Positions 1 through 32,000 of a stretch of DNA of 32,000 bases are shown here, piece after piece. The notes beneath the pieces were generated by a model. That model was not told the DNA's origin. It saw only the letters and a program-made list of their open reading frames with translations, and ran no database searches. Both the position numbers and the translations under genes were made by a program. Positions within the stretch are counted from its first letter, which is position 1. Each line of letters starts with the position of its first letter. The stretch is from NCBI GenBank assembly GCA_041659445.1, contig JBAZYG010000001.1, positions 454,530 to 486,529 of the forward strand, given 5' to 3'. This DNA is from Candidatus Saccharimonadota bacterium (lineage in GTDB: Archaea > Nanobdellota > Nanobdellia > Pacearchaeales > GW2011-AR1).

Positions 1-842
1 TGTTTGTAAGCCACACCTATAAAATCTAATGCTAACAAAGCAGCAATATCTCTTGTAGGAGTTGTCATGTAAACTGGTCCTGTATAACCCATTTTATACA
101 AATAAGGAAGTAATCCGACGTGGTCCAAGTGTGCGTGACTAATTATAACTGCATCTAATTCATTTATATTAAATTCAGGAATATTAAAAACTGGAAAACG
201 ATCTTTTCCTGAAGAAGCAACATCTATTCCACAATCCATTAAAATTTTTGAAGTTTGCGTTTGCAAAAGCATACAACTTCTTCCAACTTGTCTTGCTCCT
301 CCTAAAAAAGTTAGTCTAACCCAACCATCCATTTTTTCAGGATTCCACTCTTGGTAAATTTTTTTTCCAATTTGGTCTAAAAATTTTCTTCTATGAGAAT
401 TATTTGCATAGAGAACACTTCGAATATTTTCTGTAATTTGTGATTTTATTGCAGGGGATCTTTGAACTTGAGGAGACCACAAAGTTTCTTTTTTCACTTC
501 GTCTAAAATTGAACCTTGTTTTCCAATAACCATTCCTGGTCTTTTTGCTTCAATTGTTACAATACTTCTGTTTGGTTCAAAAATAATTTCTGTAATTTCT
601 GCTTCTTCTGGAATAAGTTCTCTAATTTTTTTCTGAGTTTTTTCTTCACTTAATAAAATTTTTGAATCTGCTCTTAATTCAATTCTTTTTTTAAAATCAT
701 TCACCAATTCTTTTATTTTTCCTTCACCTGTTTTGAAAAAATCCTCGTCAAGTGTGTAAAGAACTATATTTGCTCCTTCAAAATTTGCTTCTTTAACTTT
801 TCCGTGCAATCTGTCAATTATACTTTTTAAGATGTCAACCAT
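1..842 (-). CDS. aCPSF1/FttA-type ribonuclease (KH domains + metallo-beta-lactamase/beta-CASP), N-terminal part; the gene continues beyond the window start
   Basis: My own reverse-strand translation from the ATG at 842-840 gives MVDILKSIIDRLHGKVKEANFEGANIVLYT...RPGMVIGKQGSILDEV (KH GxxG)...LGGARQVGRSCMLLQT...IISHAHLDHVGLLPYLYK (HxHxDH). The ORF is absent from the track because the window edge truncates it. It lies directly downstream of psmB, the pairing conserved in archaea. Confidence 0.9.
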   Translation of the reverse strand, partial: MVDILKSIIDRLHGKVKEANFEGANIVLYTLDEDFFKTGEGKIKELVNDFKKRIELRADSKILLSEEKTQKKIRELIPEEAEITEIIFEPNRSIVTIEAKRPGMVIGKQGSILDEVKKETLWSPQVQRSPAIKSQITENIRSVLYANNSHRRKFLDQIGKKIYQEWNPEKMDGWVRLTFLGGARQVGRSCMLLQTQTSKILMDCGIDVASSGKDRFPVFNIPEFNINELDAVIISHAHLDHVGLLPYLYKMGYTGPVYMTTPTRDIAALLALDFIGVAYK

Positions 843-868
843 TTTAGATTTATTAAATAAACATGAAA

Positions 869-1552
869 TTATTCATCCTTGTAATCAGGTAAAATTCCTT
901 GTGAAACCACTTTTTTAATTCCCTCTTTAGTTATTGTAAAAACATCAATTCCATAACCACTTCCTAAATCTCTTTGTGTTGAAGATTTTAAAGCTTCTTT
1001 TGCTAATTCAATTCCTTCTTTAACTGTTAACCCTTTTTTATATTGTCTTTCTAATAATCCTAAAACATAAGGCATACCGCTTCCAAAATTTGCATCATAA
1101 TCTTCTACTTTATAAATTCCGCCAGCTGGCTCTATAGTATATAATTCTACTGAACCATCTTCATTAAACCCTCCAATCAAATTTCCTACAATATGTGGAA
1201 TCATTGATGGTTGTCTTATTGAAGAGTATAACATAGTAGATAATAATCCTGCGGATTGTTTCACTGTAGGTCTAAACTTTGAACGCAATTCTTTAAGTTT
1301 TAACTCTGCAGGCAATAATTTTGCAACTCTTTGAGCATCAGCAACACTTCCTGTAAAAGATAATAATAAATAATCGTTAATTTGAACTGTTTTTCTAAAA
1401 TTCTTATCCATTACTAAATTTCCTGCAGTAACTTGTCTATCAGAAGCCATTACAACTCCGTCTTTGCAAACAATTCCTAAAATAGTTGTTCCTGTTTTCA
1501 AGATTGATTTTTTTAATTCTTCGTCCATTTTAGATTTATTTTCTATATACAT
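869..1552 (-). CDS. psmB: Proteasome beta subunit with short propeptide
   Basis: ...SILKTG|TTILGIVCKDGVVMASDRQVT shows a propeptide followed by the catalytic Thr1 and the canonical beta-subunit N-terminus. The start is ambiguous: ATG at 1552, or the internal ATG at 1528, which sits in the TAAAATG context common in this window. Confidence 0.93.
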   Translation of the reverse strand: MYIENKSKMDEELKKSILKTGTTILGIVCKDGVVMASDRQVTAGNLVMDKNFRKTVQINDYLLLSFTGSVADAQRVAKLLPAELKLKELRSKFRPTVKQSAGLLSTMLYSSIRQPSMIPHIVGNLIGGFNEDGSVELYTIEPAGGIYKVEDYDANFGSGMPYVLGLLERQYKKGLTVKEGIELAKEALKSSTQRDLGSGYGIDVFTITKEGIKKVVSQGILPDYKDE

Positions 1553-1659
1553 AGAATGATTTGATAATTATAATTTCTTTAAATAAGATTATTTTATAAA
1601 TGTTTTGGTTTGTGGGATTTTTTGGAAGGAAATTAATTATACGGAAATTATTTTAGAGG

Positions 1660-1956
1660 TTATATAGCGTGATGAGTTTCCTTTAGCATTATTTTAAGAC
1701 GCATTAATTGTTTTTGAGATAATTTAGAAACTAATCCTCTATCTTTATTATAAATCTCTCCTGTAAATACATTAACTTTATCCCCATTTTCTTTATCGTG
1801 TCCGTGTGGGGTGCTTGGAAAAGTATCTTTATCATTTAAATTAAATCTCCAAATTCTCCCACTTGTTTTAACTTCATGTAATTTAACCAATATTTTTCCA
1901 TCCAGAGAAATATCATTATCGTCATTAGGGATATAAATTGTAAATTCTTTTTCCAT
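1660..1956 (-). CDS. Hypothetical 98-aa protein
   Basis: ATG-initiated ORF co-oriented between rad50 and psmB, with normal (non-shadow) composition. It contains STPHGHDKENGDKVNVFTGEIY, which I cannot assign to a family. Confidence 0.55.
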   Translation of the reverse strand: MEKEFTIYIPNDDNDISLDGKILVKLHEVKTSGRIWRFNLNDKDTFPSTPHGHDKENGDKVNVFTGEIYNKDRGLVSKLSQKQLMRLKIMLKETHHAI

Positions 1957-2068
1957 TCTAAATCAAAATAAAAATCATTTTTAAATTATTCACTATAAAG
2001 TATATAATTTACTTTCCCTCACATCACCACTAATATTTATTAAACATCCATAGTTAAATATTTTTCTC

Positions 2069-4117
2069 TTAAACAACTCTCTTACTAACTTGGTTTTCTT
2101 TTTTGAATTTAATAACATTTTCAACAAATCCTTCAATTTTTTGTTCATGACTAACTATAATTAATTGCTTTATTTTTAATTGGTCTAAAACTTCACGCAT
2201 TTTGTCTAATTGAGTATCACTAAATCCATCTGTTGGTTCGTCGAGAATTACTAAATCTTTTGTTTTAATTTTGCTCATCAAAGAATTTATAACTTGATTC
2301 AATGCAAGACGATAAGCCAACGCAATGGCTGTTCTTTCTCCGCCTGAAAGGTAAGAATAATCTAATTCATAATCTTGCTGTTCTATTATTGGTGTGAAAT
2401 TCTCGTCCAAACGAACATTAAAATTATCAGAAACAAGCATTGAAAACCATTCTTTTAAGAGATTTGAAAATTCATTTCTCAAAGTAATCATAACATTTTT
2501 TTCAATAAATGAAACCAAAGGAACAAATTTTTTAGAAATCCAATTTTCTAATTCTGTAATATAATCAAGCTGAGACTTTGTTTCTTGAGTTTTTTGAATA
2601 CGTTCTTTAATAAATTCTATTTGTCGTATAGATAATTCAATTTCCTTTTTCAATTCTGCTACTTTTATATCAAATAATCTTTCTTCTCTTAAAGCCTCGC
2701 TGAGTTCATTTATTTTCAACTCATAAATTTTCTCATACTTTGAAAAAGACAAAACAACATTGTTTAATTCTTGTAAATGATTTTCCAAGAAAGAAATATC
2801 TTTTTCAAAATCTATATTCAAATTATTCAATTCTTCTAATCTTATTTTTTTGTCTTTAAGTGATTCTAATCTCATTTTTTGTATTTTTAATTCTGTCAAA
2901 TCTTTTTCTTTTAAATGAGTTTGATAATCTATTTCTCTTATTTTACTGAAAATTTCTTGCTTCTTTAAATTTAATTCTTCTATTTTATTTTTATTTTTAG
3001 AAATATCATTATGAGTTTTATTTAAAACATTTGAACGATAAACAGAATCAACAGTTTGAAGACAAGTTGGACAAACATCTAAATTAGACATTTTTCTATG
3101 AAGAGAGTCTAATTCTTCATTTTTTAAGTTTAAATTTGCTAACTCACCAATAATTTCAACTCTTTCTAAATCTAATTTCTCTTCTGATTTTTTTAATAAT
3201 GAAATTTCTTTTTCTAATTCCATTATTTTTGAATTATCGAATTGAAATTTTTCAAATTCTGCAATTTCTTTTTTAAGGTTTACAATCAATTTCTGATTGT
3301 TATTGAATGAGTCTCTTTTAGACAAAATCATGATTCTTGTTTTTTCAATTTCTCTCGAGAAATTGGATTTTTCTTCTACTTTACTAAAGGTTTCTTCTTT
3401 TTCTTTTTCAATTCTTTTTCTTTTATCTATTCTGAAAGACAATTCTTTTGTCAATCCAACAAGATTAAATTTCATTTGTTCAATTTCTTTTTCTCTTGAA
3501 ATTAAATTTAATTTATCTTCTTCTAAATTAGAAATCATTGCTTCTTTTACTTTTTTTTCTTCTCTTAATTTTAAAGAAACAACTGAAATATTTTCTAAAA
3601 CTTTCTTGTATTTGTCTACTCCAAAAACATGTCTTAAGGTGTTAATTCTTGTTTCAGCGTCTTGCAAAATAATCTGTTTCATTTCTTCTTGAGGAGTATA
3701 AACAGTAAATTTATACAAGAGATTTTGTTTTTTTGCAAATTCCTTTGAATAATCCAACAATTCCAAAATTTTGCTCTTTAATTCTGTAACAGATAATTCT
3801 TTTTTTTCACCGTTAATTGTTATAGAAGCATATTCTTGTGAAATGGATTTTCCTCTTTTAAGTGTTCTCTCGACAGTAATTTCGTTTTCTTCTACTACAA
3901 AATCCATAATTACTCTTCCTTCATTTTTTCCATTTCTTAACAAAAAAGAACCTCTTTGCCCGGGTTGCAATCCAAATAATGCAAATTCAATTGCTAAAAG
4001 AATGGATGTTTTTCCACAACCAATGTCTCCAGATAAAAGAGTTGAACCTTCTGGAAAAACTATTTCTTCGTTTTCATAACTTCTTATATTCTCTAATATT
4101 ACTTTTTTTATTATCAT
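2069..4117 (-). CDS. rad50: Rad50 ATPase (short coiled-coil version, 682 aa)
   Basis: Walker A is GDIGCGKTS. A long K/E/L-rich coiled coil carries a central CPTC zinc hook. Also present are the ABC signature LSGGERTAIALAYRLAL, Walker B LVILDEPTDGF and the H-loop IIVSHE. The start ATG abuts the mre11 stop (TAAATG). Confidence 0.93.
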   Translation of the reverse strand: MIIKKVILENIRSYENEEIVFPEGSTLLSGDIGCGKTSILLAIEFALFGLQPGQRGSFLLRNGKNEGRVIMDFVVEENEITVERTLKRGKSISQEYASITINGEKKELSVTELKSKILELLDYSKEFAKKQNLLYKFTVYTPQEEMKQIILQDAETRINTLRHVFGVDKYKKVLENISVVSLKLREEKKVKEAMISNLEEDKLNLISREKEIEQMKFNLVGLTKELSFRIDKRKRIEKEKEETFSKVEEKSNFSREIEKTRIMILSKRDSFNNNQKLIVNLKKEIAEFEKFQFDNSKIMELEKEISLLKKSEEKLDLERVEIIGELANLNLKNEELDSLHRKMSNLDVCPTCLQTVDSVYRSNVLNKTHNDISKNKNKIEELNLKKQEIFSKIREIDYQTHLKEKDLTELKIQKMRLESLKDKKIRLEELNNLNIDFEKDISFLENHLQELNNVVLSFSKYEKIYELKINELSEALREERLFDIKVAELKKEIELSIRQIEFIKERIQKTQETKSQLDYITELENWISKKFVPLVSFIEKNVMITLRNEFSNLLKEWFSMLVSDNFNVRLDENFTPIIEQQDYELDYSYLSGGERTAIALAYRLALNQVINSLMSKIKTKDLVILDEPTDGFSDTQLDKMREVLDQLKIKQLIIVSHEQKIEGFVENVIKFKKENQVSKRVV

Positions 4118-5278
4118 TTAAAACCCCAATATTTTTTTTGATTCATCAAGCAAACGTAAATTAAAATTTTCAGTTGTTTCTCCTTCTTGTTTTTCTATTG
4201 CTAATGAAGATATTAATTGAAAAATCAAGTCATTAAACTTAGAAGGATTATCCATTGAATAAATATTTACTGTTTGTTCCTCTATTTTGTCATTGTTTTT
4301 TACTTCTATTTCAAGTTTAACTTCTTTTGTTTTTAAATCATGAGTATTTTTCAAAACAAAATAAGCTCCTTTTGATTTTACAAAATCTTCTATTTCTTGA
4401 AAATTTATATCTGAAATTTTTTGATCTTCTAATTCTCCTTCAATTCTTAACAAAACAATTTTATCTTTCAATTCTTTTTTATTTAATTCTTGAATTATTT
4501 GTCCTTTTGCAACAAGTGCATTTTTTATATAAATTGTTATAGGCAATATTTCTTTTATTTTAATTGAAATTTTTTCAAGAGGTTTTGGATTTTCTGTATC
4601 TACAATGTAAAAACTTCCTTGTTTTAATGTTTCTAATTCTGCAAAATTATTCGGAAAAATTGGTCCAGGATAAACAAAATTTTCATATCGAAAATCTATA
4701 TGTAAATGCCCTAAAGCATAATAATCTACTGAAGGAAGTATTTCTGTTTCTAAAGAATCAATTGGCAAAAACCCTTTTGCTTTATCAATTGTTGTGTGTA
4801 ACATAAAAATTTTGAACATTCCAGGAGTGTCGTTTAATTTAATATTTCTTAAATCAGGAATTTCCAAACCAGATTTTTTTCCAGGATATCCATAAATTGC
4901 AATTCCCTCGTGAATTGTTGGATTCAAAACAATTTTTCCTTGAATTTCTTCAAAGTCAAAAACATTTTTACAAAAACCTGCTTTTTCTAAAACATCTAAA
5001 AATGTTTTTCCAGAGACACTATAATCATGACTTCCTGCAATTAAAAAACATGGAATTCTTTCATCTTTTAATCTTTTAAATTGTGCAAAAGTTTCTTTTA
5101 AAATATCAATTGGAGGGTATGCTGAATCAAATAAATCACCTGCAATTAAAATAAAATCAACTTTTTTTTCAATGCAAGTATCTATTGCTTTTGTAAATGC
5201 TTGGAAGTTTATTTCTTGCATTTCTGGCTGTCTCCAACCTCCTAAATGCACGTCTGCTATGTGAGCGAATTTTACCAT
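4118..5278 (-). CDS. mre11: Mre11 nuclease (calcineurin-like phosphoesterase)
   Basis: Phosphoesterase motifs are FAHIADVHLG (I), IAGDLFD (II), IAGSHD (III, normally GNHD), MLHTT (IV) and LGHLH (V). The gene lies immediately upstream of rad50. Confidence 0.9.
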   Translation of the reverse strand: MVKFAHIADVHLGGWRQPEMQEINFQAFTKAIDTCIEKKVDFILIAGDLFDSAYPPIDILKETFAQFKRLKDERIPCFLIAGSHDYSVSGKTFLDVLEKAGFCKNVFDFEEIQGKIVLNPTIHEGIAIYGYPGKKSGLEIPDLRNIKLNDTPGMFKIFMLHTTIDKAKGFLPIDSLETEILPSVDYYALGHLHIDFRYENFVYPGPIFPNNFAELETLKQGSFYIVDTENPKPLEKISIKIKEILPITIYIKNALVAKGQIIQELNKKELKDKIVLLRIEGELEDQKISDINFQEIEDFVKSKGAYFVLKNTHDLKTKEVKLEIEVKNNDKIEEQTVNIYSMDNPSKFNDLIFQLISSLAIEKQEGETTENFNLRLLDESKKILGF

Positions 5279-5345
5279 CTTATTTTTTTAAGTAAAATTC
5301 TTACTACCTAATCGAACAAGTTCTCAGGTGGGCGAATTTTACCAT
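5261..5345 (-). repeat. Direct duplication of the mre11 start region (18 nt, 1 mismatch), creating a 13-codon upstream mini-ORF
   Basis: Plus-strand gtgagcgaattttaccat at 5261-5278 matches gtgggcgaattttaccat at 5328-5345. On the minus strand both read ATGGTAAAATTCGC[T/C]CAC (MVKFAH). The upstream copy continues as MVKFAHLRTCSIR and ends in the tandem stops TAG TAA (ORF with first stop 5304-5345). Confidence 0.8.
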
Positions 5346-5371
5346 TTTGTATTAAAAAAAGAATTTGTTTT

Positions 5372-5382
5372 AAGTATATAAG
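5372..5382 (-). promoter_or_regulatory. Candidate TATA box for the mre11-rad50 transcript
   Basis: The minus strand reads cttatatactt, ending about 27 nt upstream of the decoy ATG at 5345. It resembles the cttataaat boxes of other genes here. No comparable box lies close to the real mre11 ATG. Confidence 0.4.
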
Positions 5383-5437
5383 TATTGTTGGAGTGCGTTA
5401 ATAAATATTTTGATTATTTTTCTTAAGTGCAATAATG

Positions 5438-5447
5438 CTTATAAATA
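5438..5447 (+). promoter_or_regulatory. Candidate TATA box (leaderless transcript of ORF 5467)
   Basis: cttataaata is centred about 25 nt upstream of the ATG at 5467. Confidence 0.45.
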
Positions 5448-5466
5448 CAAAATTTATTGAAAATTC

Positions 5467-6132
5467 ATGCTAAGATTACATGAACTAATAGAAGATGAAA
5501 CATTAAATCCAATTTATGAAATTGTAAATTCTGAAGAATTCTTAGAAAAACAAGAAAATCCAATCATAGAATTTTATGGATTTGAAAATATCTCACCTAA
5601 ATATATCAAAACAAAAATAAAAGAAATTGCTTTTAACCTTAATGATATTAAATTAAGTGATGATAAATATCTATATAACTGGAAATTAAAACAAGAAATA
5701 GAAGAAACAAAACAAGAATTAAATAATTCGAAATTTTGGAATTATCATGCTTTTTGGAAAAGAAGTGGTTGGAAAAAAGATAGAGGGAGTGCTTGGGATG
5801 CATGTTCTTTAATATTAGCTGGTCTGACTTTTGCTCCAGGTGGTGAAATTATATGTCCTTTACTTGCTGGTTTTGCAGAAACATTTAATGAATGGTCAAG
5901 AAGAAGAACTAAAAAAATAAAAACTAAAAAATTAAATTCTCTTGAGGAAATTCAAGATAAATATAATGCTTTTATGGAAAATGTAGAAAATGCAAAAGTA
6001 AAAGAATATATTCCTTCAGATGCTACAAAATTCATAAAAAAAATAAATGAAGAATTAAAAGATAATTCAAATTATTTTAATCTTAACATTGAAAGTGTTA
6101 ATGAGAAATTAAAACAAATTTACAATCCTTGA
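5467..6132 (+). CDS. Hypothetical 221-aa protein with one central hydrophobic segment
   Basis: ORF with its own TATA box. The hydrophobic stretch ACSLILAGLTFAPGGEIICPLLAGFAETF is flanked by K/E-rich helices. No family recognised. Confidence 0.6.
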   Translation: MLRLHELIEDETLNPIYEIVNSEEFLEKQENPIIEFYGFENISPKYIKTKIKEIAFNLNDIKLSDDKYLYNWKLKQEIEETKQELNNSKFWNYHAFWKRSGWKKDRGSAWDACSLILAGLTFAPGGEIICPLLAGFAETFNEWSRRRTKKIKTKKLNSLEEIQDKYNAFMENVENAKVKEYIPSDATKFIKKINEELKDNSNYFNLNIESVNEKLKQIYNP

Positions 6133-6181
6133 AAACCTTTATAACTCTTGTTTTTTTAATAATTTAGTAAATAAAGAGGAC

Positions 6182-7666
6182 ATGAAATATAATATTCTTT
6201 TTGGAGGCCAGGCAGGACAAGGTCCAAATTTTTTAGCTCAAATACTTGGAAAAACTCTAATTGAAAAAGGATTTTATGTATTTTTCTCAAGAGACTATCA
6301 ATCTTTAATAAGAGGGGGACACAATTTTAATGTTTTGACTTTTTCAGACAAACCAGTTTTTAGTAATGAAAGTGAACTAGATTTAATTGTGGCTTTAGAT
6401 AAAAAAACTTTGAATTTTCATCAAAAAAATTTGAAAAAAACTGGAATTATCATTGATGAAAATCCCTCAAATGCAAATTTATCTGGAAAATTATTTAAAA
6501 AATTAGGTCTGGAATTTAAAGATCTTGAAAAACAATTAAAATCTCAAGATAAATTCAAAGAAAATTTGATTGAAGCAAAAAAAGGGTATGAATCTGAAAC
6601 TGAATGGATTAAATTGAAAAACAACGGTAAAAAAAATTTAAATTTTTATAATGGGACACAGGCGATTGCAAAAGGAGCAATAGATTCTGGTTTAGATATT
6701 TATTATGCATATCCTATGACTCCTGCAACACCTTTGCTCGGAGAACTTGCTGAAAAATCAAAAGAGAAAAATATTTTGGTTCTAGAATTGGAAAATGAAA
6801 TTGGAATAATTAATGCTGCAATTGGCTCTTCGATAACTGGTGCGAAATCAATGATTGGAACTTCTGGCGGAGGTTTTGATTTAATGACTGAAGGATTGAG
6901 TTTGACGGGTATTGCTGAAATTCCGTTGGTAATTTATTTATCTCAAAGACCAGGACCTGGAACAGGAGTTGCAACTTACACTGCTCAAGGAGATTTAAAC
7001 ATTGCAAGACACGCAGGACATGGTGAATTTAATCGAATTGTTTTGGCCCCAGGAGATTCTAAAGAGTCTGTTGAATTAACAAATCAATGTTTTTATTTTT
7101 CTCAGAAATTTAAAATTCCAACAATTGTTTTAGGAGACAAACATTTAGCAGAAAGTTATTTTACTTTTGAAAAAAAACCAAAATTAACTTCAGTTTTAAA
7201 ATCAACTGAATTAAAGAGATATAATAGTTATGAAAGTGATTCTGAAGAAAGTTCTACAGAAAACCCAGAAATTATAATTAAAAATGTAAATAAAAGATTA
7301 AAAATAAAAGAAGAAATTGAAAAAGAATCTAAAAATTTTTCAACATACGAGATTCATGGAAACAAAAATTTAAAAAATCTAATTGTTTCTTGGGGTTCAA
7401 CAAAAGGTGCAATTATCGACGCTATTAAAGATTTGAATTGTGGTTTTTTGCAAATAAAATATCTTGAACCTTTTCCAAAAATTGAAAATATGATTCAAGG
7501 AAAAAATTTAATTTTAATTGAAAATAATTCAACAGGACAACTAGGACAATTAATTTCAGAAAAAACAGGGATTTTTATTTCAGACAAAAATAAAATTTTA
7601 AGGTTTGATGGAAGACCTTTTCTTTCAAATGAATTAAAATTAGAAATAAAAAAGAGGATGAGATGA
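6182..7666 (+). CDS. 2-oxoacid:ferredoxin oxidoreductase large subunit (gamma-like domain fused N-terminal to alpha-like domain)
   Basis: The N-terminus ILFGGQAGQG (gamma-type) is followed by GTQAIAKGAIDSGLDIYYAYPMTPATP and GAKSMIGTSGGGFDLMTEGL (alpha-type). Substrate specificity cannot be told from the sequence. Confidence 0.85.
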   Translation: MKYNILFGGQAGQGPNFLAQILGKTLIEKGFYVFFSRDYQSLIRGGHNFNVLTFSDKPVFSNESELDLIVALDKKTLNFHQKNLKKTGIIIDENPSNANLSGKLFKKLGLEFKDLEKQLKSQDKFKENLIEAKKGYESETEWIKLKNNGKKNLNFYNGTQAIAKGAIDSGLDIYYAYPMTPATPLLGELAEKSKEKNILVLELENEIGIINAAIGSSITGAKSMIGTSGGGFDLMTEGLSLTGIAEIPLVIYLSQRPGPGTGVATYTAQGDLNIARHAGHGEFNRIVLAPGDSKESVELTNQCFYFSQKFKIPTIVLGDKHLAESYFTFEKKPKLTSVLKSTELKRYNSYESDSEESSTENPEIIIKNVNKRLKIKEEIEKESKNFSTYEIHGNKNLKNLIVSWGSTKGAIIDAIKDLNCGFLQIKYLEPFPKIENMIQGKNLILIENNSTGQLGQLISEKTGIFISDKNKILRFDGRPFLSNELKLEIKKRMR

Positions 7667-7881
7667 AAATAAATAAAAAAGAAAAAATATTATTTTGGAA
7701 TGCTATTTTAGCAGGAATAATTGGGGGAGTTATAGGTAATTTCTGGGTAGGGTCTTATTTTAATATGGTTTCTCAAAATTATAATTGGATGAGCTTAACA
7801 ACTTTTATCATATTTAGCTTAATCTTCTTAATAACAATAATCTTAGCTTCAAACATAATAAAAAAAATAAATAAAAAATGA
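7663..7881 (+). CDS. 72-aa two-helix membrane protein nested between the OFOR subunit genes
   Basis: Two hydrophobic helices are present (ILFWNAILAGIIGGVIGNFWVGSYF and LTTFIIFSLIFLITIILASNII). The gene has an ATGA overlap with both neighbours (7663-7666 and 7878-7881). It contains no cysteines. Confidence 0.6.
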   Translation: MKINKKEKILFWNAILAGIIGGVIGNFWVGSYFNMVSQNYNWMSLTTFIIFSLIFLITIILASNIIKKINKK

Positions 7882-8726
7882 CAACAACAAATTTATCAAC
7901 AAACGCAGATATAACATGGTGTCCGGGATGTTTTAATTTTCAGATACTTGCAGGTTTTAAAAATTTTCTTGAAAAAGAAATAAAAAAAGGACAGAAAAAA
8001 GAAAATTTTGCAATTGTTTCTGGAATTGGATGTCATGCAAAAATATTTGATTATGTTAATTTAAACGGAATAAATGGATTGCATGGAAGAGTTTTACCGA
8101 CTTGCTTGGGAATTAAAATTGGAAATCCAAACTTAAAAGTTTACGGGTTTTCAGGAGATGGTGACGCATATTCTGAAGGAATTGAACATTTAATTCATGC
8201 AGCAAGATATAATTCTAATTTTACTCTTATTGTTCATAATAATCAAGTTTTTGCTTTAACAGTTGGACAACCAACTCCAACTACAGAAAAAAAATTTTCA
8301 GATAAAACAACTCCTGAAGGAGTAAAACTTTCCCCATTAAATTCAATAAAATTAATGCTTGCAAGTGGTTGCGGTTTTGTTGCAAGAGTTTTTGCTGACG
8401 TAAAACAAATAGAAAAAATTCTCAATGAAGCAAAAAAACATAAAGGATTTAAATTTATAGAAATAATTCAACCTTGCCTGATTTTTCATTCAGACAAAAA
8501 ATACAAAGAAAAAACTTATTTATTAAATAAAAAAAATCACAATTCAAATAATTTTGAACAAGCTATGAAAAAAGCAGAAGAATGGAATTACGACGGAATT
8601 GACTCTAAAACAAAAATTCCTTTAGGAATTTTTTATCAAAAAAAAATGCCAACTTTTGAAGAAAATCATTGGCAATTACAAAATTTAATAAAAAATAACA
8701 AAAGTTGGAAAGAAATTAAAAGATAA
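7878..8726 (+). CDS. 2-oxoacid:ferredoxin oxidoreductase beta (TPP-binding) subunit
   Basis: Motifs are WCPGC, GIGCH, the TPP/Mg motif GDGDAYSEG...NNQVFALT, and QPC. Together these give the four Cys of the single proximal [4Fe-4S] cluster typical of two-subunit OFORs. Confidence 0.9.
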   Translation: MTTTNLSTNADITWCPGCFNFQILAGFKNFLEKEIKKGQKKENFAIVSGIGCHAKIFDYVNLNGINGLHGRVLPTCLGIKIGNPNLKVYGFSGDGDAYSEGIEHLIHAARYNSNFTLIVHNNQVFALTVGQPTPTTEKKFSDKTTPEGVKLSPLNSIKLMLASGCGFVARVFADVKQIEKILNEAKKHKGFKFIEIIQPCLIFHSDKKYKEKTYLLNKKNHNSNNFEQAMKKAEEWNYDGIDSKTKIPLGIFYQKKMPTFEENHWQLQNLIKNNKSWKEIKR

Positions 8727-8954
8727 TTAAAATTTTGAATTAATAAATTCTTTAACTATTTTATTTCTATTTTTTAAAGTATATTCTTTTAATTTTCCAT
8801 TTTCATAAATTAATGCCCACGGAGTAGACAAATCTCCAGAATTATATCTTCTTGTAAGAACAAATTCATAATTTGCAATCTCGTCTTCAAACATCTCACA
8901 AATTTCATTTAAATCTTTATCTAAATTTAAAAGTATTTTATCAATTAATTCCAT
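8727..8954 (-). CDS. Hypothetical 75-aa protein
   Basis: ATG ORF with zero-nt convergent spacing to the OFOR beta stop. No family recognised. Confidence 0.45.
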   Translation of the reverse strand: MELIDKILLNLDKDLNEICEMFEDEIANYEFVLTRRYNSGDLSTPWALIYENGKLKEYTLKNRNKIVKEFINSKF

Positions 8955-8998
8955 ATTAATAAAAAGAGTCTTTTGCTTTTAAAGATTATTATAATTGA

Positions 8999-9562
8999 TT
9001 ATATTCTTAATTCCCAAACATATAATTCTTCAAAAAATAATTTCTTTGATGCAATCTTCTTTTTTTTATAATCCAACCATTTAATTCCTTTGGTCAGTGA
9101 AGAAGTTAAAATTAAAATTTTTCCATTTTTATTTAAGTGGTTTTTTGCTTGTTCAAGAAATTTATTAATTACACTTGAACCATTTTTTCCTCCAACAAGA
9201 GCTATTTTTAAATCATCAAATTTTTCTTTATATTCAGGATTATAAGGATTGTCGTCGGGCAAATAAGGGGGATTAAAAATAATAATATCAAATTTTTCTT
9301 TAACGTTTTTAAATAAATCCGAATAAAAACATTTAAATCCTAACTTCCTACAATATTTTACTGAATCTTCATTAATATCTATTCCAAGAATGTTTTGCTT
9401 TTTTATTCCTGCTTTTAAGGCGGTATTTAAATTAACTCCAGAACCACAACCCATTTCAAGAAATTTTAAATCTAAATTACTTTTAATAATTTTTGAGATT
9501 TCTTGAAAAGTAACCTCTGATAAAAAATAAGAATCTTCTTCTGGTTCGTAAATTAATGACAT
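8999..9562 (-). CDS. Mtq2/HemK-like N5-glutamine (release factor) methyltransferase
   Basis: The protein starts MSLIYEPEEDSYFL and carries the SAM motif LEMGCGSGV and the catalytic FNPPY. I place the start at the ATG at 9562 rather than the TTG at 9571. That makes the upstream gene's stop, one spacer nt and this ATG form TAA-A-ATG (9566-9560). Confidence 0.75.
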   Translation of the reverse strand: MSLIYEPEEDSYFLSEVTFQEISKIIKSNLDLKFLEMGCGSGVNLNTALKAGIKKQNILGIDINEDSVKYCRKLGFKCFYSDLFKNVKEKFDIIIFNPPYLPDDNPYNPEYKEKFDDLKIALVGGKNGSSVINKFLEQAKNHLNKNGKILILTSSLTKGIKWLDYKKKKIASKKLFFEELYVWELRI

Positions 9563-9563
9563 T

Positions 9564-10106
9564 TTAACCAAATAAATTATTGAAAAAAGTAACTAATTCC
9601 TCTTTAAATAAAAATACTGAGACCAAAATTCCAATTAAAAGAACTAATAATAAAACTAAAGTTATAGTGATTGGTTCTATTTTTCTTTTTCTAGAACTTT
9701 TTGAAGAAAAATTATAATCTGAAAATTTTTGATTTGCTTTTATTTCTTTATTACCAGATTCAAAAAATCTTTGTTTTTCAAAAACCTTTTGCTTTTCAGA
9801 TTTCTGTAAATCTTCTTTTTTAACATTTAATTTTTCTTCTTTAACTAAATCAACTTTTTTTTCTGTAACTTTTGCTTCTTCTTTTTTTTCATCTTTTTTC
9901 AATTTTTTGTAATTAACATCATAAATTTTTTCTTCACTTTTTCCAAGCATGTATCTTCTCGCAGAATCTTCAATTTCAGATTTTTCATATCCTGCATTAT
10001 AGAGGGCTACCATGGATTGCTTAAGTGTTTCTCCTCTAGAAATAGCAGATTTTATTCCTCCAAGAATGTCTTCATTTGAATTATCTAATAGCTCACCTTT
10101 TTCCAT
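9564..10106 (-). CDS. Hypothetical tail-anchored protein (small N-terminal helical domain, K/E-rich linker, C-terminal TM helix)
   Basis: The C-terminus ITITLVLLLVLLIGILVSVFLF is a TM helix. The gene is co-oriented and coupled between RNase J and the methyltransferase. Confidence 0.6.
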   Translation of the reverse strand: MEKGELLDNSNEDILGGIKSAISRGETLKQSMVALYNAGYEKSEIEDSARRYMLGKSEEKIYDVNYKKLKKDEKKEEAKVTEKKVDLVKEEKLNVKKEDLQKSEKQKVFEKQRFFESGNKEIKANQKFSDYNFSSKSSRKRKIEPITITLVLLLVLLIGILVSVFLFKEELVTFFNNLFG

Positions 10107-10141
10107 ATTTTTTAAAGGGAAATCAGATTTAAAAAGTTATT

Positions 10142-11479
10142 TTAAAGTTTTAAAACACTTCCATTTGAAGCCAAGTGAGAATTCTCTCGAAATTTATAAC
10201 CTAACTCTTTTGCTAAATCTATCATTGGACTTTCTTGTTTAAGACTGCCATGTGCAGGAATTACATGCTCTGGTTTAAGAATTTCTAAAACTTCTCGCAA
10301 GTCTTCACGACTTCCGTGTCCATGAACATGAACATCAACTTGAATTTTAACTCCCAATGCTCTTAATCTTTTATCAAGTTTTTCTCTTGCAAGAATATTA
10401 ACTTCTGTTGGAATAACACTTGAAGAAAAAATCAAATTGTCTCCGGATTTAAAAGTAAAAGGGGTTTCACCTTTAACAATTCTATCTAATATGGAATTTT
10501 TTTCACCTTGATGCCCTGTACATACTACAAGATAATCTTCCCTATTTTTTTCCACTTCTTTTAAAAAAGAATTTATTTGTCTTCGGTATTTTAAAATTTT
10601 AATTTTATTTTTGAAATGACATTTCCCAACTTTTGAAGCACATTCAACATATCTTGAAAGACTTCTACCAATAAAAACAATTTTTCTTTTTGTTTTTAAT
10701 CCTAAATTTACAATATTATTTAATCTTTCAATATGTGATGAAAAAGTTGTTACAAAAAATGCAGATTTTTTATCTGTAACTTTTGAAAAAGCCTCTTCTA
10801 ACAAATGTCTTGCAATTATTTCTCCACCTGGTTTTTTTTCAACAGAAGAATAAAGCGAATCAATTACCAAAGCTTTCACACCCTGATTTCCTAATTCTTT
10901 TAATCTTTTATAATCTGGAGGATTTCCCAAAGTAGGATAATTATCAAATTTTAAATCCAATGCATAAAAAAATATCCCTTCAGGAGTATGAAGAGCAACA
11001 AAAGCACAATCAATTGTAGAATGTGTTGTATGGACAAATTCAAATTTTATTTCAGAAGACCCTTTCACAGAATAAATTTTTCCTGTTTCAGCTCTATTCA
11101 AAGAATTACTTATTCTTATTTTTGAATCTTCTAAAAGAGATTTTAAAACTTCTAATGTAAAAGATGTAGCATAAACTGGAACGTTTGGATATTCATGAAT
11201 TAAAAAAGGTAAACCACCGACGTGATCCAAATGTGCGTGACTTATAAAAATTGCTCTTACTTTATCTTTCCAACCTAATTCTTCTAAAACTCTGTCATCA
11301 GGTAAAGCTCCGACTCTTCGCAAATCTTTAATATTATATCTTTGCCCTTCTTCTTCTTGTAATTCAATTACTCCTGGTAAAAAAAACCCAGCATCAAAAA
11401 TAAAAACATCATCTTTGACTTTTACTGCAGTCATATTTTTACCAACTTCTTCAAATCCACCAATTGTACATATTTCCAT
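10142..11479 (-). CDS. rnj: Archaeal RNase J (metallo-beta-lactamase/beta-CASP, no KH domains)
   Basis: The N-terminus is IGGFEEVGKNMTAVKV...IFDAGF (GG..E.GKN is RNase J-like rather than the GRS of CPSF). Also present are ISHAHLDHVGG and the C-terminal HVHGHGSREDL. At 445 aa it matches the usual size. Confidence 0.8.
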   Translation of the reverse strand: MEICTIGGFEEVGKNMTAVKVKDDVFIFDAGFFLPGVIELQEEEGQRYNIKDLRRVGALPDDRVLEELGWKDKVRAIFISHAHLDHVGGLPFLIHEYPNVPVYATSFTLEVLKSLLEDSKIRISNSLNRAETGKIYSVKGSSEIKFEFVHTTHSTIDCAFVALHTPEGIFFYALDLKFDNYPTLGNPPDYKRLKELGNQGVKALVIDSLYSSVEKKPGGEIIARHLLEEAFSKVTDKKSAFFVTTFSSHIERLNNIVNLGLKTKRKIVFIGRSLSRYVECASKVGKCHFKNKIKILKYRRQINSFLKEVEKNREDYLVVCTGHQGEKNSILDRIVKGETPFTFKSGDNLIFSSSVIPTEVNILAREKLDKRLRALGVKIQVDVHVHGHGSREDLREVLEILKPEHVIPAHGSLKQESPMIDLAKELGYKFRENSHLASNGSVLKL

Positions 11480-11504
11480 TTTATTTTATTAAAAATCAAG
11501 ATTA

Positions 11505-11515
11505 CTTTATAAATC
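11505..11515 (-). promoter_or_regulatory. Candidate TATA box for the rnj operon
   Basis: The minus strand reads gatttataaag, ending 26 nt upstream of the ATG at 11479. Confidence 0.4.
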
Positions 11516-11553
11516 TAATTTATATATGTTTTTAAAATGTTATTTAAAAGATT

Positions 11554-11892
11554 TTAATTTTCTAATGATTTTTTAACAAGAGTTTTAGTTAAAAAACCTT
11601 CTTTTTTAACAATTTTATCCAAACGATTTAAATTTATTGAATGTTCTGAACAAGAACAAATCTTAGCAATACCCCATTCATCATCTAAACCATATTTTAA
11701 TTTAAGACCATCTAAAATACTTTTAAAATTAATCAAATTATTTTGAAGATATTTATTATCTAACCAATATTCTGAATAAACCACTCCATCTTTTCCACAA
11801 ATATAACAATCATTATTTTTAAATTCTTCAGCTAAGTCTATTTCTTGATTAATAACTTCAATACATAAAAAAGATTTTCTTTCGTTTACCAT
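11554..11892 (-). CDS. Hypothetical 112-aa Cys-containing protein
   Basis: CYICGK...CSCSEH may form a metal site. No family recognised. Confidence 0.5.
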   Translation of the reverse strand: MVNERKSFLCIEVINQEIDLAEEFKNNDCYICGKDGVVYSEYWLDNKYLQNNLINFKSILDGLKLKYGLDDEWGIAKICSCSEHSINLNRLDKIVKKEGFLTKTLVKKSLEN

Positions 11893-11943
11893 AAATTAAA
11901 CACTCATGAAAAGGTATTTAAGTTTTTGTATTCTTTAAAGTAT

Positions 11944-12222
11944 ATGAAACCACTCAAACCATCAATGCGAGAAGACAAAAGATATTTATTAATTTCTGGA
12001 GAAAACCTTAAAGAAGATGTGGTAAAATCTATTAAAGAATTTATTGGAATTTTAGGATTAGCAAAATCAAATCTTTCTTTTATTGAATTAAAAAAAGATA
12101 AAGCCATAATTTGCGTTGATAGAAAATCTCTAAATCATGTTAAAGCTAGTTTTGCTATGTGTAATGAAAAAATTGATGTTTTAAAAGTTAGTGGAACATT
12201 GAAAGGATTAAAAACTAATTAA
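11944..12222 (+). CDS. rnp2: RNase P protein component 2 (Pop5)
   Basis: MKPLKPSMREDKRYLLI...IICVDRKSLNHVKASFAM...KVSGTLKGLK matches the archaeal Pop5 pattern (LPPtLReKKRYi...vSGTikrlk). I use the ATG at 11944, not the TTG at 11926. Confidence 0.85.
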   Translation: MKPLKPSMREDKRYLLISGENLKEDVVKSIKEFIGILGLAKSNLSFIELKKDKAIICVDRKSLNHVKASFAMCNEKIDVLKVSGTLKGLKTN

Positions 12223-15200
12223 AATATCCCCCATTCAGAAGAATATTCTTTACATAAATTATAATATTTCTTAAAGAATTCTCCAATTTTTGAGAAAATT
12301 TTCTTGAACAAACCTGGAGAATTGTCTTCTGAATTTGAATCTTGATTTGGTTGTTCTAATGAAAAATCACCCAAAACAATTTTTTCATCTAAAAGATTTT
12401 CTTGATCAACTACTACAAAAATTAAATTTCCATTAAATTTAGTATTATGCTTATCATAAGAAATTTTTAGCACTTCATTTTCATTATTTAATTTAAAGAA
12501 ATAATTTTCATGAATGCCTATGGAAAAAAATTGTGAATCTATAGAAAGATTTACAAAATTTTTATTTATATCTAATATTTTTAAAATATAAGTATTATTT
12601 TCATAAAATAATTTTAAAGTATCATATTTAGAAACTTTTTGTTTTAATTCTTGGGTTGTTAAATTTAAATTTATTTTATTAAATGGCAACCCGCTCCCAC
12701 CAGAAGTTGTTGTGACATCTTCACTACTTGAAGGAGTTTCCTCAGAAGAATAATTACTAAAAGATATTACATCAAAAATAAAAGTTCCACCAGTATAAGA
12801 AACTTCTGTACAATCTGAACAAAAAACTCCGTCTTTTAAAGGTCTTGGATTTGTAAAAGTTAAATCATATAAAGTTATTCTTGCAGAAGCATTCAAAAAA
12901 GTTAAATTACTAGAATTTACGTATGCACTATTTAACCCTATAATTATATAATCATCTAAATTTGCACCTTCTTCAAGATTTACATTTTCTGAAAAATTAA
13001 TTTTACCATAAGGATAATTATCAATTACAAAATTTGAAATTTCTGAAACATCTAAATCACTTAAATTAGTTGAATTTGTTGTAAAACCTTGAAACCTAAA
13101 AACAGATAAGTTGTTTGTTGAACTAAAATAAACTTCTGAATCATTATTTGTGCAATTTATACTCCAATTATAATGACCAATTGCAAGATTATTCAATGTG
13201 AAATTTTGAGTAGTATCTTCGGTAATAGAAATATTTGTTGAATTCAAAATATTGTTTAAAATTAAAGAACAATTTTCAATATTTACTCCTGAGTCTGAAA
13301 CATTATAAGAAAAAGTTACATTTCCGTCAGAGTCTCCTTTTTTATTTCCTGGAGAAATTAATGTTACAACTGAAACATCTGCAACATTTGTAACATTTAC
13401 CAAAAAACTATTTACTCCTGTTAAAAATAAAGAATCATATGCTGTGCAAGTAACATTTACTGAACCATAAAAATTATTTAAAGCTGTTATATTTAGCAAT
13501 TTTGTTTCATTGTTAACTTCTGAAGTAAAATTTGTTTCATTATCTGAGCAAGTCCAATTAATTAAAGAATCAGCATCATCTATATCTAAAACATAATTTG
13601 ATAAATTAATTGTAGAATTTGAATTACCTTCTTCTAATGTCATTAAATCTAAAGAAGAAAAATCTATATTTGGTGCAGAATTAGAAACAGTAGTATTTGT
13701 TAAATTTACAGCTGTGGAGTTTGCTGTTCCATCTCCTGTCCAAACTTCAAGAGTAATATTATCCCCAGCATTATATTCAGAAGAATCAAATGTCGCAATT
13801 AAAGTGTTTGTATTGTTCGTCGCTGTTTGAGATTGAATTGTTGTATTTGGAGTGTTATTAACATACATTCTTACATAACCTGTTAAAGTATCTCCTAAAT
13901 CAGGGTCTGTGATTGTTAAATTTACTAACAAACTAGTATTTGTGTAAACTGTTGCTGGACTTGTTGCATTTGCTATAATTGTTGGTGCAGTGTTTAAAAC
14001 TGGAGCTAAATCTTTTAAAGGAAGATAGTCAATATTTCCAGTTGTGCAATTTGAACCTGCAATACAAGATGCATTTGTTTCAATATCATAAGCCAAATCA
14101 CAAACACCATTAGCATTACTATCTGCACAAGTTTCAGAATAACCTGTTCCGTCGGGTTTTGCCCAAAAATTCCCACCATAAGCTAAATCCCCGACGATAT
14201 TTCTTAAACTAGAATTAAAAGTAGTATTGAAAAGATTATCTGCACCAGTGCTACCAAATTTTACATTCAAAGAATTATTAAAGAAATTATTGTAAAAATA
14301 ATTACTATCTGTTCCAAGTTGATTAAAAGTTACTCCTGCTGTTGTAGCATTAGTTAAATTATTATTATAAATTTCACTTCCAATACTTGTTGAATCAATA
14401 TAAATGTTAACTGCATTATTATAAATACTTGAATTGTAAATCCGAATATAATCTGGACTTGATTGTAAATAAAACCCATTTCCAGTATTACCATAAACTG
14501 TGCAATTTGAAAAATTAGAATAATTGCTAGTATAATATAAATGAAACCCGTGTGCTGTAGAATTAATAATAAAATTCTCAAATAAATTTCTATCCAACCC
14601 TTGCCTTAAATAAATTCCTGTAGTTAACGCAGAAGTAGAAGTAATATTAGAAAAATATGAATCTTGAACAAAATCAAAATACATAGAATATTGAAAATCA
14701 TTAAATTTACAATTTTTTACAGTTAGATTTTTATACTCACTTCCTGCAGCAGTATCTGCAACAACACCATACAAAACTGCATTCCCTCCATCAACTAAAT
14801 GATTTTGACAATCTAAAGTTACATTACTTGAACTAATAGTAAAACATGTTGAACCAGAATCTGTAACGTCTGCTGTTAATAGGTATTCTCCTGGAAGATT
14901 TAAAGTAGCACATCCAGAAATTTCTCCCCCTCTTTGGACAATTGTGAAAGAATCCATATTTCCCGACGATAAAGTTGAAGTAAAAGTATAATTTATTGAA
15001 TTTGTAGAAACTAAAGAACCTGAAGAATTGTAAACATCATGGTTTACTCCAATACTTTCAAAACTTATTGTTATATTTGTTAAATTATGATCATAATTGT
15101 TTGTCATATTACAAGTGTAATTTCCCTGTGAATTTTGTGAACAATTTACTTTTAAGTTCTGCCAATCTGTGATTCCGTCTGCAGTATAACCTGTTCTATT

Positions 15201-16415
15201 TGAATCATGCCCAATTAAAGTATAATCTCCTGAACCTGTTCCAAAATCAAATGCATATAAATTTCCGTCGTCAGTTACAACATAAATATTTCCTTGAGCA
15301 ATAGAAGTGTAACCAAAAACATCTTCATTGACATGATATTTCCAAATAAAATTTCCATTTGTTTCGTTTATAGCATAAATGTAACCATCTCCGCCTGTAG
15401 CAGCGTCGCAACTAGCACATATCACATTAAAAAAAATCATTCCATTAGAAATTGCAGGTTGATTATAAATTGCATCAGTACCGTCGGCACCAGAATCATA
15501 AAATATCCATTTTTCAGTTCCATTCAAATAATAAGAATGTACTAAATCTGTGGTTGTTACTGTAGTTGTTTTTCCAATGAAAAAAACATCGTCGTGAACT
15601 GAAGGAGTACTTATAGTGTTAAAAGAGGCAGTATCCCAAACAACTGAACCATTTTCAAGATACCTTGATAATAAAAGTGGTCCTCCTGCAGAAGAACCAA
15701 TAAAAATTTGATTGTTATATAAAATTGGAGAACTATCCCAAAAAGTTCCTTCATCTCTTGCCCAAAGTTGAGTTCCTGTTGTAATATTATATGCTGCTAA
15801 ATCTTCATTTGTTTCAGAATTTGATGTTGCAATAATTAAATATTCTCCATACAATAAAGGCTCTGCAGCAATTGCGGCTGTTCCAACTCCAATAGTGTCA
15901 TTCCATATGTAAGCTCCTGTTGTTCTATTTAAAACAACAAATGTATTTGAAGCATATGAAATCGCAATTAAATAATTTTCATCTAATGCAACACCTTGAG
16001 AAAATTTCATTGCTGTTGGACTTGTATAATTCCAAATTTGAATTCCTGTTGTAGAATTTATTGCCCACACATTATTAAAAGAATTATAAATAGTTCCGTT
16101 GTAATAAACAGGCCCTCCGAAACCAGTCAATCCTGCTCCAGAATTTCCAACATCAAATTCCCATATAATACTTCCATTTGTTGCATTAACTGCATAAGTT
16201 TTATTATCTCGTCGTGAATTTACAAACAAAGTATCGTTTGCATAAACTGCAATTGCCTGTTCGTCATAAGTTCCTGTAACATTTGCTGTCCAAAGCAATT
16301 CATGACCATAAGTAGTTCTAGATGTATTCAAATCAACTAAAACAGAAGTTGCAGAAATACTTGGAAGAATTAACAAAGAAATTAATAAAACAAAAAAGAA
16401 GAAATTTTTTTTCAT
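12219..16415 (-). CDS. Giant secreted surface (glyco)protein: signal peptide, PQQ-like beta-propeller, parallel beta-helix region, Ig-like repeats
   Basis: The signal peptide is MKKNFFFFVLLISLLILPSISA|TS. Seven to eight propeller blades carry x-N-x-T-[TN]-G-x-x-x-W (YAVNATNGSIIWEF, WAINSTTGIQIWNY, LNRTTGAYIWND, YNITTGTQLWAR, INETNGNFIWKY...). PbH1-like repeats occur around NCKFNDF...GFHLYYTSNYSNFSNCTVYGNTGNGFYL. Repeated beta-rich modules follow. There are dozens of N-x-S/T sequons and no C-terminal TM helix. Confidence 0.85.
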   Translation of the reverse strand: MKKNFFFFVLLISLLILPSISATSVLVDLNTSRTTYGHELLWTANVTGTYDEQAIAVYANDTLFVNSRRDNKTYAVNATNGSIIWEFDVGNSGAGLTGFGGPVYYNGTIYNSFNNVWAINSTTGIQIWNYTSPTAMKFSQGVALDENYLIAISYASNTFVVLNRTTGAYIWNDTIGVGTAAIAAEPLLYGEYLIIATSNSETNEDLAAYNITTGTQLWARDEGTFWDSSPILYNNQIFIGSSAGGPLLLSRYLENGSVVWDTASFNTISTPSVHDDVFFIGKTTTVTTTDLVHSYYLNGTEKWIFYDSGADGTDAIYNQPAISNGMIFFNVICASCDAATGGDGYIYAINETNGNFIWKYHVNEDVFGYTSIAQGNIYVVTDDGNLYAFDFGTGSGDYTLIGHDSNRTGYTADGITDWQNLKVNCSQNSQGNYTCNMTNNYDHNLTNITISFESIGVNHDVYNSSGSLVSTNSINYTFTSTLSSGNMDSFTIVQRGGEISGCATLNLPGEYLLTADVTDSGSTCFTISSSNVTLDCQNHLVDGGNAVLYGVVADTAAGSEYKNLTVKNCKFNDFQYSMYFDFVQDSYFSNITSTSALTTGIYLRQGLDRNLFENFIINSTAHGFHLYYTSNYSNFSNCTVYGNTGNGFYLQSSPDYIRIYNSSIYNNAVNIYIDSTSIGSEIYNNNLTNATTAGVTFNQLGTDSNYFYNNFFNNSLNVKFGSTGADNLFNTTFNSSLRNIVGDLAYGGNFWAKPDGTGYSETCADSNANGVCDLAYDIETNASCIAGSNCTTGNIDYLPLKDLAPVLNTAPTIIANATSPATVYTNTSLLVNLTITDPDLGDTLTGYVRMYVNNTPNTTIQSQTATNNTNTLIATFDSSEYNAGDNITLEVWTGDGTANSTAVNLTNTTVSNSAPNIDFSSLDLMTLEEGNSNSTINLSNYVLDIDDADSLINWTCSDNETNFTSEVNNETKLLNITALNNFYGSVNVTCTAYDSLFLTGVNSFLVNVTNVADVSVVTLISPGNKKGDSDGNVTFSYNVSDSGVNIENCSLILNNILNSTNISITEDTTQNFTLNNLAIGHYNWSINCTNNDSEVYFSSTNNLSVFRFQGFTTNSTNLSDLDVSEISNFVIDNYPYGKINFSENVNLEEGANLDDYIIIGLNSAYVNSSNLTFLNASARITLYDLTFTNPRPLKDGVFCSDCTEVSYTGGTFIFDVISFSNYSSEETPSSSEDVTTTSGGSGLPFNKINLNLTTQELKQKVSKYDTLKLFYENNTYILKILDINKNFVNLSIDSQFFSIGIHENYFFKLNNENEVLKISYDKHNTKFNGNLIFVVVDQENLLDEKIVLGDFSLEQPNQDSNSEDNSPGLFKKIFSKIGEFFKKYYNLCKEYSSEWGIF

Positions 16416-16594
16416 TTTATATTTAACTCCTTTTTTATTTTCAAAATTTCTTCTGCTTCTGAAATTTTTTTCAAGGCATTGTTTAGAAAATTAGAAACAG
16501 CAGGTTGAGTAATTTTTAATTTTTTAGCAATTTCTAATTGAGTCATATTCTTGTTTTTAAGTTCCAAAACTTCTCTCTCTTTTTCTGTTAGCAT
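16412..16594 (-). CDS. 60-aa helix-turn-helix protein (Tfx N-terminal / sigma-70 region-4 / LuxR-type HTH)
   Basis: LTEKEREVLELKNKNMTQLEIAKKLKITQPAVSNFLNNALKKI fits the pattern. Its stop overlaps the start of the giant gene (ATGA at 16412-16415). Confidence 0.7.
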   Translation of the reverse strand: MLTEKEREVLELKNKNMTQLEIAKKLKITQPAVSNFLNNALKKISEAEEILKIKKELNIK

Positions 16595-16619
16595 TATAAT
16601 TTATAGTAATTATATTAGT

Positions 16620-16627
16620 ATTATAAG
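16620..16627 (-). promoter_or_regulatory. Candidate TATA box for the HTH + giant surface protein operon
   Basis: The minus strand reads cttataat, ending 26 nt upstream of the ATG at 16594. Confidence 0.4.
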
Positions 16628-16708
16628 TATTATGGTTTTTAAAGGTTTTGATGGTCATGTATACTTAAATATAAATATATTTAAAAATAAATTTATTGTA
16701 AAATTTTT

Positions 16709-17185
16709 ATGAAACTCGATAAAAAAATTTGTATAAAAGATTATACAAAGTTTGAGCCAAGCGAAATTTATGAAATGGCGAGACATATTGCAATTACTAA
16801 AGGACATGTTTCAATTGGATTAAATGATAAAAAAAACATTGGAGATTCAATAATCCATATTTTTTCAAATGTTCCAAAAAACAATATAAACATTATTCAC
16901 ACATTAGAAGAACCAAAAATTAAAATCGCAAATCATCAAGAACTTGTTAACATTATAAATGACCTTCCAATGGGAGAAATAAAAATTTATAACCAATGGC
17001 CTGTCAAATTAATTCTTAGTTCAAATGAGATACATGAAGGAGAATTATTATTCCATCAATTAACAGAGGATCCTCTGACAAATAATAAATTTTTATTTGG
17101 AAAATGGATTCTGAAATTGGTTGAATTATATAAACACTCAATAGCTCAACCAAAGACTGACCCAAGATATGAGCCTTTTAGGTAA
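16709..17185 (+). CDS. Hypothetical 158-aa protein
   Basis: ATG ORF with normal composition. No family recognised. Confidence 0.55.
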   Translation: MKLDKKICIKDYTKFEPSEIYEMARHIAITKGHVSIGLNDKKNIGDSIIHIFSNVPKNNINIIHTLEEPKIKIANHQELVNIINDLPMGEIKIYNQWPVKLILSSNEIHEGELLFHQLTEDPLTNNKFLFGKWILKLVELYKHSIAQPKTDPRYEPFR

Positions 17186-17297
17186 AGTTTATAAAATAAA
17201 TTTTACTCCAAAAAGTTTAAAAACTAGTAATTTTTCTAAAAATAGAGAAGAAAAGAAAAAGAAATTAAGATTATTAAATTCTCACAAAAAACATAAA

Positions 17298-18020
17298 ATG
17301 GAAATGCCTATAGATATGCAACACCAACAAATGGGGTATGATAGAACTGCTACAATGTTTACTCCTGAAGGACATTTATTACAGGTAGAGTATGCTGAAA
17401 AAGCAGTAAGACTTGGAAGTTCAAGTATTGGAATGGTTTGCTCTGATGGGGTTTTTATACTTTCTGATAAAAGAAATGAAGACAAATTAATTGTTCCAAG
17501 TTCTGCGAACAAAATTCATGAAATTGATGAACACATAATTGTAAGTATCGCAGGAATTGTTTCAGATGCAAGAGTTTTAATTGACAGGTCCCAAGTTTTA
17601 GCACAGCAACATCGAGTAACTTATGATTCTCCTATTGAAATTGAAACAGTTATAAAAGAAATTTCAAACTTAAAACAACAATTTAGCCAGTATGGTGGTG
17701 CAAGACCTTTTGGTGTTTCATTAATGCTTGCTGGAGTTTACAACAAAAAATTCCAACTTTACACAAGTTATGTAACTGGAAATTATTTTGAATATTATGC
17801 AAATGCTATTGGAGAAAATGACGAAAAAATAAGAGATAAATTAAAAGAAGTATATAAAAAAGATTTAACAATTAAAAAAGGCGTGAAAATTGCTTTAGAT
17901 ATTTTTAAAGAAATTCAAGGACAAAAATTTGATATAGACAGGTTTGAACTTGTTTATCTTTCAAAAGAACATGAAAAAATGCAAAGACTTGAAGGAAATA
18001 AAATTAACGAATTAAAATGA
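17298..18020 (+). CDS. psmA: Proteasome alpha subunit
   Basis: QMGYDRTATMFTPEGHLLQVEYAEKAV is the canonical alpha N-terminus. I moved the start from the track's 17169 to the ATG at 17298 (MEMPIDMQHQQMGYD). It has a TATA-like ttattaaatt about 25 nt upstream and the TAAAATG context. Confidence 0.92.
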   Translation: MEMPIDMQHQQMGYDRTATMFTPEGHLLQVEYAEKAVRLGSSSIGMVCSDGVFILSDKRNEDKLIVPSSANKIHEIDEHIIVSIAGIVSDARVLIDRSQVLAQQHRVTYDSPIEIETVIKEISNLKQQFSQYGGARPFGVSLMLAGVYNKKFQLYTSYVTGNYFEYYANAIGENDEKIRDKLKEVYKKDLTIKKGVKIALDIFKEIQGQKFDIDRFELVYLSKEHEKMQRLEGNKINELK

Positions 18021-18181
18021 ACGAATTAAGAGACAAATTAAAAAAATTAGGAATTGATTATGAAAGTTTTGAAAGAAGAACAAGAATTTATGAATTAGCA
18101 AGAGAAGCAGAAGAAAGAACAAGATTAGAAGAAATGAATAAACTCGAGGAGGATATTATTATACAATACTTAAAAAATTAA
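18017..18181 (+). CDS. Unannotated 54-aa helical ORF (below the 60-aa track cut-off)
   Basis: My translation is MNELRDKLKKLGIDYESFERRTRIYELAREAEERTRLEEMNKLEEDIIIQYLKN. It has an ATGA overlap with the psmA stop, and its TAA is 1 nt before the next ATG. It exactly fills the gap between the two genes. Confidence 0.6.
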   Translation: MNELRDKLKKLGIDYESFERRTRIYELAREAEERTRLEEMNKLEEDIIIQYLKN

Positions 18182-18182
18182 A

Positions 18183-18446
18183 ATGACAATCAAAAAATAT
18201 CAATTTAATAATTATGCCTATGGAACATTTTGCAGTGAATTCAGGGAAAATATTGTAGAGAAAAGAGAATTTGATAAAGGATTTTACAACTATAGTATTT
18301 TTAATATAAATAATACCACTGTAACTTTAATGAAAATGGGAACAAATTCAAAAAAAGTTTTAACAATAGGATTGAATGAAAAAGAAATAGATAAAACTAT
18401 TAAATTAATTAAATCAAAAGGATTTCAATTAGAGGAAATAATTTAA
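18183..18446 (+). CDS. Exosome-operon interleaved small protein, paralogue A (87 aa, unknown family)
   Basis: Homologous to ORFs 19832 and 20833: MTxKxY N-terminus, SEF patch, and C-terminal TIGLNEKEIDKTIKLIKSKGFQLEE. It has 1-nt TAA-A-ATG junctions on both sides. Confidence 0.8.
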   Translation: MTIKKYQFNNYAYGTFCSEFRENIVEKREFDKGFYNYSIFNINNTTVTLMKMGTNSKKVLTIGLNEKEIDKTIKLIKSKGFQLEEII

Positions 18447-18447
18447 A

Positions 18448-19119
18448 ATGACTAACACTACTGCGAGAATAAAGAAAAACGGAATTAATTTTGAAATTCT
18501 TGTAGACATGGACAACGCATTAAAATTCAGAAAAGGTGAAATTAATTTTATCAACGCTGAAGGAGACAAAATATTTTCAGATGTAAAAAAAGGTACTGCT
18601 TCATCAAAAGATGATTTAGAAATTGCTTTTAACACTACTGATACTGATGAAATTGCAAAAGTGATTGTAAAACACGGAGACGTTTTAGTTAATCAAGAAC
18701 ATAGAGACGAGGAAAAAGAAAAAAGAATAAGACAAGTTGTTGATTTTTTATCAAAAAATGCTATAGACCCTAAGACAGGACATCCACATTCTCCGAATAG
18801 AATAAGAGATGCACTAGAACAAGCACATGTTAACATAAAAAATGTTCCTATTGAAAATCAAATTTCAGAAATTTTAGAACACATTGCAAAACTAATTCCA
18901 ATAAAAATTGAAACAAAGAAAATAAAAGTTAGAATTCCTGCAATACAAACTGGAAAAGCTTATGGAATTGTAAGCCAATATAAAGGAAGCGAAAAGTGGC
19001 TTGAAAACGGAGATTTAGAAACTATTGTTGAAATTCCTGCTGGCATGATTTTGGATTTTTATGATAAATTAAACTCAATAACACACGGAAGTGCCTTAAC
19101 AGAGGAAATAAAACAATAA
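18448..19119 (+). CDS. sbds: SBDS (Shwachman-Bodian-Diamond) family ribosome maturation protein
   Basis: ARIKKNGINFEILVD... at the N-terminus, 223 aa, in the canonical position after psmA in the archaeal exosome superoperon. Confidence 0.85.
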   Translation: MTNTTARIKKNGINFEILVDMDNALKFRKGEINFINAEGDKIFSDVKKGTASSKDDLEIAFNTTDTDEIAKVIVKHGDVLVNQEHRDEEKEKRIRQVVDFLSKNAIDPKTGHPHSPNRIRDALEQAHVNIKNVPIENQISEILEHIAKLIPIKIETKKIKVRIPAIQTGKAYGIVSQYKGSEKWLENGDLETIVEIPAGMILDFYDKLNSITHGSALTEEIKQ

Positions 19120-19128
19120 AAACGAAAG

Positions 19129-19139
19129 ACATATAAACT
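19129..19139 (+). promoter_or_regulatory. Candidate internal TATA box in the only real gap of the operon
   Basis: acatataaact is centred 25 nt upstream of the rrp4 ATG (19159), within the 39-nt SBDS-rrp4 spacer. Confidence 0.35.
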
Positions 19140-19158
19140 AAAAATAAGACAAACTAAA

Positions 19159-19830
19159 ATGACAGAAAATAAAAGAAGAGCAGCAATACCTGGAGAGATA
19201 ATCGCCGAAGGCGAAGAATATTTACCTGGAGAAAATACTGAAAAAAGAAATAATAAAATTTATTCTTTGAGATATGGATTAATTGAAGAATCAAACAACC
19301 TTGTAAGAATAATTCCTTTATCAGGAATTTACGAACCTCGACGAGGAAATGTAGTTATAGGAAAAGTAGAATTAGTTACATTCAATGGATGGGTTATTGA
19401 TATTGGAACCTCTCAAAATGCTTTTTTGAGTTTATCTGAAGTACCAAGATTTGTTAACAAAGATGAAATAGACGAAGTAATGGACATTGGAGATATGGTT
19501 ATGATAAAAATTGTTTCATCAAACAAAAGAGGAATTGATGCTACAATAAAAGGAAGAGGACTTGGAAAAATAGAAGAAGGAATTATTTTTGATATTAACT
19601 CACATAAAGTTCCAAGAGTAATAGGAAAAGAAGGAAGCATGATTAAATTAATAAAAGACGAGACAAATGCAAATGTCAGCGTCGGACAAAATGGTAAAAT
19701 CTGGATAAAAGGAGACAAAGTTGAAGAAGAACTTTTAGCAAAAAAAGCAATAATGTTCATATCAGAAAGATCTTTTATTTCTGGATTAACTGAAGAAGTA
19801 ATTAAATGGTTCAACGAGAGGAAAAAATAA
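19159..19830 (+). CDS. rrp4: Exosome cap subunit Rrp4 (N-terminal domain + S1 + KH)
   Basis: PGEIIAEGEEYLPGENT, an S1-like VIGKVELVTFNGWVIDIG, and the KH segment VPRVIGKEGSMIKLIKDETNANVSVGQNGKIWIKG. Confidence 0.9.
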   Translation: MTENKRRAAIPGEIIAEGEEYLPGENTEKRNNKIYSLRYGLIEESNNLVRIIPLSGIYEPRRGNVVIGKVELVTFNGWVIDIGTSQNAFLSLSEVPRFVNKDEIDEVMDIGDMVMIKIVSSNKRGIDATIKGRGLGKIEEGIIFDINSHKVPRVIGKEGSMIKLIKDETNANVSVGQNGKIWIKGDKVEEELLAKKAIMFISERSFISGLTEEVIKWFNERKK

Positions 19831-19831
19831 A

Positions 19832-20119
19832 ATGACAACAAAAAATTATAATATCTTTTTAAAAGAAGACTTGAATTTGAAGCAGTGTTATAGCGAATTT
19901 TTTGGAAATTACAGGGATTACATAAAAAAAATTGGAGATGGCTTTACTACCTATGATTTTAAAGATACTGCAATAATTTTATTTGGAAACTTAACAGACA
20001 TAAAACAAATTAGAACAAAGGGCGTTAATAATTTGCATTTAATTGGAACAGAAGATAATATTAAAAAAGTTGTTAAAAGTATAAAATCAAAAGGATTTTC
20101 ATTGGAGGAAATAAATTAA
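19832..20119 (+). CDS. Exosome-operon interleaved small protein, paralogue B (95 aa)
   Basis: Starts MTTKNY, with YSEF and LIGTEDNIKKVVKSIKSKGFSLEE. It is flanked by a perfect 17-nt direct repeat at 19828-19844 and 20117-20133. Confidence 0.8.
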   Translation: MTTKNYNIFLKEDLNLKQCYSEFFGNYRDYIKKIGDGFTTYDFKDTAIILFGNLTDIKQIRTKGVNNLHLIGTEDNIKKVVKSIKSKGFSLEEIN

Positions 20120-20120
20120 A

Positions 20121-20831
20121 ATGACAACAAAAACATTCAAAAGACCAGACGGAAGAAAACCTGAAGAATTAAGACCAATAAAAGCAAAAGTTGGAATTAT
20201 CCCAAATGCCGACGGAAGTGCAATGTATCAATCAGGAGACACAATCGCGATTGCTGCAGTTTATGGTCCAAGAAAAATGCATCCGCAACATCAGCAAGAT
20301 CCGAAAAAAGCTCAATTAAGATGCACTTACAATATGTTAAGTTTCTCAGTTAATGATAGAATTAAACCTGGAACTAGTAGAAGAAGCACTGAAATTAGTA
20401 AAATAACTGAATGGGCTTTAGAACCTGTTTTAATTTTAGACAAATTCCCAAATATGGTTGTAGATGTTTTTATCCAAATAACTCAAGCAGACGCAGGAAC
20501 AAGATGCGCAGGAATAAATGCAGCTTCAATGGCTCTTGCTCATGCAGGAATTCCAATGAAAAATCTTATAACTAGTGTTTCTGTTGGAAAATTAGATAAA
20601 AATTTAGTTGTTGATTTAACTAAAGAAGAAGAAGATTTTGAAGAAGGAGAAGGACCTACAGACATTCCTGTTTCAATGACTCCAGAAGGAGAAATAACAC
20701 ATTTACAATTAGACGGAAAAATAAGTCCAACTCAATTAAAAGAAGCAATTGACATGGCAAAAAAAGCTTGTAATCAAATTTATGAAATTCAAAAAGAAGC
20801 TTTAACAAAATCAATAGAGGAAAAAGGATAA
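20121..20831 (+). CDS. rrp41: Exosome RNase PH-ring subunit Rrp41
   Basis: RPDGRKPEELRPIKAKVGIIPNADGSAMYQSGDTIAIAAVYGPR and QADAGTRCAGINAASMALAHAGIPM are RNase PH domain motifs. Confidence 0.93.
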   Translation: MTTKTFKRPDGRKPEELRPIKAKVGIIPNADGSAMYQSGDTIAIAAVYGPRKMHPQHQQDPKKAQLRCTYNMLSFSVNDRIKPGTSRRSTEISKITEWALEPVLILDKFPNMVVDVFIQITQADAGTRCAGINAASMALAHAGIPMKNLITSVSVGKLDKNLVVDLTKEEEDFEEGEGPTDIPVSMTPEGEITHLQLDGKISPTQLKEAIDMAKKACNQIYEIQKEALTKSIEEKG

Positions 20832-20832
20832 A

Positions 20833-21117
20833 ATGACATATAGAGAATATATCTTAGGTTCAAAAGAGAAAAATTTAGAAGAAACTTATGAAGAATTTTA
20901 TGATACTTACTGGAAGAATAGGCATGCACATTATCATCTTTATAACGATGCTTTATTAGAAGTTTATGATATAAAAGATGTTTCAGTATTAGTGAATCAA
21001 GGTGTAAATACCTTGAATTTGGTAAATCTTAAGATGATTGGATTAGAAAATCTAATTGACGAAGTTGAAAAAGATATAATCAAAAATAAATTTAAATTAA
21101 AAAGAGTAACTAAATAA
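20833..21117 (+). CDS. Exosome-operon interleaved small protein, paralogue C (94 aa, most diverged)
   Basis: Starts MTYREY, with YEEF and MIGLENLIDEVEKDIIKNKFKLKR. It is flanked by ATAAAATGACA at 20828-20838 and 21114-21124. Confidence 0.75.
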   Translation: MTYREYILGSKEKNLEETYEEFYDTYWKNRHAHYHLYNDALLEVYDIKDVSVLVNQGVNTLNLVNLKMIGLENLIDEVEKDIIKNKFKLKRVTK

Positions 21118-21118
21118 A

Positions 21119-21928
21119 ATGACAAACGGAAGCACAACACCATCAACAAATAGAGAAAGAATAAATGAATACTTAAAAAATGGAAAAAGATTTGACGAGA
21201 GAAAACCAGAAGAGTTTAGAGAAATAATTATTGAAAAAAATGTTTCAAAAAAAGCAGAAGGTTCTGTTAAAGTAAAAATGGGAAACACTGAAGTTTTAGT
21301 TGGAATCAAAATGGGAGTTTCAGAACCATATCCTGATTCTTTGGATGAAGGTGTTTTAATGACAACTGCAGAATTATTGCCTTTAAGTTCTGAGAGATTT
21401 GAAAACGGACCTCCAAAATTTCCAGCAATAGAATTAGGAAGAGTTATTGACAGAATTTTAAGAGAAAGTAAATTTATTGATTTAAAAAAATTATGCATTG
21501 AAAAAGGTAAGAAGGTTTGGACTGTTTTTGTAGACATATATTCTTTAAATGACGACGGAAATTTACTAGATGCTGCTGGAATCGGAGCTGTTGTTGCATT
21601 AAGAAATGCGGTACTTCCAAAATATGATGAAAAAGAAGGTAAAATTAATTATGATGAACCTTCAAAAACAAAATTACCTTTAAGTAAAAGCACACCAATC
21701 TCAATAACAATTCATAAAATTGGAAATTCTTTGCTTACAGATCCAACAAGAGAAGAAGAAGACATTAGTGAAACAAGAGTAACTATTGGAATGATGGATA
21801 ATTCAATTTCATCAATGCAAAAAGGAGAATCACAAATTCTAACAATTGATGAAACTAAAAAAATAATTGACATGGCTGAAAAAGTTCATGAAAAGGTTTT
21901 AAAAAGTATAAACAAATATTTAGATTAA
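21119..21928 (+). CDS. rrp42: Exosome RNase PH-ring subunit Rrp42
   Basis: GKRFDERKPEEFREIIIEKNVSKKAEGSVKVKMGNTEVLVGIK. At 269 aa it follows rrp41. Confidence 0.9.
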   Translation: MTNGSTTPSTNRERINEYLKNGKRFDERKPEEFREIIIEKNVSKKAEGSVKVKMGNTEVLVGIKMGVSEPYPDSLDEGVLMTTAELLPLSSERFENGPPKFPAIELGRVIDRILRESKFIDLKKLCIEKGKKVWTVFVDIYSLNDDGNLLDAAGIGAVVALRNAVLPKYDEKEGKINYDEPSKTKLPLSKSTPISITIHKIGNSLLTDPTREEEDISETRVTIGMMDNSISSMQKGESQILTIDETKKIIDMAEKVHEKVLKSINKYLD

Positions 21929-21929
21929 A

Positions 21930-22310
21930 ATGCAAGCAGAAAAATTTACAAAATACGAAAAAGCAAGAATTCTTGGGGCAAGGGCTTTACAAATTGCAAT
22001 GAATGCTCCTTTATTAATTAAAATCAGCAATGAAGATTTGGAAAAAATAAAATTTGATGCGTTGAAAATTGCAGAAATTGAATTAAGTTCTGATGTTTTA
22101 CCAATTTCAATTAAAAAACCATTTCCACAGAAAAAAGAAGAACAACTAAAGAGACCTAAACCTGTAATAATTACTGAAGAAAAGAAAGAAGAAACTGAAT
22201 CTGAAGAAGAAAAAGAAATAATCGAAGAAGGCGAAATCATGGAATTAGCAGAACCTGAAGAAGAAAAAGAAGATTTTGCCGAAGATGATTCTAGTGGTGG
22301 GGAAGAATAA
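21930..22310 (+). CDS. rpoK: RNA polymerase subunit K (Rpb6 homologue) with a ~60-aa acidic C-terminal extension
   Basis: TKYEKARILGARALQIAMNAPLLI...LPISIKK is the RpoK core (about residues 1-64). It is followed by EEKKEETESEEEKEIIEEGEIMELAEPEEEKEDFAEDDSSGGEE. Confidence 0.85.
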   Translation: MQAEKFTKYEKARILGARALQIAMNAPLLIKISNEDLEKIKFDALKIAEIELSSDVLPISIKKPFPQKKEEQLKRPKPVIITEEKKEETESEEEKEIIEEGEIMELAEPEEEKEDFAEDDSSGGEE

Positions 22311-22313
22311 AAC

Positions 22314-22320
22314 TTTTTTT
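22314..22320 (+). terminator. Oligo-T (T7) candidate archaeal intrinsic terminator after rpoK
   Basis: ttttttt begins 4 nt after the rpoK TAA. A 180-nt gap with a new TATA box follows. Confidence 0.45.
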
Positions 22321-22461
22321 AAATTAAATGTATTTGCCCATTTTGTTTTTATTTATTTTAAACCTCCAATCTTGAGATAAATTAATTATTTTTGATTTTT
22401 CAGGATGAAGCTCTAATTTTAATTTACTTTCAAAGAAGTAACAAAATACCTTAAACAAAAA

Positions 22462-22471
22462 CTTATAAATT
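22462..22471 (+). promoter_or_regulatory. Candidate TATA box for eno
   Basis: cttataaatt is centred about 25 nt upstream of the ATG at 22491. Confidence 0.45.
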
Positions 22472-22490
22472 TAGGATTTCTTTTTATTTC

Positions 22491-23657
22491 ATGATAATAA
22501 AAGAAGTGAGTGCCAAATCTATTTTGGATTCACGAAAAGACAAAACAATTCTTGTTAAAATTAAAACAAACGTTGGTGATTTTTCAAGTTCCGCGCCAAA
22601 CGGAAAATCCAAGGGAAAGCACGAAGCAAAACCATATAAAAAATCTCTTGAAAAAGACATTGAAACTTTGAAAAAATTTAAAGATTATTTTTCAAAAGAA
22701 CATCTTGACAAATTTGATGATTTGCGAAGGATTGAAGATATTATAAAAAATGAAATTGGAGCAAACACTCTTTTTGCTTTGGAGTCTGCTTCATTAAAAG
22801 CAATTGCAAAAGAACAAAAAAAAGAAATCTGGCAAATAATTAATGAAAACGCAAAAAAAATACCCAGATTTCTTGGAAATTGTATAGGTGGTGGAATGCA
22901 TAGTAATGAAAAATCTAGTTTAGATAAAAAACCAGATTTCCAAGAATTTTTATTAATTCCAAATGAAAATTCTGCAATTGAAAATTTCAAAAAATTGAAA
23001 TCTGGAAAAGAAGATTCAGAAATCTTCTTGAAAAAATTAGATTCAAATTTCAAATCCAGAAAAAATGATGAAGATGCATGGAATACTTCGTTAGATGACA
23101 AAAGAGTTTTAGAAATTTTAGTAAAATTAAATATTTCTTTGGGTTTAGATGTTGCTTCTTCAAGCTTTTGTAAAAGAAAAAAATATCGATATGAAAATCC
23201 AAAATTAGATAGAACTTCAGAAGAGCAAATGGGTTATTTATCAAATTTAATAAAAAATTTTAACATTTTTTATGTAGAAGATCCATTTAATGAAGAAGAT
23301 TTTGAAAGTTTTTCAAAGCTTTTACAAAAGTTTCCAAAGACTTTAATTGCCGGAGATGATTTAACAGTAACAAATCTTAAAAGATTGAAAAAAGCAATTG
23401 ATGAAAAAAGCATAAATGCATTAATTGTAAAACCAAACCAAAATGGCTCGCTTTTTGAAGTCAAGGAAATATGCGAAATTGCAAAGAAAAATAACATTAA
23501 AATTATTTTTTCACATAGAAGCGGAGAAACAGAAGAAAAAATTCTTTCAGATTTGGCTTTTGGGTTTGAAGCAGATTTTTTAAAATGCGGAATTACAGGA
23601 AAAGAAAGAGAAGTCAAAATAAAAAGATTAATTGAAATTGAAAAAAGTTTGAAATGA
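22491..23657 (+). CDS. eno: Enolase (compact, 388 aa, catalytic residues retained)
   Basis: The motifs align to canonical enolase: ILDSR, APNGKSKGKHEA (Ser of the SGAS loop kept), GGGMHS, QEFLLIP, NDED (acid Glu), LDVASS, VEDPF, GDDLTVTN, VKPNQNGS, SHRSGETE and LKCG. The gene sits in the conserved rpoK-eno-rps2 context. Confidence 0.85.
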   Translation: MIIKEVSAKSILDSRKDKTILVKIKTNVGDFSSSAPNGKSKGKHEAKPYKKSLEKDIETLKKFKDYFSKEHLDKFDDLRRIEDIIKNEIGANTLFALESASLKAIAKEQKKEIWQIINENAKKIPRFLGNCIGGGMHSNEKSSLDKKPDFQEFLLIPNENSAIENFKKLKSGKEDSEIFLKKLDSNFKSRKNDEDAWNTSLDDKRVLEILVKLNISLGLDVASSSFCKRKKYRYENPKLDRTSEEQMGYLSNLIKNFNIFYVEDPFNEEDFESFSKLLQKFPKTLIAGDDLTVTNLKRLKKAIDEKSINALIVKPNQNGSLFEVKEICEIAKKNNIKIIFSHRSGETEEKILSDLAFGFEADFLKCGITGKEREVKIKRLIEIEKSLK

Positions 23658-24343
23658 AAATAAAAGAAATTCTCAAAAGATTACCTGTTCTTCCTGTAAC
23701 AGCATTAGTATTTTATTCAATCATTCTTTTACTATGGAACATTGATTTAATTCCATCTCCAACAATAATCGTCAAATTTTTAGAAAATCTTTATGATAAA
23801 TATGGACTTTTTGGTTTATTTCTTTCTTCTTTTTTAGAAGGTATTGTTTATTTGGGATTATATTTTCCTGGCTCTTTTATTATTGCATTGGCTGTTTTTC
23901 TTTCTAATGGAAGTTTTATTTCTTTACTTTTAATAAGCATTTATGTTGCAACAGCCTTAACAATAACCTCTTTTATAAATTATTTTTTAGGCAGACTTAT
24001 TTCTTCGCATAAATACAAAGGAAATAAATATCCCAAGAAAGTTGGCAAGGCATTATTTTTATCTATGATTCATCCAAACATTCTTGCTTTTTATTTTTTC
24101 AATCAAGGAATTGAGAGAAAAAAATTATGGAAAATAATTTTTGTTCCAATTATAATGATTCCTTATGGATTCATTGTTGCAGAAATTTTATATTTAATAT
24201 CTAGTTTTGCTAAACAAAAAATTGAAAACCCCTTATTTATATTTCTTTTAATTCTTCTTTGGTTAATGATTGCAATTATATTAAATTATGATAAAAAAAT
24301 AAAAAATACTTCTGAAAATTTAAAAAAAGAATTTAAAGTTTAA
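23654..24343 (+). CDS. Polytopic membrane protein, DedA/VTT-domain-like
   Basis: Several TM helices are present. FLEGIVYLGLYFPGS has the same E-x9-PG spacing as the DedA signature. It has an ATGA overlap with the eno stop. Confidence 0.5.
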   Translation: MKIKEILKRLPVLPVTALVFYSIILLLWNIDLIPSPTIIVKFLENLYDKYGLFGLFLSSFLEGIVYLGLYFPGSFIIALAVFLSNGSFISLLLISIYVATALTITSFINYFLGRLISSHKYKGNKYPKKVGKALFLSMIHPNILAFYFFNQGIERKKLWKIIFVPIIMIPYGFIVAEILYLISSFAKQKIENPLFIFLLILLWLMIAIILNYDKKIKNTSENLKKEFKV

Positions 24344-24388
24344 CTTCAACATATAAATCTTTAAAAATAATGGGTTAATTATTAGGAT

Positions 24389-24607
24389 ATGGTAAAACTT
24401 GAAATAAAAATATCTGAAAAAAGTTTCGGAGAAAGAATGAAATCCTATTTAAATAATAAATCAATATGTGATAAAAAAGGACATATCCCAAAAAAAGAAA
24501 TAACTGCTCATAATAGTGTTGGAAGAACAACAGAATATTTTACTTGTGAAAGGTGTGGGATTCCTTATCATTTTGATAAAAGCCCATATGGCTTAAATAA
24601 ACATTAA
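24389..24607 (+). CDS. Small putative zinc-binding protein (C-x4-H...C-x2-C), paralogue 1
   Basis: ICDKKGHIPKKEITAHNSVGRTTEYFTCERCGIPY shares this module with ORF 24659. Confidence 0.6.
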   Translation: MVKLEIKISEKSFGERMKSYLNNKSICDKKGHIPKKEITAHNSVGRTTEYFTCERCGIPYHFDKSPYGLNKH

Positions 24608-24627
24608 TTTGATTTTTTGAATATAAA

Positions 24628-24640
24628 TTTTTATAAATAG
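24628..24640 (+). promoter_or_regulatory. Candidate TATA box for ORF 24659
   Basis: tttttataaatag is centred about 25 nt upstream of the ATG at 24659. Confidence 0.45.
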
Positions 24641-24658
24641 AGTTTTATTTAATTTTTT

Positions 24659-25066
24659 ATGAACAAATTAGAAACAAGATTAAAAAGAGAAATAAATCAT
24701 TTAAGAGTAGAATTAAAAAAAACAAATAATTCTAAAGAAATATTTCTAAATGAAAAGCAAAAAAAAGAATATGAAGAATGGAATTCTTCAGAAAATGTTA
24801 AAAAAGAAAATATTTCTGCTTACAAAGATGAAAAAGATTATTTAATTAGAGAATTAAAATATGAAATAAATTCTACGAAACAGAAAATATTTAATTTAAT
24901 TTGTGAAGAAAAAGGACATGCATATAATATAAAAAATGAATGGTTTAATGATGGTAAAATAATATCTGGAATTTGTGAAAGATGTAAATCACCTTATGAT
25001 AGATATTTAACACAAGAAGAAATAGAAAACTGGAACAATGAATTAAAAGGACATTTTATAATTTAA
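24659..25066 (+). CDS. Coiled-coil + putative zinc-binding protein (C-x4-H...C-x2-C), paralogue 2
   Basis: LICEEKGHAYNIKNEWFNDGKIISGICERCKSPY follows an N-terminal K/E-rich helix. Confidence 0.6.
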   Translation: MNKLETRLKREINHLRVELKKTNNSKEIFLNEKQKKEYEEWNSSENVKKENISAYKDEKDYLIRELKYEINSTKQKIFNLICEEKGHAYNIKNEWFNDGKIISGICERCKSPYDRYLTQEEIENWNNELKGHFII

Positions 25067-25100
25067 AATCACTAATTAACTCCTTAAATTCAATTGAAAA

Positions 25101-25112
25101 CCTTTTTAAACT
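25101..25112 (+). promoter_or_regulatory. Candidate TATA box for rps2
   Basis: cctttttaaact is centred about 25 nt upstream of the ATG at 25132. Confidence 0.4.
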
Positions 25113-25131
25113 AATTTTTCTCTAATTCATC

Positions 25132-25959
25132 ATGGTAGTAAAAAAAACAGAAGTTCAAGATAAAGATTCAAGCAAAAAACAAAAAATAAAAACAACACCT
25201 GAAGAAGAAATTAAAGGCAAGGCTTTAATGAGAGTTGCAGAGGAAGAATCTTTGGAAACAGAAAACTTTGAAAAAAAGAAAAAAGAATTATTAGAAAAAG
25301 CAAAAAAGCTTAAAGAAAAAATTGATGTTGCAAGCACTGAATCTTTAAAAGAAGAAATAAAAGCTTCTAAGAAAAAAGATATGCTCGTGCCTTTAGAAGA
25401 TTATGTCAAAACAGGAATTTATCTTGGAACAAAAGTTGTTACACCTGATATGAAACCATTTGTTTATAGAAGAAGAGCTGATGGATTGGCAATTTTCAAT
25501 ACTGATTTAATTGATGAAAAAATAAAAGAAGCAATTGAATTTCTTTCAAAGTTTAATCCAGAAGAAACAGTTTTAGTTTGTAAAAGAGAAGCTGGATGGA
25601 AAGCTGCAAAAAAATTCAGTGAATTGACTGGAATAAGAGTTTTCACAAAAAAATATCCTGCTGGAATTTTAACAAATATTAGATTAGAAGATTTTTTTGA
25701 AAATGAATTAACAATTGTAACAGATTCGTGGCTTGATAAAAATGCATTAAAAGATACTTTGGACGTCAAGAAAAAAGTTTTAATGATATGCGGAACAAAT
25801 AATTTTTCAAAAGGTGCAAGTCAAATTATAATTGGAAACAACAAAAGCGGAAAAAGCTTGGGAATAATTTTTTATCTTTTAGCAAGAGGCTATTGTAAAG
25901 CAAAAGGAATCAAAGCAAATATTCCAGAATTAGATTGGTGGATTGAAGGCAGTGATTAA
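25132..25959 (+). CDS. rps2: Ribosomal protein uS2 with a ~75-aa K/E-rich N-terminal extension
   Basis: LVPLEDYVKTGIYLGTKVVTPDMKPFVYRRRADGLAIFNTDLIDEKIKEAIEFL matches the archaeal S2 core (LLvp.eeYl.aGvHiGt...m..fiy..R.DGl.v.d). Confidence 0.88.
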   Translation: MVVKKTEVQDKDSSKKQKIKTTPEEEIKGKALMRVAEEESLETENFEKKKKELLEKAKKLKEKIDVASTESLKEEIKASKKKDMLVPLEDYVKTGIYLGTKVVTPDMKPFVYRRRADGLAIFNTDLIDEKIKEAIEFLSKFNPEETVLVCKREAGWKAAKKFSELTGIRVFTKKYPAGILTNIRLEDFFENELTIVTDSWLDKNALKDTLDVKKKVLMICGTNNFSKGASQIIIGNNKSGKSLGIIFYLLARGYCKAKGIKANIPELDWWIEGSD

Positions 25960-26010
25960 ATATTTCTGACTATAATAATATTTAAAAAGGAATAATACAA
26001 TTGAAAAAAC

Positions 26011-26478
26011 ATGACAAATAAAACAGAACTCAAAAGTTTTGAAATGAGTGAAGAAGATTTTTTAGGTTTACATAAAAAGTTTCCGAATTTAAGTGCAATT
26101 TATAATAAAGAATATTTCATAGCTTATTCTTTAAATAACCACCTGATAATATGGGACGATGGAAGAGTATATACATATTCTAATGAAATATTAGAAGCAT
26201 TTAAAGAATTAAATCCAAAAACTTATTCAGAAAGGTTACTTGAAAAATATAAAATTGAAGAACAAAAAGAATATCAAAAAACAATTTCTGAAACAGACAA
26301 AGAAGGAATAAACAATGCATTAAGTCCAATAAAAAATTATTTTGCAATGCTAAAAAGATATAATGAATGTTCTAAAGATGATGCAAAATTAGAAAAAATT
26401 AAAAAACATTTAGATAATAGCGTGGAAATAGCTATTTCTTCTTTAAATAGAATTGAAAAAATTTTAAGAAATAAATAA
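26011..26478 (+). CDS. Hypothetical 155-aa protein (first gene of a coupled pair)
   Basis: ATG ORF with normal composition and a TAA-A-ATG junction to the next ORF. No family recognised. Confidence 0.55.
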   Translation: MTNKTELKSFEMSEEDFLGLHKKFPNLSAIYNKEYFIAYSLNNHLIIWDDGRVYTYSNEILEAFKELNPKTYSERLLEKYKIEEQKEYQKTISETDKEGINNALSPIKNYFAMLKRYNECSKDDAKLEKIKKHLDNSVEIAISSLNRIEKILRNK

Positions 26479-26479
26479 A

Positions 26480-26911
26480 ATGGGATTTATAAATGCAAAA
26501 GTTTATCCAGAATTGAAAGGAAAAGTTTATCTTCATAGTTCTGGAAAAGAAAATTATCCAACTGAAAATGATTCTCTTCATTATTTGATGAATTGTATTG
26601 CGAATAATCGAAAAGAAGTTGAAAAAGGAGATTATTTTATATCAATACTTTGGAGTAATTCAAAAAAAGAAAAACTTATGGATTTTTTTAGATATTCTGG
26701 AGTTAAAGAAAATTGGGAAAGCAATCCAGATATTTCTCCGTGGGTTGTAAATAATGGAATTTGGAGAAAAAATCAGAGTATAACTTGTGGAGATGGAATA
26801 ATTTTGTTAGGAAGAGAAGAAGAATATCGAAGATGCACAAAAAACCTTAATGAATATTTATCTCAAATAATTAGTTTGGAAAATCTTAAAGATTTAACTG
26901 AATTTATTTAA
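26480..26911 (+). CDS. Hypothetical 143-aa protein (second gene of the pair)
   Basis: Coupled 1 nt after ORF 26011. No family recognised. Confidence 0.55.
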   Translation: MGFINAKVYPELKGKVYLHSSGKENYPTENDSLHYLMNCIANNRKEVEKGDYFISILWSNSKKEKLMDFFRYSGVKENWESNPDISPWVVNNGIWRKNQSITCGDGIILLGREEEYRRCTKNLNEYLSQIISLENLKDLTEFI

Positions 26912-27146
26912 CTAGAATCTCTAAAACTTTTCCAGCAATTTCTTGTGACTCAATTATTCCTTTTGCAAATAAAAATGCTCCTGCACATCCTGTAATTGTA
27001 TTATATAATGGAATTGCTACACTAAAAAATTTATTTTTTGATTCAGAATAATTTGGATCTTCTTTAAATGGAAGATTAATTACAGAAGGAGTTATATTAA
27101 AAATTGGAACAAGATATATCCCATGAAATTTATAATTTTTTTCCAT
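26904..27146 (-). CDS. Hypothetical 80-aa protein with a Gly-rich hydrophobic C-terminal segment
   Basis: FFSVAIPLYNTITGCAGAFLFAKGIIE. The layout resembles the adjacent ORF 27156. Confidence 0.45.
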   Translation of the reverse strand: MEKNYKFHGIYLVPIFNITPSVINLPFKEDPNYSESKNKFFSVAIPLYNTITGCAGAFLFAKGIIESQEIAGKVLEILVK

Positions 27147-27155
27147 TTTTTATTT

Positions 27156-27419
27156 TTATTTAATTAAATTTTCTAAATTTCCATGAGTTAATTCATTAAT
27201 ACCCAAAATTATTCCTGTTCCAGTAAATGCAAATAATTCTAAATTATAAAAACCTAAAACAACCTTATTTCTCATATCTTTTAATTCATCTTTCCAATTA
27301 AAACCATCAAATAATTTTAATGTAGGACTAGGATTTTCTTTAAGATATTTATGTAAACCAACAAAAGGAATAAAATATTTTCTTTTTAGATTATAATCTA
27401 GTTTTAATTCTTCTCCCAT
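27156..27419 (-). CDS. Hypothetical 87-aa protein with a Gly-rich hydrophobic C-terminal segment
   Basis: VVLGFYNLELFAFTGTGIILGINELTHG. It lies 9 nt upstream of ORF 26904 on the same strand. Confidence 0.45.
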   Translation of the reverse strand: MGEELKLDYNLKRKYFIPFVGLHKYLKENPSPTLKLFDGFNWKDELKDMRNKVVLGFYNLELFAFTGTGIILGINELTHGNLENLIK

Positions 27420-27443
27420 AATTAAATGACAAATAGATTATTT

Positions 27444-27707
27444 TTAAAGATTTATATTCTGAATTATTCCTGCATATAAGTCTATCATTTGTGTAGTATA
27501 ATCTTTTCCCTCATGGGTTACTGAACTTATGTATTCTTTAGAATGTCTAGATTCAACATTAGATTCTACTACTTTGTCTAACAAATAAGGTTTTTCTGAG
27601 AATAGATTATAAAATTCATTGCTATAATGAGGACCTTGTCCACCAGTATACATAATCATTTCATTTATCTTTTTACAGAAATTTTTTAATCTTGAAGTTA
27701 AAGACAT
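27444..27707 (-). CDS. Hypothetical 87-aa protein
   Basis: ATG ORF, co-oriented with the two ORFs downstream of it. No family recognised. Confidence 0.45.
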   Translation of the reverse strand: MSLTSRLKNFCKKINEMIMYTGGQGPHYSNEFYNLFSEKPYLLDKVVESNVESRHSKEYISSVTHEGKDYTTQMIDLYAGIIQNINL

Positions 27708-27758
27708 AATAAATTTAGATATAACTTGTTTAAATATTTAATTATATTTTAAAACAAT

Positions 27759-27786
27759 TATATTTTAGAACAATTATTTTTATAAA
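27759..27786 (+). promoter_or_regulatory. Repeated promoter/operator element, copy 1 (28 nt, identical to 29189-29216)
   Basis: tatattttagaacaattatttttataaa ends exactly 22 nt before the ATG at 27808. Confidence 0.7.
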
Positions 27787-27807
27787 GCTTCTAAATATTA
27801 AACAAAT

Positions 27808-27999
27808 ATGAAAAAGAGTATTGACAAAAAACTGATAAAAAACTCAAATCAACAGCTTAAAGATCTTATGGATGATGACATTCCCACAGTTAAAAATTAC
27901 AAAACAATAAAAGAATTGGAAGAAAGAAGTGGAAGAGGATATTGGGGAAATGCCACAACAGGATATATTTATGATGAACAATATAAAGATGTCCCTTAA
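27808..27999 (+). CDS. Hypothetical 63-aa protein
   Basis: ORF placed 22 nt after the repeated TATA-containing element. No family recognised. Confidence 0.5.
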   Translation: MKKSIDKKLIKNSNQQLKDLMDDDIPTVKNYKTIKELEERSGRGYWGNATTGYIYDEQYKDVP

Positions 28000-28035
28000 T
28001 TAATCTAATTTAAAAATATTAGTTCAAACTATCTA

Positions 28036-28059
28036 TTCTAGGACAATAATATTTATAAT
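28036..28059 (+). promoter_or_regulatory. Repeated promoter/operator element, degenerate copy (19/24 identical)
   Basis: ttctaggacaataatatttataat compares with ttttagaacaattatttttataaa. It also ends exactly 22 nt before its ATG (28081). Confidence 0.55.
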
Positions 28060-28080
28060 GGGTTTGTCTATGAATAAATT

Positions 28081-28326
28081 ATGGAATTTACTTTTGAGTA
28101 CAGTAAAGGAAAAACAAAAGTGTACCATGGAATTGGTGAGAAAAAAGAAAAAATTTCAATTAAAGCTTTAGGTTGGGATACCTCTTCTGATGTTTCTGTT
28201 GCTGTAAAAGAAATGTATGAAACTTTTAATTCAAGAATGATTACCAATTCTAAAGAACCATGTAATAAAAACAGAAACTTAATAGCAAAACTTACTTTAG
28301 AAATAAATGCTACTTTAAAAAAATAA
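28081..28326 (+). CDS. Hypothetical 81-aa protein
   Basis: Preferred over the antisense ORF 28068-28361 because of the correctly spaced promoter element and non-shadow composition. Confidence 0.5.
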   Translation: MEFTFEYSKGKTKVYHGIGEKKEKISIKALGWDTSSDVSVAVKEMYETFNSRMITNSKEPCNKNRNLIAKLTLEINATLKK

Positions 28327-28344
28327 GTCAAATATAAAAAAATT

Positions 28345-28635
28345 ATGGTTAAAGTTATCAAAACAAAAGACAGAACTTTAGAAGTAAAACTTTTTAATGA
28401 GGGGATGATTGAGATAGAATCTCCTCAATTAAAAAATGTTTCTATTGAAATTAGAAAAGTAGATCCAACAGACCCTTCATACGGAATTCCAGATTCACTT
28501 TATCAAATACAAATATATCAATCTGAAGAAAAAGGAAAATCACTTCAGCCAGGATTGGTTTGGATACTTTCTGATGGCTCAATTATAAAAGCAGGTGATG
28601 AATATAGAAATCACATGGAAAAGTATAAAAAATAA
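28345..28635 (+). CDS. Hypothetical 96-aa protein
   Basis: ATG ORF 18 nt after ORF 28081 on the same strand. No family recognised. Confidence 0.5.
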   Translation: MVKVIKTKDRTLEVKLFNEGMIEIESPQLKNVSIEIRKVDPTDPSYGIPDSLYQIQIYQSEEKGKSLQPGLVWILSDGSIIKAGDEYRNHMEKYKK

Positions 28636-28803
28636 ATCAAAAATTAAAAAATTCTAATCGCTTCGAAATTGCTTCTCGCAAATTTCTCCGCTTAAATTAT
28701 TGTTAATGAAATAAATATATTAACTGAAAATTGATTGCCTTTTAATAATATTTTTTAAGCGAAAAACATGACGAAGTCTGTTTTGAGTTTGCTTTAAATT
28801 TTT

Positions 28804-29187
28804 TTAATCTAGTTTAAAAAAAAGCCAATTTTTTTCAGGATTTATTCCATAATCTGTTTTTATTAAAACATGCTTTCCTAAAAGTTTTTTTCCTTTGAAT
28901 TCAATTTCAATTTTTTTTGGAGTTTTTTCAATTAATTTAAAAGTTCCTTTATCCCAAATTTTTACTAAACCAGCGCCGTAATGTCCTTCTGGAATTTCTC
29001 CTTCAAAATTAATATAAGAAAGTTTGTGATCTTCAACTTGAATTGCTAATCTTTTAATTCCAGATTCTTTTGGAAGTTCTTTTGGAATTGCCCATGATTT
29101 TAAAACTCCGTTGATTTCCAAACGCAAATCCCAATGCAAATGACTTGCATGATGCTCGTGAACAACAAACCTACTCTCTTTTATCAT
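28804..29187 (-). CDS. Stand-alone LigD-type 3'-phosphoesterase (PE) domain protein
   Basis: FVVHEHHASHLHWDLRLE...WAIPKELP...QVEDHKLSYINFEGEIPEGHYGAGLVKIWDKGTF reproduces the PE-domain His/Asp/Arg/Tyr pattern (HdA.rLHyDlRLE, vEDHPl.Y..FEG.IP.g.YGaG.v..WD.G). Confidence 0.85.
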   Translation of the reverse strand: MIKESRFVVHEHHASHLHWDLRLEINGVLKSWAIPKELPKESGIKRLAIQVEDHKLSYINFEGEIPEGHYGAGLVKIWDKGTFKLIEKTPKKIEIEFKGKKLLGKHVLIKTDYGINPEKNWLFFKLD

Positions 29188-29188
29188 A

Positions 29189-29216
29189 TATATTTTAGAA
29201 CAATTATTTTTATAAA
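29189..29216. promoter_or_regulatory. Repeated promoter/operator element, copy 2; its TATA box sits midway between two divergent ATGs
   Basis: Identical 28-mer, ending 22 nt before the ATG at 29238. The near-palindromic tttttataaa (29207-29216) is also about 24 nt from the minus-strand ATG at 29187. Confidence 0.7.
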
Positions 29217-29237
29217 CATTGATATTAATAAAAAACT

Positions 29238-29489
29238 ATGGAAAAAAAAATAAGATATTATGATATAATTCTTAATTTAAAAGGTGAACAAGAACATTTA
29301 TACATTCAAGTTCAAGAAGATAAAACAATTTGTGTTTCTAAAAGTTCAACAGATAAGATAAAAGCAATTCCTACTTCAAAAGAAATTACAAACAGAGAAT
29401 ATGTTGAAGCATTAAATAATATGACTGAAGGTCGTAGTGAATTTAAACCTTTTAATTTAGAATCACGAATAGATAAGATGAAAGAATAA
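29238..29489 (+). CDS. Hypothetical 83-aa protein
   Basis: Correctly spaced after the repeated element and preferred over the antisense ORF 29312-29530. Confidence 0.5.
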   Translation: MEKKIRYYDIILNLKGEQEHLYIQVQEDKTICVSKSSTDKIKAIPTSKEITNREYVEALNNMTEGRSEFKPFNLESRIDKMKE

Positions 29490-29732
29490 TTAATTTTCTG
29501 TTTTTTCTTCTTGTGGATTTTCTTTTTCAATTTTTAATCCACACATTGGACAAAAATACCATTCTTTTTCCAAAATCATTTGACATTGTTTGCATTGCAG
29601 AACAATTTCTTTTTCCTCGATAACAGGAACATAACCATCACGTCCAGATAAAATTTTCCCTAATGCAGAAGCAAAACTTTTATTCTGTTGAAGTTCTTGC
29701 ATTCTCTTTTGAATATATGTTGCATCTGCCAT
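29490..29732 (-). CDS. Small zinc-ribbon protein (80 aa)
   Basis: CKQC-x13-CPMC is a classic four-Cys ribbon at the C-terminus. Confidence 0.6.
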   Translation of the reverse strand: MADATYIQKRMQELQQNKSFASALGKILSGRDGYVPVIEEKEIVLQCKQCQMILEKEWYFCPMCGLKIEKENPQEEKTEN

Positions 29733-29832
29733 AATGAAGATAAAATAATTTGTATTTTAAAAGTTTTGCGGATGAAAAATTTTACTTAAAAATAAAATTA
29801 TTTTTAACGTGTAGTCTCTGAGGATTCTAGAA

Positions 29833-30072
29833 TTATTCTTTACAAGTCAAAGAGATATAAGAAATAGAATCTCTCGGAATAAAATAAATTTTTCCTTGTG
29901 AGTTTTTTTCGCACACTAGTTTAAGCTCTTCTGTTCCTGCTAAATATTTTGTTATATCTTCCTCATTTTTTAAGGGGGGATATGTAGGAGCTATTGTAAC
30001 TCCTTTGATTTCTAATTCTAATTTTTCTCCATCCTTTAGCTTTATTTCTAATTTGTTAAATTCAGTTTCCAT
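29833..30072 (-). CDS. Hypothetical 79-aa beta-rich protein
   Basis: ATG ORF. No family recognised. Confidence 0.45.
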   Translation of the reverse strand: METEFNKLEIKLKDGEKLELEIKGVTIAPTYPPLKNEEDITKYLAGTEELKLVCEKNSQGKIYFIPRDSISYISLTCKE

Positions 30073-30145
30073 AGTTTTTTATTTTATTCAATATATTTAA
30101 ATCTTTCGTTTTGTTGTAATTTTAAAAAAGTAACGTGAACAAAAG

Positions 30146-30155
30146 ATTTATAAAT
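30146..30155 (+). promoter_or_regulatory. Candidate TATA box for ORF pair 30176/30429, preceded by GAACAA as in the repeated element
   Basis: atttataaat is centred 25 nt upstream of the ATG at 30176. GAACAA at 30137-30142 lies 12 nt before TATAAA, versus 13 nt in the 28-mer. Confidence 0.4.
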
Positions 30156-30175
30156 ATTAAAATGAGAACAAAGTT

Positions 30176-30427
30176 ATGGAAAATAAAGAATCTTATACAC
30201 CTGAAGAAGTTGAACAAGCACAAATAGAAGCCGTTGAAGCAATTATTAGATATCGTTCTGCAATTTTTAGTTATAAAGTTAAAAAAGAAAAGAATTTGGA
30301 AATATTTAATAATGATAAAAGGAGTTTAGAAGAGGTTAAAAAAGAAGTGAATGATTCAGTTGAAAAATGTAATCAAAAACTTCCAAAATCATTAATAGAT
30401 AAATTTGAAATAAAAAAAATTAAATAA
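30176..30427 (+). CDS. Hypothetical 83-aa helical protein
   Basis: ATG ORF with a TAA-A-ATG junction to the next ORF. Confidence 0.5.
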   Translation: MENKESYTPEEVEQAQIEAVEAIIRYRSAIFSYKVKKEKNLEIFNNDKRSLEEVKKEVNDSVEKCNQKLPKSLIDKFEIKKIK

Positions 30428-30428
30428 A

Positions 30429-30668
30429 ATGGAACAAATTATTTATAATGGATCATTAGAAGAACTAAATTCCCTAGATAAAAATTCACAATACAAAATT
30501 GTAAGCCATTATTTTAGAACTAACGGATATAATATTACAAGAATTTTATTTGGTCTTGAAAATGAACTTAAAGAAGCAAATCTTGATGGTTTAGTTAATG
30601 CAAGAACATTTGAAGCAACTAACTTTACTTTTGTGGAAGGAACACCCATTAAAAGAATAGAAAAATAA
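30429..30668 (+). CDS. Hypothetical 79-aa protein
   Basis: Coupled 1 nt after ORF 30176. Confidence 0.5.
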   Translation: MEQIIYNGSLEELNSLDKNSQYKIVSHYFRTNGYNITRILFGLENELKEANLDGLVNARTFEATNFTFVEGTPIKRIEK

Positions 30669-30765
30669 TTCTAAAAATTAAATTAATTATTTTTTCGTCG
30701 ATAAAATTTTAAATTCATTTTTCCCTCATAAAAAATTAATTTTCTCAACGAAAAAATCAACGAAA

Positions 30766-30776
30766 CATTTATAAAC
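30766..30776 (+). promoter_or_regulatory. Candidate rRNA operon TATA box
   Basis: catttataaac lies about 290 nt upstream of the mature 16S 5' end and is flanked by three AACGAA motifs. A second TATA-like ttttatattt occurs near 30896-30905. Confidence 0.35.
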
Positions 30777-31058
30777 GAAGTATTTTTGTGATATTGATTA
30801 ATTAAGATGAGTGCCTTAAGAAAATTCACATATTCAGAATTTAAGGTATGATGTATGTAGAATTGACTTAGTTAACTCATCATTTTTCTTCACAATATTT
30901 TATATTTAGAAAAATTATGAGAATGTTACAGTTGGAGTTTTCAGCCAATAGAAGGAGTTTGTGTGAAGTGGTTTGTTTTTCTTACAAATGACAAACTGCG
31001 CAATTGATTTTCGTTATTAATTAATAAAAAACCGACGAGAATATGAAATTGTTTTTAA

Positions 31059-32000
31059 ATCCAGTTGATCCTGCTGGCGGCTGCGGCTCTCTGGTTTGTA
31101 CTTAGACATGCAAGTCTTTTAGTTTCTTCGGAAGTTAAAGGCGAACTGCTCAGTAACACGTAGCTAATCTAACCTTAAGTCAAGGATACCCTCGGGAAAC
31201 TGAGATTAATACTTGATAGGAGATATGCCCTGGAATGACTTATCTCTAAAATTCGAGCTTAAGGATGAGGCTGCGGCGGATTAGGTTGTTGGCGGGGTAA
31301 ATGCCCACCAAGCCGATGATCCGTAAGGGCTCTTAGCGGAGAGGCCCTGAGAGGGAATCTGAGACACTATTCCCAGCCCTACGGGGTGCAGCAGTTAAGA
31401 ATCATCTGCAATACACGCAAGTGTGACAGTTTGAACCAGAGTGCTTTTCAATCGAAAAGCTTTTCTGCACTGTAAAAAGGTGTAGGAATAAGGACTGGGT
31501 AAGACGGGTGCCAGCCGCCGCGGTAATACCCGCGGTCCAAGTCGCAGCCATTTTTATTGGGTCTAAAACATCCGTAGCTTGCTTTATAAGTCCCTTGTGA
31601 AATTTTGCATCTCAAATGTAGAGCGTGCAAGGGGTACTGTAAAGCTAGAGACTGGGAGACGTAAGAAGTACGTTCAAAGTAATAGTAAAATATGTTAATC
31701 TTGGACGGACTAACAATAGCGAAGGCATCTTACGAGAACAGTTCTGACAGTAAGGGATGAAGGCTAGGGGCGCAAAACGGATTAGATACCCGTGTAGTCC
31801 TAGCAGTAAACACTGCACACTAAACATCAGTATCTCTTCGAGAGGTATTGGTGCTGCAGGGAAGCCGAAGAGTGTGCTACCTGGGAAGTATAGTCGCAAG
31901 GCCGAAACTTAAAGGAATTGGCGGGGAGACACTACAACGAGTGACGCGTGCGGTTCAATTAGATTCCACACCGTGAACCTCACCAGGAGCGACAGCAGAA
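31059..32000 (+). rRNA. rrs: 16S rRNA gene, 5' ~940 nt (runs off the window end)
   Basis: Conserved archaeal SSU landmarks are atccagttgatcctgc at 31059, gtgccagccgccgcggtaatac at 31508, ggattagatacccgtgtagtcc at 31779 and aaacttaaaggaattggcgggg at 31905. Their spacing is normal, so no insertion or intron is evident. GC content is far higher than in the flanks. Confidence 0.95.

Follow-up and report, generated by a model that had tools for sequence, protein, structure and literature searches.

A patchy family of small proteins encoded at the stop-start junctions of the exosome superoperon in Pacearchaeota-type DPANN archaea

The exosome superoperon and its inserted genes

The exosome superoperon, which belongs to the most conserved gene strings of archaea, was reportedly described by Koonin, Wolf and Aravind in 2001. 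Small variable genes in exact intergenic slots of a conserved gene order are familiar from bacteriophages, as “morons” or free-standing genes. Csl4 and DnaG are cap and accessory subunits of the exosome (PMC3672285, PMC4227792). Csl4 is missing from the whole Cluster 2 DPANN clade, and it has been suggested that the exosome of this clade is different in structure or function (PMC7414124).

The window, i.e. the whole stretch of 32,000 nucleotides analysed here, shares with other archaeal exosome superoperons the backbone psmA–SBDS–Rrp4–Rrp41–Rrp42 and, after it, a gene of transcription or translation (RpoK in this case), all of them co-directional and tightly packed. Whereas the canonical superoperon has no intervening genes, the window and a minority of Pacearchaeota carry extra genes of 50–130 aa at the stop-start junctions. 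The absence of Csl4 from the window, pointed out in an earlier sequence-only reading of this DNA, matches the clade-wide loss (PMC7414124).

All features given below lie on the plus strand. The run begins with the proteasome alpha subunit gene psmA (17169..18020; Pfam Proteasome, 1.4e-44, and Proteasome_A_N), the true start of which, by comparison with relatives (N-terminus of the L003 orthologue), is likely the ATG at 17298. The further backbone genes encode an SBDS homologue (18448..19119; Pfam SBDS_N, SBDS_domain_II and SBDS_C), the exosome cap subunit Rrp4 (19159..19830; Pfam ECR1_N_2, RRP4_S1 and KH_1) and the exosome ring subunits Rrp41 (20121..20831; Pfam RNase_PH, 1.1e-32, and RNase_PH_C) and Rrp42 (21119..21928; Pfam RNase_PH, 3.5e-31, and RNase_PH_C). 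RNA polymerase subunit K (RpoK, Rpb6; 21930..22310; NCBIfam NF002208, 4.9e-20), preceded by a TAAAATG junction, closes the coupled run. The flanking genes named in the sequence-only reading (SBDS, Rrp4, Rrp41, Rrp42 and the proteasome alpha subunit) are confirmed by Pfam.

Three small ORFs are inserted between these genes: P1 (18183..18446; 87 aa; family clade A), P2 (19832..20119; 95 aa; clade B) and P3 (20833..21117; 94 aa; clade C). Their junctions all read TAA-A-ATG, with 1 nt separating the stop from the following start, so that the tight coupling of the three genes to the exosome operon claimed earlier is found at every junction. The 1-nt spacing does hold on both sides of each copy, but the immediate upstream gene of P1 is not psmA. 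This place is taken by a 54-aa ORF (18017..18181), the fourth inserted small ORF, which is unrelated to the family, shares an ATGA overlap with the psmA stop and leaves a single nucleotide before P1; it has no match in Pfam, NCBIfam, PADLOC or PHROGs. The locus L003 has an ORF of 55 aa in the corresponding place, by eye without obvious similarity to it.

Sequence, distribution and predicted fold of the family

The homology of the three ORFs, whose coordinates and lengths had been given correctly in the sequence-only reading, is significant by both BLASTP (P2/P3, E=5e-8; P1/P2, E=0.006; P1/P3, E=0.04) and HMM comparison. Against the family HMM each copy scores at about 1e-24 (P1, 8e-24; P2, 4e-25; P3, 6e-24), and P1 still matches an HMM built from the members outside its own clade (E=5e-11). 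By these comparisons P1, P2 and P3 are true paralogues, with a similarity far beyond chance. They represent three deep clades, one per copy, with 23–40% identity, and BLASTP among the three reveals no near-identical copies that would be a sign of recent spread. Neither the six-frame translation of the window, apart from P1–P3, nor 923 kb of flanking sequence on both strands contains another match to the family.

The motifs quoted earlier, namely M-x-x-K/R-x-Y at the N-terminus, an aromatic patch and the C-terminal IKSKGFxLEEI, proved to be family-wide in an alignment of 43 sequences; P3 ends in a diverged form of the last of them, FKLKRV. The LEEI ending could be nothing but the GAGG ribosome-binding site of the next gene, and this was rejected as the sole cause: L088, a member outside the operon, retains the ending without a coupled downstream gene, so it is conserved for the protein as well. 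The GC3 of P1–P3 is like that of the neighbour genes. The dN/dS of the family ranges from 0.34 to 0.75, compared with 0.1–0.35 for the neighbour genes; these values are indicative only, since dS is near saturation and the NG86 method is crude for a genome of 27% GC. The values below 1, the orthologues of P1–P3 in independent assemblies, the GC3 and the exact filling of the slots mark the three ORFs as real genes. Selection on the family is purifying but relaxed, with an evolution faster than that of the neighbours.

An exhaustive HMMER search combined with a profile was used for detection of the family, as a word-indexed search with P2 alone returned only P2. Among 1.84 billion representatives, 41 clusters of 85–119 aa were recovered, all full-length and single-domain. 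Only Pacearchaeota-type DPANN archaea have the family, and among 80 related species representatives two carry it. No consistent family was obtained from Pfam for all 43 members, or from NCBIfam, PADLOC and PHROGs for the proteins of the window, PHROGs giving inconsistent weak matches. The PDB, searched by sequence and by profile, yielded nothing below E=0.03 and incoherent matches, and no relatives occur in the IMG/VR viral contigs or in BFVD. The first impression of an unrecognised family agrees with the profile searches, and P1–P3 are assigned, by sequence similarity, to a previously unnamed protein family. Isoelectric points of its members range from 4.9 to 9.6, which is not the picture expected of a uniformly basic RNA-binding protein.

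The AF2 model of P2, computed with the 43-sequence alignment, is a confidently predicted compact alpha/beta domain (pLDDT 93.4, pTM 0.83) with the predicted element order b-a-b-b-b-(a)-b-a-b; an earlier model from a five-sequence alignment was poor (pLDDT 70), and its Foldseek matches were set aside. Foldseek searches of the PDB and BFVD revealed no significant neighbour, with none at E<0.1 and query-normalised TM-scores not above about 0.5, and the predicted fold is apparently new. The weak matches are of two types: (i) the OGG1 N-domain, Iml3/CENP-L and a viral TBP-like protein (E 0.2–1, TM 0.35–0.45), the secondary-structure order of the family being compatible with the TBP-like fold (S1-H1-S2-S3-S4-S5-H2); (ii) the MetN NIL, PII, NikR-C and prephenate dehydratase ACT domains (E about 1, TM 0.3–0.4). 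Membership in a NIL/ACT-like family was rejected by profile, with a single sub-threshold match to Pfam NIL (PF09383) among the 43 members (P2, E=0.0034, 17.7 bits against a gathering cut-off of 24). The likeness of the model to TBP-like or ferredoxin-like ACT/NIL/PII domains would be topological at best and is silent on function.

Three further kinships were considered. A GNAT acetyltransferase, suggested by the ...KGFxLEE ending and the strand/helix order, was rejected: there is no Pfam acetyltransferase match among the 43 members and no GNAT among the Foldseek matches in the PDB, although GNATs are abundant there, and motif A (Q/R-x-x-G-x-G/A) is absent from the alignment. A cap subunit of the Rrp4/Csl4 type is not recognised by domains, with no S1, KH or ECR1_N Pfam match in the 43 members and a probability of 0.4% in hhalign of the family profile against the Rrp4 alignment. 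The origin of the family as a split-off or duplicated piece of an operon gene was rejected as well, the neighbours being full length and the hhalign probabilities 0.1–0.5% against the alignments of psmA, SBDS, Rrp4, Rrp41, Rrp42 and RpoK (64–81 orthologues each).

Slot usage in relatives and explanations of the family

Genomic context could be read for 24 family genes from 20 genomes. Twenty of them (83%) lie inside the psmA–SBDS–Rrp4–Rrp41–Rrp42 operon and four outside it. Those in the operon occupy the whole of their slot and have a coupling junction at either end, in the window and in all relatives. All four junctions of the operon are used, and an operon holds between one and three copies: usually one, sometimes two, and three in this window only. 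The closest relatives of P1 (P0006, 69% identity, and P0004, 65%) both occupy Rrp4|Rrp41 in other genomes, which is the slot of P2 here, and those of P2 (57–58% identical) are found at psmA|SBDS in L017, L091 and L093. The P3 orthologue P0013 (49% identity) holds the Rrp41|Rrp42 slot in L102–L104, as in the window. The mismatch between clade and slot appears even among genomes whose Rrp41 proteins are 85–88% identical. Such gain, loss and repositioning among close relatives is unusual in a subunit, and no degraded remnants of the family were found in those slots of these relatives that are empty or hold another ORF.

The slots themselves are not reserved for the family. The sequence-only reading had regarded them as empty in the canonical string, and this is correct for that string, but each of the junctions between psmA and Rrp42 carries some small ORF in about 15–30% of 80 related Pacearchaeota operons. 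The other slot ORFs (n=71) fall into 64 BLAST clusters, which include two-transmembrane membrane proteins and tandem paralogue pairs, and slot changes are seen in other small families of these junctions too. Their interpretation as very distant members of the family was ruled out by hhalign. Since unrelated small ORFs are so common here, the slots may simply tolerate insertions. The family is the largest group of slot ORFs found, and nothing corresponding to it is present in the exosome operons described to date.

The explanation that we tentatively favour, at somewhat less than an even chance, is that P1–P3 are dispensable, operon-linked accessory or modulatory binding partners of the RNA-processing and ribosome-maturation machinery. 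The genes would be expressed, with transcription as part of the operon and translation by stop-start coupling, and the family protein would be co-produced with the proteasome alpha subunit, SBDS and the exosome subunits. It would bind to the exosome, SBDS or the proteasome, or be linked to one of them in function, and the prime candidate partner would be the Rrp4-only, Csl4-less exosome of the clade. Selection would then keep co-expression with the operon and not adjacency to one particular gene, and the window would be an extreme case, in which three anciently diverged paralogues are kept in one operon. As the family is present in so few of the related species representatives, the role of a required subunit is excluded; the family is probably an optional helper and not a fixed part of the machine. 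The rarity of the family, its repositioning among close relatives, the four members outside the operon, the many unrelated ORFs in the slots, the fast evolution and the wide range of isoelectric points speak against the favoured explanation. A bolder form of the proposal, which we consider unlikely, sees in the family a new class of exosome accessory of Csl4-less DPANN. Its alpha/beta domain would sit on the Rrp4-only cap or the Rrp41–Rrp42 ring, RNA selection would be tuned by gain, loss and swap of paralogues, the window would represent a heterogeneous-cap variant, and the junctions would act as enzyme-free cassette sites exchanging several small-protein families.

The sequence-only reading had connected the three paralogues with the three-fold (Rrp41–Rrp42)3 ring and proposed a cap or assembly role for them, with each copy coupled to the gene that follows it. 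The three copies of the window, coupled to SBDS, Rrp41 and Rrp42, the lineage without Csl4 and the constant slot of the P3 orthologue would fit such a role. The comparative data largely refute it and leave it very improbable: one copy per operon is the rule, clades A and B swap slots in relatives with Rrp41 86–88% identical, clade and slot are uncoupled across all four junctions, some members lie outside the operon altogether, most related species lack the family, and no domain similarity to Rrp4 or Csl4 exists.

A more serious competitor of the accessory role, to which we give a substantial though minority probability, is that the family hitchhikes in the operon. Its function would be unrelated to the exosome or marginal, and the gene would obtain free transcription and translation at a junction of a strong, constitutive operon, staying there by local moves only, through recombination or template switching between near-identical junctions (TAAAATGAC...) and conserved paralogue ends. 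The occupation of the slots by so many unrelated clusters, the slot changes of other small families, the patchiness, high turnover and clade/slot swaps of the family between close relatives and its relaxed selection are all in agreement with this. So is the DNA around the copies: the 17-nt perfect direct repeat TAAAATGACAACAAAAA flanks P2, with a left copy (19828..19844) that forms the core of a longer repeat and a right copy (20117..20133) spanning the P2 end and the Rrp41 start; P1 and P2 are 86% identical over 28 nt at their 5' ends and 76% over 75 nt at their 3' ends, where the P1 3' end with its junction (18378..18452) aligns with 20051–20125 of P2. The repeat may, however, be a coincidence, because many insertion-free relatives have MTTK as their native Rrp41 start. 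Fidelity of 83% to the operon across clades of 23–40% identity is hard to sustain by local moves alone, the fold and the polar C-terminal motif are strongly conserved, and the near-identical copies that mark recent spread are absent. An autonomous selfish element, such as a homing-endonuclease-like or toxin-like mini-gene catalysing its own spread into junctions, is scarcely credible. The intergenic position and patchiness recall, by analogy, the free-standing homing endonuclease genes of phages, but neither Pfam nor NCBIfam, PADLOC or PHROGs yields a nuclease, integrase or toxin match, the alignment lacks a conserved His/Cys/Asp set of catalytic type, Foldseek gives no nuclease fold and the IMG/VR viral contigs no member, and the copies are old and diverged. 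The earlier suggestion of a selfish or neutral spread through the junction repeat survives in part: slot changes and unrelated slot ORFs speak for it, while ancient copies, orthologues, dN/dS below 1 and the lack of a nuclease, integrase or viral signal speak against it.

With its new sequence, apparently new fold and near confinement to one operon, the family is a concrete candidate for a lineage-specific partner of the exosome, SBDS or proteasome in Csl4-less Cluster 2 DPANN. The turnover of small unrelated genes at coupled junctions bears on the way in which small proteins are acquired and expressed in strongly reduced genomes. If the family is mere cargo, an unusual insertion-tolerant architecture is documented and the workings of the exosome stay as already understood.

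Comparison with Csl4, DnaG and phage morons

A non-catalytic accessory role that diversifies the exosome cap would be common to the family and to Csl4 and DnaG only if the favoured explanation is right. There are major differences between them. Domains of the S1, KH, Zn-ribbon and Toprim types are all lacking in the family, which resembles neither protein in sequence or profile and is patchy and dispensable, whereas Csl4 and DnaG are conserved. With phage morons the family would share, by analogy, a presence or absence that varies among close relatives. In contrast to morons, its genes reside in a cellular housekeeping operon, are inserted without a promoter or terminator of their own, are coupled on both sides and have no viral homologues.

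Small genes nested in the exosome operon

The three small ORFs P1 (18183-18446, 87 aa), P2 (19832-20119, 95 aa) and P3 (20833-21117, 94 aa), all on the forward strand, have the coordinates and lengths described in the sequence-only reading. Their NCBI locus tags are WC812_03255, 03270 and 03280, and each is labelled "hypothetical protein". The co-directional gene order is: 158-aa ORF, proteasome alpha (psmA), 54-aa ORF, P1, SBDS, Rrp4, P2, Rrp41, P3, Rrp42 and RpoK, the identities of the named neighbours of P1-P3 being backed by Pfam and NCBIfam. The 1-nt spacing to the neighbours, claimed earlier, holds as well, with TAA-A-ATG at all boundaries of P1-P3. The gene before P1 is not psmA but a fourth inserted small ORF (18017-18181, forward strand, 54 aa), charged and probably helical, which overlaps the psmA stop through ATGA and lies 1 nt from P1. 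It is unrelated to the P1-P3 family and has no database matches. A 55-aa ORF occupies the same position in the related locus L003, by eye without obvious sequence similarity. The seven consecutive starts between 18183 and 21130 (P1, SBDS, Rrp4, P2, Rrp41, P3, Rrp42) read ATGAC (Met-Thr) after TAAA or CTAAA, and the same genes start with MA, MG or MI in relatives; the junction sequence of this genome appears homogenised.

The 158-aa ORF directly upstream of psmA (16709-17185, forward strand) takes the position of the RNase P subunit Rpp14/Pop5 in L002 and other archaea; it has no match in Pfam, NCBIfam, PADLOC or PHROGs, and none by BLAST among 87 related loci (L001-L087). At the other end of the operon, subunit K models cover only residues 1-64 of RpoK (21930-22310, forward strand, 126 aa), the C-terminal half being a K/E-rich acidic tail, shared by relatives (L003, 133 aa). 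Divergent to the operon lies a 60-aa helix-turn-helix protein (16412-16594, reverse strand) with sub-threshold similarity to DNA-binding domains of the Tfx/sigma-70 region 4 type. Just upstream of the operon, also on the opposite strand, a 1398-aa ORF (12219-16415) with, by eye, a hydrophobic, signal-like stretch at the N-terminus and abundant N-x-S/T sequons probably encodes a large secreted or surface protein. The window is AT-rich (GC about 27%), rising to 46% GC at its end because an archaeal SSU rRNA gene begins there (31058-32000, forward strand, running past the window end; Rfam RF01959, 831 bits).

A new protein family

The homology of the three ORFs is confirmed by BLASTP among the window ORFs (P2/P3 E=5e-8, P1/P2 E=0.006, P1/P3 E=0.04), by an HMM made only from members outside the clade of P1, which matches P1 at E=5e-11, and by the family HMM, which finds exactly three matches, each about 1e-24, in the six-frame translation of the window. 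A HMMER search of 1.84 billion representative proteins with a five-sequence profile (E<=1e-3) yielded 41 clusters, all of 85-119 aa and all matched end to end. The 43-sequence alignment shows the following motifs: (i) M-x-x-K/R-x-Y; (ii) Y..F...Y; (iii) YDINNxAVIL; (iv) NLxLIGxExxIxKTxxEIKSKGFxLEEI. The isoelectric points range from 4.9 to 9.6, and the family therefore has no uniform basic character.

Pfam assigns none of the members to a family, the sole near-miss being NIL for P2 (17.7 bits, under the 24-bit cut-off), and NCBIfam assigns none of the window proteins tested. A PDB sequence search revealed no relative, and PADLOC and PHROGs gave no consistent match. The AlphaFold2 model made with the 43-sequence alignment (pLDDT 93.4, pTM 0.83) consists of the predicted elements b1(2-10), a1(16-26), b2(31-35), b3(38-43), b4(46-51), a2(57-62), b5(68-72), a3(74-86) and b6(89-94). 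Foldseek against PDB and BFVD found no match below E=0.1, with query-normalised TM-scores up to about 0.5; the weak matches are two-layer alpha/beta domains of generic types, either TBP-like (N-domains of OGG1 and Iml3/CENP-L) or ferredoxin-like (ACT/NIL/PII). Profile-profile comparison with alignments of psmA, SBDS, Rrp4, Rrp41, Rrp42 and RpoK was negative, which rules out that the family is a duplicated piece of one of these six operon genes. P1-P3 are established as genuine protein-coding genes belonging to a new family, one with neither a curated family nor a significant structural neighbour in the libraries searched. NG86 dN/dS is 0.34-0.75 for family orthologue pairs versus 0.1-0.35 for flanking core genes of the same genome pairs, rough values since dS is near saturation, and indicates a constraint that is purifying but relaxed. 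GC3 of P1-P3 (0.16-0.21) is close to that of the neighbours (0.14-0.17), so they do not have the look of newly acquired foreign genes.

Operon association, clades and slots

Genomic context could be read for 24 members of the family, spread over 20 distinct genomes or assemblies; 20 of these genes sit within the psmA-SBDS-Rrp4-Rrp41-Rrp42 operon: eight directly upstream of SBDS, two in the SBDS/Rrp4 slot (the junction between these genes), seven at Rrp4/Rrp41 and three at Rrp41/Rrp42. All 20 are coupled to their neighbours through TAAAATG, ATGA or TAATG junctions, and the association with the operon is established as far beyond chance. The remaining four lie between SMC and RNase HII (L088), 44 nt downstream of EF-1alpha (L101), after a gene judged by eye to encode a TrmB-like regulator (L105) and among unknown genes (L106). 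An operon usually holds one copy; L017/L093 and L095 have two, and the window alone has three. A search of both strands of related loci, 923 kb in all, brought up no further copies.

P1, P2 and P3 belong to three deep clades of a neighbour-joining tree (A, B and C, respectively). Each is closer to proteins in other genomes (P1-P0006 69%, P2-L091 57%, P3-P0013 49%) than to the other two, P1-P3 being mutually only 23-40% identical. The slot is kept over short distances only. P0013, the orthologue of P3, is likewise at Rrp41/Rrp42; its genome has an Rrp41 with 85% identity to that of the window. Elsewhere, the in-operon genes of clade A (L001-6, L007 and L108, the last with an Rrp41 88% identical) are without exception at Rrp4/Rrp41, whereas P1 precedes SBDS. 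Within clade B, the nearest relatives of P2 (L017, L091 and L093; Rrp41 of L091 86% identical) are at psmA/SBDS, P2 itself being at Rrp4/Rrp41, and a more remote subgroup (L095b, L096) is located after SBDS. Compared with their relatives, clades A and B thus look swapped in the window. The 5' ends of P1 and P2 are 86% identical in DNA over 28 nt and their 3' ends 76% over 75 nt, and a 17-nt perfect direct repeat, TAAAATGACAACAAAAA, surrounds P2 (19828-19844 and 20117-20133), P2 and Rrp41 both beginning with MTTK. The shared ends and the repeat could have served as recombination substrates; the repeat may also be coincidental, because Rrp41 natively starts with MTTK in many relatives lacking an insertion.

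The family is rare, being present in only two (L017 and L026) of 80 species-representative loci retrieved with the window Rrp41 at 65-83% identity. In these loci together with L001-L007, gaps of >=150 nt are found at psmA/SBDS in 18/66, SBDS/Rrp4 in 22/75, Rrp4/Rrp41 in 23/80 (16/73 without L001-L007, which were chosen because they bear the family), Rrp41/Rrp42 in 12/83 and Rrp42/RpoK in 5/81 loci. Coupled small ORFs typically fill such gaps from one edge to the other. The 71 slot ORFs form 64 BLAST clusters, the P1-P3 family is the largest group found, and hhalign related none of them to it beyond the known members (L007, L017, L026). A family of two-transmembrane proteins of about 45-75 aa occurs at Rrp41/Rrp42 or Rrp4/Rrp41 in several relatives (L091 2626-2852; L089 about 2876-3097; L100 654-869; L057 6758-6895), so membrane proteins too nest in the operon and switch slots. 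At least two more families recur: one of coiled-coil proteins, located at Rrp41/Rrp42 and sharing the motif NLNYYQNQIIIEQNNEIIKYL (L045 1063-1392, L050 3814-4089, L059 6705-6938), and an "NPELK" family (motif by eye) that changes slots, SBDS/Rrp4 in some genomes and Rrp41/Rrp42 in another (L018 6729-6983, L056 5008-5235, L090 1806-2042). Tandem pairs of paralogous 107-122-aa ORFs in single slots (L041 4018-4670, psmA/SBDS; L081 5275-6007, Rrp4/Rrp41) mean that slot genes duplicate locally in other lineages as well. With so many unrelated coupled small ORFs filling the slots, the operon junctions of this lineage tolerate, or attract, small genes generally.

Possible role of the family

A functional link with the operon is supported by the fidelity to it that persists across clades diverged to 23-40% identity, and by the polar C-terminal motif, kept even by the out-of-operon member P0012 in L088. 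The Pacearchaeota belong to the cluster 2 DPANN archaea. The absence of Csl4 from cluster 2, which has been taken to point to an altered exosome (PMC7414124), supports such a link as well. Against an obligatory subunit stand the rarity of the family, its variable copy number and slot, the members outside the operon, and the unrelated small ORFs, membrane proteins included, that occupy the same slots. The proposal that the three paralogues are subunits for the three-fold (Rrp41-Rrp42)3 ring is accordingly ranked low and seems very unlikely, the copy number being usually one. An autonomous selfish element is slightly less likely still: no IMG/VR viral contig encodes a relative.

Weighing the evidence for a link together with that against a subunit, we tentatively read the proteins as dispensable accessories or modulators of the machinery encoded by the operon and co-expressed with it, exosome contact being a candidate only. 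Ranked second, and quite possible, is that the family hitchhikes in the operon and relocates locally, from one junction to another.

DnaG is an exosome partner in other archaea. A 387-aa Toprim-domain protein, possibly an archaeal DnaG, lies about 6.7 kb from P0012 (L088 141-1304 and 8001-8360); several unrelated genes separate the two and no link is claimed.

Whichever role the family has, the shuffling of small genes among slots is an unusual pattern for a housekeeping operon.

Follow-up and report, generated by a model that had tools for sequence, protein, structure and literature searches.

Why should three small genes within an archaeal exosome operon each lie between two copies of a short direct repeat? 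The question arose from a preliminary description of a 32,000-nucleotide stretch of DNA, hereafter the window, in which the small genes A, B and C are bracketed by repeats of the neighbouring gene junctions, and which likened these repeats to target-site duplications or footprints of unequal crossover. All of the repeats are real and were found where they had been placed. They are listed here together with the genes of the operon.

17298..18020, + strand: psmA (proteasome alpha subunit), first gene of the operon, TAAAATG at its start (NCBIfam NF003075, E=3e-79)
18017..18181, + strand: orf54, 54 aa, without family match, start overlapping the psmA stop (ATGA)
18178..18187, + strand: TTAAAATGAC, orf54 stop / A start
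18183..18446, + strand: paralogue A, 87 aa, psmA>SBDS slot (family HMM, E=1.5e-20)
18443..18452, + strand: TTAAAATGAC, A stop / SBDS start
18448..19119, + strand: SBDS ribosome assembly factor (TIGR00291, E=3e-49)
19159..19830, + strand: Rrp4 exosome cap subunit (NF003181, E=1e-62)
19828..19844, + strand: 17-nt repeat TAAAATGACAACAAAAA, left copy, made up of the Rrp4 stop TAA, one A, and ATG ACA ACA AAA A of B
19832..20119, + strand: paralogue B, 95 aa, Rrp4>Rrp41 slot (family HMM, E=1.7e-28)
20117..20133, + strand: 17-nt repeat TAAAATGACAACAAAAA, right copy, made up of the B stop TAA, one A, and ATG ACA ACA AAA A of Rrp41
20121..20831, + strand: Rrp41 exosome RNase PH subunit, starting MTTKTF (TIGR02065, E=6e-84)
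20828..20838, + strand: ATAAAATGACA, Rrp41 stop / C start
20833..21117, + strand: paralogue C, 94 aa, Rrp41>Rrp42 slot (family HMM, E=2.1e-23)
21114..21124, + strand: ATAAAATGACA, C stop / Rrp42 start
21119..21928, + strand: Rrp42 exosome subunit (NF003282, E=2e-86)
21930..22310, + strand: RpoK (RNA polymerase subunit K/Rpo6), last gene of the operon, start TAAAATGCA (NF002208, E=5e-20)

psmA, SBDS, Rrp4, Rrp41, Rrp42 and RpoK were assigned with strong E-values against NCBIfam models, psmA and Rrp41 scoring slightly under the equivalog cut-offs and psmA clearing the subfamily model. Rrp4, Rrp41 and Rrp42 are adjacent and co-directional and occur together with psmA and SBDS, which identifies the locus as an archaeal exosome superoperon, and the identical gene order was found in 80 related loci, cited below by labels such as L086. 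An Rfam search returned no RNA families in the operon. The psmA reading frame is open upstream as far as 17169. The two copies of TAAAATGACAACAAAAA are exact, with identity ending at 17 nt on both sides (A/T before, A/C after), while the brackets of A and C measure 10 and 11 nt.

A stop-start junction common to the operon

The repeats are the common stop-start junction of the operon and are not peculiar to the small genes. From psmA to RpoK, each of the ten consecutive genes has TAAAATG before it; the motif occurs 22 times in the window, 17 of them at starts of ORFs no shorter than 50 aa. The longer TAAAATGAC stands before seven consecutive gene starts, corresponding to 7 of 9 consecutive junctions, including that of Rrp4 (19155-19163), which lies 39 nt past the SBDS stop and brackets no paralogue. 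Since every gene carries the junction, every gene is "bracketed", inserted or not. Compared with random sequence, the seven matches of this 9-mer face an expectation of 1.18, and none of 100 shuffles reaches seven; this is, however, the wrong null, since all seven are consecutive gene starts of one operon.

The start context extends to the relatives. In 80 related operons, with 369 starts of conserved genes, A makes up 83-89% at positions -3 to -1, the commonest second codon is ACA, and TAAAATG and TAAAATGAC are found at 43% and 14% of starts, respectively. The closest relative, L086, carries TAAAATGA at six of six junctions, one of which belongs to an unrelated 74-aa ORF. Stop and start are separated by +1 at seven junctions of the window and by -4 at psmA/orf54, with 39 nt at SBDS>Rrp4 only, and the gaps in relatives are likewise mostly +1 or -4. 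Shine-Dalgarno-like elements were located as follows.

20104..20108, + strand: GGAGG, in the codons that end B (LEEI), 12 nt ahead of the ATG of Rrp41
18432-18435 (before SBDS), 19818-19821 (before B) and 20817-20820 (before C): equivalent GAGG elements

GAGG or GGAGG is thus present 10-12 nt upstream of 4 of the 10 operon starts and absent at the remaining ones. In this AT-rich Pacearchaeota-like (DPANN) genome the genes of the operon are joined head to tail as ...(GAGG)...TAA-A-ATG-ACN, with a TAA stop, one A, ATG, a second codon that is usually threonine and, in four cases, GAGG in the last codons of the upstream gene. Such an arrangement would fit translational coupling by termination and reinitiation, combined with a genome-wide A-rich start context. 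Coupling of this type depends on genes that overlap or lie very close together, and genes for subunits of complexes are enriched for it (PMC6728339, PMC10666635).

Are the bracketing pairs nevertheless special? In an all-against-all comparison of the nine junctions from orf54 to RpoK, the 17 nt around B remain the longest match, which counts against the shared-junction reading, while non-bracketing pairs reach 15 nt (A start and Rrp41 start) and 14 nt (B start and Rrp42 start). The brackets of A and C are ordinary, both being of a length common among non-bracketing pairs. Inserted ORFs in relatives, 46 in number, have a median bracket of 6 nt, the same as the 6 nt of controls, and a within-locus rank test of 14 family members gave no excess of bracket identity (mean rank-p 0.50, combined p=0.51), although the bracket being the longest match of its own locus in 5 of 14 instances again speaks against a shared junction. 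In the 11 family members beyond the window, brackets range from 3 to 15 nt, with 6-9 nt in L010b, L083, L104b and L106b and merely 3-4 nt in L104a, L106a and L099; small genes devoid of flanking repeats, named beforehand as one observation that would tell against insertion, therefore do occur. With the motif standing also before non-inserted genes and the rank test at the value given, neither a target-site duplication nor an unequal crossover is supported by these repeats.

The expected empty site with a single junction copy was found as well. In L086, the closest relative with nothing between Rrp4 and Rrp41, the site consists of the window's left flank, one 17-mer and the right flank and reads GAGAGGAAAAAATAAAATGACAACAAAAACATTC. 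Such a site is also the product expected of insertion or deletion through the repeat and in this respect weighs against the shared-junction reading; it does not discriminate, since a shared junction predicts it too.

The 17-nt match and the family of small genes

Two unrelated proteins that both start MTTK account for the 17-nt match around B. From the alignment, the family to which B belongs has its own N-terminus, M[TVA][TA][KR][ND]Y, of which the MTTKNY of B is typical. The first 18 nt of B, ATGACAACAAAAAATTAT, recur in L098 with SBDS downstream, and members starting MTTK(N/H)Y precede SBDS in L098, L010 and L086. Rrp41 orthologues, in turn, frequently start MTTK(T/E)F, also with nothing upstream: an MTTK start is present in 13 of 75, nine of them without an upstream insert, and in L086, L034 and L055, where no gene is inserted upstream, Rrp41 starts with ATGACAACAAAAACATTC, the same DNA as in the window. 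Judged from L098 and the empty site of L086, both starts appear to be ancestral at the DNA level. It had been suggested that each small gene entered by copying the junction together with the first codons of the downstream gene; MTTK being intrinsic both to the family of B and to Rrp41, this is not supported, and in L010, L086, L098, L099 and L104 the first codons of family members do not reproduce those of the gene that follows. We read the additional 8 nt at B as a coincidence of descent, in which B inherits the family-typical MTTKNY and Rrp41 the lineage-typical MTTKTF, both with the dominant codons ACA and AAA. Given that both proteins start MTTK, identity over 9 nt has a probability of ~0.19, so that the match does not exceed what conserved N-termini and AT-biased codons produce.

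A, B and C are old paralogues of an undescribed and unannotated alpha/beta family of ~95 residues. They are distant from one another (27-34% mutual identity; pairwise BLASTP E=5e-8 for B-A and E=2e-7 for B-C), each being nearer (44-61%) to a member in another genome. A is closest to L082 and L084 (57-61% identity), which share its psmA>SBDS slot; B to L010a and L086 (55-56%), which occupy the psmA>SBDS slot; and C to L099 (44%), which also lies in the Rrp41>Rrp42 slot, with a bracket of only 4 nt. Members measure ~87-118 aa and show N-terminal M-x-x-[KR]-x-Y, then Y..F...Y, [YF]D[IF]N and NL.[LI]IG, and C-terminal IKSKGF.LEEI, the last degenerate in C (KNKFKLKRV). The family HMM recovers A, B and C at E-values from 1.5e-20 to 1.7e-28. 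A word-indexed homologue search with B returned B itself and nothing more, while an exhaustive profile search of 1.8 billion proteins gave 32 representative family clusters; a degenerate DNA pattern for KSKGF.LEEI matched 16 loci, eight with family members and eight by chance.

AlphaFold2 predicts a confident alpha/beta fold for B (pLDDT 91.7). Pfam, NCBIfam, PHROGs and PADLOC gave nothing significant for the family, a profile search against PDB sequences reached E=0.06 at best, and Foldseek against PDB and BFVD reached E=0.1, with TM of about 0.4-0.5 to generic alpha/beta folds. A NIL domain in B was considered and rejected, the match being weak (E=0.003) and lacking in other members. Foreign origin by composition was likewise rejected, GC3 of A, B and C (0.16-0.21) fitting that of the near neighbours (0.14-0.17). 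Our literature search found no papers on small genes in Pacearchaeota exosome operons. The family is confined to Pacearchaeota-like archaea and is almost always encoded within the exosome/SBDS/proteasome operon. It is thus a candidate for a cofactor, specific to this lineage, that would serve RNA processing or ribosome biogenesis in these minimal-genome organisms. Judged by gene context only, the three proteins most likely act as co-expressed accessories of the exosome, SBDS or proteasome machinery.

Across the 80 related Pacearchaeota-like operons each junction is either tight or filled by a small ORF. Every junction is empty in some relatives and occupied in others, filling being found in roughly 10-30% of genomes. 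The occupants, small ORFs without relation to one another, mostly have ends that are ORF-precise. All are co-oriented with the operon, and of 56 occupied slots 37 have tight gaps (-12 to +8 nt) on either side. The family itself occupies four different slots and switches slots inside its subfamilies: L083 lies in a slot other than that of L104a and L106a, and L097, L101 and L107 are found in three different contexts. Tandem paralogue pairs share single slots in L034 and L074, and in a JGI contig three adjacent ORFs (107, 108 and 108 aa) fill one slot, the middle one alone being a known family member. The closest Rrp41 among 5.8 billion proteins is 84-85% identical, and the two closest operons differ in content, L086 carrying a B-like gene in another slot and L108 having psmA>SBDS, SBDS>Rrp4 and Rrp4>Rrp41, the slots on its contig, all empty. 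The cassette-like behaviour ascribed to the small genes is therefore borne out over evolutionary time, by variable slots and a four-slot family, and is not borne out by the repeats. This rapid turnover within a highly conserved and tightly packed operon lends itself well to the study of how essential operons gain and lose new small genes.

We consider it probable that a common junction accounts for the repeats, coincidence for the extra 8 nt around B, and an accessory role for the small genes, as old paralogues.

Alternative readings and known systems

The best surviving alternative, though an unlikely one, sees in the junctions, which are nearly identical (exact over 9-17 nt, similar over about 25 nt), the microhomology at which unequal crossover or illegitimate recombination would duplicate, delete or move whole gene units between slots with ORF-precise ends. 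The 17-mer around B would have been used in such an event or have resulted from it. That both genes start TAAAATGACAACAAAA could explain how B came to lie before Rrp41. The slot switching within subfamilies, exemplified by B's nearest relatives, the tandem pairs, the three-ORF slot and the co-oriented, largely tight occupants would all fit, as would the single 17-mer at the empty site of L086 and the AAAATAAAATGAC plus ACAAAA common there to the starts of the B-like gene and of Rrp41, which lie 1.6 kb from each other. Bracket identity is marginally in excess by a one-sided Mann-Whitney test (p=0.04), which would also fit; this excess disappears, however, once members are ranked within their loci. 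Many members of the family, and most of the other inserted ORFs, lack a bracket beyond the consensus, and selection for compaction and coupling would give tight ends just as well. The paralogues are moreover old, and even in the closest genome Rrp41 is only 84-85% identical, so that a fresh event is not visible. We regard as similarly improbable the broader proposal that the uniform TAAAATGAC junctions are recombination sites within a translationally coupled housekeeping operon, at which single-gene units, of the A/B/C family as well as dozens of unrelated small ORFs, would be copied, lost and moved from slot to slot with ORF-precise ends; if true, it would amount to an integrase-free cassette system in a DPANN exosome operon, with the 17-mer around B as one footprint.

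Gene conversion between neighbouring junctions, homogenising the starts and thereby yielding both the 17-nt identity and the uniformity of TAAAATGAC, is very improbable. The window does carry TAAAATGAC at 4 of 5 conserved downstream genes, a count that never exceeds 2 of 5 in the 80 reference loci; Rrp42, with the motif here, lacks it in all 78 relatives. This unusual uniformity, also apparent from the consecutive junctions counted above, tells against the shared-junction reading, and homogenisation could be its source. Both 18-nt starts are, however, unchanged in other genomes in which the partner gene is missing or lies in another place (L098 for B; L086, L034 and L055 for Rrp41), so that no conversion is needed. 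Tracts of 9-17 nt would also be very short for conversion, and that the starts of B and Rrp41 were identical before becoming neighbours has been shown in part.

True target-site duplication by a transposase- or integrase-driven mobile cassette is hardly credible: as with transposable elements and MITEs, short direct repeats flank a segment missing in a relative whose empty site holds a single copy, but repeat length is not fixed (10, 11 and 17 nt in the window, 3-15 nt in relatives), all genes carry the repeated motif, which overlaps conserved coding sequence of the supposed insert (the first four codons of B, found also before other genes), and A, B and C share so little identity that a neutral scar would have decayed. 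The three small genes have no terminal inverted repeats in common, the scanned ORFs of the window, all but a few small ones, yielded no transposase or integrase domain, PADLOC gave no hits, and PHROG gave no significant match (best E=1.6e-4, a partial stretch of unknown function); with its variable repeat length the transposon reading is refuted as far as sequence allows. Had they been insertion scars as originally put forward, the repeats would have pointed to a mobile cassette of a new kind; the evidence shows ordinary stop-start junctions, and this claim should not be carried forward.

Integron gene cassettes resemble the small genes in being promoterless, co-oriented single-ORF units whose presence varies among genomes. 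Here, by contrast, the units are interleaved with essential housekeeping genes and form no array, the scanned ORFs of the window hold no integrase domain, and their ends are plain stop-start junctions free of an imperfect palindrome, in place of an attC-like structured site. Morons and free-standing homing-endonuclease genes of phages are likewise small variable genes placed precisely between conserved syntenic genes, whereas the present genes belong to a cellular housekeeping operon, contain no nuclease or other recognisable domain and have no match in the PHROG or BFVD libraries.

Closer parallels to the shared junction are the coupled junctions of Huber et al. (2019, PMC6728339; 2023, PMC10666635), which also join co-directional genes of multi-subunit machinery, with stop and start a few nucleotides apart and, at some junctions, a Shine-Dalgarno-like element in the last codons of the upstream gene. 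Those experiments concerned -4 (ATGA) or -1 overlaps, while +1 (TAA-A-ATG) dominates here, a difference that weighs against the coupling proposed for this organism.

The operon as a whole corresponds to the conserved archaeal exosome/proteasome neighbourhood in its order psmA-SBDS-Rrp4-Rrp41-Rrp42-RpoK, followed by enolase and ribosomal protein S2, and, in relatives, in a Pop5-like gene upstream. This neighbourhood was reportedly described by Koonin, Wolf and Aravind in 2001. It is also mentioned in PMC2588523. The Pacearchaeota-like lineage differs from it in the variable small ORFs that fill the junctions, up to 10 per operon, and in a family of such ORFs represented by three paralogues in the operon of the window.

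The psmA–RpoK operon and its junctions

In the window (27% G+C), ten co-directional genes form a single operon at 17.3–22.3 kb, in which the small paralogous genes A, B and C stand among conserved genes.

Genes of the operon
17298-18020, co-directional with the operon, psmA
18017-18181, co-directional, orf54 (54 aa)
18183-18446, co-directional, A
18448-19119, co-directional, SBDS
19159-19830, co-directional, Rrp4
19832-20119, co-directional, B
20121-20831, co-directional, Rrp41
20833-21117, co-directional, C
21119-21928, co-directional, Rrp42
21930-22310, co-directional, RpoK

All six conserved genes (psmA, SBDS, Rrp4, Rrp41, Rrp42, RpoK) matched NCBIfam models (E=5e-20 to 2e-86), psmA and Rrp41 falling slightly short of the curated equivalog cut-offs. 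Like A, orf54 lies in the psmA>SBDS slot; its start overlaps the psmA stop (ATGA), and neither a homologue nor a family emerged from the searches made for it. The sole non-tight junction is the 39-nt SBDS>Rrp4 spacer (19120-19158), a gap of 38-66 nt in many relatives too; an internal promoter driving the exosome genes may lie in it.

The three repeat pairs bracketing A, B and C were found exactly as given in the preliminary description, the 17-mer around B being exact and stopping at 17 nt. Their reading there as the footprint of target-site duplication or unequal crossover is not supported, since TAAAATGAC is common to seven starts and pairs that bracket no small gene match almost as far. The 32 kb contain 7 copies of TAAAATGAC, where 1.18 would be expected, and all of them lie at successive gene starts (A, SBDS, Rrp4, B, Rrp41, C, Rrp42); that of Rrp4 brackets no paralogue, and its TAA does not form the stop of the preceding gene. 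When the nine junctions from orf54 to RpoK were compared all against all, the B bracket was the longest match at 17 nt, while non-bracketing pairs reached 15 nt (A start/Rrp41 start) and 14 nt (B start/Rrp42 start), and the brackets of A (10 nt) and C (11 nt) lay within the bulk of the distribution. TAAAATG precedes 10/10 operon genes, and 17 of its 22 copies in the window lie at the start of an ORF of at least 50 aa, seven of these outside the operon. At four junctions GAGG or GGAGG is found 10-12 nt upstream, within the final codons of the preceding gene. Bracketing by these repeats is thus no peculiarity of the small genes.

We found no transposase or integrase domain among the window ORFs scanned, which include proteasome beta, Rad50, Mre11, pyruvate:ferredoxin oxidoreductase subunits, an RNase J-like nuclease, a 1398-aa surface protein, enolase, ribosomal protein S2 and a LigD phosphoesterase. 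Terminal inverted repeats common to A, B and C are absent, and the GC3 of the small genes is close to that of their neighbours.

Several further features of the window were observed. The 1398-aa secreted or surface protein (12219-16415, minus strand), which has NosD-type repeats and a PQQ-like beta-propeller, separates the RNase J-like gene (10142-11479) from the operon. In L108, a related contig, the stretch between that gene and the operon measures just ~0.7 kb and contains a Pop5-like ORF. A 57-nt direct repeat occurs three times (27759-27815, 28032-28088, 29189-29245; 67-82% identity), carries TTTTTATAAA ~25 nt upstream of the ATG at which every copy ends, and looks like a 5' region or promoter that small paralogous genes have in common, ORFs of 81 aa (28081) and 83 aa (29238) starting there. 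An archaeal 16S rRNA gene, of which the 5' part (31058-32000) is present before the window end cuts it, would permit placing the organism.

Bracket lengths in relatives and the 17-nt match

The comparison set comprised 80 loci with the same operon (Rrp41 65-83% identical) from Pacearchaeota/Woesearchaeota-type DPANN genome bins. Over 369 conserved-gene starts in these relatives, the share of A at positions -3 to -1 is 83-89%, TAAAATG occurs at 43% and TAAAATGAC at 14%, and ACA is the most frequent second codon. From these frequencies, the junction is a lineage-wide start context; it is common to all operon genes, and the N-termini are inherited.

Brackets around 46 inserted ORFs of relatives had a median of 6 nt, versus 6 nt in 870 same-locus control pairs, the one-sided Mann-Whitney p=0.04 being owed to two family members with 15 nt. 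A within-locus rank test of 14 family members gave a mean rank-p of 0.50 (Fisher combined p=0.51), the bracket being the longest match of its locus in 5 of them, and in L104a, L106a and C's slot-mate L099 it measured just 3-4 nt.

The first 18 nt of B (ATGACAACAAAAAATTAT, MTTKNY) are identical in L098, there before SBDS, and MTTK(H)YNI members also precede SBDS in L010, L081, L086 and L095. Rrp41 in turn starts with ATGACAACAAAAACATTC in L086, L034 and L055, all without upstream insertion, and 13 of 75 Rrp41 orthologues have an MTTK start, 9 of these at tight junctions. With the B start before SBDS elsewhere and the Rrp41 start at empty sites, the two halves of the match were inherited independently, contrary to the proposal that small genes entered by copying the junction and the first codons of the downstream gene; the reading of the 17-mer as a duplication scar is thus not supported. 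Given the window codon usage (Thr ACA 53%, ACT 43%; Lys AAA 92%), two MTTK starts have identical codons with a probability of 0.19, and a third window gene, at 7878, starts ATGACAACAACA. From the bracket results and the inherited N-termini it follows that family members without flanking repeats exist and that a 17-nt match is expected from N-termini plus AT bias, two findings which the preliminary description had itself named as speaking against its claim.

In L086, the closest available operon (Rrp41 86% identical), the Rrp4>Rrp41 site is empty and consists exactly of the left flank of the window, a single 17-mer and the right flank. Such a site could also be produced by recombination through the repeat, by which gene units would be shuffled between junctions, but it fits the shared junction equally well. 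Since the B-like gene of L086, in another slot, and its Rrp41 both start with AAAATAAAATGAC plus ACAAAA, a substrate for unequal crossover exists, and shuffling would agree with slot switching, with the tandem paralogue pairs of L034 and L074 and with the ORF-precise ends. However, no recent event is visible, the nearest Rrp41 among 5.8 billion proteins being 84-85% identical, and we regard such shuffling as unlikely compared with the shared start context. The nearest operons differ in slot content; in L108 the three contig-covered slots hold no ORF, and the genes there either overlap (ATGA) or are separated by a short spacer.

A small-protein family and slot occupancy

A, B and C are distant paralogues (pairwise BLASTP: B–A E=5e-8, 34% identity; B–C E=2e-7, 28%) without a family match in Pfam, NCBIfam, PHROG or PADLOC. 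An exhaustive profile search of 1.8 billion proteins gave 32 representative clusters, conserved at the N-terminus (M[TVA][TA][KR][ND]Y) and the C-terminus (IKSKGF.LEEI). AlphaFold2 confidently predicted a beta-alpha-beta-beta-beta-alpha-beta-alpha-beta fold (pLDDT 91.7), without significant match in PDB and BFVD. The 3' ends of A (18378-18452) and B (20051-20125) share 76% DNA identity over 75 nt, far exceeding the remainder of both genes and covering IKSKGF.LEEI, the stop and the next ATGAC; GGAGG in the LEE codons also serves as a Shine-Dalgarno-like element of the downstream gene.

Genomic context was obtained for ~25 members, nearly all of which lie inside the operon, in four slots; one or two lie elsewhere (L102; L097, after a non-operon gene).

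Slots of the family
psmA>SBDS: the commonest slot
SBDS>Rrp4: L083, L104, L106
Rrp4>Rrp41: B, L010b, L101, one JGI contig
Rrp41>Rrp42: C, L099/L100

A rough neighbour-joining tree places A among members from its own slot and C beside its slot-mate L099; the closest companions of B are L010a and L086, both from psmA>SBDS, and slots are mixed in two further subfamilies. A, B and C are each nearer to a member from another genome (44-61% identity) than to their co-resident paralogues, so the paralogy is old. A 65-aa ORF adjoins members in three contigs (L104 1625-1822, L106 4299-4496, L105 175-372); its family-like N-terminus, M-x-(E/A)-K-x-Y-E-[ILF], suggests that it may be a truncated relative.

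The five junctions are, in relatives, either tight (mainly +1 or -4) or filled with 150-700 nt, larger gaps occurring, in operon order, in 17/63, 20/69, 16/73, 13/78 and 7/77 genomes. The occupants are co-oriented small ORFs (53-165 aa) of many unrelated families, with both ends tight in 37/56 occupied slots, and L034 (107+108 aa) and L074 (108+122 aa) each have a tandem paralogue pair in a single slot. Cassette-like behaviour stands on this variable occupancy over evolutionary time, and not on the repeats as an insertion footprint. Further small-ORF families recur in the same slots (L038, L043, L052 in Rrp41>Rrp42; L011, L059 in psmA>SBDS); one of them is a coiled-coil family whose members end in ..NYYQN..IIEQNNEIIKYL, and another is common to L011 and L059. 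The most heavily occupied operon seen, on a contig of JGI metagenome 3300072015, has ten small ORFs over all five junctions and one after RpoK, with three adjacent ORFs (107, 108, 108 aa) in its Rrp4-Rrp41 gap.

Proposed role of the junction

The value of the locus lies in a new family and in small-ORF turnover within a conserved operon, not in the repeats. Judged by genomic context, A, B and C would work with the exosome, SBDS or the proteasome. The stop-start junction would serve translational coupling by termination-reinitiation, a process that requires genes to overlap or to lie very close together and that is enriched for complex subunits (PMC6728339, PMC10666635); the overlaps tested there were -4/-1, whereas the window operon has +1 spacing.
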